In this document: in pieces, positions 1 through 64,000 of the stretch
Numbering within the stretch: position 1 is the first letter of the stretch
How the letters are laid out: each line of letters opens with the position of its first letter
NCBI GenBank assembly: GCA_934177795.1
Contig: CAKPPS010000002.1
Span: forward strand, 19,607 to 83,606
DNA from: an uncultured Clostridia bacterium
Lineage (GTDB): Bacteria > Bacillota > Clostridia > TANB77 > CAG-508
DNA: 64,000 bases
Direction: 5' to 3'
Position numbers and translations under genes: made by a program
The notes under the pieces: model-generated
Seen by the model: only the letters and a program-made list of their open reading frames with translations
The model's database searches: none
Told to the model about the DNA's origin: nothing

Positions 1-493
1 CTCCTCCATAATCCTCTAAATATTCTATAATTTGAACTGTATATTCATCATCATTTTTTTCTATATTATTTAATAAAAATACATCTTCTTTATTATCTAG
101 TCCCGTACCTACTGGAATATATTTATCGCTTGTTTCATCATATTGCATATATTTATATCCTTCTTTCGGAAATTCTTTTTTAAAATTTTCTCCAAATATT
201 TGTTGTGCCATATTTTCAATTTGGTCATAAGATAATTCATAGTCTTCTATATTTTTTTTAACTACTTCCCATACCCATAAATCTGGTGCATCATTTATAT
301 CATCAAATGTTGGTAATGCTTGTTCTGTTACTTCTCTCCACATATATATTTTTTGTATATATGTTTCTATTTGGTTGACTTCAGTAGCACTAATTGTATG
401 TCTTCTATTTTCTTCAATTTTATTTTTTCTATATGCATACATTCCAACAAATATACTTAATAATATTAATATTATAACAATAAACTTTTTCAT
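1..493 (-). CDS. hypothetical membrane-anchored protein; C-terminus runs off the left edge of the window
   Basis: Minus-strand frame is open from ATG at 491-493 (AGGAG 7 nt upstream) to position 1. N-terminus MKKFIVIILILLSIFVGMYAY looks like a single TM or signal anchor. Absent from the ORF track because it is truncated. Confidence 0.55.
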   Translation of the reverse strand, partial: MKKFIVIILILLSIFVGMYAYRKNKIEENRRHTISATEVNQIETYIQKIYMWREVTEQALPTFDDINDAPDLWVWEVVKKNIEDYELSYDQIENMAQQIFGENFKKEFPKEGYKYMQYDETSDKYIPVGTGLDNKEDVFLLNNIEKNDDEYTVQIIEYLEDYGG

Positions 494-660
494 CTATTAA
501 CTCCTAGTGTTTTTTATTTATTATATCCTATATTTCAAATTTTTCCATACTTTAAATAATTTTTTTATATTTTTTTGCATTTGCGACACGTTTCGACATT
601 TTTTTGTTTATATTTTTGCTATAATCCCATTTATATATTTACAGCGAAGGAGGTATGGTT

Positions 661-837
661 ATGAATGTTATAAAATCAATTGATAAAGATGATAGACTTG
701 TAGGAAATGTTGTAGGTCAAATTACAATTTCTATTTTTAATAGTGAATACAAAGGTCATCCTAATTTTTTAATTCAATCAGATCACGCTGTATCTGAAAT
801 AGCTGATGTTATTGAAGATGTTCTTCATCGTTATTAA
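661..837 (+). CDS. small hypothetical protein (58 aa)
   Basis: GAAGGAGG lies 8 nt upstream of ATG 661; the track start at 655 is too close to the SD. Extended -10 TGcTATAAT at 617-625. Hairpin at 847-876 downstream. No recognisable domain. Confidence 0.5.
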   Translation: MNVIKSIDKDDRLVGNVVGQITISIFNSEYKGHPNFLIQSDHAVSEIADVIEDVLHRY

Positions 838-965
838 AATATTCGTAAATAAAAGTATAGTCATGTACTTTTATTTATGAAGCAATTTCTTTATAAAATT
901 TATAGTTATGTTTTAAACATTATTTTGAAAATTTTATGATATTTACATAATTTTATTGTTTTGTC

Positions 966-999
966 TTGAATTTTTTTACAAAAAATGGTAAAATATAAT
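966..999 (+). promoter_or_regulatory. sigma-A-type promoter for ORF 1038-1301
   Basis: TTGAAT (966-971), 17-nt spacer, extended -10 TGgTAAAAT (986-994). Confidence 0.5.
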
Positions 1000-1037
1000 T
1001 GTACAAAAAATATTTTTTATATATGGAGGGTCTGAAA

Positions 1038-1301
1038 ATGACAACAACAGTAAAATTTCATCAAGTAGAACTAGTTGGGAGAGATATCTACTCAGCAGGT
1101 ACAGGCCACCGGCTTGGAGAAATTGTTTCTCCAATTAGAGGCACCTCAATTTTGGCCAGACTAACAGATTATACTACAGCAAAAATTGAATATGGTGTCT
1201 TAAGAGAAGGAAATTTACGAAAAGTTTCCTTCAACAACAAGGAGGATTGGTTATCAATCCATTCTACAAAAAACATGCCAGAATATTATCTGGCAGTATA
1301 A
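1038..1301 (+). CDS. small hypothetical protein (87 aa)
   Basis: GGAGGG lies 7 nt upstream of ATG 1038; the track start at 999 has no SD. Codon usage is visibly GC-richer than the surroundings. Own promoter and terminator. Confidence 0.6.
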   Translation: MTTTVKFHQVELVGRDIYSAGTGHRLGEIVSPIRGTSILARLTDYTTAKIEYGVLREGNLRKVSFNNKEDWLSIHSTKNMPEYYLAV

Positions 1302-1304
1302 TCT

Positions 1305-1350
1305 AAAACCGGCTCCCCTAATCATTAAAATTAGGGGAGTTTGGTTTTTT
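1305..1350. terminator. bidirectional intrinsic terminator between convergent genes
   Basis: Stem CTCCCCTAAT (1313-1322) / ATTAGGGGAG (1330-1339), flanked by an A-run upstream and TTTGGTTTTTT downstream. Confidence 0.7.
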
Positions 1351-2695
1351 AAACTTTATTACAATATTTCAAACTAATCCATCCACTTGGTATTAATCCA
1401 AATCCATTTTGAATTTTAGTTACTGTTACTACTACTCCACGTTTTAATCCATTCGCATAATAATTTCCTAATATTTTATTTTGATTTCTTGCATTTGCTG
1501 TTAATTGTGTATATCTTTTTATTTTATAATTTGTTCCTGGTCCTGTTCTTACATTTAATAAATTTGCATTTATTTTATATTTTCCTATAGAATTTGGTAC
1601 ATTATTTTTCTCTTGAGTATTATTCAAACTTCCTAGATAATTACTGTATACCCACTGTCCATTTCCTATTCTACTCCAGCCATTATTAGTCTCATATACT
1701 AACACCTTTGTTCCTTTGGCTAATATACCTATTTTATCTCCATTTGCTTTATTTCTTATATTTAAACCTATATTTGCAGTTACATATCTTATATATGGTT
1801 GTATTGTAACAGGTTGATTATTTTCTACCTTTTTTCCTTCATTTGTATAGCAAAAAAATCTTTTCGTATTTGCATATTTTATAAAATTTTCTATACTTAT
1901 ATATACTTTATTTCCATTTACTTCTACTTTTCCTCTCCTTGTGGAAGTATCAAATTTGCCTGAATACAAATATGGATCATATATTTCTATTATTCCGTTC
2001 TCTAATTTTGTTAAAACGACAAAATGTCCTCCAGTAGTAAACAATCCATTGCCACAGCTAGCTACTATATAGTTGTTTTTATTTAACAATTCCAATGCCT
2101 TTTCAACATTACTTGTTTCTTGATATTTTATATCAAAAGTATCTGCAACAAACCTAAAGGCACTCCAGTATGTCCCTTGGTCTTTACTGCGATATCCATA
2201 TTTTAAAAATAGGTCAGCCATTTCTGGAGGTGTTATTGTTCCTTTTACCGCTGTTACTATCATAGCTGCTGCTGTTGGACCACATCCGCTTGTGCCTATA
2301 GTCTGTGATTTATTATTAATAGCTGAGTACATTTGGCTTTTCCATCTATTATCTATTTGTGAATAATATGTTAATCCCTTATAACTTCCTATTGTAACAT
2401 TTGGATATTCAATTGTTCCATTATATGCTATTTCTCCTTGTTCTTCAAAAACTTCTCCCTCTACTGCTTGCTCTTTTGCAATACTCTCCTCATCTTGTTC
2501 ATTTTGTACTTCTATTGTTTTAGAAGGTAATTCTTCTATTTCTTTATTACTCATACTGTATGTAGTTATTTTTTCTTTTATCTCTTCTGTCTCTATATTT
2601 TCATTCGTATTGTTATTTTTATTATTAAGACATAAATATGTAAATATTATCAGGATTATTAATAAGCTTAATATTTTTAACCTTTTAGATTTCAT
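1349..2695 (-). CDS. secreted C39-like cysteine peptidase domain protein with two C-terminal SH3b domains (putative cell-wall-binding hydrolase)
   Basis: GAAGGAGGG SD before ATG 2695, then signal anchor MKSKRLKILSLLIILIIF. Motif GTSGCGPTAAAMIV plus GGHFVVL resembles the Cys/His of the Peptidase_C39_2 family. The two repeats (GLNIRNKANGDKIG...GWSRI and LLNVRTGPGTNYK...GWISL) resemble SH3b. Confidence 0.75.
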   Translation of the reverse strand: MKSKRLKILSLLIILIIFTYLCLNNKNNNTNENIETEEIKEKITTYSMSNKEIEELPSKTIEVQNEQDEESIAKEQAVEGEVFEEQGEIAYNGTIEYPNVTIGSYKGLTYYSQIDNRWKSQMYSAINNKSQTIGTSGCGPTAAAMIVTAVKGTITPPEMADLFLKYGYRSKDQGTYWSAFRFVADTFDIKYQETSNVEKALELLNKNNYIVASCGNGLFTTGGHFVVLTKLENGIIEIYDPYLYSGKFDTSTRRGKVEVNGNKVYISIENFIKYANTKRFFCYTNEGKKVENNQPVTIQPYIRYVTANIGLNIRNKANGDKIGILAKGTKVLVYETNNGWSRIGNGQWVYSNYLGSLNNTQEKNNVPNSIGKYKINANLLNVRTGPGTNYKIKRYTQLTANARNQNKILGNYYANGLKRGVVVTVTKIQNGFGLIPSGWISLKYCNKV

Positions 2696-2814
2696 TTGCC
2701 CTCCTTCATAATATGTATTTACTTCATATATATTTTGCAAATTTTATATTATGACTTTTATTTAAATTTATTCTTTATTATTCATCAGATTGTTCTGGCT
2801 TACAACTTACAAAT

Positions 2815-2843
2815 TTGCAGGTTTTATGTAAATGTGGTATAAT
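2815..2843 (+). promoter_or_regulatory. sigma-A-type promoter for ORF 2894-3214
   Basis: TTGCAG (2815-2820), 17-nt spacer, extended -10 TGgTATAAT (2835-2843). Confidence 0.55.
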
Positions 2844-2893
2844 TAAGGTAACTTGAAAATTCATTTTGTAAAATAAATAAGGAGGTCATAATT

Positions 2894-3214
2894 ATGACTT
2901 ATGTAATGTGCACTTTAAAAAAAGCTTTAATAGGAACAAAATTAACTCCATTCAAGGTTTATTCTGTTTTCTTAGAAAATCAAGGCCATTATATTTTATC
3001 TGGTGGTATTTCTCCACAACCCAAGGAATTCTTTCAGGAAGTTCCAGAAGTACGGTCGGTTCAGAAACCTATAATAGGTAGCTGTATAATTATCATTGCA
3101 GAAAATGGCCAAGCCTATAGAGCTTCTGAAATCCAGGGATTTAAATGGATCAAATCAGACAAATATGTTCTGTATACTGTTAATTCAGTATATGTTGTAA
3201 CATATATTGGATAA
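2894..3214 (+). CDS. small hypothetical protein (106 aa); weak paralog of 3342-3650
   Basis: AAGGAGG SD 9 nt upstream. Own promoter and terminator. Colinear by-eye similarity to the next small ORF (L.PF.vY near the N-terminus, V.YIG at the C-terminus). Confidence 0.6.
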   Translation: MTYVMCTLKKALIGTKLTPFKVYSVFLENQGHYILSGGISPQPKEFFQEVPEVRSVQKPIIGSCIIIIAENGQAYRASEIQGFKWIKSDKYVLYTVNSVYVVTYIG

Positions 3215-3221
3215 ACCTTTA

Positions 3222-3256
3222 CCTCTCAGATAATTCTGGGAGGTTTTATTTTTTAT
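3222..3256 (+). terminator. intrinsic terminator
   Basis: Stem CCTCTCAGA (3222-3230) / TCTGGGAGG (3235-3243) followed by TTTTATTTTTT. Confidence 0.65.
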
Positions 3257-3268
3257 ATTTAAAAAAGC

Positions 3269-3297
3269 TTGCATACTTTATGTGAACATGATATAAT
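3269..3297 (+). promoter_or_regulatory. sigma-A-type promoter for operon 3342-4332
   Basis: TTGCAT (3269-3274), 17-nt spacer, extended -10 TGaTATAAT (3289-3297). Confidence 0.55.
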
Positions 3298-3341
3298 TTT
3301 TACTGTAAATATAAATAGTACTTAAAAAGGAGGACATAACT

Positions 3342-3650
3342 ATGTTAGCTTATTTAAAAACTCGGGAAGGTAAATTAGGACTATTGCCATTCACACTTTA
3401 CAATGCTGATGAAGGAAAAACATCAATTTTTATAGATGGAAAACCTTATCCTAAAAACATTGTAAAATTCAACGAAAAAGTGTGGACTGAGGATTTTCCT
3501 CATGTCAATCAGACTATTCAATTACATTTTTCAAATAGAATTACCAAAAATTCTGGTATTATTCAAAAAGTCGTTCATGCTACTGAACAATTTTGGTTCA
3601 TTGAAACTGTAACAGATGGCATTATTTTAGTGCAGTACATAGGAGAATAA
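3342..3650 (+). CDS. small hypothetical protein (102 aa); weak paralog of 2894-3214
   Basis: AAAGGAGG SD. Ends ...LVQYIGE, compared with ...VVTYIG in the neighbour. Followed 4 nt later by the next CDS. Confidence 0.6.
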   Translation: MLAYLKTREGKLGLLPFTLYNADEGKTSIFIDGKPYPKNIVKFNEKVWTEDFPHVNQTIQLHFSNRITKNSGIIQKVVHATEQFWFIETVTDGIILVQYIGE

Positions 3651-3654
3651 TTTT

Positions 3655-4332
3655 ATGAATACCAAACTTTCATTTCCAAAATTTTCTCAATATCCATATT
3701 ATGAGAGAATAGAAAAAGCGCTTGCATCAAGTATCAATTCTATTTATATTGATGTTGATGTAGCTGCTGACGTAAATATTGATGATGTTTGTGTAAATGT
3801 ATTAACTCACAAACAAAATTACATTGAGATATTTATAGCTGATAACAACTTTAAGAATATTGCTTTTTTGGTGGATCAGTCTGGTAAGGAATTATCAATA
3901 AGAATTCTTTTAGAAAATGGAAATTCAGTAATTGATACTCCTATTGCTATTAATGTGGTGGTCCCTAAAAAGATTTTTACAACATTATCTATTAGTAGTA
4001 GAATTGCAAACATTTTCATTGATGAATTTGTTTATGCAAAAAAAATTAATATTGAAGGAAAATCTTGCAGTGTTTTATCACTAGCTAATTTTTCTAACTT
4101 ATATATTAATACTATTGATGGTAATATTAGAATTGAAACCAAGCTGGTTACTAATACACTAGTAAATATTAGTAGTGAAAATGCTGATATTTATGCACAT
4201 ATCAAAAATATTAGAACTTTTAAGGTTTTACTTTTTAATTTTCCCAAGGTTAAAAATTCGTCTCTTTTAGGAGGTGATTACTCCATCTCTGGAAGTATTT
4301 CTTCTAGAAATGGATTTGTAAAGTTTTGTTAA
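3655..4332 (+). CDS. hypothetical protein, possibly DUF4097-like repetitive beta-structure protein
   Basis: AGGAGA SD. Probably translationally linked to 3342-3650. Repeated short segments (IDGNIRIE, SSENADIYAHI, ISGSISSRNG) resemble the DUF4097 putative-adhesin pattern, by eye only. Confidence 0.55.
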   Translation: MNTKLSFPKFSQYPYYERIEKALASSINSIYIDVDVAADVNIDDVCVNVLTHKQNYIEIFIADNNFKNIAFLVDQSGKELSIRILLENGNSVIDTPIAINVVVPKKIFTTLSISSRIANIFIDEFVYAKKINIEGKSCSVLSLANFSNLYINTIDGNIRIETKLVTNTLVNISSENADIYAHIKNIRTFKVLLFNFPKVKNSSLLGGDYSISGSISSRNGFVKFC

Positions 4333-4334
4333 TA

Positions 4335-4375
4335 AAAAATCATGTCTTTCTATTTCTAGTTAGACATGATTTTTT
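4335..4375. terminator. bidirectional intrinsic terminator
   Basis: Stem AAAAAATCATGTCT (4335-4348) / AGACATGATTTTTT (4362-4375), between convergent genes. Confidence 0.7.
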
Positions 4376-4386
4376 AGTTATATATA

Positions 4387-5310
4387 TTATATCGGTTCTG
4401 TACTGTACCAATAATAATTTCCATTTACATCTTTTTTGAAAATATGTTTATACTCTTTCATATTATTTTGATATTTTGAAACTAAATTATCAGAAGTTTG
4501 TTTAATAGTATTTTCATTCTCTTGTTGCATAATTTGTTTCACATCAACCTTTGAATCAATAACATCCGTTTGTTCAGATGATTTGTATAATATATTAGTA
4601 TTTTCTTCACCATTTTGAATTAAAACCATATATTTATCTTTAATACATATAGTATCATTTTCTTGATATGCTGTCATAATTTTTCTTATATTAGTCAATG
4701 ATCCTGCTGAAGTTCCCCCAATTGAATGTGTATATTTTTCATTTGCATAATTGCATTCTTCACCATATCCAATATCAAAAGATTCATTTTTTATTACTGT
4801 TCCATACATTTGCTTAGCTTTGTTTTGCAATAATGATGCTTTAAATGAATACCATTCAGTATCTGATTCCATTCCATCAATCTTTTCTTTTTCAGAACTA
4901 GCTAATTTAAAATTAGAAAAAGCATAGCCTAATAAGTATTTATTTGAAAGTGAATCTTTTGTCACTTTCTTATTTTGATAAGCATTCACTTCAATTTTAT
5001 TAGTATTCATAGCTGGTATATATTTATATAATAATTGTATTTGCTCAGAATTTATATCAAGTTTTATATCTTTTTCTGTTGAATTTTTTATTTCATTTAC
5101 ACTTTCAGTTTCATTTACAACGGTATTAATGTTATTAACATTTTCCTGTGTATTATTTATTTCTGCATTTAATTCTTCTATTTTACTATTTGCTTGCTTT
5201 TGTTCATTATCAAGATTATATATAAACACTCCCATTATTCCTATAATAAGTATTGCTATAATCAAAAAAAATGTTGATAAACTTATTGTTATATCCTTTT
5301 TTTCATTCAT
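4387..5310 (-). CDS. membrane-anchored hypothetical protein with coiled-coil linker
   Basis: AAGGGGA SD. One N-terminal TM (LSTFFLIIAILIIGIMGVFIY), then a Q/N/E-rich coiled segment and a globular C-terminal part. Confidence 0.65.
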   Translation of the reverse strand: MNEKKDITISLSTFFLIIAILIIGIMGVFIYNLDNEQKQANSKIEELNAEINNTQENVNNINTVVNETESVNEIKNSTEKDIKLDINSEQIQLLYKYIPAMNTNKIEVNAYQNKKVTKDSLSNKYLLGYAFSNFKLASSEKEKIDGMESDTEWYSFKASLLQNKAKQMYGTVIKNESFDIGYGEECNYANEKYTHSIGGTSAGSLTNIRKIMTAYQENDTICIKDKYMVLIQNGEENTNILYKSSEQTDVIDSKVDVKQIMQQENENTIKQTSDNLVSKYQNNMKEYKHIFKKDVNGNYYWYSTEPI

Positions 5311-5983
5311 TATTTTTTTCCCCTTTTCTTTTGTATTTAGATAATGTTTTTATTGACTTCATTATGTCCTATTTGAATACATATTATCCGTTTCTATTAT
5401 ACATTTTTAATTATTTTTTTGCAACTATCACATCAACTCATTTTTACTTTCTCTCACTATAGTTAAATACAGTTTTATACCATCCATTTTCAATAATTTG
5501 ATTGGCATTAGTTTTATTCTACTACACCATCTGTTACTACTTTTTGAGCACCATAAGCATATATCTTTATTTCATAAAAACCTTTCAAAGTTTAATTATA
5601 CTTATATTCTATATATTCTTTTGCACATTTTTTATATACATATTATTTTTTGAACTTGCAATAGTAACCGTTGTCACTATTGCCTTATTTGTAGCTTTAA
5701 TTGTTACAGTAAGAAAATTAGACAATGAAAAAAACACATCTCTGTTGAACCGTTAGAGATGTATTTTTAAATTTAAAATAATAATCGAACGATACGCCAC
5801 ATCTAAAGTGGTATCTCATCTTTCTATAATTATTAGATTTAAAATATATGAAAAAGTCAAATAATTTTCAAAAATTTTTGTAACATTTATTTAAAAATAT
5901 ATATTAATATAAGAAAAGAATAGGTACATATTTTATTAATTGTCATGATTTGATAATAAAATTAATATAACCCACAAAGAAAA

Positions 5984-6241
5984 TTGACTCAAAGATACAC
6001 TAGACTTTTAATAAATGAAATCGGATATTTACCTATAGATAAAAACAGAACTAATTTATTATTTCAAGTATGAAAAAAACTAGTATTTCTACCAGTTTTT
6101 TACTTTTATATAGGTATGTACAATATAAAACCACCTATACAACATATTGAAATTCGTACAACTTCAGTTTGGTGCGTTAGCGGAGGACGTATTCGAAAAA
6201 CCTCACTCACAAAAGCACCTTATTATCCGTTTCAAAATTAG
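5984..6241 (+). pseudogene. degraded IS21-family IstB/DnaC-like ATPase fragment
   Basis: Three short out-of-frame pieces read RLLINEIGYLPIDKNRTNLLFQV*, KKTSISTS and HIEIRTTS. They resemble the IstB Walker-B region (LLIIDE-GYLP...LLFQ) and C-terminal segments. Locally higher GC. No intact ORF. Confidence 0.35.
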
Positions 6242-6355
6242 TTATAGCGATGGTTTGAAAAGAATGTATATACAAATGTGAGTTTTTTCACCATAACTAT
6301 GTTCTTAATTTAACACAATTTTTTATTTTTTGCAAGATTAAAGTTAATATTTTCA

Positions 6356-8026
6356 TTAGCTAATATTCTTGTAAAATCTATTATATTCTTCATTATATTT
6401 TTCATTTCGAGAATCATATTTTAATGCTTTTTCAATATCTGCTTTTGCTTGTTTGAAATTTGACAATCTATAATAAGCTACACTTCTATTATAATAGGCA
6501 AATGGATTATTCTCTTCCATTGATATTGATTTATCAAACTCTTTTATTGCATCATTTAATTTATTTAAAAAAACATAGTTTATGCCCTTGTTTGCATAAA
6601 TTTGTGAATTGTATCCTATTTTATCCTGTAAAACTTCTAGGTCTTTTAAAGCTAAGTTGTATTTTCCAATTCTACAATAGCAATTTGATCTAGAAGATAA
6701 AGAATCACATTCTTTTATTTCATTATTAATGCAATATGTATATTTTTCAATGGCTTCAAAATATTTTTTTTGAATTTCAAGAATTTTTCCTATATAATAT
6801 ATTCCTATTCTATTTAATTCGTCATCATCCAATTCATTATCCACTTCTTTTAATGCTTCCTTATATTTTCCTTCTAAAATAAGTGAATTTATTCTATTTT
6901 CAAAATATAACACCTTTTTATATGGTTTTTCTAAATTTTCAAGATATTTAAAAATTTCTTCATTAGCATTATATATTTCTATTTTTCCATTATTATATTC
7001 TACATCTATATTATATTTATCTTTTATACATTTTTTTATATGTGTTAATAATTCTTCTTTTTCATCATTGCCCATTTTTTGAGGTATTGTATTAGAAGAA
7101 ACTTGTACTATTATATTTAATAATCTTTCTAAATTCATTTCTTCAAAAGATTCCAACATAGGTTTTGGTAGAGTAAAAATAATACTATTCTTTCCTGTTT
7201 TTTCTATTAATAAATCTTGAAAATAGTAATCATATATTTCTGTAATATCCTCAATATTTCCAATATCTATTGTATTATTATTATCTTTCATATATTTCAT
7301 AAATTTATCATTTGAGCTATTAATTATGATTCTTATTTCACTCTGTTGAGAATAATAATTATCTTTTAAAAGTAATTCTTTTGGATATGGTATAGCAGAA
7401 ATTGAAATAACTTTTTTATCGATATACTCAACTGGCGAAATAATTATTTCATCTTCGCTTAGTCCAATTTTCTTTAAGGCATCTCTTACTCTTTCAAATA
7501 ATTTATGAGGATTATTAATAAACATAACAACAGGTTTCTCATTATCCTCTATAGATTCGTAGTCTAATTCTGTGATATTGTTAGAAAAATCCGTAAAATA
7601 ACTATTTTCTACTCTAGATATATAATGTGCCTTTCCATCCTTTTCAATATTTTTTTGTGTGAAACTATTATCTTTTAACCCATAAAAACATATAGAATAT
7701 AATTCTTCTATCTTTTTCCTTCTAAAATATACAAATCCATTTTCATAAAAATGCGTTAGATTGCTATCTTTTTTTAACTTTTTTATAAAATTAGAATTAT
7801 CATTCTCCTTTGCTGAAAGAAATGTCCCTTCTAAAACATCTCCTTGTCCTTTATTGCCATCCTTTTCAATTTGTATCCAATTTTTAGGTTGATTAAAGAA
7901 AATCTTTCCTTTTACAAATGATTCTGTATATTTTCGTTTTGTACATCTAAACAATAATATTGTTGAAAAATTAAAATTGAATACATTTCTAGGCTTGACA
8001 TATGGTGTTATATCTATATAATCCAT
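6356..8026 (-). CDS. protein with uncharacterised ~330-aa N-terminal domain and C-terminal TPR repeats
   Basis: AGGAAGGGA SD before ATG 8026; the track start at 8068 is a GTG inside a palindrome. The C-terminal ~200 aa show repeated A/Y/L TPR-like 34-mers (YYIGKILEIQKKYFEAIEKY, NRSVAYYRLSNFKQAKADIEKALKYD). No Walker A motif seen. Confidence 0.75.
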   Translation of the reverse strand: MDYIDITPYVKPRNVFNFNFSTILLFRCTKRKYTESFVKGKIFFNQPKNWIQIEKDGNKGQGDVLEGTFLSAKENDNSNFIKKLKKDSNLTHFYENGFVYFRRKKIEELYSICFYGLKDNSFTQKNIEKDGKAHYISRVENSYFTDFSNNITELDYESIEDNEKPVVMFINNPHKLFERVRDALKKIGLSEDEIIISPVEYIDKKVISISAIPYPKELLLKDNYYSQQSEIRIIINSSNDKFMKYMKDNNNTIDIGNIEDITEIYDYYFQDLLIEKTGKNSIIFTLPKPMLESFEEMNLERLLNIIVQVSSNTIPQKMGNDEKEELLTHIKKCIKDKYNIDVEYNNGKIEIYNANEEIFKYLENLEKPYKKVLYFENRINSLILEGKYKEALKEVDNELDDDELNRIGIYYIGKILEIQKKYFEAIEKYTYCINNEIKECDSLSSRSNCYCRIGKYNLALKDLEVLQDKIGYNSQIYANKGINYVFLNKLNDAIKEFDKSISMEENNPFAYYNRSVAYYRLSNFKQAKADIEKALKYDSRNEKYNEEYNRFYKNIS

Positions 8027-8060
8027 AATTTTATCCCTTCCTTTAACACTATACCTTACT

Positions 8061-8079
8061 GGTTCCACACTGTGGAACC
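8061..8079. repeat. 19-bp perfect palindrome GGTTCCACA-C-TGTGGAACC, copy 1 (intergenic)
   Basis: Read directly from the sequence. Lies in the 56-nt gap between the DUF1016 stop and the TPR-protein start. GC-rich relative to its context. Confidence 0.9.
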
Positions 8080-8082
8080 ACT

Positions 8083-9111
8083 CTATTTCTTATCTTCAAA
8101 TTCTTCTTTTTGTTTTTCAATTTCCCTTGCTAATTCTTCTTCTGTTGGTAAATATAGTTGATATTTTGACGCAAATAAATTTTTATTATCATTAAGAACA
8201 GAATATTTTACTATTGTATCTTTTTTATCTGAACACAATATAATTCCTATTGTTGGATTATCATCTTCTGCTTTTATTTCATTATCATAATATCTAACAT
8301 AAAAATCCATTTGTCCAATATCTTGATGTGTTAGTTTGTCCAATTTTAAATCAATTAAAACGAAACATTTTAGCACATAATTGTAAAACACTAAATCAAT
8401 ATAAAAATTGTCGCCATCTACATCAATTCTTTTTTGCCTTGCTACAAAAGAAAATCCCCTACCTAATTCTAGTAAAAATTCTGATATATGTTCAAGCAAA
8501 TTAGATTCTAAGTCTTTTTCTAAAAATCTTCTGTCTTTTATATCTAAAAATTCTAAAACATAAGGGTCTTTAATAAAGTCTTGAACTTTCTCCTTTTTCT
8601 CTAAAATATTTATTTCATTTTTTACTTCTTCTTTATGTTCTTCACTTGTTGATAAAAGCCTTTCATAATAAAAACTATTTATTTGCCTTTCTAATTGTCT
8701 AACACTCCAATTTGACTTTATTGTTTCTTCTAAATAAAAATTTCTTTTAGCCTCATTATCTATATTCATTATTAAACGATTATGGCTCCAACTTAACTGG
8801 TTCCACAGTGTGGAACCACCTTTATATGTCAAGTAAAACTTTTTCATTTTCTTTAAACTGGGAACACTAAAACCTTGTCCAAATTCTCGAGTTAACTTTT
8901 CTGAAAACAATTTTAATATTTCATTTTGAGACGCCTCTAAATTATAGTTTTCAATTAATTCATTTATAGTAGAACCTATTTCAAAGTATAGTTCGACCAT
9001 TTCAGAATTAATATTTTTCACAACATTTTGCTTTGTTTTTAATATTAAGTTATTTATTCTATCATAGTAATTTCCAAAGACTTGATTATTTTGTTCTATT
9101 AAATCAGCCAT
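8083..9111 (-). CDS. DUF1016/YhcG-family PD-(D/E)xK nuclease-like protein
   Basis: AGGAGG SD. QLSWSHN motif and C-terminal IDLVFYNYVLKCFVLIDLKLDKLTHQDIGQMDFYVRYYD match the YhcG-type nuclease core as I recall it. Confidence 0.8.
   Translation of the reverse strand: MADLIEQNNQVFGNYYDRINNLILKTKQNVVKNINSEMVELYFEIGSTINELIENYNLEASQNEILKLFSEKLTREFGQGFSVPSLKKMKKFYLTYKGGSTLWNQLSWSHNRLIMNIDNEAKRNFYLEETIKSNWSVRQLERQINSFYYERLLSTSEEHKEEVKNEINILEKKEKVQDFIKDPYVLEFLDIKDRRFLEKDLESNLLEHISEFLLELGRGFSFVARQKRIDVDGDNFYIDLVFYNYVLKCFVLIDLKLDKLTHQDIGQMDFYVRYYDNEIKAEDDNPTIGIILCSDKKDTIVKYSVLNDNKNLFASKYQLYLPTEEELAREIEKQKEEFEDKK
8799..8817. repeat. 19-bp perfect palindrome GGTTCCACA-G-TGTGGAACC, copy 2 (inside the DUF1016 CDS)
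   Basis: Read directly from the sequence. Encodes GGSTLWNQ just before the LSWSH motif. Shares flanking ACT...AC with copy 1. Confidence 0.9.
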
Positions 9112-9124
9112 TCAATACCTCCTA

Positions 9125-9568
9125 TTAATTAATGTATTCTAATATTTTTATTGAATCTAAAGGATATACTTTATTTTCTTCAAGCATTTTCAATGTTCTT
9201 TTTATTCTCTTTTCGTCTCTTAATTCTTTATCTGTCATATTTATTAATTCCTTTTTAGAAATCCATTTTACATCTAAAATTTCTTCTTTATTAAATGAAA
9301 TATTTTCTTCTAATAGTTCTGTTGTAAATGTTATTATTATCAATGTAGTATCTTCTATATCTTTACTCATTATTGGAAGTACATTCTTTAATCTAACTTT
9401 ACACCCAGTTTCTTCAAATATTTCTCTAATAGCACCTTCAAATATTGTTTCTCCATTTTCTAAATGTCCTGCAGGAACATTCCATTTTCCATAACATTTC
9501 TTTTTTGCCTCTTTTACCATTAATATTTTATTGTCTTTTTCAATAATTCCTCCTACAATAATTTCCAT
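9125..9568 (-). CDS. NUDIX hydrolase
   Basis: GGGAGGA SD. Nudix box GHLENGETIFEGAIREIFEETG. Confidence 0.85.
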   Translation of the reverse strand: MEIIVGGIIEKDNKILMVKEAKKKCYGKWNVPAGHLENGETIFEGAIREIFEETGCKVRLKNVLPIMSKDIEDTTLIIITFTTELLEENISFNKEEILDVKWISKKELINMTDKELRDEKRIKRTLKMLEENKVYPLDSIKILEYIN

Positions 9569-9582
9569 TGCAATTTTCCTCC

Positions 9583-10419
9583 CTAGATTTTATCCACATC
9601 TATTCCTAATTTTTTAAAATTCTCGTTAATTTTAGTCATATCTCTATACATACCTTGTTTTAATTCAAATCTGTAATTTTCTTTTTCAATATTCAAATTT
9701 TCATCTTCTAATTCTCTGTCAATATCATAGGGTACTTTTATAAACTGAAATGAAATATAGGACGAATATTCTCTACTTCCGTATTCTCCTTCAATTATTA
9801 GATAATTACTTTTCGTAGTTTCTAACACGTCACTATCTTTATTTTTATTCCTTATAACATCGAAAGCATTTCCTACACTTTCTACATTTATTATAGTTTT
9901 ATTGTATATTTTGTCCATATATGGATGATGAATATGACCATATATTACAACATCTGCAATATCCTGAGATTGCGTATTTTTGCTTGGTAAAAACATTTTA
10001 TATTTTGTTTCAATACTATCAACATTTAATATTGCTTTATTATTAACAGTAGGTGTTGCATGAAATAATCTTACTAAACTTTCACTCATATAAAATTCAT
10101 GGCAAAATGGTAAATTTAATAAATATTCTATATCCTCTTTATTTATTAATGATTTATTCCATTTTATTCTTTTTTGCTCTTGCTCATTCATTTCATCAAT
10201 ATTCTTATGTTCTGTTGAAAAATGAACATCACAGTTCCCTTGTAATACTATTTCGCAGTTTGTTCTTATTAATGATATACATTCTTTAGGATGTACTCCT
10301 TTTGCTATTATATCTCCTAAACATATGATTTTATCTACTTTTCTTTTTTCTATATCTTTTAGAGTTGCTTTTAATGCTTCTAAATTTCCATGTATATCTG
10401 AGATAATTGCTATTTTCAT
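9583..10419 (-). CDS. calcineurin-like metallophosphoesterase (YfcE/PrpE-like) with ~80-aa C-terminal extension
   Basis: Motifs ISDIHGN, LGDIIAKG, GNCD and GHIHHP appear in canonical order. Confidence 0.8.
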   Translation of the reverse strand: MKIAIISDIHGNLEALKATLKDIEKRKVDKIICLGDIIAKGVHPKECISLIRTNCEIVLQGNCDVHFSTEHKNIDEMNEQEQKRIKWNKSLINKEDIEYLLNLPFCHEFYMSESLVRLFHATPTVNNKAILNVDSIETKYKMFLPSKNTQSQDIADVVIYGHIHHPYMDKIYNKTIINVESVGNAFDVIRNKNKDSDVLETTKSNYLIIEGEYGSREYSSYISFQFIKVPYDIDRELEDENLNIEKENYRFELKQGMYRDMTKINENFKKLGIDVDKI

Positions 10420-10442
10420 TATTTTATGACTTCCATTCTATT

Positions 10443-10940
10443 TTATTTTTTGTTTATTATTTTTTCTAAATTATAGTCTATTCCCAAAATATTCTCTTGC
10501 TCATCCACTTTTATATGCAAATTAAAATTGCGATTGTCATCTATTAATCCTTTTATAAGAAATTTATCTAATAATATTATATTCGACAATATTTTTTCCT
10601 TTTTCAACAATTCATCTATATCTATCCACTCTGATGTATTTTCCTCAAACTCCTGTGGTTCTCCTTCATATTCCTTAGAGATAAATGTGTCAAATATAAA
10701 CATCCTATCTGGATATTCTATTGTCATAATTCCTTTATATTTTAAATTTTGTATTTCTATTCCTGTTTCTTCTTTCATTTCTCTTATTGCTGTTTGTTTT
10801 GGGCTTTCTCCTTCCTCAATTTTGCCTCCAGGTATATCGTAATATCCTTCTTTTTTATTACCTTTTTTATATTTTATTACCACTACTTCATTGTCTTTTA
10901 TTAAATAGCATCGTACTGCCTTTCTTATTGGCTTGTCCAT
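10443..10940 (-). CDS. NUDIX hydrolase
   Basis: GGAGAG SD before ATG 10940; the track start at 10955 is a TTG overlapping the SD. Nudix box GGKIEEGESPKQTAIREMKEETG. Confidence 0.85.
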   Translation of the reverse strand: MDKPIRKAVRCYLIKDNEVVVIKYKKGNKKEGYYDIPGGKIEEGESPKQTAIREMKEETGIEIQNLKYKGIMTIEYPDRMFIFDTFISKEYEGEPQEFEENTSEWIDIDELLKKEKILSNIILLDKFLIKGLIDDNRNFNLHIKVDEQENILGIDYNLEKIINKK

Positions 10941-10989
10941 AATATTTCTCTCCAATCCTATATATATTCTGAATCCCTTATATTTTTAA

Positions 10990-11559
10990 TTATATCAATT
11001 CTTCTTTTACATCTAACCAATTATTTACTCTTACTATCCCTTTAGCTTTAAGTTCGTTATCAGTTAATTTTTTATTTCTAAATTCTGTAAATAATAACTT
11101 TTTATCACAATTTTCTAAATTTGATACTCTATCATCAATTCCTATGTCATATTTTATTTTTGTTTTGTCTGTCATAAATATAAAATTATTTGTATCTATA
11201 AAAGGAAGCCAATAATGTAAATACTCAAATTTATTTTTTAAATTAGTAGCTGCATCAATTACATCTTCTTTCCAAATATAAGTTGTAGCAATATAAACAT
11301 CATATTTTTCATTTAATTCTTTGATTACTTCTATACAATTAGGTAATGGCTCAATATAGTCTCCATTATTATTTTTATATAAATTTTTATATTTATATAT
11401 TGTCTTAAATTCTTCCTCTTTTCCTTTTATTAAATCTTGTCTATATTGACTATGTAGTTTGTCAAAATCTACTTTTCCTAAAAATTCTATTAAATAATTT
11501 GAGAAATTCCCTACTACAATAACTTCATCCATATCAATCATAATAGTTTTTTTATCCAT
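10990..11559 (-). CDS. HAD-superfamily 5'(3')-deoxyribonucleotidase (NT5C-like)
   Basis: ACGGAGGA SD. N-terminal IDMDEVI (DxDxV HAD motif I) and overall size typical of the NT5C family. Confidence 0.7.
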   Translation of the reverse strand: MDKKTIMIDMDEVIVVGNFSNYLIEFLGKVDFDKLHSQYRQDLIKGKEEEFKTIYKYKNLYKNNNGDYIEPLPNCIEVIKELNEKYDVYIATTYIWKEDVIDAATNLKNKFEYLHYWLPFIDTNNFIFMTDKTKIKYDIGIDDRVSNLENCDKKLLFTEFRNKKLTDNELKAKGIVRVNNWLDVKEELI

Positions 11560-11712
11560 TCTTATTTTCCTCCGTTTTAAAACTTGCTATTAAAACGTCG
11601 CAAATTTCGTATTTTCCTTATTCATATCATAAAATCCGTATAAAAACAATTATTTCCAGAAATTAATATAAAAGAGATTGCCACTTTTATATATAACAAC
11701 CTCTTTGTATTA

Positions 11713-12885
11713 TTATCTGTTTAAATTTCTATCCTTTTTCTTTGTTTTAGTAATATCTTCTTGAGCTTTCTTCTTTTGTGTTTCAATTTTTATAACTTCT
11801 TTAACTTTTGGTGTATCTTCTAAAATATAATTTGCTATTTTTAGATTTTTTCTATACTTATTTAGCTTAGTAGTACATTCATCTCGCTTTGCTTTATATT
11901 CCTTTATTAAGTTTTCATCTGTGCAATTTCTTAGCTTATTTCTGTATTTTTGCCTTAAATTAGTAACATTTTCAATATCTTTTTCAGTTTGTGAAATATA
12001 GTTTTTTACATCATCTACTGTTTTTATTTTTTCTGTAACAATAAGTCTAATTTCATTAGAATATCGTTACATTTTTCTAACTTCTTGCTTCATTTCTGGA
12101 GATAATGGTTTGTAATTTTCTCGTTTTGGTATTAAACCTAATAAATGAAATAGTAATATAAAAAGTACATCAATTCCACTCATTTTACTAATATCTTTTA
12201 AATTTCCTTTATATTTATAAACTTTATATTTTGTATAATTCTTTTTTGGTCTCATCAATTTATAATATTCATCTTGCACATAACATGGATTTTGAAAAAC
12301 TCTTTCTGCAATATTTTTCGGCAAATACTTTTCTCCTAACTGATACATTCTTACTGCTTTTTTATCATTTATTGAACGAATTGTAGGATATTTTCTATTA
12401 TTATCATCATTTATAACATAGCCTTTTTTATACATTACCTTTTTAAATTGCGAATAGCTTACGCATATTTCCATTGCTTTGTACATAGCTTGTCTCATTA
12501 GATTATATTTGGTTGGCTCACCTCTTTTTTCTGCAAAATATATATTTCTTGGTGTTTTCCCTCTTGGCTTTTCAATAACTGTTAATCCATATTCTCTACA
12601 TAGTTCATCTGATAACTCCCTAAAATGATAATATGCTCCTTTGTTACAATTAAACTTTTTGCCTGTAAACATATTAACTGAATTTACTACAGAATGGTTA
12701 TGATATGTGCCAGTATTAAAATGTGTGGCAACTACTACTTGATATTCACTCCACATCTTTTCTGCTAGTTCTACTCCAATTTTGTGTGCTAATTCTGGCG
12801 AAACTTCTCCTGTTTTAAAACTTTGGTATGCGTGATATGCAACATCTCCTGTAGTCTTATCAAATCTATTTTGTACTGTTACCAT
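11713..12885 (-). pseudogene. MobA/VirD2-type relaxase (PF03432-like), N-terminally truncated and frameshifted
   Basis: ORF 12067-12885 carries HAYQSF...ELAHKIG...VVATHFNTGTYHNHSVVNSVN, a relaxase histidine triad with degenerate residues. A different frame (11713 to about 12060, no start codon) continues with a relaxase-like coiled C-terminal region, VDDVKNYISQTEKDIENVTNLRQKYRNKL... Confidence 0.7.
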
Positions 12886-12960
12886 TTCTTTTAAACATAA
12901 TTAATAAATCAATATAGTACAATTTTTTTTAAAACTCTAAAATGTCAATGTTTTGACTTG

Positions 12961-13263
<303 letters not shown>

Positions 13264-13295
13264 TCAAAAAAAGACCGTTTCTTTTGAAACGGTTT
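13264..13295 (-). terminator. intrinsic terminator of the tRNA pair
   Basis: Stem ACCGTTTC (13274-13281) / GAAACGGT (13286-13293). On the minus strand it is followed by TTTTTTT. Confidence 0.7.
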
Positions 13296-13379
13296 AAGAT
13301 TTTTGTGTTCATCAAAATTTTTGTTATCTTGAAACTAAGTTGTATCAAGACTTTCAAAAAGTTCGATGAAAACTTGCCT

Positions 13380-13465
13380 TGGTGGGCAGGGAAGGATTCG
13401 AACCTTCGTACTCAAATGAGAACAGATTTACAGTCTGCCGCCTTTAGCCACTCGGCCACCTACCC
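13380..13465 (-). tRNA. tRNA-Tyr (GTA)
   Basis: Reverse complement folds as a cloverleaf: GGGTAGG acceptor, anticodon loop CTGTAAA, long variable arm, T-arm GAAGGTTCGAATCCTTC, encoded CCA. Confidence 0.9.
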
Positions 13466-13506
13466 AATTATTAAATTTTATTACCATTTATTAGATAATA
13501 AAAAAA

Positions 13507-13584
13507 TGGTGCTCCCTCAAGGATTCGAACCTTGGACCCACCGGTTATGAGCCGGTTGCTCTGACCAACTGAGCTAAGGGAGCA
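13507..13584 (-). tRNA. tRNA with CAU anticodon (Met, or Ile2 if lysidine-modified)
   Basis: Reverse complement is TGCTCCCTTAGCTCAGTTGGTCAGAGCAACCGGCTCATAACCGGTGGGTCCAAGGTTCGAATCCTTGAGGGAGCACCA. Canonical arms, U1-A72 pair, encoded CCA. Confidence 0.85.
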
Positions 13585-13675
13585 TTTCCTTAACGCAAGA
13601 TAAAGTATAAACTATTTTTCTTATATTGTCAATACTTTTTAGAAAAAAAAACTAGATATTTTTATCTAGTTTTTT

Positions 13676-14533
13676 CTAATAATTATCCGCACCTTTTCCT
13701 TCTGGTAATGCTGGATATTCTATAACAATTCTTATCTTTGTTATATATCTAATAGCTCTAACTATTTTACTATTTTTAATCTTTTGCCATAAACTTGGTT
13801 TTTTCTCAAATGTAACTGATTGTTCATATTGCTGTTGTTCATTTGCAAGAACTTGTTCTTGGTTTTGAACTTCTTCCTGTTGTTCAACTATATTTTCTTT
13901 TTTGTTTTCTACTGGTGTTGGAATTGATTTTAATGCATCTGCTACTTCTATTCCTATATAACTTAAAGCTTTTGATCTATCTTCAATTCTTTCCATATCT
14001 ATTTCTATATGTAAATTTGATTCTAAATTTGTTACACGAGCATTAAGTAATTTCATTGCATCTTGATAATTTTGAGATTTTTTGCCTCTTGATTTTCCTA
14101 CAATATTTAATGTTTCTATAATATCCTCTGGAAATTCTCCTTCTGCTTCTTTTACTGTGTCTTTCCAATTTTTTTCCTTATTATCTACTGTATTTATTAA
14201 TTCTTTTAATCTACCTGATAATGCAATATTTTGTTCTCTTTGTCTTATTAATTCTTCAATTTTTTTAGTATTTTCTTCAAATTGGTTTGTAGCATATTCT
14301 ACTAATCCATAGGCTGCTTTATATACACTAATAGGGAAATTTTTCTTTTTTGGATATTCTATTAAATATGTTTTTATTGATTCTATTAAATCTTTAAAAT
14401 AAGTATCATCTTCTAATTGAACTATTTGTTTTTTACTTTTAGGATTTATAAGTTTATGTACTTTATCTATATTTGATAATATTTTTTCTTCAGTGATAAC
14501 CATTCTCACATTTACTATGCCAGATCTAGACAT
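13676..14533 (-). CDS. hypothetical coiled-coil protein
   Basis: AAGGAGG SD. Long intact ORF with a Q/E-rich central region. No recognised motif. Confidence 0.6.
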   Translation of the reverse strand: MSRSGIVNVRMVITEEKILSNIDKVHKLINPKSKKQIVQLEDDTYFKDLIESIKTYLIEYPKKKNFPISVYKAAYGLVEYATNQFEENTKKIEELIRQREQNIALSGRLKELINTVDNKEKNWKDTVKEAEGEFPEDIIETLNIVGKSRGKKSQNYQDAMKLLNARVTNLESNLHIEIDMERIEDRSKALSYIGIEVADALKSIPTPVENKKENIVEQQEEVQNQEQVLANEQQQYEQSVTFEKKPSLWQKIKNSKIVRAIRYITKIRIVIEYPALPEGKGADNY

Positions 14534-14683
14534 GTAAATTACCTCCTTTTTATCTTACGCATCTTCTTTATTCATTTATAATTATACATTAACTTACAAA
14601 AAACTACAAGTCTTACGGAGTAACTTTTCGTTAAGTTTTCGTTACAAGAATGTTACATTTTTGTAACATTCTTATTTTCAATA

Positions 14684-16396
14684 TTATAATACTGTTTTTA
14701 TTTCCTCAAATCTCTTTATTTTTTGAGTTGTTGTTTTTATTAGTTCTTTATCTGTTATAGTAATCTCTCTAACATATTTATAGGCTGGCATAGTTCTATT
14801 CATTTTTTTTACTTCTGCCCAAATTTTATTTTGTATTTCTTTTTTGTCATTACTACCAAATACGCTTTGAGCTACTGTTTCATCATATACAATTTTAGCA
14901 CATATTTTGTAATCGCCATCATCTTCTGGTTTCCCATATACAAATGATTCTTTAACTCCTTCTATTTTATTAATTAAATTTTCTATTTCTTCTGGATAAA
15001 TATTTTTACCATTTTTTAAAACTATTACAAATTTTTTTCTACCTGATATAAATATGTATCCTTCATCATCAATTCTTGCTAAATCTCCTGTATATAACCA
15101 ATTATCTTGAATTGTTTCTTGTGTTGCTTCTTCATTTTTATAATATCCTAGCATAATTGATGGACCTTTTGCCAATAATTCTCCTATTCCTTCTTCATTT
15201 GGTTCTTTTATTTTTACTTCTAAACTTGGCAATGCTTTTCCTATAGAACCGATTTTTCTATATTTATCGTCCTCAGTAGCTATTACTGGCGAACTTTCTG
15301 TTAGTCCATATCCTTGATACATTAAAAATCCTAATTCATTAAATCCTTTTTCTGCTTCTGGATCCAATGCTGCTCCTCCGGCTACCATTAATCTAAGCTC
15401 TCCTCCAAAGTTATCATGAATTTCTTTAAATATTTTTCTTCTAATATCAATTCCAAATTTTAATAAAAATTGGCTTATCTTTATACCTTTTTCTACTTTT
15501 TGTAATTGACCTTTTTTCTCTATTCCTTTCATTACTCTTTTATAAATCGATTCAAATAATATTGGAACAGATATCATAGCTGTTATTTTATACTCATTGA
15601 CATTTTCTGCAATATGTCTTATTCCATCGCAAAAAACTATTGCACTTCCTTTAGATACTGGATACAAAAATCCCACTGTACATTCAAAAGTATGATGTAA
15701 TGGTAAAAATGATAAAAATCTATCTTTTTCATCTATTTTTATAACAGAGGCTATATCCATTAAATTTGCACAAATGTTTTTATGTGATAACATTACAGCT
15801 TTTGACATGGCTGTAGTCCCTGATGTAAATAACATTATTGACATTTTATCAGCATCTATTTTTGCATCTAGAAATTCTCTATTTCCTTCACTAATTAACT
15901 CTTTACCTTGTTCTATTAATTCTCTTTCTGCATAGATTCCATTTTCTGCTTTTTCTAAGTCCATTGAAATAAAATATTCTATTTTTGTATTTTTTTGTTC
16001 CTTCATTTTGTTCATGATTTTTTCGTATTTTTTTGAATAAAATATTGCTTCAACTTCTGAACGTAATACAAGACTCTCTATTTCATTTTCAGGTAATGAT
16101 TTATCTAGAGGGACAACAATTCCTGTGCCTGTTACAATGCTTAAATATGCTACTTCCCATTCATATCTATTTTCAGATATAACTGCTATTTTTTTGTCTT
16201 TTAATCTCATCTGTATTAATTTAGTACCTAGTCCATTTATATCTTCTCTAAATTCTTTATGCGTTATTTCTTTAAAAATTCCTTTTTCTTCTGTCTTATA
16301 CATATATGCTGGTCTATCTCCATATTTTTCTCCTGATTTTTTTAGCATATCTTTTAAATCTGTAAATTCCATACAGTTATATATTGGCTTTCTCAT
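14684..16396 (-). CDS. long-chain fatty-acid--CoA ligase (AMP-binding enzyme)
   Basis: AAGGGA SD before ATG 16396. AMP-binding signature FTSGTTAMSKAV, plus GYGLTE and YTGDLARIDDEGYIFISGRKK. Confidence 0.85.
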   Translation of the reverse strand: MRKPIYNCMEFTDLKDMLKKSGEKYGDRPAYMYKTEEKGIFKEITHKEFREDINGLGTKLIQMRLKDKKIAVISENRYEWEVAYLSIVTGTGIVVPLDKSLPENEIESLVLRSEVEAIFYSKKYEKIMNKMKEQKNTKIEYFISMDLEKAENGIYAERELIEQGKELISEGNREFLDAKIDADKMSIMLFTSGTTAMSKAVMLSHKNICANLMDIASVIKIDEKDRFLSFLPLHHTFECTVGFLYPVSKGSAIVFCDGIRHIAENVNEYKITAMISVPILFESIYKRVMKGIEKKGQLQKVEKGIKISQFLLKFGIDIRRKIFKEIHDNFGGELRLMVAGGAALDPEAEKGFNELGFLMYQGYGLTESSPVIATEDDKYRKIGSIGKALPSLEVKIKEPNEEGIGELLAKGPSIMLGYYKNEEATQETIQDNWLYTGDLARIDDEGYIFISGRKKFVIVLKNGKNIYPEEIENLINKIEGVKESFVYGKPEDDGDYKICAKIVYDETVAQSVFGSNDKKEIQNKIWAEVKKMNRTMPAYKYVREITITDKELIKTTTQKIKRFEEIKTVL

Positions 16397-16424
16397 TTTA
16401 TCATCCCTTCTCAAAATAATTACA

Positions 16425-16994
16425 TTATTTTATTTTCAATCCCTCTATTAATGTATTTCCGAATTCTTTATACAATTCCATTATATCCATATCTTTTTCA
16501 CATCTAACTTTATATATTAATGTTGAACAAATTAGCCCATATATTTCAGAAGCTATCACTTTAGCATTTCCTTCTTTTATTTGCTTTTTATTAATTCCTT
16601 CTTGTACAATTTCTTCTATTTTGTTTATATATTCATTTAATTGTTTTTGGCATTTTTGATTTCTTGCTTCATTTCCCCAAAATTGACTTAATAAAATTTT
16701 TATTAAGTTTTCATATTTCATAACTATTTTTATTTGTATTAATACTATTGCTTTTACTTTATCTATGTAATTCTCAAATTTGGCTGTTTTTATGTCTATA
16801 CTATTTTGCAATAGTTTAATTCCTTCATCTACTAAAAAATTAAATATTTCTTCTTTGCTTGAAAAATGATAATATAATGTTCCTTTAGCTACCCCTACAG
16901 TAGCTGTAATTTCTTCTATACTTGTTGCTTCATATCCCTTCTCTGCAAACAATTTCATAGATGTTTCAAAAATCTTTCTCTTGGTTTTATTCAT
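16425..16994 (-). CDS. TetR/AcrR-family transcriptional regulator
   Basis: N-terminal HTH IFETSMKLFAEKGYEATSIEEITATVGVAKGTLYYHFSSKEEI. Lies 28 nt upstream of the acyl-CoA ligase. Confidence 0.85.
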   Translation of the reverse strand: MNKTKRKIFETSMKLFAEKGYEATSIEEITATVGVAKGTLYYHFSSKEEIFNFLVDEGIKLLQNSIDIKTAKFENYIDKVKAIVLIQIKIVMKYENLIKILLSQFWGNEARNQKCQKQLNEYINKIEEIVQEGINKKQIKEGNAKVIASEIYGLICSTLIYKVRCEKDMDIMELYKEFGNTLIEGLKIK

Positions 16995-17202
16995 TTTTAT
17001 ATCCTTCCATTTTTGATATAATTATTAATTTCTTATATTATATAGTTAAAACCTCAATATTGCAAGAATTTTATATGCTTTTATACTACTCATTCGATTA
17101 TTGATTTACATTCATTATTTTATATAACATTTCTATATTCCAAATTACATGTATTTTTAAAGGAAAGTGCTTTTATTTAACACTTTCCTTTACGTTTTTA
17201 TT

Positions 17203-17892
17203 TTATCTTATTATACAGATTAAACAAAATATTATAATCTTTATTACAACATTCATCATTAACATGTAATTAACACTTTTTATTCCTAATTTATTTAGAA
17301 TATCAAAGTTATCTACTATTTCTGTTATTTCACTTTTATCAGATATTTCTTCTTTTTGCATATATTCCTTGGCTAAAAAACGAGCTTTTATCATTGCATC
17401 ATTTTCTAAATAACTTCTTACAAAATAATATATAAATCCACTGGCTGTTAAAATGGCCAAAAACATCATTTTAAGTGGCAATATTTTTAATACTGCACAT
17501 ATTGCAATTATTATAAAGTATGCTATATATATATTTGAATAAATAAAGTTAAACATCAATATTTTTCTATCTTGTATAGAATGAAGACATTCATGCGCTA
17601 TTGTTTGAATTCTCGTATATGTATTTTTTATATTTGCTATAATAATCTTGTCTGATATTGCTATATATAATGAATTTGTTGCATTTTCATCTTCTTCTAT
17701 TTTTACTTTTTCATTTTTTAACATTCTTAGATATGTTTTGCAAATATCAATATTTTCTGGATATTTTTGTGCTATTTTATCTAATTTGGGATTAGTACCT
17801 ATTTCTAATATTTTTTTATTACTAGTTTTAAATAGGTAACCTAAAATTATCAACATTATTATCCAAAATACTATTACTATAATAAATTCCAT
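17203..17892 (-). CDS. membrane protein with HExxH zinc-metallopeptidase-like motif
   Basis: N-terminal TM, IAHECLHSIQD motif, several C-terminal TM segments. Confidence 0.6.
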   Translation of the reverse strand: MEFIIVIVFWIIMLIILGYLFKTSNKKILEIGTNPKLDKIAQKYPENIDICKTYLRMLKNEKVKIEEDENATNSLYIAISDKIIIANIKNTYTRIQTIAHECLHSIQDRKILMFNFIYSNIYIAYFIIIAICAVLKILPLKMMFLAILTASGFIYYFVRSYLENDAMIKARFLAKEYMQKEEISDKSEITEIVDNFDILNKLGIKSVNYMLMMNVVIKIIIFCLICIIR

Positions 17893-17909
17893 ATAGCCTC
17901 CCCTTTTAA

Positions 17910-18242
17910 CTACATTACATCTCTTACAGCTTCTCCTATTATTTTGTTTACATCTGCTAGCATAATATTAAATTTCATTTCTGCATCAAAATATTTTTTT
18001 GCATCATCTAATTCTATCAATTCTGCATATAATTTTTTCATCTTATCCATTTTTTCTGTATCTTCTTTTCCTGTCTGCATTTGTGTAATTTGGGCATCAT
18101 ATCTAGCCATTTCAAATTCACCAATTCTCTTTTTTAAATCTTGATTTAGACTTAAAGTTTCTCTTGCCATTTTATAATTAATATATTCTTCTGATTCTTT
18201 TATTTCAGCTGCTAATCTATTTGCTGTATCATATACATTCAT
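17910..18242 (-). CDS. YlbF/YmcA-family regulatory protein
   Basis: 110 aa, helical. N-terminus MNVYDTANRLAAEIKESEEYINYK is typical of the family. Confidence 0.65.
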   Translation of the reverse strand: MNVYDTANRLAAEIKESEEYINYKMARETLSLNQDLKKRIGEFEMARYDAQITQMQTGKEDTEKMDKMKKLYAELIELDDAKKYFDAEMKFNIMLADVNKIIGEAVRDVM

Positions 18243-18257
18243 TACATTCTCTCCTTC

Positions 18258-19343
18258 TTACTTTATAGTATTGGTATTAGATGTTTCTGTACTATCTCCT
18301 AATATTTTTACACTTGCATTTGTTGGACATATATTAACAAAAGTATTTCCATCATTAACCTGTATTTTATTTCCATTCATATCTTGATATTGAGTTGTTT
18401 CTTCTCTAGTATTTTTTATGCATTTTATTTTTATAGCTTTTCCGTTGGTTATATAATATCCATCAAATGTTCCTGTATTTTTTAAACCTTGTCTTCCTTT
18501 GTTTTCAGAATCTGATAATGTATAGTTATTGCAAAATGTAATAATTATATTTTTAGTTGTAATATTTTCTTTTGATTCCCAATCTGTTTGTTTTTTTCCT
18601 CTTGCATATCTAGTATAAACTTTGCTGTCACTATTATATACATATTTAACTGTTTGTAAATCTGAATGTGGTATTGTTACTTCATACGCTGTTTGACCTT
18701 CTTCTAAGTTGACTTCTTCTGTAACATAATTTAATACACTTTCTTTAGTTGATGTTGTTTTATATCCTTTATTTTTAGCTGATTCTAATAATTTTTTAGT
18801 ATTAGTTACTGCATTATGAGGAGCTGCTTTTTCTTTTACTCTCCAAAATGTCGTTCCATCTTCTGAAATTCCGTTTATGTCATTTATATTATATTTTTTT
18901 ATATCACTTTGAGCTTGTGGACTTTGTCCAAAATGTGTATATATAGCATCATTTTCCATTGCATAATCAATAAAATAATGTCTAGCACTTCTTACTGGTC
19001 CTATTTTATCTACGTCTACACCTTTAAATAATGCCATTAATCTTGTTTCTCCACCCTCAACTATGATTTCATATACCATATAAGCTTTGTTTAACCCAGC
19101 TTGTGGCCATGCATCTTGATGGTTATCTATCATAACAGCAACAGGTCTACTATTTCCATTGAAAATTTTTATTTCTGATTCTTTCTGTTCTTCTTGACCT
19201 GATTCTTTTATTTCCTCTGCTGATATTGTTTCTTTATTTCGTTCATCTTGCATAATCTTGTATGCTAATACTCCTCCAGCTGCTATAATCAAAACCATTA
19301 ATATTATAATTAAAATTTTAACTCCACCAAATTGTTTTCGCAT
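18258..19343 (-). CDS. DUF3048 (YerB-like) lipoprotein/secreted protein
   Basis: Signal anchor, then PVAVMIDNHQDAWPQAGLNKAYMVYEIIVEGGETRLMALF, which is characteristic of DUF3048. Confidence 0.75.
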   Translation of the reverse strand: MRKQFGGVKILIIILMVLIIAAGGVLAYKIMQDERNKETISAEEIKESGQEEQKESEIKIFNGNSRPVAVMIDNHQDAWPQAGLNKAYMVYEIIVEGGETRLMALFKGVDVDKIGPVRSARHYFIDYAMENDAIYTHFGQSPQAQSDIKKYNINDINGISEDGTTFWRVKEKAAPHNAVTNTKKLLESAKNKGYKTTSTKESVLNYVTEEVNLEEGQTAYEVTIPHSDLQTVKYVYNSDSKVYTRYARGKKQTDWESKENITTKNIIITFCNNYTLSDSENKGRQGLKNTGTFDGYYITNGKAIKIKCIKNTREETTQYQDMNGNKIQVNDGNTFVNICPTNASVKILGDSTETSNTNTIK

Positions 19344-19362
19344 AATTTTTCTCCCCTATTAA

Positions 19363-19839
19363 TTACCTTACTATTTTCAGTTCTTCTAAAATATGTTCTT
19401 CCTTCTTTCTCATTTCTTTTTTATCTTCTTCTTGTATATGGTCATATCCCATCAAGTGATAAAATCCGTGGACTAGCATATAACTTAATTCTCTTTCAAA
19501 GCTATGTCCATATTCTTCCGCTTGTTCTTTAACTTTATCTATAGAAATAATTATATCTCCTAATATATCTTCATGTTCAAACAAATTATTTTTTATTTTT
19601 TCTTCTATTTCTTTTCTCTCAAACATAGGAAATGAAAGTACATCAGTTGCTCTGTCTATATTCCTATATTGTTGATTAATTGTTCTTATATTTTCTGGAG
19701 TTGTAAATGTTACTGTGATAAATAATTCAGAATTGTTTAAACATTCTTCTTCAAAACATTTATCAAAAACCATTTTTACTATATTTTCATACTCTTCATT
19801 TTCTGGTTCATCTTGATATATGATTTCATATTTTTTCAT
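19363..19839 (-). CDS. ybeY: rRNA maturation endoribonuclease YbeY
   Basis: HGFYHLMGYDH zinc motif; 158 aa. Confidence 0.9.
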   Translation of the reverse strand: MKKYEIIYQDEPENEEYENIVKMVFDKCFEEECLNNSELFITVTFTTPENIRTINQQYRNIDRATDVLSFPMFERKEIEEKIKNNLFEHEDILGDIIISIDKVKEQAEEYGHSFERELSYMLVHGFYHLMGYDHIQEEDKKEMRKKEEHILEELKIVR

Positions 19840-19840
19840 T

Positions 19841-21052
19841 TTAAGCCACTTTCCTTACTTTTTTTATATATTTTCCTTTTGAAATATACGCATCTTTTAA
19901 TTCTCTCATAGCTCCACAGTCAATTAGTTTTCTTTTATAATATTTTATAAGTTTTGTATAGTCTATTTTTTCTGTTGCTTCTCTTATTTGTTTCATATCA
20001 TTTTTGATAAATAATATTTCTTTCTTTCTCACATAATCTATAAAATTAGATTCTTTTAGTTTACATACATTATTGTATCGATTCCAAAATGCTTTAAATT
20101 CTTCTCGTTCTTTAGGATTTTCCCAATATACTTTTGTTGATAATAATTTTATATTATAATCTTCAAATAAGTTTATTAACATATTATAGACTTTTTCTCT
20201 TTTGGCTGATATTTTAGTATCTTGAAGTAAGATTCTAGCATCTTTTAATAATTTTTGATAACATTGTATTGCAACTATAAGAGGTAAACTGTGTGTAAAC
20301 AATTTTCTACTGATACTTAATAATACTACATTTTTTTCTATATTATCTTTTGTATCTAATTTTCCTACAGTATAAGTTTCGTAATTCTCGTAATCTTTTA
20401 GTATTTCTTGTATATTTTTGTCACTTGGTTCTATCTTTATTTTTAATGACAATATATTTTGTATATATTCTTCTAATGTATAAAATATTTTTGTGTATAT
20501 CCAGTCTTTAGAAGATTCATAAGCATTTGTGGTATCTGCTAATTTAATAGAATAATTTTTTAATATTCCTTTATATAAAGAATCCATTTTTGAAATATAA
20601 AATTGATTATATCTTGCAATTAGTTTTTCTTTGCCTGATAATTGTATCCCATCATTATCTAATTCCAATAAATATTTTTGTTTTCTATTTTTATATTCTA
20701 TAAATTCTCTTTCTTTTAAGCTTGTAACTTCATAATATTTTGATAATGCTTCTCTTTCAAAATCAGAAGCTGTATTATTTTTTACTTTTTTATATATAGA
20801 ATCCATAACATATTTATCTAATGATTCTAAATATGCTTCATAAGCTACATTATATTTTTCTTCTGCCTCTTTTTGATTATAATTTTCATTTTGGTATGCT
20901 TCAAAATGTTTCAATAGATTATTTCTTTTTATCGAGATTAACATTCCATTGATTCCTATCTTTGTAGGTATCAACATTTTTGTTAAAGTTTTTGTGATTT
21001 TATTAAAAAATGTTTTATCTGTTCCTGTAATTCTTAAACTTTTTTCTTCCAT
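19841..21052 (-). CDS. hypothetical helical protein (~400 aa)
   Basis: Long intact ORF between yqfD and ybeY. GAAGGGA SD before ATG 21052; the alternative start at 21085 overlaps yqfD. No motif recognised. Confidence 0.6.
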   Translation of the reverse strand: MEEKSLRITGTDKTFFNKITKTLTKMLIPTKIGINGMLISIKRNNLLKHFEAYQNENYNQKEAEEKYNVAYEAYLESLDKYVMDSIYKKVKNNTASDFEREALSKYYEVTSLKEREFIEYKNRKQKYLLELDNDGIQLSGKEKLIARYNQFYISKMDSLYKGILKNYSIKLADTTNAYESSKDWIYTKIFYTLEEYIQNILSLKIKIEPSDKNIQEILKDYENYETYTVGKLDTKDNIEKNVVLLSISRKLFTHSLPLIVAIQCYQKLLKDARILLQDTKISAKREKVYNMLINLFEDYNIKLLSTKVYWENPKEREEFKAFWNRYNNVCKLKESNFIDYVRKKEILFIKNDMKQIREATEKIDYTKLIKYYKRKLIDCGAMRELKDAYISKGKYIKKVRKVA

Positions 21053-21065
21053 CTTTATCATCCCT

Positions 21066-22250
21066 TCAAAATACAATTTTTTCATTTGTCCCGATATTTT
21101 CTAGTACTTCATAAGTGACTGTAATTTCTATACTATCATTGTTTTCTTTAACATTTATATTTTTATTTACGATTTTCTCTATGTCTTTTATTTCTTCCAT
21201 TAATTCTTGTTCTAATTCTTGTGTCCCTAGTTCTTTAGCTTCTTCTATTGAGTATGTTTTATCTACTAATTTCTGTTCTTTATTAATTGTTTTTATTACA
21301 GAAATTGGTAAATAGAAGTTAGAAAATATTCGCACCTTGTTTTCCGTTTCTATTGTATCATAAATTTCAAAATTTGAAAGCTTTTTAGGAAAATTTATTT
21401 TAAATTTATTTATTTTCATAGCATAAACTGTGTCTATTCTTCCTGTTTCCTCTTTTTCCGTAGTTTTATATTCTATTTTTTTACTTTTTGTATACCACAC
21501 TCTTGCTTCTACATTTCCTTTTGCATGTACATATCTGATTCCTGTATATTTTCCTTCCATCCAACCATTAATTAATATATCTCCTTTTTTTATTGTATCT
21601 CCAACTTTTACATTAGCGGTCCCATTTTGAGCATTTATTTTAGTTATCACTCCATCTTTATCAGAAACTATATTACAATATTCATCTTCTGCTATTATAT
21701 CTGGTTTTTCTGATGCTTTCACTATTTTAACTATAGCATTTGTTCCTTTTAATTCTATTCCCATCCACGCAATATCTTTTCTATTTAGTCTTATTTTATT
21801 TATAATCTCTTTTGTATCTATTTTGCTTTTAAATTTCCCTATATTTAATCCAGCATTTTTTACGTCTTCCATGACATTTTCTAAATTTTCTCCATTTTCT
21901 TCTATTATGTCTATATTCCATATAAAATTAGAACTAAGAATTATTGCAAAGATAATTAAGCATAAAAATAGTAAAAAAACCTTTCTTTTTTTGTATTTTT
22001 CTATCAAAAATGGCAATCCTTTTTTAGCTTTAATTTTTATTTTACATTGCGTCTTTTTTGCAATTTTACAAAATTCTTTAAAATCCTTTATTTCTATATT
22101 TAATTCCATGTTTATTTCATTGCATTTTTTTATATTCCACATCATATATTTCTTACTTCTGCTTATGTTTATGAATCTCTCAATATAATATCCTTCTATT
22201 GTTATTCTCAGATACCCAGCAATATAGTTTATAATCTTTTTTATTATCAT
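21066..22250 (-). CDS. yqfD: sporulation protein YqfD
   Basis: N-terminus IINYIAGYLRITIEGYYIERFIN, central TM, size and position after yqfC. Confidence 0.8.
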   Translation of the reverse strand: MIIKKIINYIAGYLRITIEGYYIERFINISRSKKYMMWNIKKCNEINMELNIEIKDFKEFCKIAKKTQCKIKIKAKKGLPFLIEKYKKRKVFLLFLCLIIFAIILSSNFIWNIDIIEENGENLENVMEDVKNAGLNIGKFKSKIDTKEIINKIRLNRKDIAWMGIELKGTNAIVKIVKASEKPDIIAEDEYCNIVSDKDGVITKINAQNGTANVKVGDTIKKGDILINGWMEGKYTGIRYVHAKGNVEARVWYTKSKKIEYKTTEKEETGRIDTVYAMKINKFKINFPKKLSNFEIYDTIETENKVRIFSNFYLPISVIKTINKEQKLVDKTYSIEEAKELGTQELEQELMEEIKDIEKIVNKNINVKENNDSIEITVTYEVLENIGTNEKIVF

Positions 22251-22265
22251 TTGCCTTCTCCTTCA

Positions 22266-22544
22266 TTAATCTGTAATTTTCTCAAAATCAATACCTTCAA
22301 TCTTTCCCGTCACTTTTATATCATCATTAGTCATCGTTTCTAAATTCAAATTATATCCGCTAACACTTACCACTCCAATATATGTACTAATTTTTACGAA
22401 AAATTCTTCATACTCTAAGATTCCTTTATAATTTTCTATTATCATTTGGTCAAATCCCAGTATTGAGATTTTAGGTATATTGGAATAGATTTCTTCTGGA
22501 ATTTCCAGCATTTTATTAATTTTATTTACTCTCCTTTTTTTCAT
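22266..22544 (-). CDS. yqfC: sporulation protein YqfC
   Basis: 92 aa. ISILGFDQMIIENYKGILEYEEFFVKI pattern typical of YqfC. Confidence 0.8.
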   Translation of the reverse strand: MKKRRVNKINKMLEIPEEIYSNIPKISILGFDQMIIENYKGILEYEEFFVKISTYIGVVSVSGYNLNLETMTNDDIKVTGKIEGIDFEKITD

Positions 22545-22604
22545 TACTACTCCTATCTCTATAAATAAAGATTATCTCTCAATATCTCCATTTATCTTAA
22601 TAAT

Positions 22605-23417
22605 CTACTGTTCAAATTCATCAAGACTCTTAAATTCATATCCCATCTCTTTTGCTTCTTTTATAACACTATCTAAGATATTTGTATTTGTTTTAGAATT
22701 CCCATGTAATAACATTATTTCCCCATTGTGTAAGTTATTTATCACTTTTTCTTTAGACTTTCCTTCATCCGGTTGTTTATTTTCATTCCAGTCTTCATAA
22801 GCAAAAGACCACATCACATTTTTATATCCTAATGAATTTGTTATCTTTAAAGTTTTTTCACTAAACTCTCCCATTGGTGGTCTTATGTATTTCATTTCAT
22901 ATTGAAATTTACTATAAATACTTTGGTGTAAGTCCATAACTTCTTTTTTTATTTGCTCTTCTGTTAAACTTGGCATACTTTTATGATTAACTGTATGGTT
23001 TCCTACTATATGTCCTTCATCTATCATCTGTTTTACTAAGTCTTCTTGTGTATTTAGATAATGTGCAGTTATAAAAAATGCTGCTTTTACTTCATTATCT
23101 TTTAAAGTTTTTAACAATTGTTGTGTATATCCTGCCTCATATCCTTCATCAAATGTTAAATATATATTTTTGTTATCACTATTTCCTAGGCAAATCCCAT
23201 TATTTTCTTCTAATACAGTTTTGTTTTTTTCACCTACATCTGGTTGCTCATGATTATCATTCCTTTTTATTCCCCAACATATTTTTGAATTTGATATGGT
23301 CTCGTTTTGGCTTGTATTTAAACTTTTCTTATCTAAGTTTCTTTGACAAACTATAGTAAGTAGTATTATTGCTACAATTAGACATAAACTTGCATATATT
23401 TTAATTTTTGATTTCAT
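22605..23417 (-). CDS. polysaccharide deacetylase (PdaA-like, NodB domain)
   Basis: GGAGG SD before ATG 23417. Signal anchor. NodB motifs TFDEGY, HTVNHKS, RPPMGE and LLHG. Confidence 0.85.
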   Translation of the reverse strand: MKSKIKIYASLCLIVAIILLTIVCQRNLDKKSLNTSQNETISNSKICWGIKRNDNHEQPDVGEKNKTVLEENNGICLGNSDNKNIYLTFDEGYEAGYTQQLLKTLKDNEVKAAFFITAHYLNTQEDLVKQMIDEGHIVGNHTVNHKSMPSLTEEQIKKEVMDLHQSIYSKFQYEMKYIRPPMGEFSEKTLKITNSLGYKNVMWSFAYEDWNENKQPDEGKSKEKVINNLHNGEIMLLHGNSKTNTNILDSVIKEAKEMGYEFKSLDEFEQ

Positions 23418-23680
23418 ATTTACCTCCAATTTCTTATTTAATTAATTTTATGAACTAGAAGTAAAAAAATAACTGTATTTTGATAATAAAATATAAGCAT
23501 ATTAATATCACTTAAAAATGTTAACAAACTTCTAAATTATTTTTATATTTAGAGTTGAATTCAACTCATTATATATATGTCATTTTAGTATTATTGTTAT
23601 TTTGTAAGCTTGTTATTTTTACTTTTGTAATTAGGTAATATTGACCTTTTTACCTGGTATGCAAAATTACAACTTAAGTA

Positions 23681-23709
23681 TTGACAATCAGGTTATTTTA
23701 TCATATATT
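23681..23709 (+). promoter_or_regulatory. sigma-A-type promoter upstream of the response regulator/kinase operon
   Basis: TTGACA (23681-23686), 17-nt spacer, TATATT (23704-23709). Confidence 0.45.
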
Positions 23710-23796
23710 GTTGTTACTATTGGAAAAATAAGGTAATTATTTTTATATTGTCGAAGAAAGTAATTATCTACAAATTATAAAGAAAGGATATTTTAT

Positions 23797-24513
23797 ATGT
23801 TAAATTTTGTTATTTGTGATGATAATTTAAATATTTTGAATAAACTTGAAAAAATACTAGATGATATTTTTATGAAAAATAACTTTGAAGCTAATGTCTC
23901 TTTTAAATTTGATAATTTTGAAGATTTATTAGATTGTTTTGATTGTGGAAATCAAATTGATGTTTTACTATTAGATATTAATTTACGTTCTTCTAAAAAT
24001 GGTTTAGATTTAGCTGAAGAAATTAGAAAAAAGAACAAAAATGTCTATTTAATCTTTACAACTGGTCATTTAGAATATGCGATGATGGCTTATAAGTATA
24101 AAACTTTTGATTATCTTGCTAAACCTATTACTTACGAAAGATTAGAAGATACCATAAAACGTCTTTTTGATGATATTTATAGTACTCCTAAGAAATATAT
24201 CAAAATAGATAATAAAAATACTCTAGTAGAACAATCACAAGTGCAATATATAAAAAGAAATAATATGAAATTGGTTTATCATACTTCTTCACGTGATTAT
24301 GAGGTATATAGTTCTTTTAATAAGATTCAAGACTCACTACCTACTAATTTTATTAGATGTCACAAGTCTTATATTGTTAATTTGGATAATATTAAAGACG
24401 TTGATCCAGTTACTTTGACTGTTTTACTTACAGATAATAGTTCTTGTAGTATTGGACCTAAATATAAAAATGAATTTTTGGAGGTTATAAAAAATTATGG
24501 AATTGTTAAATAA
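23797..24513 (+). CDS. LytTR-family response regulator (AgrA-like)
   Basis: Receiver domain (ICDDN...LLDINL) followed by a LytTR DNA-binding domain (FIRCHKSYIVNLDNI). Confidence 0.85.
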   Translation: MLNFVICDDNLNILNKLEKILDDIFMKNNFEANVSFKFDNFEDLLDCFDCGNQIDVLLLDINLRSSKNGLDLAEEIRKKNKNVYLIFTTGHLEYAMMAYKYKTFDYLAKPITYERLEDTIKRLFDDIYSTPKKYIKIDNKNTLVEQSQVQYIKRNNMKLVYHTSSRDYEVYSSFNKIQDSLPTNFIRCHKSYIVNLDNIKDVDPVTLTVLLTDNSSCSIGPKYKNEFLEVIKNYGIVK

Positions 24514-25852
24514 TATATGGTCAGCGCTCACTACGCCAAATGAAACTTTGACTTCTTTGCTTATAATACCGCTATTTTTTGTAGAAAATTTTCTTATACT
24601 CTATTTGATAATAACGATTTTTAAAATAAATTTAACTCTTAAGAAAAAAGTTTTGTATATACTTATATCTTCTACAATAAGTATCATTACTAATTTCTTA
24701 ATCCCTTCACCACTTAATATGATTTTTAATTATATTGCATTGTTTACTTTAATGTATTTAACATTTTCTATGAACTTAATTAAAACACTAATTGCTTTAA
24801 TTATACCTACTGTAGTTTTTGCTTTGTTAAGTACTCTAATCTCTCACCCATATATGCATATATTTCAAATAGATTCTGAAGCACTTCTTAGTATCCCTGT
24901 TTATAGATTACTTCATCTAATGATAGTATATGTATGTACATTTACTATTATTTTAATATGCAAAAAAGGTAAGTTATCTAACCTGCCTTTGAATCAGTTA
25001 GATAACTTACCTAAAAGTACATTTCGTATGATAATCTTAAACATTGTTCTAGGGTTCTTCACTATTATTGTCCAGCTAATTGTAAATTCATATTATACAG
25101 ACTTTCTTCCTTTGCCTATAACTTTTCTCGTTTTCATCACCTTATTATCATATTTTGCCTTGAGCTTTCATAGTCTGTCTCGTATTGTAAAATTAGCTAT
25201 TACAAATCAAAAATTACAAAATGCAGAAGAATACAATAAAACATTAACAATATTACATGATAGCGTAAGAGGTTTTAAACATGATTTTGATAATATTGTT
25301 ACAACAATTGGTGGATATATAAGAACAAATGATATGGAAGGTTTACAAAAATATTATCATCAGTTAGAAGATGATTGTCAAAAAGTAAATAACTTGTATG
25401 TTCTTAATCCTAAACTAATTAATAATCCTGGTGTTTATAGTTTGTTAACTACAAAATATCATAAAGCTGAGGAAAATGGAATAAAAATAAATATGTCCCT
25501 TTTACTCGATTTAAATGATTTGAATATGAAAATATATGAGTTTACTCGTATATTAGGTATTTTACTAGATAATGCTATTGATGCAAGTAATGAATGTAAC
25601 GAAAAAACTATAAATATTATCTTTAGAGATGATCCTAATAAACATAGACAACTTGTAATTATAGAAAATACATATAAAGATAAAAATGTTAATACTGAAC
25701 GTATATTCCAAAAAGGAATCTCTGGCAAAGAAAATCATACTGGATTAGGTTTATGGGAAGTTAGGCAGATTTTAAATAAAAATAAGAATTTATCTTTATA
25801 CACATCAAAAAATGATAAATACTTTTCACAACAATTAGAAATTTATTATTAA
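24497..25852 (+). CDS. AgrC-like sensor histidine kinase (polytopic N-terminus, GHKL ATPase)
   Basis: Six to seven TM segments, H-box region VRGFKHDFDN, N-box ILLDNAIDA, G-box GTGLGLW-like NHTGLGLWEV. Overlaps the regulator stop by 17 nt. Confidence 0.8.
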   Translation: MELLNNIWSALTTPNETLTSLLIIPLFFVENFLILYLIITIFKINLTLKKKVLYILISSTISIITNFLIPSPLNMIFNYIALFTLMYLTFSMNLIKTLIALIIPTVVFALLSTLISHPYMHIFQIDSEALLSIPVYRLLHLMIVYVCTFTIILICKKGKLSNLPLNQLDNLPKSTFRMIILNIVLGFFTIIVQLIVNSYYTDFLPLPITFLVFITLLSYFALSFHSLSRIVKLAITNQKLQNAEEYNKTLTILHDSVRGFKHDFDNIVTTIGGYIRTNDMEGLQKYYHQLEDDCQKVNNLYVLNPKLINNPGVYSLLTTKYHKAEENGIKINMSLLLDLNDLNMKIYEFTRILGILLDNAIDASNECNEKTINIIFRDDPNKHRQLVIIENTYKDKNVNTERIFQKGISGKENHTGLGLWEVRQILNKNKNLSLYTSKNDKYFSQQLEIYY

Positions 25853-25854
25853 TC

Positions 25855-25891
25855 AAAAAAGTACTTCATAATATTTTGAAGTACTTTTTGA
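25855..25891 (+). terminator. intrinsic terminator after the kinase gene
   Basis: Stem AAAAAGTACTTCA (25856-25868) / TGAAGTACTTTTT (25877-25889). Confidence 0.7.
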
Positions 25892-26011
25892 TTAGCATAA
25901 ACTGTAAGAGAGCTTCTTTTTAGAAACTCTCTTGGATTGCTCTATAACTTTTTAAAGTTATATTTACTGGCAAAAATAATTAAATTGTCGTTCTATTTTT
26001 GCCAATTTTTA

Positions 26012-26131
26012 TTAGTCTTTTTTCACCATATTCATTGGCATTTTAGGTTGATGAAATGTAAACAATACTAAACAAGCCGTATTAGTTACCTTTGCGTATT
26101 TTTCTGCTATTTTTGATAAAAATTTTAACAT
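26012..26131 (-). CDS. agrD: AgrD-like autoinducing peptide precursor (39 aa); not in the ORF track
   Basis: GGGGGA SD 8 nt before ATG 26131. Translation MLKFLSKIAEKYAKVTNTACLVLFTFHQPKMPMNMVKKD: amphipathic leader, single Cys, HQP..P tail like clostridial AgrD. Lies 52 nt downstream of agrB. Confidence 0.65.
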   Translation of the reverse strand: MLKFLSKIAEKYAKVTNTACLVLFTFHQPKMPMNMVKKD

Positions 26132-26183
26132 AAGAAATCCCCCTTTTATTTTTTATCTTTAAAAACACACCGGTATATGTTTT

Positions 26184-26819
26184 TTAAACTGTTTGAGTTG
26201 AAGTATTGTTATATACTTCATATCCATATTTATTGTTAGTTAATCTATATGCAATTTTAGTTATTGTTAATGTTTGAACAATATTTTCCAATAATAATAT
26301 ATTTGATATAAAATTATCTTTTATAAATACTGATACTAATAATCCCACTGAAAAAGTAATATATGAAATTATTTTCTTTTTTCTTCTATCTTTTGTACAT
26401 AATATTGGTACATTTTCTGTATCTGCTGGTGCATAGAGCTTTATCATTATCATCCCTAATCCCCATGCTACAACAGTTATTATATATTTTAATGTACTTT
26501 CAATTACTATTATTTTTGCAAGAAATACTGTTCCACAAAAGAATAATGTTGTTCCTATAATGCAACCTATATGAGTTTTTAGATGAAATCCTCCAGAAGC
26601 TTCCCTATATGGCAAAAATGTTATTAACATAAATAATACTTCTTTTAACATTCCTAAGAAAAATGCTATTATAAATAATAAAAATGTTTTTGGTAATTCT
26701 CCAATTATATTTTGCAGGCCATAATTTATTACTGCTGCTCTATCATCATCTATTTCTGGCATTTCTTTTCTTATTCTATTGGTTAAGAATTCACAGATTT
26801 TATCTATCATTTTCTTCAC
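26184..26819 (-). CDS. agrB: accessory gene regulator protein B (AgrD-processing membrane peptidase)
   Basis: 211 aa polytopic protein with ASGGFHLKTHIGC (conserved His/Cys region of AgrB). Confidence 0.85.
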   Translation of the reverse strand: MKKMIDKICEFLTNRIRKEMPEIDDDRAAVINYGLQNIIGELPKTFLLFIIAFFLGMLKEVLFMLITFLPYREASGGFHLKTHIGCIIGTTLFFCGTVFLAKIIVIESTLKYIITVVAWGLGMIMIKLYAPADTENVPILCTKDRRKKKIISYITFSVGLLVSVFIKDNFISNILLLENIVQTLTITKIAYRLTNNKYGYEVYNNTSTQTV

Positions 26820-27019
26820 CTCTCTTTTGTTAATGTGATTTTAACACATATATTTTCGAGTGCACGTTTTCATTTATCAAATAAGTTTTTTCGTTTATTA
26901 AAATAGATTTTTTTATTATTTATATATTTTTTTATTTATTAACAATATCTTATTTGCATTTTTTCTCGCCAAAAAAAAGAACAATTCCTACTGAATTATT
27001 CTCTTATTTAATATAATAT

Positions 27020-27742
27020 TTAATTTTTATGCTTATATTCTTTTAAAATACACCATGTTCCAATAGGCTCTGGAAAATCTTGAAATTCTATTTGTTCTTT
27101 AGTAATAGGATGATTTATTGTAAGTTTATATGCCCATAAAGCTATTTGTTTTCCTTGTCCTCGTGTTCCATATTTTTGATCTCCAAAAATACTATGTCCC
27201 GAATGTGCTAATTGCACACGAATTTGATGATGTCTACCTGTCTGTAAATTTATTTTTACTAGACTTAAATTTTTTATTGGATTATATTTTAGTACTTCAT
27301 AATCTAAGCTCGCTTTTTTAGCATTTTTCTTGTCTTTGTTAACTACTTTACTCATATTATGTCTCTCATCTTTATATAAATAATCAATTAATGTATCTTT
27401 TTCCTTCTTAAAAATTCCATCTACAACTGCTATATATTCTTTTTTAAATTCTTTTTCTCGTATTTGATTACTTAATCTTGATGCTGCTTTTGATGTTTTA
27501 GCAAATATCATAATCCCTCCTACAGGGCGGTCTAGTCTATGAACCAGTCCTAAATATACATTTCCTGGTTTATTATATTTTTCTTTTATATACTGCTTTA
27601 CTATTGTTAGCATATCTATATCGCCTGTTTTATCTGACTGTGAAGGTATATTAGGCTTTTTTTCTACAACTATAATGTGGTTATCTTCATATATTATTTT
27701 TAAATTTTGCACTTTATTTCTCCCATCTTCCATATATTCCAC
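27020..27742 (-). CDS. RluA-family pseudouridine synthase
   Basis: Catalytic motif HRLDRPVGG and GRHHQIRVQLA. Confidence 0.85.
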   Translation of the reverse strand: MEYMEDGRNKVQNLKIIYEDNHIIVVEKKPNIPSQSDKTGDIDMLTIVKQYIKEKYNKPGNVYLGLVHRLDRPVGGIMIFAKTSKAASRLSNQIREKEFKKEYIAVVDGIFKKEKDTLIDYLYKDERHNMSKVVNKDKKNAKKASLDYEVLKYNPIKNLSLVKINLQTGRHHQIRVQLAHSGHSIFGDQKYGTRGQGKQIALWAYKLTINHPITKEQIEFQDFPEPIGTWCILKEYKHKN

Positions 27743-28577
27743 AAGGCAATACTAATTTTGAGTTTTCCATATTAAGACCTATTTCTCCTGAGTCTAATTT
27801 TCCTTTATGCTTTTTTGCAACCGTTAAATTTAAAATATTTTCTAATACTTTTGCTGATATTCCTGTAGTATATGAATTAATTAAGAAAAACAAAGGATTA
27901 TCTGATAAAACTTGATTACATAATTGTACTAAATCATATATATTGTTTTCAAATTGCCACACTTCACCTTTTGCTCCTCTTCCATAAGATGGCGGATCCA
28001 TTATTATTGCATCATATTTATTTCCTCTTCTTATTTCCCTGTTAACAAATTTGACTACATCATCTACAATAAATCTTACTGGTCTATCTTGTAATTTTGA
28101 TGATATAACATTCTCTTTAGCCCATGTTGTCATTCCTTTTGAGCTATCAACATGGCATACAGAAGCTCCTGCTGATAGACATGCTACTGTTGCTCCTCCT
28201 GTATATGCAAATAAATTTAAAACTTTTATTTCTCTCTTTTCTTTAGATATTTTATTTATCATCCAATCCCAATTAACTGCCTGTTCTGGAAACAATCCTG
28301 TATGTTTGAATCCCATTGGTTTTATATTAAAAGTTAAATTTTTATACTTTATTTGCCATTGTTGAGGCATTTTTTTCTTAAAACTCCATGCTCCGCCTCC
28401 TGTTTTACTTCTATTGTATACAGCATTGATTTCTTTCCATTTATTAGGATAGCTTTTTTCTTTCCATATTATTTGTGGATCTGGTCTTGATAATACTACA
28501 TTTCCCCATTTTTCTAACTTTTGTCCATCTGCCATATCCAAAATTTTATATTCTTTCCATTCACTTGCTATTTTCAT
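27714..28577 (-). CDS. class I SAM-dependent methyltransferase (RlmI/Methyltrans_SAM-like)
   Basis: LNLFAYTGGATV (SAM motif I) and IIMDPPSYGRG (motif IV). Overlaps the downstream rluA-like gene. Confidence 0.75.
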   Translation of the reverse strand: MKIASEWKEYKILDMADGQKLEKWGNVVLSRPDPQIIWKEKSYPNKWKEINAVYNRSKTGGGAWSFKKKMPQQWQIKYKNLTFNIKPMGFKHTGLFPEQAVNWDWMINKISKEKREIKVLNLFAYTGGATVACLSAGASVCHVDSSKGMTTWAKENVISSKLQDRPVRFIVDDVVKFVNREIRRGNKYDAIIMDPPSYGRGAKGEVWQFENNIYDLVQLCNQVLSDNPLFFLINSYTTGISAKVLENILNLTVAKKHKGKLDSGEIGLNMENSKLVLPCGIYGRWEK

Positions 28578-28639
28578 AATTTTTTACACAGTTTTTAACT
28601 GCTACCTCCTTATTAGAATAGCAATATTTTATCATATTT

Positions 28640-28831
28640 TTATAAAGTTTGCAAAATTTTAAAGAAATTATATATCATTAAACCATTTATAACTGATAAA
28701 ATCATTAGTAATGTAATTATTATTGTAATCCATCTATGTCTAGCAATACAATTAATTATTCGCTTATTTATTTTATATTTGCTCGTCTTTTTTTCTCTTA
28801 ATGTTGGTAATATCTCTTTTGCATATTCCAT
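28640..28831 (-). CDS. small membrane protein (63 aa)
   Basis: GGGAGGA SD 8 nt before ATG 28831. One C-terminal TM (WITIIITLLMILSVINGLMIY). Confidence 0.45.
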   Translation of the reverse strand: MEYAKEILPTLREKKTSKYKINKRIINCIARHRWITIIITLLMILSVINGLMIYNFFKILQTL

Positions 28832-29051
28832 TTTTACATTCCTCCCATTCACAGTATTTTATGTTTGTTTCTTATCTTTTATTCTTATTTTTTTAAAAAC
28901 TTTTCAGACATTTCTACTTTTTTAGCATTTGTGACAGAAAAAAACGCATCTAATTTACATAATTTGATTTTTAAAGGGTTTTATGCTATAATAAATTTAT
29001 GTTAGGGAAAAATCCCATGTAGTCAACAACTAATAGAAAGGAAGAAGCTTT

Positions 29052-29327
29052 ATGAAAAATTTAGCAATGAACACAAAAACTTTTAAACGGAACTTGAAAA
29101 TCACAACTAGAATAACCACTATGATTGCCGTCATGGCAGCAATAGTTATTTTTTTCACATTAATCCTTCTTAATCTTTCTGCTATTTCACAAATTCCTGG
29201 TGGAATTTGGAATGCTATATTAGCATTTCCTTCAGACTGGATTATTTCTGGAGTAATTGGAGCCATTATTGCTTCTATTGCCTGGGGAATTTTCTGGCAC
29301 TTGAATAGACCTGGTAGAAAAAAATAA
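29052..29327 (+). CDS. small membrane protein (91 aa, two TM)
   Basis: AGGAAG SD. Promoter TTGATT-17-TATAAT at about 28963-28995. Terminator hairpin directly downstream. Preferred over the antisense ORF 29030-29350. Confidence 0.55.
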   Translation: MKNLAMNTKTFKRNLKITTRITTMIAVMAAIVIFFTLILLNLSAISQIPGGIWNAILAFPSDWIISGVIGAIIASIAWGIFWHLNRPGRKK

Positions 29328-29348
29328 TATTGGGGACTATCTTCATTC

Positions 29349-29378
29349 AAAAAACTTCCTTTTTTAGGAAGTTTTTTG
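29349..29378 (+). terminator. intrinsic terminator
   Basis: Stem AAAAACTTCCT / AGGAAGTTTTT followed by a T-run. Confidence 0.7.
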
Positions 29379-29469
29379 ATTTTTTATTGTAATTATTTTT
29401 AGTGCCTGATATAATAACATAGTAACTTAAGAAAATTCTTAACAACTTTGCAAGGAGGCGAAGTACTAT

Positions 29470-29610
29470 ATGAAACTGAAAAAAGCAATTACTTTTTTAG
29501 CTATTTTTGTTTTAGGTTATCTTATTACAGATACCTATCGATTTAACAAAGCATTACTGGAATACTTTCCGGGATTAGGAATAGCTTTAGTTCCTAATAA
29601 AGATTTCTAG
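29470..29610 (+). CDS. small membrane protein (46 aa); not in the ORF track
   Basis: AAGGAGG SD 9 nt upstream. MKLKKAITFLAIFVLGYLITDTY signal/TM. Possible promoter TTGTAA-17-TATAAT upstream. Confidence 0.45.
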   Translation: MKLKKAITFLAIFVLGYLITDTYRFNKALLEYFPGLGIALVPNKDF

Positions 29611-29673
29611 CTTAAAAATAAAAAGATATCTTTTGAACTCTACTTTTGAGGTATTGTTCATTTCGATATCTTT

Positions 29674-31524
29674 TTATTTTTGTAATTTTTGTGCTAATTC
29701 TTTAGTAATTCCTTTTACTTCCATTAGCTGTTCAATAGATGCTTCGTTTATTTTTTGCATACTTCCAAATCTTTTTAATAAAGCTTGCTTTTTTACTTTT
29801 CCTATTCCTTTTATATCATCTAATTCTGATTTAGTTATATCTTTATCTCTTAATTTTCTATGATATGTAATTGCAGTATCATGTACAGTATCTTGAAATC
29901 TTGTAATTAATTTTTTTAAATCCTCTGATATTTCTAGCTCGTTCTTTTCTTCATCCATTAAAGCTCTTGTTTGATGTTTATTATTTTTTACCATTCCAAA
30001 TACTTTTATATCAAATTTATTTTTTATGTCTGCTATTTTTTCTTCTACTTCTATATCATCTTGTATAATCTTTTGTATATACTCATTTTTTACTATTTCT
30101 ATTGCTTTTTTAGTTGCCCTTATTTGAGTAATTCCTCCATCTGCAAAAATTGCATCTGGTAAACTTCCAAATCCACCTTTAGGATTGTCTATAGAATGTT
30201 TTAACCTTCTTGTTATTACTTCTTCCATACATCTAGGATCATCTTGTCCATATACTGTCTTTATTTTAAATCTTCTAGATAAATTTTTTTTGATTATTCC
30301 ATCTTGCATAACACACATAGCAGCTACCATATATTCACCTGATATATTTGATATATCATAAGTTTCTATTTTTCTTGGTACTGTTGTCATTTTCATAATA
30401 TCTTTTAACTCTAATAAGATTTTACTTTTGTCTTTTTCTTTATTTTCTAATGTAACTTTACTGTTTAATTCTGCCATTTCTACAAATCTTAATTTTTCTC
30501 CCTTTTTAGGGGTTTTTATTTCCACTTTTTTTCCTAATTCTGTGGATAACCATTCCTCTATAGCTATCTTATCTTCAATTTCTTCTCTTATCATTATTTT
30601 ATTTGGAATATTAGGATTATTTAGATAAAATTGTTTTATAAAACCAGACAAAATTTCTTTATCTTCCATGTCTTGTAAATCTGTATAAAAATAGTGTTCC
30701 CTTCCTATCATTTTACTTCCTCTTACAAAAAATATTTCTATACAAACTTCTATCTCTGACTTTGCTATTCCTATAACATCAATACTATTTTCAGATATAT
30801 TTGAAACTTTTTGTTTTTCTGATGCCCTTTCTATGGCAATTTTTCTATCTCTTAAATATGCTGCTTTCTCAAACTCTAGTTTTTTAGATGCTTTTTCCAT
30901 CTGTATTTGTAAATCTTTGATAACTTTAGTTGTTTTTCCTTCTAACAAATCTATGATTTCATTTATTTGATTCATATACTCATCTTTATCAACTTCTTTT
31001 ACGCAAGGTGCCAAGCATCTTCCAATGTGGTAATTAAGACATGGTCGAGTTCTAGGCTTTAAAGTTCTACATTGATGTATCTTATATCTTCCTTTTATAA
31101 AATCTAGCATTTCCTTTGCAGCTCCTGGATTAGCATAAGGTCCAAAATATTTGGCTCCATCATTAATAATTCTTCTTGTATAATAAACTCCTGGATATTC
31201 TGATTTTACATCGATTTTTATATATGGATATGTTTTATCATCTTTTAATAATACATTAAATTTAGGTTTATTTTTTTTTATTAAATTGCACTCTAATATT
31301 AATGCTTCTGCTTCATTATCTACCACTATATATTCAAAATGATCTATTAATGAAACCATTTTTTCTATTCTAGCAGTTTTATTGTTTTTTCTAAAATATT
31401 GTCTAACTCTATTTTTCAATGAAATCGCTTTTCCTACATATATAATTTTATCATCTTTGTCATGCATTATATATACACCAGGTTTTCCCGGCAATTTTTT
31501 TAATTCTTCTTCAATATCGAACAT
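29674..31524 (-). CDS. uvrC: excinuclease ABC subunit C
   Basis: GIY-YIG N-terminus (PGVYIMHDKDDKIIYVGKA), UVR domain, C-terminal HhH (GIGKVKKQALLKRFGS). Confidence 0.95.
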   Translation of the reverse strand: MFDIEEELKKLPGKPGVYIMHDKDDKIIYVGKAISLKNRVRQYFRKNNKTARIEKMVSLIDHFEYIVVDNEAEALILECNLIKKNKPKFNVLLKDDKTYPYIKIDVKSEYPGVYYTRRIINDGAKYFGPYANPGAAKEMLDFIKGRYKIHQCRTLKPRTRPCLNYHIGRCLAPCVKEVDKDEYMNQINEIIDLLEGKTTKVIKDLQIQMEKASKKLEFEKAAYLRDRKIAIERASEKQKVSNISENSIDVIGIAKSEIEVCIEIFFVRGSKMIGREHYFYTDLQDMEDKEILSGFIKQFYLNNPNIPNKIMIREEIEDKIAIEEWLSTELGKKVEIKTPKKGEKLRFVEMAELNSKVTLENKEKDKSKILLELKDIMKMTTVPRKIETYDISNISGEYMVAAMCVMQDGIIKKNLSRRFKIKTVYGQDDPRCMEEVITRRLKHSIDNPKGGFGSLPDAIFADGGITQIRATKKAIEIVKNEYIQKIIQDDIEVEEKIADIKNKFDIKVFGMVKNNKHQTRALMDEEKNELEISEDLKKLITRFQDTVHDTAITYHRKLRDKDITKSELDDIKGIGKVKKQALLKRFGSMQKINEASIEQLMEVKGITKELAQKLQK

Positions 31525-31538
31525 TATAAATCTTTCCT

Positions 31539-32057
31539 TTAAAAATCTTGTTCATTTTCTATATACCCAATATAAGGCAAGTTTCTATAGAATTGGTTAT
31601 AATCTAAACCATATCCTATTACGAATTTATCTTCAATTGAAAATCCAATATAATCCACATTTAATTCTTTTGTTCGCCTTGATGGTTTGCTTAATAGTGT
31701 AGCTATTTTTAGAGATTTTGGATTTTTTAATTTTAGATATTCTGTTAAAAATGATAATGTTATTCCTGTATCTATGATATCTTCTACTATTATTACATTT
31801 TTTCCTTCTATACTATTTCTTAAGTCTTTTATAATTTTTACTTTTCCTGTTGTTTCTAGTCCTTCATAACTTGCTACTTCCATAAATTCAAATTCTACTT
31901 TTGTTTTTAATTTTTTAGCTAGTTCTACCATAAATACAATAGAACCTTTTAGTATCCCTAATAAAACCACTTCTTTTCCTTGGTAGTCTTTGTCTATTTG
32001 TTTTGCCATTTCTGTTAATCTTTTTTCTATTCTTGATTCGTTTATTAATACATTCAT
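31539..32057 (-). CDS. hpt: hypoxanthine phosphoribosyltransferase
   Basis: PRPP-binding motif VIIVEDIIDTGITL; 172 aa. Confidence 0.9.
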   Translation of the reverse strand: MNVLINESRIEKRLTEMAKQIDKDYQGKEVVLLGILKGSIVFMVELAKKLKTKVEFEFMEVASYEGLETTGKVKIIKDLRNSIEGKNVIIVEDIIDTGITLSFLTEYLKLKNPKSLKIATLLSKPSRRTKELNVDYIGFSIEDKFVIGYGLDYNQFYRNLPYIGYIENEQDF

Positions 32058-32177
32058 AATACAATCCCCCTAACATTATCTATAATTGCATTATAACTTA
32101 CTTTAACTTTTTTATCAATTGATTTTATTTAAAATTCCCAAACTAATATTTTATAATAAAAAATTTTTCGTGCAAAA

Positions 32178-32222
32178 ATCCCGCAGCTTATAATTAAGCT
32201 ACGGGATTAAATTTTTTTGCTA
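32178..32222. terminator. bidirectional intrinsic terminator
   Basis: Stem AATCCCGCAGCTTA / TAAGCTACGGGATT with one mismatch, flanked by A-run and T-run. Confidence 0.65.
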
Positions 32223-32253
32223 TTTCTAGCTATTACTTACTGTTAAATTTCCT

Positions 32254-32580
32254 TTAAACCATTAAAGCATTTGCAAGCTCTGCGATATCTTGCTTTACTG
32301 GATTGTATCTCCTTAAGAGCTTAATTGAACTTTTAAGTATTTCCCAGTCTACATATTCTGGAATTCCAAGAACCTGACCAATTCTATATCAGTATTGGGG
32401 TCCCAAAGGAAAATCCTCACAAGATACCAATGTTGTATCATAATACGAATCTGGAATATTTTTACATTCTTCTAATTTTTCCTTCATGCTGAATAATTCT
32501 TCCTGCAATTGATTAATCTTCCGTTCTTTTTGTTGTATCTCTGTCTCCATTTCTCTTATTGCAATTTCTTTTGATGTCAT
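32254..32580 (-). pseudogene. small gene interrupted by an in-frame TGA (63 codons + TGA + 44 codons)
   Basis: The same frame continues after the TGA at 32389-32391 as YRIGQVLGIPEYVDWEILKSSIKLLRRYNPVKQDIAELANALMV*. It ends about 30 nt before the terminator hairpin. Confidence 0.45.
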
Positions 32581-32694
32581 TACTATTTCCCCCTAGTTGA
32601 TATTTGAATCATTATAACATTTTTATATAAATTTAACAATATGGTAAAAGGGATTGCTAATTAAAATCAGCAACCCCTTTCGTAAAAACTACAG

Positions 32695-33069
32695 TTATCT
32701 AAATCTCTGGATAATATCCTGCCAGTTATTGTATCTTTGCTTTTCGCATACTTTCTGGCAAATTGGATTAGAGATTAATACCTGATACATTTTATCTTCA
32801 TCAAAATGATAAACATCACCAAATTTATGAGGCGTATCTTCTTTTAAGATTGTAAGCATTTTTTCAATTTCACCATTAGATAAATTTCCAATCTGCTTGC
32901 ATACCTTTCTGAAAAACGACATACTGTGGTCATTATCCCGAACAAATCGAGTATTAAAAAACTTTTGATTTACTCCTCCGTTGTTTTCTGCTGCAATTCC
33001 TTGTGCAACGCTGGATAAATTTTTTCTTGTAGGATGTTCTCCAGCTAAACTGTCATAATGTACACTCAT
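32695..33069 (-). CDS. hypothetical protein (124 aa)
   Basis: AGGAGGA SD. Visibly GC-richer codons than the neighbouring core genes. No motif recognised. Confidence 0.55.
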   Translation of the reverse strand: MSVHYDSLAGEHPTRKNLSSVAQGIAAENNGGVNQKFFNTRFVRDNDHSMSFFRKVCKQIGNLSNGEIEKMLTILKEDTPHKFGDVYHFDEDKMYQVLISNPICQKVCEKQRYNNWQDIIQRFR

Positions 33070-33290
33070 TTTTGTCCTCCTATTAGTTTTTACTAAATCT
33101 TTAATGCAAAATTAAATTACATTAATAAATATTGAGTATCACATATTATATTAACATACTTTTAAAGTTATGTCTACTATTTTTCATAATTTTATTCTTA
33201 TGATTGCATCATCACCATTCCTTTTTCTACATGTTATTGATTTTTAACCTTATTTATGCTAATATATAGACTGATAAAAGGAGGAATAAG

Positions 33291-34145
33291 ATGATAGATA
33301 TATTACAAGATACAATTATAGATACTATAAAATTAATTCCATTTTTATTTCTTACATATTTATTAATGGAATATCTTGAACATAAAACAAAGCAGAAAAA
33401 TAGAGAAACAATTAAAAAATCAGGACATTTAGGTCCTTTATTTGGTGCTATATTAGGTGTTATTCCTCAATGTGGTTTTTCTGTATCTGCAACTAATTTA
33501 TATGCTGCTAGAGTAATTACACTTGGTACATTAATTTCTGTTTATTTATCAACATCTGATGAAATGTTGCCTATTTTAATTTCCGAAGGTACTTCACTTG
33601 ATGTTATGTTTAAAATATTGGCTATAAAACTTGCTATTGGTATGATTTTTGGATTTTTAATAGATTTTATAATTAGAATTAAAAATAAAGGTAATTTTGA
33701 AAAAGAAGAAATTGTAGATTTATGTGAAAAAGAACACTGTCATTGTGAACATGGAATATTTAAATCAGCATTAAAACACACTGTTAATATCTTAATTTTT
33801 ATATTTATTATCACTCTATTAATAAATATAGTTATTTACTTTATAGGAGAAGATAATATTTCTAGAGTTATGCTTAACCGCCCAATATTAGGCCCTATAG
33901 TATCTGGATTGATTGGCCTAATTCCAAATTGTGCAGCTTCTGTTATAATTACCCAGATGTATTTACAAAACATTATATCTGCTGGTGCAATGATATCTGG
34001 TTTATTAGTAGGTGCTGGTATAGGTTTAGCTGTATTATTTAAAACTAATAAAAGTATTAAAGAAAGTATACAAATTACACTTATTTTATACTTTATCTCT
34101 GTCGTTAGCGGTATTTTCTTAGAATTTATTGGTCTAACAATTTAA
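33291..34145 (+). CDS. polytopic membrane protein, ArsP_2-like putative metal permease
   Basis: AAGGAGGA SD. Duplicated IPQCGFS / IPNCAAS motifs and a central CEKEHCHCEHG Cys/His cluster. Confidence 0.6.
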   Translation: MIDILQDTIIDTIKLIPFLFLTYLLMEYLEHKTKQKNRETIKKSGHLGPLFGAILGVIPQCGFSVSATNLYAARVITLGTLISVYLSTSDEMLPILISEGTSLDVMFKILAIKLAIGMIFGFLIDFIIRIKNKGNFEKEEIVDLCEKEHCHCEHGIFKSALKHTVNILIFIFIITLLINIVIYFIGEDNISRVMLNRPILGPIVSGLIGLIPNCAASVIITQMYLQNIISAGAMISGLLVGAGIGLAVLFKTNKSIKESIQITLILYFISVVSGIFLEFIGLTI

Positions 34146-34289
34146 CATTAAAACATAGATAAATAAAATTTGCATATACTATTATAGTGGATTTTTGTGT
34201 AATACGTATATAAATATATCGGATTTTTGTAATTTTGTTGTGTTGGATTGTTAAGAATTTTGTGACAGAATGTATTAAGTGGTGATAGT

Positions 34290-34548
34290 ATGAATCGTTT
34301 AAAAAGAAAAATTGACCAATATCTAAATGGATTTCTTTATAAGAGATAAAGATTCATTAATTCCAATTGAAGTAAAAGCAAATGATAATGCAACAATTTC
34401 TTTGAATAACTTAATTGATAATAAAAAATATAAAGCCATTAAATATGTTATAAAATTATGTAATAAAAACATTGGATTTAATGGCAAATTCTATACTTTC
34501 CCATATTTCTTAGCTGTCTTTAAAAAAAGATATTTAAGAAAAAAATAA
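34290..34548 (+). pseudogene. collapsed AAA ATPase (DUF4143 family) gene: N-terminal 19 codons plus C-terminal 73 codons in another frame
   Basis: MNRLKRKIDQYL resembles the family N-terminus. DFFIRDKDSLIPIEVKANDNATISL...FPYFLAVF resembles the C-terminal PD-(D/E)xK-like end. The ~300-aa ATPase core is absent. Confidence 0.6.
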
Positions 34549-34607
34549 GCTATTAAAAAATGAGATTTGAGTTATATATAACTTAAATCTCATTTTTTGT
34601 TATGTTT

Positions 34608-36935
34608 TTATTTTTTTTCATTTTTTTTGAAATTTATAACTACAGCATCATCATTATTAAATAGATATTTAGAATCTGTTGTATCTGTTTGAACTGGATC
34701 TATTTCATTTCTTTCATCTTTAAAATCCAAATTCTTTATATCAAACCTCTTCTTTGGAGAAGTATCATCTTCTGTTTCTGTTGTTACCCCATCAGAATAT
34801 TTTCCAAAATCAAAAGTTTTTATTTTTTGTTTTTCTTTATATTTTGATTCTAGATATTTAAAATTACCTGGACCAATTAAGAATTTTCCTCCAATATCTT
34901 TTATTTTATATGCACATTTTTTATCAGTAAGCATTCCTTGTAATTTACCTGCTGAGAAATAATTTACATAATCCCATTTTACATCACCATGTTTATCTTC
35001 ATATTTACCTGTTTTAAAGTTAATATCATTTTTAAATGTCCATTCTCTGTGTTTTCCGAATTCAGATGACCACCAATTTAATTCTTCTATTACTCCACCT
35101 CCGGTAAATATTTTATTTGCACAGTTTGATAAAATTGTATTTTTTAAATTTTCTTTAGATTTATCTGTTGACAATTGTGCTAAATTTTGTGCAGATATGA
35201 TGTTTCCTACACGATATTTTCTATACATAGTAAACATTGCTTCTGTTGCTTTACAAATAAAGTCTGGAAATTCATCTACATACAAGAAATTTGGAATTCT
35301 AGTGTTTTCTCCTCCAGGTCTTCTTAATATAGCATTTTGTAATGATATTAAGAAAAATAGTCCAAATGCTTTATGTGTTGAAGAGCCTAAATCTCCACGT
35401 CTTGTACAGATAAATGTTATTTCACCTTTTGAAAGAATATCATCAAAATTTATATTGTTAAATCTATTACATAAAATTGATTTTACTCCTGGTAATCTTA
35501 AAAGATTATCCAATTGTGTCACTGCTGCATATATATCTCTTTCTGTTTGTTTTCTTCCACTACCATCTTTGTAAAAACATTTTTTGAAATATGCAATTTG
35601 TACACTGTATTTTTCCTTTAACTCTTCATTTGCTGCCATTATTTCACACATTTTTTCTATTAATTCAAAGTTAGTGAACATTTTCAGCATATCTTCCATA
35701 TTGGGAAGTGCTCCTTCATTCATTCTAGGATACATTTCCTTCAATAGAATTGCTAGATTTTCAATAGCTTGTATTATATAATCTTCTCTATATGCATCTT
35801 CTACTTCTTCATGCACATTATTGTACATTGCTTTTAATGCAGAAGAAATTGTAATTGCTATTTTTGTTGGATTATCATATACAAATGGATTTATACCTTT
35901 TGAGTCTGGATTTGATGGATCTATAATATTATACTTAAATCCATAATTGTCACACACTTCTGTTAAATGTTCTATAATTTCATAATCAGGTGACATTATT
36001 TCCATTCCTAAGTTTCTATAAACTGTTTTTCCATCAATTTTTCCTAAAATCATTTTTTTCATATATGCATTATAAACATCTTCTTTTCCATCATTTGGTG
36101 CAAGCATTTCTAATTTAAAATTTTGATTTAAAAAGTCATTATCATAAGGTCTAGTTAAATGTGCTATTCCTGTTTTTAATGCTGTAAATCCCATTTCTTT
36201 AGAAACTTCTCTAAAGAAAAATTTCTTTTCAATATCTCTTGCTATCATTGGTTCAAAAACTAAAGAAGTTTTTCCTGTTCCAGAACCTCCACAAACAAAT
36301 AAAGATGAATATCGAGAAATTTCTGGCATTGTTATAGTTTTTCCAGTATCATTATTTGTGCATAAATATGTTTCACAAGTATATACTCCTCTATCCTTTT
36401 TAGTATCAGATAAATTTATTCCTCCATAATCCCAAATAGAACGAGTCAATTCTAAGCTATCATTTACTCCGAAATATAACCAATTAAATAATGGCCCTAT
36501 TGTTATAAACGGTAAGTATAGTGCTATACTCGTAAATGCTGGTTTTACTACTTCTGAAAAATTTGTAATAATATCTACATAGTTTGGAACTGATATAAAT
36601 AATAACCATAATCCCATATTCAGCCACTGTGTAAACATGGACAGTGCAATAACATATAATCCTATAATATAAATATAGAAAATAGTTACTTTTTTTGCAT
36701 TTGAATCTGCAAATTCTGATGAGCCTGAAAAAAGAAATGCAAATATAGGACAAGCCATAGCTAAAGTATATTGTATCGGTCCCCAATACGAGTATGAAAC
36801 ACCTGTAAAAATCATAAGTAATATTTCTACAATTCTATCTACTGCTAAATATACTGTGATAAGTGTTAATATATATGTTGCAAATGTATTTCTATTTATA
36901 TTTAATTTCTTTAAAAATTTATCTAGTAATTTCAT
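34608..36935 (-). CDS. membrane-anchored TraG/TraD/VirD4-like P-loop NTPase (type IV coupling protein-like)
   Basis: About 4 N-terminal TM segments. Walker A CGGSGTGKTS. Walker B and TraM-recognition-like region LYVDEFPDF...GNIISAQNLAQL. Intact 775-aa ORF. Confidence 0.7.
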   Translation of the reverse strand: MKLLDKFLKKLNINRNTFATYILTLITVYLAVDRIVEILLMIFTGVSYSYWGPIQYTLAMACPIFAFLFSGSSEFADSNAKKVTIFYIYIIGLYVIALSMFTQWLNMGLWLLFISVPNYVDIITNFSEVVKPAFTSIALYLPFITIGPLFNWLYFGVNDSLELTRSIWDYGGINLSDTKKDRGVYTCETYLCTNNDTGKTITMPEISRYSSLFVCGGSGTGKTSLVFEPMIARDIEKKFFFREVSKEMGFTALKTGIAHLTRPYDNDFLNQNFKLEMLAPNDGKEDVYNAYMKKMILGKIDGKTVYRNLGMEIMSPDYEIIEHLTEVCDNYGFKYNIIDPSNPDSKGINPFVYDNPTKIAITISSALKAMYNNVHEEVEDAYREDYIIQAIENLAILLKEMYPRMNEGALPNMEDMLKMFTNFELIEKMCEIMAANEELKEKYSVQIAYFKKCFYKDGSGRKQTERDIYAAVTQLDNLLRLPGVKSILCNRFNNINFDDILSKGEITFICTRRGDLGSSTHKAFGLFFLISLQNAILRRPGGENTRIPNFLYVDEFPDFICKATEAMFTMYRKYRVGNIISAQNLAQLSTDKSKENLKNTILSNCANKIFTGGGVIEELNWWSSEFGKHREWTFKNDINFKTGKYEDKHGDVKWDYVNYFSAGKLQGMLTDKKCAYKIKDIGGKFLIGPGNFKYLESKYKEKQKIKTFDFGKYSDGVTTETEDDTSPKKRFDIKNLDFKDERNEIDPVQTDTTDSKYLFNNDDAVVINFKKNEKK

Positions 36936-37072
36936 TTAAAAAATCCTTTCAAAATCAAAATATTACATATATATTATTCCATAAAATAGCTTAAAAGACA
37001 AGTACTTTCAGGTATTTTGTATAAAAAAATAATTCTTGAATATAATAATAAAAAAATAATGGGAGGATTTAT

Positions 37073-37357
37073 ATGGTTGATGGATACATTCAAGAATACA
37101 ATATTAAAAATTTAAACGAAAAGGAAAAAGAAATTGAATTAATAAAAAATATTATTACTACTAGAAAAGCTATCAAAAATATAGATAAAAATTTTGAATA
37201 TGCACAAGATGAATTAGTAGACTACTATATATATCAACAAAAAGCTAATCAAGCTAAATTAAATTATTTAATAAAAACCGCTAAATTACAAGGTATTACA
37301 GTTGATATGATAAATGATATTAGATATAGTAATCTAATAGAAGAAGATGCTGGATAA
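37073..37357 (+). CDS. YaaL-like protein (DUF2508)
   Basis: GGGAGGA SD. Small helical protein directly upstream of bofA, as in the Bacillus yaaL-bofA arrangement. Confidence 0.5.
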   Translation: MVDGYIQEYNIKNLNEKEKEIELIKNIITTRKAIKNIDKNFEYAQDELVDYYIYQQKANQAKLNYLIKTAKLQGITVDMINDIRYSNLIEEDAG

Positions 37358-37428
37358 TAACAATTATATAAGGTCTATTTGTCCGATTAATAGCATAATT
37401 ATTAATAATAACATTATGGGAGGAAAAA

Positions 37429-37689
37429 ATGGATTTTAATATAATTACATATTTAGCTTGCATAATATTTTTATTTATCTTTGGTAGACTTTTTATTGTT
37501 CCAATAAAAAAAATACTTAAACTTGTTTTTAATTCAATATTAGGTGGTATTGTTATTTATATAATAAATATAATTGGAGCAAATTTTGGATTTCATATTG
37601 GTTTAAATATTGTAAATAGTATTGTTATAGGTATCCTTGGTCTACCTGGTGTTGTATGTTTGATAATTATTAAACTATTGATTGGATAA
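37429..37689 (+). CDS. bofA: pro-sigma-K processing inhibitor BofA
   Basis: 86 aa, two to three TM. SILGGIVIYIIN...GLNIVNSIVIGILGLPGV matches the BofA pattern. Confidence 0.75.
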   Translation: MDFNIITYLACIIFLFIFGRLFIVPIKKILKLVFNSILGGIVIYIINIIGANFGFHIGLNIVNSIVIGILGLPGVVCLIIIKLLIG

Positions 37690-37773
37690 TAAGAATAAAA
37701 GGCTGATGCTTGTAGCTCTTTATATAATAACTTTTCTAATTTTTATACTAGGAAAGTATCATTTTTATATTAG

Positions 37774-37817
37774 AAAAAAGCTTTAACTATAATAGTATAT
37801 AGTTAAGGCTTTTTTTA
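37774..37817. terminator. bidirectional terminator between bofA and glmS
   Basis: Stem AAGCTTTAACTATA / TATAGTTAAGGCTT flanked by A- and T-runs. Confidence 0.7.
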
Positions 37818-37820
37818 TTT

Positions 37821-39662
37821 TTATTCAACTGTTACTGATTTAGCTAAATTTCTAGGTTTATCTACATCTAATCCTTTTTCTTTTGCAATATAATAAGCTA
37901 ATAATTGTAATGGAACAACTGATAAAATCGGAGAAATAGCTGCATTAACTTCAGGTATCTCTAATACTATGTCAAACATAGACTTATCAATTGGTTGATT
38001 TGTGACTATGAATGTTTTAGCTCCACGAGTAACTACTTCTTGAATATTGCTAACTGTTTTTTCTACTAATTTAGGGTCTGTCATTACGCCAATAACAGTA
38101 ACTCCTTTTTCAATTAAAGCAATTGCACCATGTTTTAATTCTCCTGCTGCATAGCTTTCTGAATGTATATAAGATACTTCTTTAACTTTTAAAGAACCTT
38201 CTCTAGCTACTGTTTCATCTATTCCTCTACCTATAAAAAACATATCTTTTTCTTTATAGATTTTTTTAGCAAATTCTTTTATAGTATCATTTAATTTTAA
38301 ACATTCTTCTATTTTTTTAGGTAATTCTAATATTTCTTCTTTTAAAGAATCAAATTCTTTTGTATCACGGCCTAATGTTTCTGCAAAATAGATTGCTAAT
38401 ACTGCAAATAATACAACTTGTGATGTATATGCTTTTGTAGAAGCAACTGCTATTTCTGGTCCTGCATGTGTATAAATAGAATAATCTGCTTCTCTTGTAA
38501 TTGAACTTCCAATTACATTAGTCATAGCAATAGTTGTTGCACCTTTTTCTTTAGAAAGTTTTAAGGCTGCTATGGTATCAGCTGTTTCGCCTGATTGTGT
38601 TGGAAAAATACATAATGTATGTTCATCTATTAATGGATTTCTATATCTAAATTCAGATGCTACATCTATTTCTGCAGGTATTCTACAAATTTTTTCTATC
38701 ATATCTTTACCTACTAAACCAGCATGCATTGCTGTACCACAAGCAACAATATATATCTTGTTAATTTTAGATAAACTTTCTTTTGTAAAGTTTAATTCAT
38801 TAAATGTACATTTTGTACCTTGATTTAATTTTGCTCCAACTGTTTCACGAATAGCTGCTGGTTGTTCAAATATTTCTTTTAACATGAAATCTTCATAACC
38901 ATTTTTTTCGCTACCTGTTGCATCCCATTCAATTGTTTGAATTTGTTTATTAATTTTGTTTAGTTCAATATCATAAAATTCAATATCTTCTCTAGATAAA
39001 AATGCATATTCTAAATCATTTAAGAAGTAGAAATTTCTTGTAAATGATAAAATTGCTGGTATATCTGAAGAAATATAATTTTCTCCATCGCCTTTACCAA
39101 TAACTAAAGGACTATCTTTTCTTACAACTACCATATTATCTGGGAAGTCTTTACAAATAATTTCTAGTGCAAAACTTCCTTTTAATTCTGCACAAGCTTT
39201 TTTAATTGCTGTTAAAAGCTTATCTTTTCCTGCTTTTTCATTTTCTTTAGAATAATAATAATATATTAAATTTGGAATTATTTCTGTATCTGTATCAGAA
39301 TAGAATTTGAATCCATTATCTGTTAAAAATTTTCTTAATTCATTATAGTTTTCTATTATTCCATTATGAACTACACTAAATGTTTTTGAATTATCTTGAT
39401 GAGGGTGTGCATTTTCTTTAGATGGTTTACCATGAGTTGCCCATCTTGTATGTGCAATACCTATAGTTCCTTCTAAATCATTTATTCCTTCTAATTTATA
39501 TAAATTTTTAACTCTTCCTTTATCTTTCATTACTGCTATACCATCTTTTTCAACTGTTGCTATACCAGCAGAGTCATAACCTCTATATTCCAATCTTATT
39601 AGTCCATTAATTAAAATTGGACTAGCCTTTTGTTTTCCTATATAACCTACAATTCCACACAT
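37821..39662 (-). CDS. glmS: glutamine--fructose-6-phosphate aminotransferase
   Basis: MCGIVGY N-terminal nucleophile, two SIS domains, C-terminal NLAKSVTVE. Confidence 0.95.
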   Translation of the reverse strand: MCGIVGYIGKQKASPILINGLIRLEYRGYDSAGIATVEKDGIAVMKDKGRVKNLYKLEGINDLEGTIGIAHTRWATHGKPSKENAHPHQDNSKTFSVVHNGIIENYNELRKFLTDNGFKFYSDTDTEIIPNLIYYYYSKENEKAGKDKLLTAIKKACAELKGSFALEIICKDFPDNMVVVRKDSPLVIGKGDGENYISSDIPAILSFTRNFYFLNDLEYAFLSREDIEFYDIELNKINKQIQTIEWDATGSEKNGYEDFMLKEIFEQPAAIRETVGAKLNQGTKCTFNELNFTKESLSKINKIYIVACGTAMHAGLVGKDMIEKICRIPAEIDVASEFRYRNPLIDEHTLCIFPTQSGETADTIAALKLSKEKGATTIAMTNVIGSSITREADYSIYTHAGPEIAVASTKAYTSQVVLFAVLAIYFAETLGRDTKEFDSLKEEILELPKKIEECLKLNDTIKEFAKKIYKEKDMFFIGRGIDETVAREGSLKVKEVSYIHSESYAAGELKHGAIALIEKGVTVIGVMTDPKLVEKTVSNIQEVVTRGAKTFIVTNQPIDKSMFDIVLEIPEVNAAISPILSVVPLQLLAYYIAKEKGLDVDKPRNLAKSVTVE

Positions 39663-39699
39663 ATTAAATCCTCCTTATAGCAAAAATAAATTGCTCTTT

Positions 39700-39875
39700 T
39701 ATTATTTTTGGAATTGAAGATATGCAAAATAAAACTTATATGTATTATCTTTTGTTGTAATATCACTACTACTCTTTGAAATAATACTAATGATTATAAG
39801 TAAACCATCAAGGCATCCGCCGAATATTTCGATAACCTTGAACCTCGTCAACATATAAATGTCCTGGCGCTAATA
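39700..39875 (-). ncRNA. glmS ribozyme (GlcN6P-dependent self-cleaving leader)
   Basis: Minus strand reads AGCGCCAGGAC...GACGAGG...GGTTATCGAAATATTCGGCGGATGCC, the conserved core. The 3' boundary is approximate. Confidence 0.85.
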
Positions 39876-40027
39876 TTAAATTGTCTACTCCTTTCTTTAT
39901 ATTTTTTGCATAAATTCAATTTACTATATTATATTACATTAATACAAAAAAATAAGCAAGTACTTATTTAAATTTTTCAAAAAAAGTATTTTTAAAACAA
40001 TAAATTATTATAAATTAACTTCAAAAA

Positions 40028-40204
40028 GACTTAGAAATATGAGATTGAAATGAAATGTCGAATGTGCATGAAAAAATTTTAGAAATTCTATGTAATTTTA
40101 GGGAAAGAGTTCACGATAGTGGAAGGGTGCCCTAAAATAAATTAGAATTTCTTGAATTTTATAATAAGCCGAGACATGTAATGGAAATCTTATATTTCTA
40201 AGTC
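40028..40204. repeat. ~170-nt palindromic intergenic repeat, copy A
   Basis: About 95 percent identical by eye to 53720-53889. Outer stem TTAGAAATATGAGATT / AATCTTATATTTCTAA. Inner stem TTTAGAAATTCTA..TTTTAGGG / CCCTAAAA..TAGAATTTCTTGAA. Confidence 0.85.
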
Positions 40205-40265
40205 TTCTAGATATTAATTATCATCAATGATTATCTTATAACAAAAATGAGCGAAATTAATCGCT

Positions 40266-40844
40266 CTATCTTCTTCTATATCTACCACAAATACAACCAG
40301 TTCTGCCATTATTAGCATTATTAGGTACAACATTTATCCTTGCTGCAACCTCATTTGAATTGTTGTTACAGTTACAATTGCAGCTATTATTGTCATTATT
40401 TTCTATTCTTATCACTCCATTTATAACATTTGGATTTTCATTATTATTACAATTACAACTGTTATTTATATTGCTATTACTTGTAATCGTTAATAAATTT
40501 TCTGTATTCCCATTTGGAAAATTACTATCTATTGTTAATAATTCTGCATTATTGTTTCTTATTATTCTATTATTATTTTGCCTGCTACATGTATTGCCAT
40601 CATTATTACATTCATTAAAATATCTCATGAATAAACATGTTATAACTGCCGTAATATAGCTAATAATTGTATATATTAACGTTGCAACTAAAAAGTTCAA
40701 GTCTGATATTACAAATGTCACAATTATACCTACTGCAAGTATTATTCCTGCTACTAATACAGGACATCTAAAGATTTTTTGTAATGCTATTGAGAATATA
40801 ACTACAGCTAATGGTATTGCAAAAAATATAAGTAAACTATTCAT
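40266..40844 (-). CDS. membrane protein with Asn/Cys-rich low-complexity C-terminal tail
   Basis: Three N-terminal TM segments, then NNSCNCNNNENPN...NNSCNCNCNNNSNE...GCICGRYRRR. Confidence 0.6.
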   Translation of the reverse strand: MNSLLIFFAIPLAVVIFSIALQKIFRCPVLVAGIILAVGIIVTFVISDLNFLVATLIYTIISYITAVITCLFMRYFNECNNDGNTCSRQNNNRIIRNNNAELLTIDSNFPNGNTENLLTITSNSNINNSCNCNNNENPNVINGVIRIENNDNNSCNCNCNNNSNEVAARINVVPNNANNGRTGCICGRYRRR

Positions 40845-40911
40845 AAATATTACTCCTATCTATATAGATTTTACTATATTTTATGCTTATTCTATAATAT
40901 TTGTTAATTTT

Positions 40912-41655
40912 CTACATATCATAACATACACTAACTAAGAATAATCCTTGTGGTGGCAATGTTTTTCCTGCGTTTTCTCTTTTTTCTGATTTGATAATTT
41001 CATTTATTTGCTCTGGTTTGATTTTTCCTAATCCAACATCTACTAATGTTCCTGCAATTATTCTAACCATATTATATAAAAAACCATTTCCTGTTAACTC
41101 TATATATATTCTATCATTTTCCATATTTTTTATTTCTGCCTTATAAATCGTTCTAACACTACTTTTACTACTTGTTCCACTTGCTTTAAATGCTTTAAAA
41201 TCGTGTTCTCCTTCAAAATATTTTACAGCTTTTTTCATATTTTCAATATTTAATTTTATCGGTATATGTGTTTCCATATTTCTATATATTGCTGTCCCAT
41301 ATTTTGAATTATTTATTACATATCTATAAGTTTTCTTTTTGCAACTTAACCTACTATGAAATCTTTCATCTACTTCTTCTGCTTCTTTTATTCTAATAGA
41401 TTTTTTTAAATTTGTATTAAGTGCAATTGGAATTTTATCTATAGGAATTGTTGATGTTGTCTTAAAATTTGCTACCTGCCCTAGTGCATGCACTCCTGCA
41501 TCTGTTCTTCCTGAAGCATTTAGTTGTACTTGTTCACCTGTTATTCTCTCTATTGCTTTTTCAATCTCTCCCTGAATATTTAATTTATTAGGTTGTTTTT
41601 GCCACCCGTTAAAGTCTTTTCCATCATATTCTATTGTTAATTTTATATTTCTCAT
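40912..41655 (-). CDS. truA: tRNA pseudouridine(38-40) synthase
   Basis: GRTDAGVHA catalytic motif; 247 aa. Confidence 0.9.
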   Translation of the reverse strand: MRNIKLTIEYDGKDFNGWQKQPNKLNIQGEIEKAIERITGEQVQLNASGRTDAGVHALGQVANFKTTSTIPIDKIPIALNTNLKKSIRIKEAEEVDERFHSRLSCKKKTYRYVINNSKYGTAIYRNMETHIPIKLNIENMKKAVKYFEGEHDFKAFKASGTSSKSSVRTIYKAEIKNMENDRIYIELTGNGFLYNMVRIIAGTLVDVGLGKIKPEQINEIIKSEKRENAGKTLPPQGLFLVSVCYDM

Positions 41656-41714
41656 TTTCTCTCCTTCAATCTAATAAAAGCCGCTTCTTGCGACTTTTAT
41701 TAGATTTACAACAT

Positions 41715-42647
41715 TTATTTTTTATCTAACTCTTTTTTTAGTTTATCTTTTTTTAATTTCTGTTTTATTTTTGCTATTCTATTTTGCTTTATACTTTTTT
41801 CTGTAGCAAATCTTTTTGTTACTACATTACTAATCAATATTTTTTTTAATGCTTCTTCATTAACATCTGCAATTAATGTACCATCTTTTGCAATGGAAAC
41901 TTTCCCTGTTTCTTCTGATACAATTACAACTATACTATCAGATTCTTTTGAAATTCCTATTGCTGCTCTATGTCTTGTGCCTAGCTCTTTTGCTATATCA
42001 TTATCATCTGCAAGAGGTAATACTGATGCAGCTGATGCTATTTTGTTTCCTGATATTATTACTGCTCCATCATGTAATGGTGTTTTAGGTTCAAATATAT
42101 TTACTAATAACTGTGGTGATACTTCTGCATTCATTGGTATTCCACTATCTATAATATCTTGGATTTTTATATCTCTTTCTATTACAATTAGTGCCCCTGT
42201 TTTGTTCTTAGATAATTCCTCTGTTGCAATTACTATTTTATATATATCTTCTTTGGTTTTGGTTGCTAAGTCTTGGTCTATTCCAAAAAATTTCGTAAAT
42301 TTATTTGTTCCTAATTGTTCTAGCCCTCTTCTTAATTCTGGTTGAAATATAACTATTATTGCAATTACTCCTAAATTCATTATTCCTGTTAATATCCAAT
42401 TAAGTATATGTAAATTGAATAATCCACTAAGCCATGTAATTACTATTAAAAGTGCAATTCCTTTTATTAATTGCCACGCTCTAGAGCCTTTTACTATTTT
42501 TAAAAATGAATATATTAGGAATATTACAATCGATAAATCTATTATTAATGTTATTAGTTGTAATGGGGTTTGTTGTAAAGATTTAATATATCCTACAATA
42601 CTATTAGTATAAAAATTTTCCCAGTTCATTCCAAAATCTATTATCAT
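41715..42647 (-). CDS. cdaA: diadenylate cyclase CdaA (DisA_N domain) with Lys-rich C-terminal tail
   Basis: Three N-terminal TM segments, then DGAVIISGNKI and GTRHRAAIGISKESD motifs. Confidence 0.9.
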   Translation of the reverse strand: MIIDFGMNWENFYTNSIVGYIKSLQQTPLQLITLIIDLSIVIFLIYSFLKIVKGSRAWQLIKGIALLIVITWLSGLFNLHILNWILTGIMNLGVIAIIVIFQPELRRGLEQLGTNKFTKFFGIDQDLATKTKEDIYKIVIATEELSKNKTGALIVIERDIKIQDIIDSGIPMNAEVSPQLLVNIFEPKTPLHDGAVIISGNKIASAASVLPLADDNDIAKELGTRHRAAIGISKESDSIVVIVSEETGKVSIAKDGTLIADVNEEALKKILISNVVTKRFATEKSIKQNRIAKIKQKLKKDKLKKELDKK

Positions 42648-42666
42648 ATTTATTTCTCTTTCCTTT

Positions 42667-42798
42667 TTAGAAAATTATTGAATATATAAGTGATGATGCT
42701 GTTGCTAATAGCATTAAAAATGCTAGAATTGCTGCCATTACTTTCACAAATATTTGTCCTTTGTCATAATTCTTTTTTGTTTTATTTTCTTTTTTCAT
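42667..42798 (-). CDS. small membrane protein (43 aa); not in the ORF track
   Basis: GGGTGA SD. MKKENKTKKNYDKGQIFVKVMAAILAFLMLLATASSLIYSIIF. Lies 19 nt upstream of cdaA. Confidence 0.4.
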   Translation of the reverse strand: MKKENKTKKNYDKGQIFVKVMAAILAFLMLLATASSLIYSIIF

Positions 42799-42879
42799 GA
42801 TTTTCACCCTTTCTTTAGTTTATATATCTTTTTTCTTACAAAAAAATTATAACATATTTAACATAACATTTCAATTGTT

Positions 42880-44172
42880 TTACAAAATCATTTTTGGTCT
42901 TTCTACTTTTTCGTCTGTTATTTTTATTATTTCTATCAATTGTTTTTTAGCATTTTCTAGTTTTTCTTTTGAGTTTGCATGTATTGTAGCTATTTTTTCA
43001 TTTTCTTTTATATAATCTGAAACTTTTTTATTTAATACAATACCTACTGAATAATCTATATTGTCTTCTTTTTTTATTCTTCCTGCTCCTAATTCACATA
43101 CAATTTTTCCTACTTCTTTAGCATTTATTTCTTTTATATATCCACTTTTTGTACTATATATGTTCTCAATATATTTTGCTTTTTTTATTTTATTGATATC
43201 TTTTATATACGTAACATCTCCACCTTGTTTTTGTACTAATTCAAGAAACTTTTCATAACCTTTCCCATTTTTTATATTGCTTAACATTTTCTCTTTATTT
43301 TCTTGAATATCTTCTCCTTTACCTGCAAGTTTAATCATATATGCTCCTAACTCAAAAACTACTTCTTGCAAGTCTTTTGGCATATCTCCTTGTAAAAATT
43401 TAATTGCTTCTATTACTTCTAATGAATTACCAACAGCATACCCTAGTGGTTCATCCATATTTGTTAATATACAAACTGTTTCTTTATCTGCTAAATTGCC
43501 TATTTCTATCATTTCTTCTGCTAATTCTTTAGCTTTAGATTTTTCATTCATAAATGCTCCTAATCCAACTGTTACATCTAATACTATTTTTTGTGCACCA
43601 CTTGCAATTTTTTTGCTCATAATACTTGATGCTATTAGTGGTATACTTTCTACACAAGAAATTGTATCTCTAAGGCTATATATTTTTTTATCTGCTGGCG
43701 CCAAATTTAGATTTTGTGTAATCATGCTTATACCTATATCTTGTACATTTTTTATAAATTGTTCTACTTCTATATTTGTTTTATATCCAGAAATTGACTC
43801 TAATTTATCTGCTGTCCCACCTGTAAATCCTAATCCTCTACCAGACATCTTTGCTACAGGCACTCCTATTGATGCCACTAATGGTAATAATATTAAAGAT
43901 ACTTTGTCTCCTACCCCTCCTGTTGAATGCTTATCAACAATTATTTCATTTAAAGATGATAAATCTAATTTTTCTCCTGAATTTGCCATAGCTATTGTTA
44001 AATTAACTGTTTCTTTTTTTGTCATCCCGTTTATATATATTGCCATTACTAATGCAGCGGCCTGATAGTCTGCTACAGTTCCTTTTGTATATCCTTCTAC
44101 AAAATATTCTATTTCTTGTTTCGTCAGTTCTTTTTTATCTCTCTTTTTTTCTATTATCTCTAAGATATCCAT
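42880..44172 (-). CDS. pdp: pyrimidine-nucleoside phosphorylase
   Basis: DKHSTGGVGDK and SGRGLGFTGGT motifs; 430 aa. Confidence 0.9.
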   Translation of the reverse strand: MDILEIIEKKRDKKELTKQEIEYFVEGYTKGTVADYQAAALVMAIYINGMTKKETVNLTIAMANSGEKLDLSSLNEIIVDKHSTGGVGDKVSLILLPLVASIGVPVAKMSGRGLGFTGGTADKLESISGYKTNIEVEQFIKNVQDIGISMITQNLNLAPADKKIYSLRDTISCVESIPLIASSIMSKKIASGAQKIVLDVTVGLGAFMNEKSKAKELAEEMIEIGNLADKETVCILTNMDEPLGYAVGNSLEVIEAIKFLQGDMPKDLQEVVFELGAYMIKLAGKGEDIQENKEKMLSNIKNGKGYEKFLELVQKQGGDVTYIKDINKIKKAKYIENIYSTKSGYIKEINAKEVGKIVCELGAGRIKKEDNIDYSVGIVLNKKVSDYIKENEKIATIHANSKEKLENAKKQLIEIIKITDEKVERPKMIL

Positions 44173-44180
44173 AAAACCTC

Positions 44181-44807
44181 CTATACAAAATGTTTAATAA
44201 ATGTACTTCTATGTATTGGACATGGCCCATATTCTTTTAATGCTGCTATATGTTTAGCTGTGCCATACCCTTTATGATTCACAAATCCATATTGTGGATA
44301 TACTTTATCCCATTCTCGCATAATTCTATCCCTAGTAACTTTTGCAATTATTGATGCAGCAGCAATATTGTAGCATTTTGCATCACCTTTTATTATTGAA
44401 TCATATTGTATTCCTTTTGTATCTATATGTGTTAATGCATCAACTAAAATTAAATTTGGTTTTACATCTAATTCTTCAACTACTTGTGTTACACCTTGTT
44501 TAGTTGCATTAAGTATATTTATTTCATCTATTATATCTTGACCTATTATTGCTACTGAGTAACTTATTGCTTCATTTATTATTAAGTCATATAATTTTTC
44601 TCTCTTCTTTTCTGAAACCTTTTTAGAGTCATTTACTCCTTCTATCATTGAATCTTGTGGCATAATTACTCCAGCTACTACGACTGGTCCTGCTAGTGGT
44701 CCTCTTCCTGCTTCATCTATCCCACATATATACTTAAATCCTTTATTATATAACTCTTGCTCTTTTTGTTTTAAATTTGTTAATCTTTCTAATTCTTTTT
44801 CTTTCAT
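44181..44807 (-). CDS. rnhB: ribonuclease HII
   Basis: GIDEAGRGPLAGPVV and AASIIAKVTRD motifs. Confidence 0.9.
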   Translation of the reverse strand: MKEKELERLTNLKQKEQELYNKGFKYICGIDEAGRGPLAGPVVVAGVIMPQDSMIEGVNDSKKVSEKKREKLYDLIINEAISYSVAIIGQDIIDEINILNATKQGVTQVVEELDVKPNLILVDALTHIDTKGIQYDSIIKGDAKCYNIAAASIIAKVTRDRIMREWDKVYPQYGFVNHKGYGTAKHIAALKEYGPCPIHRSTFIKHFV

Positions 44808-44823
44808 TTTATTTCCAATCCTT

Positions 44824-45360
44824 TTAATCTTGTAATTCTATTTGTTCTATATCTGTTAGTGAATATCTATTATCAAATCCTTTGGTATTATATATTTCTG
44901 CAGATACTTCTGAAATATTATATACTATAACATACCATCCATTTTCTTCGTTTGATTCCACTTTTTTTATTCCCATATTATTTAAATTCTCAGTCGTTAA
45001 TTTATATACATTTCCATTAGTAATATCATCTGGATTTATTCCCATAATTGTAAGTTGGCTAACTATACTATCATCTGAACTAATTTGTTCTCCCTTGTCA
45101 GCCCCTGTCAATTCACTTTTAGCTTTAGTTTTCATTTCGTCTGTTGCTTCGTCTGGTTTAACTCCTAAGTCAAAATTAGCATTTTCCACATATTCTTTAG
45201 CTTTGGTTTGTATTAACAACATATTAGTTTTCATTTCTTCCAAATTTGCATTTTTTATTGCGCTTTTACCTGATTTTACTGTAATTCCTGCTAATATTAG
45301 CATTACTACAATTGTTACTACTAATGTAATTAAAGTTATTCCATTTTCTTTTTTATTCAT
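44824..45360 (-). CDS. prepilin-type N-terminal domain protein (pseudopilin/pilin-like)
   Basis: GGAGAG SD before ATG 45360. N-terminus NKKENGITLITLVVTIVVMLILAGI resembles a class III signal peptide plus hydrophobic helix. Confidence 0.6.
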   Translation of the reverse strand: MNKKENGITLITLVVTIVVMLILAGITVKSGKSAIKNANLEEMKTNMLLIQTKAKEYVENANFDLGVKPDEATDEMKTKAKSELTGADKGEQISSDDSIVSQLTIMGINPDDITNGNVYKLTTENLNNMGIKKVESNEENGWYVIVYNISEVSAEIYNTKGFDNRYSLTDIEQIELQD

Positions 45361-45511
45361 TATATTTCTCTCCATTTTTTATATTCTTTTTAATTATATA
45401 TTTATATATATTTTTTTTCAATAAGAAAACTTATTTTTTTCACACAAAATTCACAAAACACTTGTATTATATGTATATGATAAGTTAATATATCTATAGG
45501 AGGGATTATAA

Positions 45512-46795
45512 ATGGAAGAAAATAATAATAATCAAAATCAATCAAAGAATTCAAATTTTAAAGCAGTACCTAATGCTGGTTCTTATGGAACAGTATATGA
45601 AGCTAAGAAAAAACAACATAAAAATAGTTCTGGATTTGGAAAAACAGTTCTAGTACCTTTTATTAGTGGAGTAGTAGGTTGTGCTGTTGTAATTGGTACA
45701 TGTTTTGGTGTACCTTCAATCAAAAAACAATTAATGGGAACAACCTCATCTAGTTCATCAACTAATAATCAATCTGGAAGTTCTAGCAGCTCAGGTACAG
45801 TAAGTCAAGTATCTTTATCTAATTATTCTGATACTTCTGTATATGCAGCAAATAAAATTTTACCTTCAATTGTAGGTATCAAAATAGAATATAATGTTAC
45901 ATCTATGTTTTCTATGTTTGGAAATGGTAAATCTACATCTACTGCTACTGCAACAGGTTCTGGTATTATAATAAGTGATGATGGTTATATCCTAACAAAT
46001 AACCATGTTGTATCTTCAAATGAATCAGAATCATATTATCAAGTATCAGAAGCGACAAAAATTACTGTAACTTTATTTGATGATGAAACAGAATATGAAG
46101 CTAAAATCGTTGGTACAGATGAGCAAACAGACTTAGCAGTTATAAAAATTGATAAATCTGGATTAACAAAAGCAGAATTTGCTGATTCTGATTCCATAAA
46201 AGTTGGAGAATTTGCTATGGCTGTTGGTAGTCCTCTTGGATTACAAAGTTCAATTACTTGTGGTGTTATCAGTGCTCTTAATAGAAAAGTAACAGATACT
46301 GATAATAAAACTTATACATTAATTCAAACAGATGCTGCTATAAATGCTGGAAATAGTGGTGGTGCTTTAGTTAATAGTGAAGGTAAAGTAATCGGTGTTA
46401 ATACATTAAAATTAACTGGTGACAATGTAGAAGGAATGGGCTTTGCAATTCCTATAAATTCTACTACAAATATAACTTCTCAATTAATTCAATATAGTAA
46501 AGTTAAAAGACCTTACATTGGTGTTACAGGTATGGATTTAGATTCAGAAACTGCAAAGAAAAATAATTTGGTTGAAGGTATTTATGTAAAAGCTATTGAT
46601 GATTTCTCTGCTGCAGAAAAAGCTGGTATAAAAATCGGTGATGTAATTATTAAAGCAGATGGTCAAGAAGCTAAAACAATGGATAAATTAAATGAAATTA
46701 AAAACAGTCATAATATTGGTGATGAAATGACTATTACAGTAAATAGAGATGGCAAAGAGAAAGATTTAACAATCACATTAGGCGAACAACCATAA
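45512..46795 (+). CDS. htrA: HtrA/DegP-family serine protease with PDZ domain
   Basis: N-terminal TM, trypsin-like TNNHV, DLAVIK and GNSGGAL catalytic triad context, C-terminal PDZ. Confidence 0.9.
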   Translation: MEENNNNQNQSKNSNFKAVPNAGSYGTVYEAKKKQHKNSSGFGKTVLVPFISGVVGCAVVIGTCFGVPSIKKQLMGTTSSSSSTNNQSGSSSSSGTVSQVSLSNYSDTSVYAANKILPSIVGIKIEYNVTSMFSMFGNGKSTSTATATGSGIIISDDGYILTNNHVVSSNESESYYQVSEATKITVTLFDDETEYEAKIVGTDEQTDLAVIKIDKSGLTKAEFADSDSIKVGEFAMAVGSPLGLQSSITCGVISALNRKVTDTDNKTYTLIQTDAAINAGNSGGALVNSEGKVIGVNTLKLTGDNVEGMGFAIPINSTTNITSQLIQYSKVKRPYIGVTGMDLDSETAKKNNLVEGIYVKAIDDFSAAEKAGIKIGDVIIKADGQEAKTMDKLNEIKNSHNIGDEMTITVNRDGKEKDLTITLGEQP

Positions 46796-46810
46796 CTAAA
46801 CCTCAAAATA

Positions 46811-46845
46811 AAAAACTCGAAGTAAAACCTCGAGTTTTTTATTTT
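46811..46845. terminator. bidirectional intrinsic terminator
   Basis: Stem ACTCGA / TCGAGT flanked by AAAAA and TTTTTT, between convergent genes. Confidence 0.6.
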
Positions 46846-47444
46846 TAATTCTCCTTTTTTTTCTTTTCCCTTTTATCCACAGTAACTTCTTTTTTTAAGT
46901 CTTGCTTATCTATAAATCCTTTTTTATATAAATCTTTTACATACATTACTAAAGAAAATATTGTTGCAAATAATGCTAAGTAAAATAACCATAAATCTAA
47001 ATTTTGCCATAAAGAATTAAGTTCAAATTGGTTTATTAACAACGATGAAACAATTGCTACATAAAATAAAACCGTTGCTAATTTACCATACCATTTACTA
47101 TATACAACAACATCTTTTCCATAAAGAAATGAAGCTCCTGCTATCATTATTACTTCTTTTAATAATACTATGACTAATATCCAAATTGGAATAATATGAA
47201 TCAATGTTAATGATCCTATTGTACAAATTTGTGTAAGTTTATCTGCTAGTGGATCCATTAATTTTCCAAAATTAGATATTAAATTAAATTTTCTTGCTAT
47301 AAATCCATCAGCAATATCAGTTATACCAGATATTGTAAATAATACAAATGCTAATATATAATTACCTGTAAAAATATATATTACTATAAATGGTATAAGT
47401 AAAAATCTTAATATTGTTAATGCATTTGGTACATGTTTTAACAT
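46845..47444 (-). CDS. pgsA: CDP-diacylglycerol--glycerol-3-phosphate 3-phosphatidyltransferase
   Basis: CDP-alcohol phosphatidyltransferase motif DGFIARKFNLISNFGKLMDPLADK. Confidence 0.85.
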   Translation of the reverse strand: MLKHVPNALTILRFLLIPFIVIYIFTGNYILAFVLFTISGITDIADGFIARKFNLISNFGKLMDPLADKLTQICTIGSLTLIHIIPIWILVIVLLKEVIMIAGASFLYGKDVVVYSKWYGKLATVLFYVAIVSSLLINQFELNSLWQNLDLWLFYLALFATIFSLVMYVKDLYKKGFIDKQDLKKEVTVDKREKKKKEN

Positions 47445-47459
47445 ATAAATCTCCTAATA

Positions 47460-49814
47460 TTATTTAACTTCAAATTTTAAATTATTATTTATAAAATCTA
47501 TTTTTACATGCTGTCCATCTAATAACTGTTGTTTTAAAATCATTTCTGACAATTCGTCTTCAATATACCTTTGAATAGCTCTTCTTAAAGGACGAGCACC
47601 AAATTTTATATCAGTTCCTTTTTCTAATATATAATTTTTAGCTTCATTAGTTACTTCCATAGAAATATCTTTATCCGCTAAAGCTTTAACTGTATCTTGT
47701 AACATTAAGTCAACAATTTTTAATAATTGTTCATTAGTTAAAGAATCAAATGTAACAATTTCATCTATTCTATTTAAGAATTCTGGTCTGAATGTTTCTT
47801 TTAAACTGTCTAACACTTTATTTTTATTTATTGTAGTGTTTCCAAATCCAATAGAATTTGTATTTAAGTTTGAGCCTACATTTGATGTCATAATTATAAT
47901 TGTATTTGAAAAACTAACTGTATTTCCTTGACTATCTGTAAGTTTTCCATCATCTAGTACTTGTAATAAAATATTAAATACATCTGGATGTGCTTTTTCA
48001 ATTTCATCTAATAAAATTATAGAATATGGTTTTCTTTTTACTTTATCAGTTAATTGCCCTGCATCATCATAACCTACATATCCTGGAGGAGCTCCAATTA
48101 ATTTCGCTGTAGAATGACTTTCCATATATTCTGACATATCAACCCTTATTATAGAATCTTCAGAACCAAACATTTCATAAGCTAAACTTTTGGCTAATTC
48201 TGTTTTTCCCACACCTGTAGGACCTACAAATATAAAAGAAGGTGGTCTTTTAGTAGTCTTTAACCCTGCTCTATTTCTACGAATAGCTCTAGAAACTGCA
48301 TTTACAGCTTCATCTTGGCCTATTATTCTTTTATGTAGATTATTTTCAAGATTTAACAATTTTTGTGTTTCTGCCTCTGTTATTTTTTGAACTGGTATTT
48401 TGGTCCAGCTTTCTATTACATTAGCTATATCTTGAACTGTTATTTGTTTTGGTTTCATTTTTTTATTTAGATTATCTATTTCTTCTATCAATTGACATTC
48501 TTTCGTTTTTAAATCTGCTACTTTTTGATAATCTTCTGTAGAGTCAGCTTCTACCACTTCCTCTTTTTGTGCTTGCAATTTTGCTAATTCTTGTTTTAAT
48601 ACTTCTAATTTAAATAAATCTTTATTTTCTAGATTAATTCTTGAACATGCTTCATCTAGAATATCTATTGCTTTATCTGGTAAAAATCTATCATGGATAT
48701 ATTTTTCTGACATTATAACTGCTTGTTTTATAACATCTGTAGATATTTTTACTTTATGATACTCTTCATAATATTTTTTAATTCCTTCAAGTATTCCTAT
48801 TGAATCATCAATATTAGGCTCTTCTACTAAAACTTGTTGGAACCTTCTTTCTAATGCAGAATCTTTTTCTATATATTTTCTATATTCTTTCAATGTTGTT
48901 GTACCTATTAGTTGAATTTCACCATTAGAAAGTGCTGGTTTTAAAATATTAGCAGCATTCATAGAATGTTCTCCATCTCCAGCACCAATTATATTATGAA
49001 TCTCATCAATGACTAGAATTATATTTCCGAATTCTTTACATTCATCAATTATTCCTTTCATTCTAGATTCAAATTGTCCTCTAAATTGCGTACCAGCAAT
49101 AACAGCAGTCATGTCTAAAAGATATACTTCTTTATCTAATAATTTTGCTGGAACATTTTGGTTTGCTATTCTTATTGCCAATCCTTGTGCAATTGCTGTT
49201 TTTCCTACTCCAGGCTCTCCAATTAAACAAGGATTATTTTTTGAACGTCTATTTAATATTTGAATGATTCTTTTTATTTCATTATCTCTTCCTATAACGA
49301 TATCTAATTGGTTATTTTTAGCTTTTGCAGTTAAATTTGTACCATAAGTATCTAAGAATTTTTTCTTTTTATTTTGTTTTATATTTTTCTTTTTTTCAAT
49401 TTTCACTTTCTTTTTGCCATTATTTTGTTCTTTTTCATTATCATTTTCATTATTTTGACCATTGAATATATTAGAAAATAAAGAGCCTAATGGAATCGCA
49501 GCTCCTGACATTTTAGGATTACCATCAGCATCAGTTCCATTGTCAAATGTTATTGCTCCATCTATATTCTCAATATCTTCTAAATTAATATTTTCAGCTA
49601 AATCCTTAAATATTGTCTCAAATTGTTTTGTCATATCTCCAAGATTTACATTATCTTTTGACAAAATTTGTTGTTGCTTATATAAAACTTCATTAGGATC
49701 TATTCCCTTTTTTTTAGCACAACTGTAGCAATATCCCTCAAGTGATTCTTTGCCATTTTCGATTTTTTTATAAAAAAGTATAGCTGGGTTTTTATTACAT
49801 TCTGAACATAACAT
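47460..49814 (-). CDS. clpE: two-domain Clp/Hsp100 AAA+ ATPase with N-terminal zinc-ribbon (ClpE-like)
   Basis: CSEC...CYSC N-terminus. NBD1 GEPGVGKTAIA and NBD2 GPTGVGKTELA. No ClpN repeat domain. Confidence 0.8.
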   Translation of the reverse strand: MLCSECNKNPAILFYKKIENGKESLEGYCYSCAKKKGIDPNEVLYKQQQILSKDNVNLGDMTKQFETIFKDLAENINLEDIENIDGAITFDNGTDADGNPKMSGAAIPLGSLFSNIFNGQNNENDNEKEQNNGKKKVKIEKKKNIKQNKKKKFLDTYGTNLTAKAKNNQLDIVIGRDNEIKRIIQILNRRSKNNPCLIGEPGVGKTAIAQGLAIRIANQNVPAKLLDKEVYLLDMTAVIAGTQFRGQFESRMKGIIDECKEFGNIILVIDEIHNIIGAGDGEHSMNAANILKPALSNGEIQLIGTTTLKEYRKYIEKDSALERRFQQVLVEEPNIDDSIGILEGIKKYYEEYHKVKISTDVIKQAVIMSEKYIHDRFLPDKAIDILDEACSRINLENKDLFKLEVLKQELAKLQAQKEEVVEADSTEDYQKVADLKTKECQLIEEIDNLNKKMKPKQITVQDIANVIESWTKIPVQKITEAETQKLLNLENNLHKRIIGQDEAVNAVSRAIRRNRAGLKTTKRPPSFIFVGPTGVGKTELAKSLAYEMFGSEDSIIRVDMSEYMESHSTAKLIGAPPGYVGYDDAGQLTDKVKRKPYSIILLDEIEKAHPDVFNILLQVLDDGKLTDSQGNTVSFSNTIIIMTSNVGSNLNTNSIGFGNTTINKNKVLDSLKETFRPEFLNRIDEIVTFDSLTNEQLLKIVDLMLQDTVKALADKDISMEVTNEAKNYILEKGTDIKFGARPLRRAIQRYIEDELSEMILKQQLLDGQHVKIDFINNNLKFEVK

Positions 49815-49950
49815 ACTTTAATTTCCTCATTTCTACAAAAATATAGTATATATGATAACTCAAAAACTAGAAATAGTCAATGAATATTGTTGAAAAATTC
49901 CTGACAAAATGTTATAATACTTTGAGAATAAAAAACAAGAGGTTGAAAAT

Positions 49951-50808
49951 ATGAATGTAACTTTACCTAAGAAAGCAAAAACAAGTATAAAAGCCATTAT
50001 TATTTATACAATAGCTGTAATGACATGTATGATTGCATTGGTAGTAATTGTTTTGTCTATATATTTAGGAAGTGACGAACTAGATAGACTTGTAACTATG
50101 GGAAAATCAACTACTACTCAAGAAGAAATAGAATATCAAAATTTAGTTTCAAATTTTGATACTATCTTTCAGAATAAATTGGAAAATTCTGATTCGGAAA
50201 ATACTATACCAAAAGCTGATTCTTCAAAAGAACTAGTTTATACATATTACACAAAAAACGAATCCAAAAACAATGATTATGATGTTAATTTAAATATTCC
50301 TTACATAAATATAGACAACAACTCTGTAGATAAAATTAATGCATCTATAAAAAAATCATTTGAAAATAGAGCAGAAACTGTCTTATCTTCTACAGGTAAA
50401 AATATAGCTTATACAGTGGAATATGATGCTACTATAGAAAATAATATTTTATCAGTAATTGTCCGTTCAAAATATAAACAATTAAATAATGCTCAACGTG
50501 TAATTGTACACACTTATAATTATGATATAGCAAATAATAAACAATTAACTTTAGAAGATGTTTTAGCAATTAAAAATTTAGACTCAACAGACGTAGAAGG
50601 AAAAATTAAAAGTAGAATTCAAGATGAACAGAAAAAAGTAGAAGATTTAAAAGCACTTGGATATAATATATTCCAAAGAAATCCAGAGGATGAAATGTAT
50701 ACAATAAATCAATCTAAAGAATTTTTTATAAAAGATGGAAAATTATATATTGTCTATGCTTATGGAAATAAAAATTCAACTAGTGAAATGGATTTAGTTA
50801 TTATATAA
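49951..50808 (+). CDS. membrane-anchored protein, possibly DUF4163/DUF3298 (RsiV/PdaC C-terminal-like)
   Basis: One N-terminal TM. The pattern PYINIDNNSVDKINASIKKSF and the C-terminal FFIKDGKLYIVYAYG resemble that family, by eye only. Confidence 0.55.
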   Translation: MNVTLPKKAKTSIKAIIIYTIAVMTCMIALVVIVLSIYLGSDELDRLVTMGKSTTTQEEIEYQNLVSNFDTIFQNKLENSDSENTIPKADSSKELVYTYYTKNESKNNDYDVNLNIPYINIDNNSVDKINASIKKSFENRAETVLSSTGKNIAYTVEYDATIENNILSVIVRSKYKQLNNAQRVIVHTYNYDIANNKQLTLEDVLAIKNLDSTDVEGKIKSRIQDEQKKVEDLKALGYNIFQRNPEDEMYTINQSKEFFIKDGKLYIVYAYGNKNSTSEMDLVII

Positions 50809-51141
50809 ATGCAAATATTAATATTGTTTTAAAACGTATTAGTATTTGCGTTTTATTTTTACTTTGAAAAAAACATAGCACATTTTAAAATTAATAAAAT
50901 GCACTATGTCTTTTTTTGAAAATAAAAGGGGATGTTTTTTTATTTAAATCAGTATTGTCTTACTGATTATGTTATATATTATAAAGGCGAAATTTGTCCA
51001 TTGTGTGAACTCAAAGTGAAAGATTGATATTATTTATATTTTTTTGTCATAAAATTGTAATTAATATTTAACCTTTTTGTCATATTAATTGTTTTTTTAT
51101 ATTGTATAATATAATTAGTGATTATTATAAGGAGGATTAGA

Positions 51142-52245
51142 ATGAGTATAAAATCTGATTTAAAAAAAGATGGAATTGAAGTTATAGAAAAATTAGACAC
51201 TTTAAAAATAAATTCTATTGCTAAAAATATTGCAACAAAATTGTGTGAAACTTTTCCTTCTTATGGTTTAAATGAAAATGATTTATTTATTAAATTATCT
51301 AGATTAGATATGTATAAAGCAAAAATGCCTGAAGGAATGGCTGAAGCTAATTATTATTATAAAAATTCCTCTATTTATTTTAACGAACACATTTCAGATG
51401 ATGATATGGAAGAATTCGCAATTCATGAATGTATTCACTATTTACAGGAAATTAAAGATAAAAGAAATTACCTTTTACGTATGGGTCTTTGTGATTATAC
51501 TGAATTTAAGATTTATGGTTTAGGTTTAAATGAAGCTGCAGTTCAATTAATGTCTTCCAAAGTAATTGGTATTCCTAAAGATTATGTTAAATATTTTGGG
51601 ATTAGTTTTGAAACAACAAGTCCTTCATACTATCCATTAGAATGTTGTTTAGCAAACCAATTAGCTTTTATAACTGGAGAAGATGTTTTGTTTAAAAGTA
51701 CTTTATACAGTAGTGATATTTTTAAATTAAAATTTTCCGAATTAACTTCTCAAAAAGCTTTTATGTCTATTCAAAATGCAATCGATGAAATTTTATTTGC
51801 CGAAGAAGAAATTATCAAATTAAATAATAAAATTTCTTTAATAGATGATAGAAATAAAAAAGTTGATGATATGGTCACAAAAATTGATAAACTTAAACAA
51901 AAAATTAAACTTACATTTTTACGTACTCAAAACTTGATTATTTCTAGTTATTTTGATAAAGCTTTTCTTAATATTTCTAATTTAGAAGATTTAGAAAATT
52001 ATAGAAAAAAATTATATACTTTTAAATCATATTTAGGATTATCAGAAGGTTATACTTTTTTTGATGATTATTATGTTGATAAAATATCTAGATTAGAACA
52101 TAAATCTAATATATTAGAAAATGGTGGTATAGAAACTGCTATACATTTAAAATCTGCAAAAAATAATAAATTTCTAGCTGTTTTAAGAAATATTAAAAAA
52201 CTTATTTTAGGAAAATCTTCTAACTTTGAAAAAAATGATATATAA
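51142..52245 (+). CDS. hypothetical protein with HExxH motif
   Basis: AAGGAGGA SD before ATG 51142. FAIHECIHYLQE motif. The C-terminal half is predicted helical/coiled. Confidence 0.6.
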   Translation: MSIKSDLKKDGIEVIEKLDTLKINSIAKNIATKLCETFPSYGLNENDLFIKLSRLDMYKAKMPEGMAEANYYYKNSSIYFNEHISDDDMEEFAIHECIHYLQEIKDKRNYLLRMGLCDYTEFKIYGLGLNEAAVQLMSSKVIGIPKDYVKYFGISFETTSPSYYPLECCLANQLAFITGEDVLFKSTLYSSDIFKLKFSELTSQKAFMSIQNAIDEILFAEEEIIKLNNKISLIDDRNKKVDDMVTKIDKLKQKIKLTFLRTQNLIISSYFDKAFLNISNLEDLENYRKKLYTFKSYLGLSEGYTFFDDYYVDKISRLEHKSNILENGGIETAIHLKSAKNNKFLAVLRNIKKLILGKSSNFEKNDI

Positions 52246-52293
52246 ATGCAAAATAAGATTCATGTTTTTTTATAACATTGAATCTTATTTTTT

Positions 52294-53556
52294 CTAATTA
52301 TTTATCCCTAAATCTTTTAAAATATTTTTTGCAGCTTCTCTACCTGATTTAGCTGAATATGCCACTGTTCCTTTTACTCCAGCAACATCTCCTCCTGCAT
52401 ATATTTTATTATTTGAAGTTTGATATTTATCATTAATATCAATATTTCCCCATTTATTCAATTCTAGTCCTAAATTTTTTACATATTTTTGCGGTTCTGA
52501 CCCTAATGCCATAACTATATAATCTACATTCATCTTATAGTTTGAATTTTCTATATTTACAGGTACTGGTCTTTCTCCCTTTTTTTCTATTAATTTTGTT
52601 TTTATTAATTCAACTTGCTGCACTTTATTTTCTCCAATAATTTTAACCAAATTATTTTGAAATATAAATTTGACACCTTCTTCTTTCGCATCATCAATTT
52701 CTTTTTTTTCTGCTGGCATTTGTTCTTCTGTTCTCCTATAAACAACTGTCACATCTTCAGCCCCAAGTTTGTTAATTGTTCTAGCACAATCCATAGCAAC
52801 ATTTCCACCGCCTACAACAATAACCTTTTTATCAGTATATTCTGGATGCAAATTATACTCTAAAAGTTCATTTCCTCCAAATACTCCTTCTAATGTTTCT
52901 CCTTCTATATTCATTTTTGCCGAGCAATTCGTACCTATTCCTAAAAATATTGCATCATAATCATTTTTTATTTTTTCTAATTCTTCTTTGCTTGTGATTT
53001 CTTTATTATACTCCACTTTTATCCCTAGGCTTAAGATATCTTTTATAGTCATATTCACTATATCTTTAGGTAATCTAAACTCTGGTATTCCATATATTAA
53101 TAATCCGCCTAAATAATTATATTTCTCATAAATTGTTACATCTACTCCTTCTTTAGCTAAGAAGGCTGCACATGTTAATCCTGATGGGCCTCCACCTATA
53201 ATAGCTACTTTTTTATTTTTTCTTTCTTTTTTTTCATAACAATCTGTAACATCAAATTTCTTTTCATGTATCTTATCAAATACATAAGCTTCTAAAACTC
53301 CTATTGATACAGGCTCTCCCTTTATTCCTCTTACACATGAGCCTTGACATTGTTTAGTGTGGGGGCAAATTCTACCACATACACCTGATAATACTGTTGT
53401 TTCTAATAATGTTTTATATGCTTCTAAATAGTTTTCTTGCTTCAACGATTGAATAAATCCTGGTATATTATTGTTTAAAGGACATCCTTTTAATGAACAT
53501 GGTTTGGCTTTACAATTTAAACAATAATTTATTTTTTCTTCTATGTTATTTTTCAT
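52294..53556 (-). CDS. GltD/NfnB-like NAD(P)H-dependent iron-sulfur flavoprotein oxidoreductase
   Basis: N-terminal Cys clusters ([23 protein letters not shown]) and two Rossmann motifs ([19 protein letters not shown]). Confidence 0.85.
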
Positions 53557-53710
53557 AATATTTATATCCTTTTTTATTTATTATTATATTTTTTTATAAA
53601 TTTTCTGTGCAATGTAGTTTAATATATTCTATAATATTCATAAATATTAAGTCAATAAATTTGACCACCTATCCATTAATGACAAATAATGATTTATTTA
53701 AAATTAGCAT

Positions 53711-53898
53711 CAAGAATATTTAGAAATATAAGATTGAAATGAAATGTCGAATGTGCATGGAAAAATTTTAGAAATTCTATGTAATTTTAGGGAAAGAGTT
53801 CACAATAGTGAAAGGGTGCCCTAAAATAAATTAGAATTTCTTGAATTTTGTAATAAACCGAGACATGTAATGAAAATTTATATTTCTAAATATTCTTG
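53711..53898. repeat. ~170-nt palindromic intergenic repeat, copy B
   Basis: Core 53720-53889 matches copy A. Here the outer stem is extended by CAAGAATAT / ATATTCTTG, which differs from the GAC/GTC extension in copy A. Confidence 0.85.
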
Positions 53899-53904
53899 AA
53901 ACAA

Positions 53905-54471
53905 TTAATTCAAATCATTATCTATTTTAATTTCTTCTACAACTTTTTTTAAATCTTTTATAAAATCTATTTTTTTAGTTTCGTCTCTTAATAAAGCTGC
54001 TGGATGCCAAGTCGGCATATATTTTATTCCCTTTTTTTCAACCCATTTGCCCCTTGAAGCTGTTATTCCATATTCTTTTCCTAATATATTTTTTAGCGCT
54101 ACACTTCCAAGTAAAACAATATACTGTGGTTTTACTAATATAACTTGATTCCTTAAATAATTAAGACATGCCATTTCTTCGTCTTTTTCAGGATTTCTAT
54201 TTGCTGGCGGCCTACATTTAACAATATTTGCAATATACACTTCTTTTCTATCTATTCCAACAACTTCAAATGCAAGATTCATTAACTTTCCTGCTCTTCC
54301 CACAAATGGTTCTCCTAATCTATCCTCGTCTGCTCCTGGTCCTTCTCCTATAAACATTAATCTAGCTGTTTTATTTCCTGTTCCAAATACTATATTTTTT
54401 CTAGTTTTATATAATTTGCATTTATTACAATTTTCAATAGATTTTTCTAATTCCTCAAACGTACTAAACAT
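53905..54471 (-). CDS. family 4 uracil-DNA glycosylase
   Basis: GEGPGADEDRLGEPFVGRAGKLM motif and N-terminal Cys residues. Confidence 0.85.
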   Translation of the reverse strand: MFSTFEELEKSIENCNKCKLYKTRKNIVFGTGNKTARLMFIGEGPGADEDRLGEPFVGRAGKLMNLAFEVVGIDRKEVYIANIVKCRPPANRNPEKDEEMACLNYLRNQVILVKPQYIVLLGSVALKNILGKEYGITASRGKWVEKKGIKYMPTWHPAALLRDETKKIDFIKDLKKVVEEIKIDNDLN

Positions 54472-54487
54472 TTTTCTTACATCCTTC

Positions 54488-55357
54488 TTATTTTAATTCT
54501 ATTAATGCTGCTTCTGTTTTATAGTTTTCTTTTTCAACTCTATATGAATGTATTATGTCTGAATTACACATACTACAAATTCCTGAATCTATAATATTTT
54601 CTGGCTTTAATCCTTCTTCTTTCATAAGAATCTTATTTATTAAAACTGTATCAATATTCCATTTATTTTTTTGTGGATTTTTTTCTATAATTTTTTCTAT
54701 TGATACTATATCATTCATAAAATTATTTCCCTCTAAATTTTTAAATTCATTCAAAAAGATATCTTTCACATCTTCATCTACTTCAAAATGACATTTTCTT
54801 ATACTAGGACTTATACAGCAAATAATATCTTTAGGCTCACATCCAAATTGTTCTTTCATCTTTCTTATTGTCTTTACTGATATTCTTTGTACTGTACCTT
54901 TCCAGCCTGAATGTGTATTAGCTATGACTTTTTTTACTGGGTCAAAAAACATCAATAATATACAATCTGCATTAGTTGTTGATAAAACTATATTTTTTTT
55001 ATTGGTTATAAGCCCATCTTCAACTATTTCTTTGGTAAGTTTTAGTTCTGGTTCTTTTGTTGTTTTTTCAGTTATAATTTTTACCTCGTCTGTATGATCT
55101 TGATTAGCTCTTATTACATTTTTATAATTACATCCTATTGATTCACATATATTTTTGTATGAATTTATTACAAAATCATATCCATTATCTTCTATTTTAT
55201 TATTAGCTCCTGTAACTTTAAATCCTACATTTAGCCCCAAAGTATATGCGTGACTTATTATATCTTTGTATTCAAGTAATTTTCTATACTGTAAATATTC
55301 TATATTTTTATTCTTAACATGTATAACATTTTCATTTGATAAATTTCTCATAAGCAA
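54488..55357 (-). CDS. pgeF: YfiH/PgeF-family (DUF152) purine nucleoside/peptidoglycan editing enzyme
   Basis: NADC..LMFFDP and HSGWKGT motifs. Confidence 0.8.
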   Translation of the reverse strand: MLMRNLSNENVIHVKNKNIEYLQYRKLLEYKDIISHAYTLGLNVGFKVTGANNKIEDNGYDFVINSYKNICESIGCNYKNVIRANQDHTDEVKIITEKTTKEPELKLTKEIVEDGLITNKKNIVLSTTNADCILLMFFDPVKKVIANTHSGWKGTVQRISVKTIRKMKEQFGCEPKDIICCISPSIRKCHFEVDEDVKDIFLNEFKNLEGNNFMNDIVSIEKIIEKNPQKNKWNIDTVLINKILMKEEGLKPENIIDSGICSMCNSDIIHSYRVEKENYKTEAALIELK

Positions 55358-55366
55358 ACATTCTCC

Positions 55367-58300
55367 TTATATCTCTATTTTTTTACTCATTTTCCTTATG
55401 ATATCGTCTTTGGTCAAATTTTCTATATAATTATATTGATTATCTTTTTTTCTGCAGTCAAAAGAGCATATTGATTTATAGTCACAATATTCACAAGGTG
55501 TTTTACCTTTTTTATAAAATGGTTTTAGTTCAATATTTCCACCTAATATTTCTGTTGAAATTTCCTTAATTGTTTTGTATATATATTTTTGTAAGACATC
55601 AAAATCTTCTTTATTTACTCCATTAGTCCATTTTTCTATTATCCCCCCATCTTTATTTATTGCTGCTGGAACTAATTTAGAACTACCAGAAGTCAATGAA
55701 TTATCATTCATTTTGATTATTTTCACATCTGCAACAATTAATCCTTTCATCTTAAAGTTTTTCTTAATATTAGCTTCTATTTCTTCTTCTGATATTTTTT
55801 TATTTGCTTTTATCATCTGTTCTATTAATGAAAAATAAAATACACCTGCTGGTATAAAATCTTCTTCATTACATACTGCATCTGAGTATGTTAATAATTG
55901 TATTTGTAATCCTGCATATACTTCATTCAAATCAATATTTTTCGTTGAAGATTTATAGTCTATTATTCGTAAATAATTTCCATCTTTCTGTTTAGCTATA
56001 TCTATTCTGTCTATTTTACCATTTATTTCTATTTGCTTTCCATCTTCTAGTTGTATTACTATTGGTTTATATTTGCCTTTTTGCCCAAAGGCTACTTCTG
56101 TTCCATAAATGTTAAAATCACTATATATTAATGTTTGGATAATATATTTTAATGCTTTACTCACTATTTTTTTTAATCTTCTAACTAAAACTTTATATTT
56201 TACTGTCGCTTTAAATATATAATTTTTCGTTAATTCTAATTCTTCATCTATTATTTGAGCAACTATTTTTTCTATATCCTCTTCTGATATTTCTGCTAGG
56301 TTTATCCCATTTTCATTTGTATATCCAAAAAATCTATCTATTGTTTCATGCATAAATGTTCCTGTGTTAAAACTTTGTATTTTTAGTTCTTCTTTTGGTT
56401 TTAATTTTAATCCATATTGTAAGTAATATGAAAATGGACATCTTTTATATTGTTCTAATTTAGATACACTCGTACTTAAAGTTTTTCCATATAGTCTTTC
56501 TATGTTTTCTTTTTTTATTTTTTTAGGTATATTTGTATATTTTAATCCCTCCATGTTTTCTTCTAAGATTTTAGCCCATTTAGGATTATTTCTATACCAT
56601 TCATATACATCATACCATAACTCGTCTATCTGTTCTTTATTTCTTAATTTATATATATTTTCTAACAATTCTTTAAATGTAATATCTTCATTTATAATAT
56701 CATATTTTTTGGTAACAACATCACTTTCTTCTTCTAAATTGGTAAATATCTTCTTTATTCTGTTTATCAATATTGACGGTCTTAATGCTTTTCCTTCTTC
56801 ATCTGCTGATGCATAAGATAGAAACATTTCTTTTTCTGCTGTTGTGAAAACTTTATAAATATTAAAATTTTCTTCATAAAGATTTTCAATTGTTCCTTTG
56901 GCTAATTCAATTCCATCTTTTTTTAACATTTCTCTATCTTCATCATTTAAAAATCCCTCATCTTTATTGACACTTGGAAATATCCCATCATTTAATCCTA
57001 TAACAAATACAACTTCAACTTTATGACTTCTTGTTCTATCAACATCACCAAAAGTTACTTGATCTTGAGTTGCAGGTATTTTACCTAATCCACTATTTTT
57101 TAATCCAATTTTTAATATTTTACTATAAGTATCTATCCCCATATATGTTTCTTGAAAAATTAAAACAATTTCATCTAATACTTCTAATATTGTATTATAA
57201 CTTTCAATATATTCATTTGCTAAATCAATATATCCATTTTCTTCAAGCCAATTTATTTTTTGAGTTATTTTATCTTCGATTTGCTGGTTTTGTATAAATA
57301 AATATAATTGTTTAGTTATATTAGATACGTCTTTTTGCTTATCTATATTATTTTTTAATTCTATTAGTGGTATAATTATTTTTTTTCTTATTCTATTTAA
57401 ATTTTCGATTTTAGGTTTTTGGTTTTCATCTTCTATCTCATATTTGAATTCTTGCTTCCACTTATTTCTTTTTATGCCCCATTTAATACAATAATTTTCT
57501 AGCTCGAATAATTCATCTTTGCTAATATCTACAAAACCCATTTTCAAATAATTAAAAACTGATTCAGTCGAATAATTAGTTGTATATATCTCAAAAATCG
57601 ATAATATGTATTGTACAACAATATTTTGATTTAATTCTCTTTTTTCATCTATAAATACAGGAATATCATATTGTGGAAAAATACTTCTGACAAATGAAGA
57701 ATATGTATCTATATTTTTAGTGATAATAGCAATATCTTTATATCTCAATTTTTTTTCTCTTATTATTTTACTAATTCTTTGTGCTACATTTTCAATTTCT
57801 GAATATCTATTTTTGGCTAAAAATAGATGAATGTTTTCCACTTTTTTATCATATACTGTGGATTTCACTTGAGACATATTATCACTTATTGCTTGTAATT
57901 CTTCTGTTTTTAATCTATGTTGTTTATATAATTTTACCGGTTGTTCCATTTTTAAATTATTTTCATCAACTATTCTTTTTATTTTCTTTAATGTTTGCTT
58001 ATTAGAATAAAATATATCTGTTTCAGGGTTTGTAAACATTTCTAAATCATCAATACACATTGTTATATTTACTTGTTTTGAATATTTTATAAATTGTTTT
58101 ATAATTTCATATTCTTGTGCTGTATATCCTGAAAATTCATCTATATATATTATGCTATCTTTTATCCATGATAATTTATCTATATTTCTAGCTAGAAAAT
58201 CTAATAAATTTGTTTCTTCTATATAATTGTTTGTAATTTGTTTTTCAAATTTTTCATAGATAAAAAATAGGTCTTCCAATTTTGTTTTTGTATATTGATC

Positions 58301-58726
58301 ATCTATTTTGTTTATTTCTTCTTTTAAATCTTCCAAAGTAACTCCATGTTTTTTTAATTCTGTTATACTTTGTACTCCTATTTCTATATTCTCATCACTT
58401 TTTCCTAAAAAACTTAACTCTTTTTGGTATTTAGATAATATTGAATATACTAGCATTGCTTTTCCACATTTTGATAAGTTTGTTTTATTACTACCACCGA
58501 TTTCATTTAATGCTCTATCAGCCATTCTACTAAATGTAATAACTTCAGCATTTATAACTGCTTTTTCTTTTAAAAACCCCATCATCTTTTTTTCTGCAGT
58601 GAATGAAAATTGTTCTGGTGTTATAAAAAAAATTTTTTCTTCTACATTTATCAAATTTGCTATTTCTGAAAAGCAAAAGCTACTCTTTCCTGTCCCTGTT
58701 TTCCCATAAATTATTCTTAATCCCAT
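55367..58726 (-). CDS. addB: helicase-nuclease AddAB subunit B
   Basis: N-terminal GKTGTGKSS, size 1119 aa, C-terminal RecB-type nuclease with an Fe-S Cys cluster (C..PF.Y...CEYCDYKSIC). Confidence 0.85.
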   Translation of the reverse strand: MGLRIIYGKTGTGKSSFCFSEIANLINVEEKIFFITPEQFSFTAEKKMMGFLKEKAVINAEVITFSRMADRALNEIGGSNKTNLSKCGKAMLVYSILSKYQKELSFLGKSDENIEIGVQSITELKKHGVTLEDLKEEINKIDDQYTKTKLEDLFFIYEKFEKQITNNYIEETNLLDFLARNIDKLSWIKDSIIYIDEFSGYTAQEYEIIKQFIKYSKQVNITMCIDDLEMFTNPETDIFYSNKQTLKKIKRIVDENNLKMEQPVKLYKQHRLKTEELQAISDNMSQVKSTVYDKKVENIHLFLAKNRYSEIENVAQRISKIIREKKLRYKDIAIITKNIDTYSSFVRSIFPQYDIPVFIDEKRELNQNIVVQYILSIFEIYTTNYSTESVFNYLKMGFVDISKDELFELENYCIKWGIKRNKWKQEFKYEIEDENQKPKIENLNRIRKKIIIPLIELKNNIDKQKDVSNITKQLYLFIQNQQIEDKITQKINWLEENGYIDLANEYIESYNTILEVLDEIVLIFQETYMGIDTYSKILKIGLKNSGLGKIPATQDQVTFGDVDRTRSHKVEVVFVIGLNDGIFPSVNKDEGFLNDEDREMLKKDGIELAKGTIENLYEENFNIYKVFTTAEKEMFLSYASADEEGKALRPSILINRIKKIFTNLEEESDVVTKKYDIINEDITFKELLENIYKLRNKEQIDELWYDVYEWYRNNPKWAKILEENMEGLKYTNIPKKIKKENIERLYGKTLSTSVSKLEQYKRCPFSYYLQYGLKLKPKEELKIQSFNTGTFMHETIDRFFGYTNENGINLAEISEEDIEKIVAQIIDEELELTKNYIFKATVKYKVLVRRLKKIVSKALKYIIQTLIYSDFNIYGTEVAFGQKGKYKPIVIQLEDGKQIEINGKIDRIDIAKQKDGNYLRIIDYKSSTKNIDLNEVYAGLQIQLLTYSDAVCNEEDFIPAGVFYFSLIEQMIKANKKISEEEIEANIKKNFKMKGLIVADVKIIKMNDNSLTSGSSKLVPAAINKDGGIIEKWTNGVNKEDFDVLQKYIYKTIKEISTEILGGNIELKPFYKKGKTPCEYCDYKSICSFDCRKKDNQYNYIENLTKDDIIRKMSKKIEI

Positions 58727-59596
58727 TTAAGCTTCTCTCCTCCAATAAAATAAATATTGTTGTGCTAAACCTGCTAAATTTCCAAATTTTTCATTTGCTA
58801 TCTTTTCTATTTGCTTTTTATTAACTTTATTTTCATCTTTTTCTTTTATATATAAGTCATTCATTACTCTTCTTACCCATACATCAATTGGAAAAACCTC
58901 AAATCTTTTTAATGTAGAAAATAATAAGATACAATCTGCAACTTTAGGTCCTACTCCTGAAAGTGTTAATAATTTATTTCTGACTTCTTGTGTGTCTGAA
59001 TTCTTCTCCAATTCTTTTAAATTGATTTCATTATTTATAATTTTTTGTGTTGTTTCATATAATCTTATATCACGAAATCCTAAACCTAATTTTCTATATT
59101 CTTCTACTGTAACATTTTTAAGTTCTTCTGGACTTGGAAAGGTATAATATTTATTTTCTTGCCATTCAATTTGCTTTCCATATTTTTCTGACAATCTTTC
59201 TATTATACCTTTTATTCTAGGTATATTATTATTAGCAGATATTATAAATGATATAATCGTTTCCCATAAATCTTGATTCAATATTCGTATTCCTTCACCA
59301 TATTTAATGCTAACTTCCATATATTTATCTATTTTTGATAATTCTTTTTTTATTGTTTCATAATCTCTATTTAAATCAAAATATTGTACTATTTCTTGTT
59401 CAAAATTACTACTATTGCTAACTCCAGTAAAAATATAATCATCATTTTCTTTTTTTACATTGACAACATTTTCTTTCCAGATTCCTGTATAGCTATTATC
59501 TGTTTCTTTGTTCCATCTAAAGCATTGTCCACATTCAAATATATTTTCTAAATTAAATGTTTTTGGTTTTCTTAATATATATTTTTCTTCTCTCAT
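58727..59596 (-). CDS. ogg: 8-oxoguanine DNA glycosylase/AP lyase (Ogg, HhH-GPD)
   Basis: HhH-GPD region LSGVGPKVADCILLF...FPIDVWV. The stop codon abuts the addB start codon. Confidence 0.8.
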   Translation of the reverse strand: MREEKYILRKPKTFNLENIFECGQCFRWNKETDNSYTGIWKENVVNVKKENDDYIFTGVSNSSNFEQEIVQYFDLNRDYETIKKELSKIDKYMEVSIKYGEGIRILNQDLWETIISFIISANNNIPRIKGIIERLSEKYGKQIEWQENKYYTFPSPEELKNVTVEEYRKLGLGFRDIRLYETTQKIINNEINLKELEKNSDTQEVRNKLLTLSGVGPKVADCILLFSTLKRFEVFPIDVWVRRVMNDLYIKEKDENKVNKKQIEKIANEKFGNLAGLAQQYLFYWRREA

Positions 59597-59650
59597 TTTT
59601 CTTCTTCCTTTTTTTCATATTATAACATAGTTAATTATAATTTTGTAGTA

Positions 59651-60511
59651 TTAATTCTTTTTGAATCCTAATCCTAAAACCTCTCGTGAATTTGTGACTA
59701 TTACAAAACTATGCTTATCTATTTTTTTTATAATTTGCAAAGTATTGGCTAAATCTTTTCTGGTTACTGCACACATTAAAATTAATTTTTCTTCATTTGT
59801 ATACATTCCCTTTCCATGCATTCCTGTAGTTCCTCTTCTAATACTTGCTCCTATTTCTTTGGAAATTTCTTCTGATTTGTCAGATACTATATAAATCAAT
59901 TTAGTAAAATTTACTCCTTCGAATAATACATCTATAATCTTCCCCATTAAGTAAATTGCAATTGTAGAATATAATCCAATCTCTAATTCTTTTAAAAAAA
60001 TTATATTTAATGTTACTATTGCAATATCTAATATTATTATTATTTCTCCAAATTTTATTGTTGGTTTATAGGCTTTTGCAATATAACTTATTAAATCTGT
60101 TCCTCCTGTTGAGCTATGTGCTTTTAAAATAATAGCTGTACCTACCCCAATTAGAATACCTCCATAAATGCACGCTAAAAATTTATCTGTAGTTGCTGGT
60201 GGTATCTTGTCTAGTTCATCAATAAATACAGATAAACTTACTGTTCCTATTAATGATTTTACAAAAAAGTTCTTTCCTATTTTTAATATAGACATAAGAA
60301 ATAATGGAATATTGATTATTATAATACTAATTCCCATTGGAATATTAAATAAATAATATATTATAGTTGCAACTCCAGATATACCTCCTGATGATAATTT
60401 ATTTGGCAATAAGAATAGTGAAACTGATACAGCCATGATAAATGCTCCAACTATAGTACCTAATATTTCGATAAATAATCTTTTTATTAAAATTTTTTCT
60501 TTTAAATTCAT
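59651..60511 (-). CDS. YitT-family membrane protein (DUF2179 C-terminal domain)
   Basis: AAGGTGA SD before ATG 60511. Five TM segments plus a C-terminal soluble domain typical of YitT. Confidence 0.8.
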   Translation of the reverse strand: MNLKEKILIKRLFIEILGTIVGAFIMAVSVSLFLLPNKLSSGGISGVATIIYYLFNIPMGISIIIINIPLFLMSILKIGKNFFVKSLIGTVSLSVFIDELDKIPPATTDKFLACIYGGILIGVGTAIILKAHSSTGGTDLISYIAKAYKPTIKFGEIIIILDIAIVTLNIIFLKELEIGLYSTIAIYLMGKIIDVLFEGVNFTKLIYIVSDKSEEISKEIGASIRRGTTGMHGKGMYTNEEKLILMCAVTRKDLANTLQIIKKIDKHSFVIVTNSREVLGLGFKKN

Positions 60512-60560
60512 AAAAATCACCTTTACTACAATTATTTGTAATTCTCGGTGATTTTATTTA

Positions 60561-61634
60561 TTATTTTTTACTATTTTTTTCTTCTTCTGCAAAATCTTTA
60601 AAAGTTTTTGTTATATCCATTTTTAACTTTCCTTGTTTTATGTTAGAATCTTGTTTTACTATAAGGTCTACTTCATAAAATTCTTTTAATTTTTTTATAT
60701 TTTCCTTTTTATGTCCTATTACATTATTAACATCTATCGGATTCACTCTAACTTCTACTTCTTTAACTTTTACATTTAACTTTTTTATTTTACCCACAAT
60801 AGCCTCATACCACATAGATGATTCTACTAATTGTCTAAATGCTGGATGATATGGTCCAGCTACAACTTCACTCTTTTTCTGTGATGGATCTGATATTTCA
60901 TCAGTATTTTGTAATCCTACTCTAATAATATCTATTTTTTTATCAGCAAACATTCTAACTAATTCTTTACATGTTTCTATTGCTTGTGGCAATGGTAATG
61001 GCTGATATATCCCATTATTATAATCATCTTCTAATTTAGTATTTTTTACTACCAATACCGGATATATTCTTACCATTTTAGGTTTTAATTTTATTAATGC
61101 CTTTGCTGTATTAATCTCATCAATTTTTGTACTTTCAGGTAACCCAACCATCATTTGATGTCCTAATTTAAATCTATAAAATCTTATCAATTTTGAAGCT
61201 TTTTTTACATCTTCAAAATTATGCCCTCTATTAGATTTTTGTAATATATAATCATTAGATGATTGCACTCCTAATTCTATTGTTTTTACCTTATATTTTT
61301 TTAATCTCTTTAATATATCTTTTGTTATATAATCTGGCCTTGTTGATATTCTAATACTTTCTACTTTGCCTTGTTTTATATATTCGCAAGCTAATTCTAA
61401 TAACTCATTTTGTTTTGTTTCATCTATTGCTGTAAAACTTCCTCCAAAAAAAGCAATTTCAATTTGAGCATCGTTATCTTTAATACTTTCTAAGTATTCA
61501 TCTATTATTTCTTTGGCTTTTTCTTTCGTCATCTGTTTTTTTTGTCCACTTATTGATTTCTGATTGCAAAAAACACAATCATTAGGGCAACCTAGATGTG
61601 GTACAAATATAGGAATAATATACTGATGTTTCAT
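60561..61634 (-). CDS. ELP3-like radical SAM protein
   Basis: CPNDCVFC (CxxxCxxC) near the N-terminus. TIM-barrel-like pattern IELGVQS. Confidence 0.8.
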   Translation of the reverse strand: MKHQYIIPIFVPHLGCPNDCVFCNQKSISGQKKQMTKEKAKEIIDEYLESIKDNDAQIEIAFFGGSFTAIDETKQNELLELACEYIKQGKVESIRISTRPDYITKDILKRLKKYKVKTIELGVQSSNDYILQKSNRGHNFEDVKKASKLIRFYRFKLGHQMMVGLPESTKIDEINTAKALIKLKPKMVRIYPVLVVKNTKLEDDYNNGIYQPLPLPQAIETCKELVRMFADKKIDIIRVGLQNTDEISDPSQKKSEVVAGPYHPAFRQLVESSMWYEAIVGKIKKLNVKVKEVEVRVNPIDVNNVIGHKKENIKKLKEFYEVDLIVKQDSNIKQGKLKMDITKTFKDFAEEEKNSKK

Positions 61635-61652
61635 AGTTTTACCTCTTTCTAT

Positions 61653-62324
61653 TTACAAATTTTCTAATGCTTTTTTTGCTGCTTGCATTTCAGCACTTTT
61701 TTTACTTTTCCCACTACCATTAGCCAAAATTCTACCATTAAATATTACTTGTGCTTCAAAACTTTTATCATGATCTGGTCCACTCTCATTTATTATTTCA
61801 TATTCTATTTTTACCTCTCCATGCTCTTGTAATTTCTCTTGTAATACTGTTTTATAATCTTTATCTCCTACATGATGACTAGCTTGTTCTATTTCTTCTT
61901 TTAAATTTTTTATTATAAATTTCTTTACAGGTTCTAAACCTCCATCAAGATACATTGCCGCAATTACAGCTTCTACACTATCTGCTAATATTGCTGGCCT
62001 TTTATTTCCATTGCTATTTCTTTCTGATTTTCCTAAAAATAAAAAATCTCCAAAATTATGTTTTAACGCAACTTTATGTAGGCTTTTTTCACATACTACA
62101 GTTGCTCTAACTTTTGTCATTTCTCCCTCGTGTAAATTTATATAATTGTTATATAAATAATCACTTGATATAAATTCTAATATGCTATCTCCCAAAAATT
62201 CTAATTTCTCATTACTCTCTACATTTTTTTCATAAGCATAAGATGTATGCGTAAAAGCTGTTTTTAATAGCTCTTTATTTTTAAATGTATATTCTATCTC
62301 TGTTTCTGCTTTTTCAAAGTTCAT
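61653..62324 (-). CDS. rnc: ribonuclease III
   Basis: Signature NEKLEFLGDSILE and a C-terminal dsRBD (GPDHDKSF...AAKKALE). Confidence 0.9.
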   Translation of the reverse strand: MNFEKAETEIEYTFKNKELLKTAFTHTSYAYEKNVESNEKLEFLGDSILEFISSDYLYNNYINLHEGEMTKVRATVVCEKSLHKVALKHNFGDFLFLGKSERNSNGNKRPAILADSVEAVIAAMYLDGGLEPVKKFIIKNLKEEIEQASHHVGDKDYKTVLQEKLQEHGEVKIEYEIINESGPDHDKSFEAQVIFNGRILANGSGKSKKSAEMQAAKKALENL

Positions 62325-62451
62325 TGTTTTCCGCTCCCTCTTTAGTCTTTTTTTCTTATATTATATATCATTTTGTGGATTTTGCAAGTAATTTACCAAT
62401 TATTCATCATATTATGATTCTTAATAATAATTTAAATTGTTTTTATTAAAT

Positions 62452-62497
62452 AAGATTTAGGAATCTAAGATTGAAATGTTGAATTTTATAATAAACC
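62452..62497. repeat. internally deleted relic of the palindromic repeat (copy C)
   Basis: CTAAGATTGAAATG joined directly to TTGAATTTTATAATAAACC. These are the left and right inner segments of copies A/B, with the ~110-nt centre missing. Confidence 0.6.
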
Positions 62498-62600
62498 ATT
62501 ATCTAGTAATTTTTCCAATCATTTTTTTGTTTTTTTTGTAGACATCTGATAATTGTTGTTGTATAATATGTGTGTATAATATTAAGAAAGTGAGGAATTT

Positions 62601-64000
62601 ATGATGGCAGATAATAATAATTCTACAAATTCAAACCACGATAATAGAAACTTGTCTGATGTTTTTAAAGAATTACAAGCTACACAATATACTTTGGAAG
62701 ATGCAGAAAAAAATACTAGACAAGCTCATAAAAAAGCAAAAGTAACATTTGTAAATGATTCTACAACCTTTGAAACCAGAAAAAGTATAAAGCTTTCAAA
62801 TCTTCTTATTGTTCTAATTGTTTTAATCTTAGTAATTATTGCTATATTCCCTATGAATGTATTTTCAGTAGACAATGAGAATAATAATAACGAAAATAGT
62901 AATACTAATAACAATGATAATGAAACTGTAGAAACTACGTCTATTCCTGCAGATTTCGAAATAAATAGAAAAGCTTTAAATATGCAAAAAATAATATCTG
63001 AAAACTCTAATTTTGAAAAAGTAAAAGAGCAAGTTACTGAAAAAAGAGATATAGAATATCAAATAAAAACTAAAACAAATGCAACACTTCCAAGAGGTGA
63101 GCAAGTCATTTTACAAAAAGGTAAAAATGGTGCAGAAGATGTTTCTTTAGTAAAAACATATGAAAATGGTGAGTTCATTGAAGAAATTATCTTATCAAAA
63201 GAAACTATTGAAGAACCTACTCCTGAAATTTTAGATATTGGTACATCTGATTTCTTAGCTAGCTTGAAAGTACATATTGGTGATACAGTTTATTTAAATA
63301 CTACATCAAAACTAAGAAAAGAAGCATCAGATACATCTGACGAAATAGCCGAAATTAAAAATTATTTAGATGTAAAATTACTTGAATTACCTAATGAAAA
63401 TTGGTGTAAAGTATCTTTTGATTCTGTAGAAGGTTATTTACCTACTAGTTGTTTAACTTCTCCTTCAAAAACACCAAGCATTACAGAAAAAAATAGAATT
63501 GAAAGAATTTTGATAAAAGTTAATGACCAAATGGAATTAAATAAATCTTCAGGTTTAACTTTAAAAGATTTCCAAAAAGTCTTTACAGGTTTATCTCAAG
63601 ATACAAATAAAGTTTTTGAGCAAAATGCAGAAGTATTTTATAACATTGACAAAAAATATAATATAAACGGATTATTCTTAGCTTCAATTGCTATTCATGA
63701 AAGCGGATGGGGTTCTTCTCAAATTGCTAATGATAAAAATAATTTATTTGGATATGGATCTTATGATGCAACACCTTATGAATCATCATTTGAATTTAGT
63801 TCTTTCTCTGAAGGAATTGAAACTGTAGCTAAATCATTAGTTAAATACTACTTAAATCCTGTTGGTACAAAAATTTATGATGGAGAAACTGCTAGTGCAA
63901 CATATTACAATGGACCTACATTAGAAGGTGTTAACCAAAGATATGCAAGTGATCCTGATTGGCATACTAAAGTTTACTCTTATATGGAAATGTTATATAA
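62601..64000 (+). CDS. membrane-anchored cell-wall hydrolase: G5-like and SH3b-like domains plus mannosyl-glycoprotein endo-beta-N-acetylglucosaminidase domain (3' end outside the window)
   Basis: GTGAGGA SD. Frame open from ATG 62601 to the window end. TM LLIVLIVLILVIIAIF. Glucosaminidase pattern LFLASIAIHESGWGSS...NNLFGYG. Absent from the ORF track because it is truncated. Confidence 0.8.
   Translation, partial: MMADNNNSTNSNHDNRNLSDVFKELQATQYTLEDAEKNTRQAHKKAKVTFVNDSTTFETRKSIKLSNLLIVLIVLILVIIAIFPMNVFSVDNENNNNENSNTNNNDNETVETTSIPADFEINRKALNMQKIISENSNFEKVKEQVTEKRDIEYQIKTKTNATLPRGEQVILQKGKNGAEDVSLVKTYENGEFIEEIILSKETIEEPTPEILDIGTSDFLASLKVHIGDTVYLNTTSKLRKEASDTSDEIAEIKNYLDVKLLELPNENWCKVSFDSVEGYLPTSCLTSPSKTPSITEKNRIERILIKVNDQMELNKSSGLTLKDFQKVFTGLSQDTNKVFEQNAEVFYNIDKKYNINGLFLASIAIHESGWGSSQIANDKNNLFGYGSYDATPYESSFEFSSFSEGIETVAKSLVKYYLNPVGTKIYDGETASATYYNGPTLEGVNQRYASDPDWHTKVYSYMEMLY

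Follow-up and report, generated by a model that had tools for sequence, protein, structure and literature searches.

Six co-directional genes from an uncultured Clostridia bacterium, encoding four hydrolases, a YhcG/DUF1016 nuclease, and a TPR protein, raise the question of whether they form one system or only travel together. A first-pass annotation of the window (the whole stretch analyzed, 64,000 nt of contig CAKPPS010000002.1) offered two answers, a single nucleotide-depleting defense module or the house-cleaning cargo of a dead mobile element. We present here a comparison with sister loci (designated L and a number), which were sampled with a bias to long contigs from human-gut assemblies. 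With a probability of roughly 0.7, the block is the surviving cargo of an immobilized integrative mobilizable element (IME) and would comprise three independent modules, namely, a hydrolase battery, YhcG, and a defense slot.

All six genes (Table 1) are intact, and the minus-strand arrangement, domains, and individual SDs of the first-pass annotation were borne out. The intergenic gaps are 49, 23, 14, 13, and 56 nt, and a purine-rich SD precedes every start. NUDIX-A was started at an ATG preceded by GGAG (the ORF lister's TTG at 10955 gives 170 aa), and the TPR gene was started at an ATG within a GTG-extended ORF reaching 8068. Every Pfam domain call in the block exceeds its gathering score, with 69 and 73 bits for the two NUDIX proteins, 200 for YhcG_C, and 135 for DUF1016_N. 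Translations read by eye contain complete catalytic motifs: DMDEV in NT5C, full Nudix boxes in both NUDIX proteins, DxH/GD/GNCD/GHxH in the metallophosphoesterase (MPE), and D...D-x-K in YhcG. Because dN/dS is 0.13 to 0.27 for the MPE, 0.27 for NUDIX-B, and 0.14 to 0.32 for the TPR gene, these genes are functional and not debris. Co-transcription of the six genes is plausible; the three modules would share their direction by chance and probably a single transcript.

Table 1. Features of the six-gene block and its surroundings, in window positions
Feature	Positions	Strand	Evidence or remark
tRNA-Met(cat)	13507-13583	-	ARAGORN, Rfam
tRNA-Tyr(gta)	13380-13465	-	ARAGORN, Rfam; attL side of element
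Conserved left end of element	12885-13379	-	blastn, 93-96% identity to L020 938-1456, L115, L118
Relaxase remnant (MobA/VirD2 type), residues 67-457 of 457	11716-12888	-	Pfam Relaxase 2e-31; ORF 12067-12885
Terminator-like hairpin between relaxase remnant and NT5C	11671-11706	-	Consensus scan; putative
NT5C-type HAD 5'(3')-deoxyribonucleotidase, 189 aa	10990-11559	-	Pfam NT5C 3.6e-16, 60 bits; PDB 3bwv 2e-13
NUDIX-A, MutT-like Nudix hydrolase, 165 aa	10443-10940	-	Pfam NUDIX 4e-19; PADLOC PDC-S07 8.5e-22
MPE, calcineurin-like, YfcE/SapH-like, 278 aa	9583-10419	-	Pfam Metallophos_2 2e-18, 67 bits
NUDIX-B, NudJ/NUDT18-like, 147 aa	9125-9568	-	Pfam NUDIX 2.5e-20; PDB 3id9, 3dku
YhcG/DUF1016 PD-(D/E)xK nuclease, 342 aa	8083-9111	-	Pfam YhcG_C 3e-59, DUF1016_N 3e-39; PADLOC PDC-S02 3e-129
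Inner palindrome copy, 21 nt, perfect	8798-8818	.	Inside YhcG coding sequence; also in L002, L061
Outer palindrome copy, 21 nt	8060-8080	.	2 nt past YhcG stop; left boundary of slot
Variable cassette slot, one gene here (TPR)	6337-8059	-	Boundaries by blastn
TPR protein, 556 aa from ATG	6356-8026	-	Pfam TPR_2 2e-14, 53 bits
Novel N-domain of TPR protein, codons 1 to ~375	6902-8026	-	No Pfam family match
C-terminal TPRs of TPR protein	6356-6901	-	Pfam TPR_2
Conserved right end of element	6169-6336	-	80-89% identity to post-slot segment in L019, L115, L118, L031, L032, L065
IS21 IstB fragment, outside element	~5966-6070	+	Six-frame translation: Walker-B-like peptide LLINEIGYLPIDKNRTNLLFQV

By synteny with the sister loci, the block is cargo of an IME that occupies window positions ~6170 to 13380 and is inserted after tRNA-Tyr. 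The element is integrated directly 3' of this tRNA, with sister-element homology beginning within its last 25 nt; L118 and L031 have intact elements at this very tRNA-Met/tRNA-Tyr locus, and elsewhere such elements lie behind tRNA-Leu or tRNA-Phe. The right end closes with the tRNA-3'-end-like, attR-like CGCTAACGCACCA (6170 to 6182), and all sister-locus homology ends after ...GCACCA. The left end holds a small ORF (12961 to 13254), the counterpart of an 88-aa ORF in sister copies, and is closed by a deletion junction at ~12885 to 12890. In L020, L115, and L118, the left end is followed by ~3 kb with Resolvase/Recombinase, TnpV, NikA, and the relaxase 5' end, all gone from the window; because window positions 12885 to 13404 pair with the segment upstream of the recombinase in sister loci, this ~3 kb was deleted from the window copy. 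The relaxase remnant lacks aa 1 to 66, contains an internal stop, and is 92% identical to the intact L019 relaxase over aa 67 to 457 (tblastn). From 12890 to 8060, the window is 98.8 to 98.9% identical (blastn) to L115, L118, and L119, whose upstream genes encode Resolvase plus Recombinase, TnpV, NikA, and a 457-aa relaxase. Besides TnpV and NikA, an intact IME has a large serine recombinase as well as a MOB relaxase, and it inserts just 3' of tRNA genes; the deletion took all of these but the 3' part of the relaxase gene from the window copy, leaving its cargo intact and under purifying selection. The first-pass annotation had likewise set the block, as accessory DNA and perhaps cargo of a dead mobile element, between a decayed relaxase with a tRNA pair and IS21 debris. 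The latter is represented by the peptide in Table 1, which we take, from the IstB motif and not from an HMM, to belong to the IS21 helper IstB.

A single defense system of six genes, in which the TPR sensor activates or cooperates with YhcG and four nucleotide-depleting hydrolases during infection, would fit the tight spacing, the common direction, and the absence of a strong internal terminator. PADLOC lists YhcG (PDC-S02) and the NUDIX proteins (PDC-S07) as candidates, each as a single gene, and matches the block to no named multi-gene system; the first-pass annotation had not recognized the combination as a named system either. In L029, L001, and L002, moreover, the block recurs in exactly this order or with five of its genes. 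The last gene, however, is exchangeable. The homology to L115, L118, and L119 halts at 8060 or 8057, that is, at the outer copy of the palindrome TGGTTCCACA(S)TGTGGAACCA (two copies in the window versus 0 expected by chance; RNA hairpin of -14.4 kcal/mol, without a U-tract), and resumes at 6336. In these 98.8%-identical backbones, the place of the TPR gene is taken by Gabija (GajA, 4e-166, and GajB, 3e-87; L115 to L117 and L119 to L122) or by other cargo, such as a Ppl-like ATPase in L118. Elsewhere the slot holds HamA and a ResIII/DEAD helicase after YhcG (Hachiman; L126, which has YhcG and a defense system and zero hydrolases), a 445-aa unknown (L124), or 753-aa and 199-aa unknowns (L019); neither the L019 pair nor the 116-aa slot protein of L061 received a defense annotation. 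L019, L115, L118, L124, and L126 each have a different cargo directly after YhcG. The position of YhcG is kept in most variants whose cargo region is complete, while its sequence varies; L123 (relaxase, 82% identity) lacks it. Defense hot spots on mobile genetic elements sit between conserved anchor genes (PMC9122126), and YhcG is, as judged from this synteny, such a conserved anchor, upstream of a slot whose content varies.

The battery varies as freely. An HD gene (255 to 258 aa) lies between NUDIX-B and YhcG in L001, L002, L019 to L022, L031, L032, and L065 and is missing from the window, L029, and L115 to L122, with the presence/absence junction at ~9123 to 9135. L029 has the same gene set as the window, L065 retains NT5C-NUDIX-MPE-NUDIX-HD-YhcG, L031 and L032 lack NT5C and NUDIX-A, and L061 and L030 keep only the MPE of the battery, with YhcG. 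In elements with relaxases of 77 to 82% identity, the battery position is taken by GNAT/SDR/serine hydrolase or MBL/cupin or is empty. The hydrolase battery (NT5C, NUDIX, MPE, and NUDIX, with or without HD) is specific to one element lineage. Its enzymes are small single-domain hydrolases without sensor or regulatory domains, and no regulator gene lies beside it. The first-pass annotation had named orthologs of each gene in core positions as a sign against a module; the MPE has >1950 homologs, and some of them occupy core-like chromosomal positions, as does an ortholog in L057 (typA ... tyrS). Within 10 kb of TPR homologs of ≤62% identity, none of the five companion genes occurs. Because the slot swaps, TPR homologs stand apart, the battery varies, relatives carry other enzymes, the hydrolases lack sensor or regulatory domains, and MPE homologs are core-like, the six genes are not one module; the one-system reading is largely refuted by synteny and scarcely credible.

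Of the first-pass alternatives, house-cleaning cargo describes the four hydrolases better, with the TPR gene outside it. The best PDB matches of NUDIX-A are MutT proteins (1.5e-12), although it falls under the NCBIfam MutT equivalog cut-off (68 bits versus 148); the MPE matches 3rqz (2e-12) and 3qfm (6e-11) and falls under the YfcE cut-off (52.5 versus 56.25); and SPbeta YorS is among the distant relatives of NT5C. With substrates assigned by family-level similarity, the four enzymes may form a constitutive-type relay that degrades noncanonical or toxic nucleotides: the NUDIX enzymes would act on (d)NTP or NDP-X and release (d)NMP, dephosphorylation of dNMP to the nucleoside would fall to NT5C, and the MPE would hydrolyze dinucleoside polyphosphates or another kind of phosphodiester. 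The four most likely serve in house-cleaning or in the detoxification of antimetabolites rather than in a regulated depletion of nucleotides.

Three NUDIX proteins, an RNase Z/Apyc1-like MBL (7t28, 5e-6), HAD, the same MPE (84%), and PHP form a fixed array on a second IME type that is unrelated to the first; in L113, this array is flanked by GAPS4 and an Mrr/STAND protein. For this recurrent, cohesive battery near immune genes, anti-defense signal degradation fits at least as well as house-cleaning.

The battery in the window could itself be an anti-defense arsenal that helps the element settle in a new host by destroying nucleotide immune signals or their precursors; cyclic oligonucleotides, cNMPs, ADPR-derived signals, dITP/dAMP, and chain-terminator nucleotides would be candidate targets. 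We regard this as unlikely. It would accord with batteries on two different IME backbones, the second with its Apyc1-related MBL and its L113 setting, with a position directly downstream of the relaxase, and with the precedent of T5 Dmp, a phage HAD dNMP phosphatase and proven anti-Kongming factor (bioRxiv 10.1101/2024.12.20.629578). No battery member, however, reaches a curated anti-defense family threshold, the Apyc1 score being 22.7 bits (cut-off, 50) and belonging to the MBL outside the window. MutT, NudJ, the 3qfm/3rqz MPEs, and a deoxyribonucleotidase, the nearest characterized relatives of the window enzymes, all belong to house-cleaning types; GNAT, SDR, and esterase-type enzymes at the same place in related elements resemble general detoxification cargo; and purifying selection keeps the battery in an immobile remnant, where aid to transfer is worthless.

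That last setting bears also on control of the element's own transfer by Nudix and HD-type hydrolases, in the style of conjugal immunity, as when Pif (Nudix) of pSAM2 blocks redundant transfer between cells already carrying pSAM2. On integrative (conjugative) elements of actinomycetes, Nudix (Pif) is frequent, as is an HD-Nudix-xre cluster (PMC3218068), and the battery here adjoins mobilization genes. Such a role is nevertheless very improbable: the battery is missing from many members of the IME family and so is not needed for the life cycle, it has no regulator gene, and it survives in immobile remnants (the window and L061).

The three-module reading leaves the TPR protein as the occupant of the slot, and the earlier proposal of a TPR sensor in defense stands, by position, for this last gene and not for the six-gene unit. 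As first described, the protein joins an N-domain of its own to C-terminal TPRs; the first ~375 aa match nothing in Pfam, PDB, or BFVD, and the protein has no PADLOC match. The AF2 model (pLDDT, 92 to 93) covers the N-domain confidently and points to a new alpha/beta family. The TPR family (~60 clusters at 90% identity; 444 representatives at 50%) occurs elsewhere as solitary cargo beside recombinases, Mob genes, and defense genes, the latter including a DpnII-like RM system, an Abi_2-like protein, GmrSD/HEPN/HaeIII-RM/AbiJ, and a NucC-like DUF6602 protein. Position and neighborhood make it a new candidate defense gene; the C-terminal TPRs would most likely act as sensor of a phage or foreign protein and the N-terminal domain as effector.

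The slot between the post-YhcG palindromic hairpin and the conserved right end carries anti-phage systems and would have its contents swapped by recombination, with YhcG as the anchor gene of the hot spot; YhcG or the palindrome may have a part in cassette exchange. As a measure of abundance, 2376 blocks of the collection encode a protein identical to NT5C. Gut metagenomes very commonly contain intact sister copies, and the element is common in human-gut Clostridia.

The six minus-strand open reading frames described in the first-pass annotation are all present in the ORF listing at the places it gave, separated by gaps of 49, 23, 14, 13, and 56 nt. Its account of the flanks also holds, with a relaxase fragment, tRNA-Tyr, and tRNA-Met on one side and an IstB-like peptide on the other. 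NUDIX-A encodes 165 aa, and its start is called identically in sister loci. Pfam bears out every domain call, including the C-terminal TPRs. NT5C (PF06941) scores 60 bits against a gathering score of 24.8, and its HAD motif I (DxDxV/T) is intact as DMDEV at residues 9 to 13. The two NUDIX proteins (PF00293) score 69.3 and 73.3 bits against a gathering score of 21.1, and their Nudix boxes (GKIEEGESPKQTAIREMKEETGI and GHLENGETIFEGAIREIFEETGC) both fit the required pattern GX5EX7REUXEEXGU. The metallophosphoesterase (MPE) scores 67 against the Metallophos_2 cut-off of 27 and contains the metal-binding motifs DxH, GD, GNCD, and GHxH. YhcG matches DUF1016_N (134.6 bits) and YhcG_C (199.7 bits) and contains a D...IDLK nuclease motif. 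None of the window hydrolases attains an NCBIfam equivalog cut-off; NUDIX-A falls below both MutT models (68.5 bits versus 148 for NF008044 and 62.4 versus 97.9 for TIGR00586), and MPE is just under the YfcE model TIGR00040 (52.5 versus 56.25). The Rfam scan yielded no structured RNA within the six-gene block.

PADLOC detected no multi-gene system in the block and matched two single-gene candidates, PDC-S02 (DUF1016/YhcG) by YhcG (3e-129) and PDC-S07 (Nudix) by NUDIX-A and NUDIX-B (1e-18 to 1e-22); NT5C and the TPR protein gave no PADLOC match. DUF1016 genes are enriched beside restriction-modification (RM) and BREX loci (PMC9881135). Both PADLOC entries are neighborhood-derived candidates without a known mechanism, and the PDC-S07 model matches generic Nudix folds. 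The Nudix genes here behave as enzyme cargo and not as hot-spot occupants.

The first-pass annotation suggested that the six genes could be one nucleotide-sanitizing or nucleotide-depleting defense module or else house-cleaning cargo of a dead mobile element; the arrangement it described stands, and its interpretation is partly supported, the single-module reading not being borne out. Homologs of the TPR protein with at most 62% identity lack the other five genes within 10 kb, and in a tblastn search with the six window proteins, YhcG adjoins the TPR gene only in two 99%-identical comparison loci (L001 and L002). Backbones with 98.8% identity contain Gabija or a Ppl-like ATPase where the window has the TPR gene, and the composition of the hydrolase battery (NT5C, NUDIX-A, MPE, and NUDIX-B, with or without an HD protein) varies between loci. 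The finding is thus not a new six-gene system, and a false lead is averted, since the slot defense system does not include the four nucleotide hydrolases. Feature coordinates are given in the table.

Coordinates of features in the window and in comparison loci
Feature	Sequence	Position	Remarks
Peptidase_C39-like and SH3 protein	window	1349-2740	left of element; 463 aa
307-aa protein	window	4387-5310	left of element; N-terminal membrane helix; no Pfam match
IstB-like peptide	window	~5966-6070	
Element right end	window	6169-6336	conserved, 168 bp
tRNA-3'-like sequence CGCTAACGCACCA	window	6170-6182	terminus of right end
Slot	window	6337-8059	TPR gene and its ribosome-binding site, nothing more
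TPR gene	window	6356-8026	minus strand; ATG at 8026; product 556 aa
Palindrome, slot copy	window	8060-8080	2 nt past YhcG stop
Palindrome, internal copy	window	8798-8818	within YhcG coding sequence (codons GGSTLWNQ)
Backbone shared with L115, L118, L119	window	12890-8060	98.8-98.9% DNA identity
Battery segment compared with L019	window	9101-12890	
NUDIX-A start codon	window	10940	ATG behind GGAG
Segment found upstream of sister recombinases	window	12885-13404	counterparts in L115, L118, L119
ORF with homolog in L039	window	13676-14533	
glmS ribozyme	window	39732-39882	upstream of 613-aa ORF; Rfam, 88.9 bits
PDDEXK_5-type small nuclease	L002	7037-7477	
DUF6602 protein	L013	7014-7832	directly upstream of TPR homolog
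Element with N-domain-only member	L016-L018	~3230-12545	
753-aa and 199-aa pair	L019	10283-13145	genes overlapping or adjacent
Small endonuclease and MPE	L039, L088	9480-10837	PDDEXK_5 type, directly upstream of MPE
116-aa slot occupant	L061	12206-12556	
Second hydrolase battery	L112	~2500-8100	
445-aa slot occupant	L124	7169-8506	

The block lies in an immobilized integrative mobilizable element (IME) of about 7.2 kb. Its left end is the 3' end of tRNA-Tyr, and its right end is a conserved segment that finishes in the tRNA-3'-like sequence, beyond which homology to every sister locus stops. Defined ends at a tRNA integration site with a repeated att core are a hallmark of IMEs, and the two ends of this element fit it. 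The right end is 80 to 89% identical across elements with wholly different slots, includes the tRNA-like 3' segment, and might contain a promoter, a terminator, or a recombinase-binding site. Since the segment at the left of the window element aligns upstream of the recombinase in the sister elements L115, L118, and L119, the window lacks ~3 kb, comprising the recombinase, TnpV, NikA, and the first 66 relaxase codons. A Resolvase/Recombinase protein is present in L020 to L022, L031, L032, L065, and L115 to L122, all related elements, and its deletion makes the window copy a remnant and not a functional IME. Only relaxase residues 67 to 457 are left, with an internal stop. Sister copies contain both relaxase and NikA, with no T4SS genes within the element. 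The glmS ribozyme, an ordinary chromosomal feature, indicates that the window is chromosomal. None of the cargo genes is truncated, and they evolve under purifying selection (dN/dS, 0.13 to 0.32).

Insertion is after tRNA-Tyr in the window, L118, and L031 (the latter two intact), after tRNA-Leu in L020 to L022, L115, and L119, and after tRNA-Phe in L065. A single IME family thus occurs directly 3' of three or more different tRNA genes, an unusual flexibility for a large serine recombinase element. A protein identical to the window NT5C was found in 2376 collection blocks, and MPE homologs are very numerous. In the commonest context of this NT5C (L115 to L122), the same backbone leads into NT5C, NUDIX165, MPE278, NUDIX147, and YhcG342. 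In L019 to L022, where MPE is a 92% relative, Resolvase/Recombinase, TnpV, NikA, a 457-aa relaxase, NT5C, NUDIX, and MPE are followed by NUDIX, HD, YhcG, 753-aa and 199-aa proteins, and another NUDIX, with core genes next. Two further loci, L039 and L088, contain the small endonuclease directly upstream of MPE, an arrangement resembling a still more reduced remnant of the island; the same small nuclease also occurs in L002. The ORF homolog in L039 places it at apparently the same chromosomal tRNA-adjacent locus.

Tn4451/Tn4453-type mobilizable transposons and tRNA-targeting Firmicutes IMEs encode the large serine recombinase TnpX, TnpV, and a Mob protein. The present element resembles them in its large serine recombinase, TnpV, and relaxase module, its lack of a conjugation apparatus, and its small size (7 to 13 kb). 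Unlike Tn4451/Tn4453, which have TnpZ/Mob_Pre and catP cargo, it has a MobA/VirD2-type relaxase with NikA, inserts 3' of tRNA genes, and carries hydrolases and defense genes, and the window copy is nonmobile. Neither the element family nor the hot spot is described in the searched literature, and papers on serine recombinases as defense markers are silent on DUF1016, Nudix, TnpV, and relaxases. The IME architecture, with enzyme cargo, a YhcG anchor, and a defense slot, appears to be undescribed.

By DNA comparison, homology of the window to the copies bearing Gabija or the ATPase stops at 8060 or 8057 and restarts at 6336. At least five different contents occupy the space between these flanks among closely related elements. 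In L115 to L122, the same 56-nt spacer is followed by GajA (4e-166) and GajB (3e-87) of Gabija, except in L118, which has a 799-aa Ppl-like ATPase (5e-29). Family members with a more distant relaxase follow the same plan. In L126, relaxase and YhcG are followed by HamA and a ResIII/DEAD helicase (Hachiman), so that known defense systems are among the occupants. In L124 and L125, YhcG comes after relaxase, GNAT, SDR, serine hydrolase, and a 116-aa protein and precedes a 445-aa protein, and in L019 the pair of 753-aa and 199-aa proteins comes after a YhcG allele that is divergent, at 38% identity. Neither this pair nor the 445-aa protein of L124 and the 116-aa protein of L061 has a Pfam, PADLOC, or PHROG match, and all are defense candidates by position.

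Defense hot spots of P2 phages and P4 satellites are slots between conserved sequences in near-identical elements, occupied by known immune systems (PMC9122126). The slot described here fits the definition used for them because it has conserved bounds, turnover, and known immune systems. The likeness extends to a 1.7- to 3-kb locus, sharp conserved flanks, content turnover, and Gabija and Hachiman occupants. The carrier, unlike a phage or satellite, is a gut-Clostridia IME, and on the upstream side a YhcG nuclease gene, with a palindrome after it, serves as the anchor. This perfect 21-nt GC-rich palindrome, TGGTTCCACA(C/G)TGTGGAACCA, has two copies in a genome of 24% GC, one within YhcG and one at the exact cassette-exchange breakpoint. 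The two copies share ~30 nt of flanking similarity, and both accompany this YhcG allele in L002 and L061. A terminator was considered and rejected; the stem is strong and lacks a U-tract, and the palindrome is therefore treated as a cassette boundary. It could serve as a site for recombination or for recognition by YhcG. YhcG with its 3' palindromic hairpin may be the conserved anchor of an undescribed defense hot spot and perhaps also the recombination site itself.

An exact look-up of the TPR protein, the window's slot occupant, returned no record. Clustering of its family at 90% identity gives ~60 groups, every one derived from gut-type Clostridia or Bacilli assemblies; some members, of ~365 aa, have no TPRs. 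Scanning one genome per species gave 11 loci. TPR homologs neighbor recombinases, Mob genes, and defense genes. One neighborhood (L012) contains a tyrosine integrase and Mob_Pre and then GmrSD, HEPN, a HaeIII RM system, and AbiJ; another (L010) has an Abi_2-like gene and a Mob relaxase, and in L006 a DpnII-like RM cassette is directly upstream. L004, with an 87% identical TPR protein, begins with a YhcG 3' end. The DUF6602 protein upstream of the homolog in L013 to L015 matches the PADLOC NucC-like endonuclease (1e-17). In two unrelated settings, the family is thus next to a PD-(D/E)xK-type nuclease, namely, YhcG in the window and the NucC-like protein in L013 to L015. L016 to L018 contain a TPR-family member with a serine recombinase and RhuM in an element apparently splitting ahpC. 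This element encodes an N-domain-only member, a radical SAM/SPASM protein, a TehB-like methyltransferase, two His_Phos_1 proteins, the recombinase, and RhuM; a 53-aa AhpC fragment upstream and a 191-aa AhpC downstream place it apparently inside ahpC.

AlphaFold modeled the TPR protein with a pLDDT of 93 overall and 92 for residues 1 to 375. In the model, the C-terminal third is a TPR solenoid and the N-domain has a mixed alpha/beta structure. The first ~375 residues have no Pfam match. Because whole-protein Foldseek returned TPR matches only, the N-domain was modeled alone; its fold search gave best E values of 0.33 (TM < 0.21) in PDB and 0.34 in BFVD. Against Pfam and PDB, sequence searches with the N-domain gave nothing, whether by profile or by way of 47 distant family members. 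When 1.84 billion representatives were searched by profile, 444 relatives (counted at 50% identity) came up, and 140 of these had E ≤ 1e-30. Many relatives are stand-alone proteins of 270 to 290 aa spanning the first ~275 residues. Conserved across the wider family (window numbering) are G40, D63, E66, C113, E217, K221, E230, and R232, and this conserved charged cluster suggests an enzyme. Two assignments were rejected. An ADP-ribosyltransferase reading, prompted by R102, S197, Q228-x-E230, and a weak DarT match (E = 2.3), was dropped because conservation of R102 and S197 does not extend to the wider family. Kinship to DUF2971, prompted by motif resemblance, was not supported, as only 2 of 17 members match it, at E = 0.13, and none of the 47 distant members does.

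Single-protein sensor-effector defense genes with repeat-domain sensors include TPR- or STAND-type Avs-like proteins. The TPR protein resembles these in its putative N-terminal effector, its C-terminal TPR repeats, and its location in mobile-element and defense-island slots, and its family also has putative effector-only forms. Unlike Avs-like proteins, it lacks an NTPase domain, and its N-domain has no Pfam, PADLOC, PDB, or BFVD relative. Positional equivalence and neighborhood would make it a TPR sensor and an N-domain effector in one defense protein. It is a credible new defense candidate with an unmatched fold.

All window hydrolases are single-domain proteins, and their closest characterized relatives are house-cleaning types. 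NUDIX-A is nearest to MutT proteins, and NUDIX-B is related to NudJ/YmfB, NUDT18, and unnamed MutT/NUDIX-family structures (best match, 3id9). NT5C is related to a staphylococcal deoxyribonucleotidase and to YorS of phage SPbeta. The closest structures to MPE are 3rqz and 3qfm; the latter is listed in the database only as an uncharacterized protein and is presumably the pneumococcal Ap4A hydrolase/phosphodiesterase SapH. The battery of L029 is the same as that of the window, and L065, with the most divergent backbone, retains NT5C, NUDIX, MPE, NUDIX, HD, and YhcG. L031 and L032 are without NT5C and NUDIX-A, only MPE and YhcG are left beside a tRNA gene in L061 and L030, and the HD gene is present in some loci and absent in others. 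Synonymous divergence between the window and L019 rises steadily from NT5C (0.02) through NUDIX-A (0.06) and MPE (0.135) to NUDIX-B (0.37), which indicates recombination breakpoints inside the battery. Element relatives with a 77 to 82% identical relaxase have other small enzymes or none at this position. MPE homologs of 45 to 94% identity mostly have no battery gene nearby, and one (54% identity) lies between typA and tyrS in a core-like setting. Plasmid and phage collections yielded only MPE relatives of at most 40% identity in unrelated contexts (ars operons and single chromosomal genes) and, for NT5C, only distant Bacillus-phage YorS-type relatives with no T5 match.

From these observations, we infer that the battery is captured housekeeping-type cargo. 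The enzymes would act as a relay that takes (d)NTP or NDP-X to (d)NMP and this in turn to nucleoside, with a side branch of dinucleoside-polyphosphate or phosphodiester cleavage. A house-cleaning or detoxification role is ranked first, at a little under even odds, because no curated anti-defense model is matched and the enzymes are retained in an immobile remnant. Such retention argues for a benefit to the host cell.

Hydrolase batteries on IMEs could alternatively be broad-spectrum destroyers of nucleotide immune signals, a reading that we rank second. A phage dNMP phosphatase is a proven counter-defense precedent, and a second IME type, which uses a tyrosine integrase and whose relaxase shares only 35% identity, has a recurrent hydrolase array (L023 to L025 and L112 to L114). 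This array is fixed, comprising three NUDIX proteins, an RNase Z/Apyc1-like MBL, HAD, a 50-aa ORF, MPE (84% identical to that of the window), PHP, and a 104-aa ORF, and in L113 its neighbors are GAPS4 on one side and an Mrr_cat/nSTAND1 protein on the other. Against this reading, no window enzyme reaches a curated anti-defense model, and all persist in an immobile remnant. The MBL of the L023 battery, which is absent from the window, was tried as the anti-Pycsar protein Apyc1 and rejected; it scores 22.7 bits against PF23023, below the gathering score of 50, and its PDB match to RNase Z (9e-9) is better than those to Apyc1 entries (5e-6 and 6e-3).

Transfer control by the battery is ranked third, after house-cleaning and anti-defense. 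Actinomycete integrative conjugative elements have long been known to carry Nudix and HD genes of unexplained purpose, such as the mdp-nud-xre cluster and Pif of pSAM2, which confers conjugal immunity (PMC3218068). Here too, Nudix and HD phosphohydrolases recur on integrative, conjugation-dependent elements. The setting differs in phylum, element type, and the lack of an xre regulator, and up to five hydrolases, including NT5C and MPE, form a battery that is dispensable within the family. Literature searches on Nudix proteins in plasmid leading regions or in Thoeris counter-defense returned nothing applicable. IMEs repeatedly gather such nucleotide phosphohydrolase batteries.

Taken jointly, the TPR protein would found a new single-gene anti-phage family, with a putative effector lacking Pfam, PADLOC, PDB, or BFVD relatives, YhcG and its hairpin would anchor a hot spot, and the batteries could separately be broad immune-signal destroyers; we give this reading a probability of about 0.35. 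Anchored defense hot spots are a productive source of new immune systems and are known mainly from phages, satellites, and proteobacterial islands. The present one belongs to a mobilizable element that is very abundant in uncultured Clostridia of the human gut and is a slot with nucleotide-precise boundaries where Gabija and Hachiman occur beside several unassigned genes. It provides a short, testable list of defense candidates, namely, the TPR family, the 753-aa and 199-aa pair, and the 445-aa protein.
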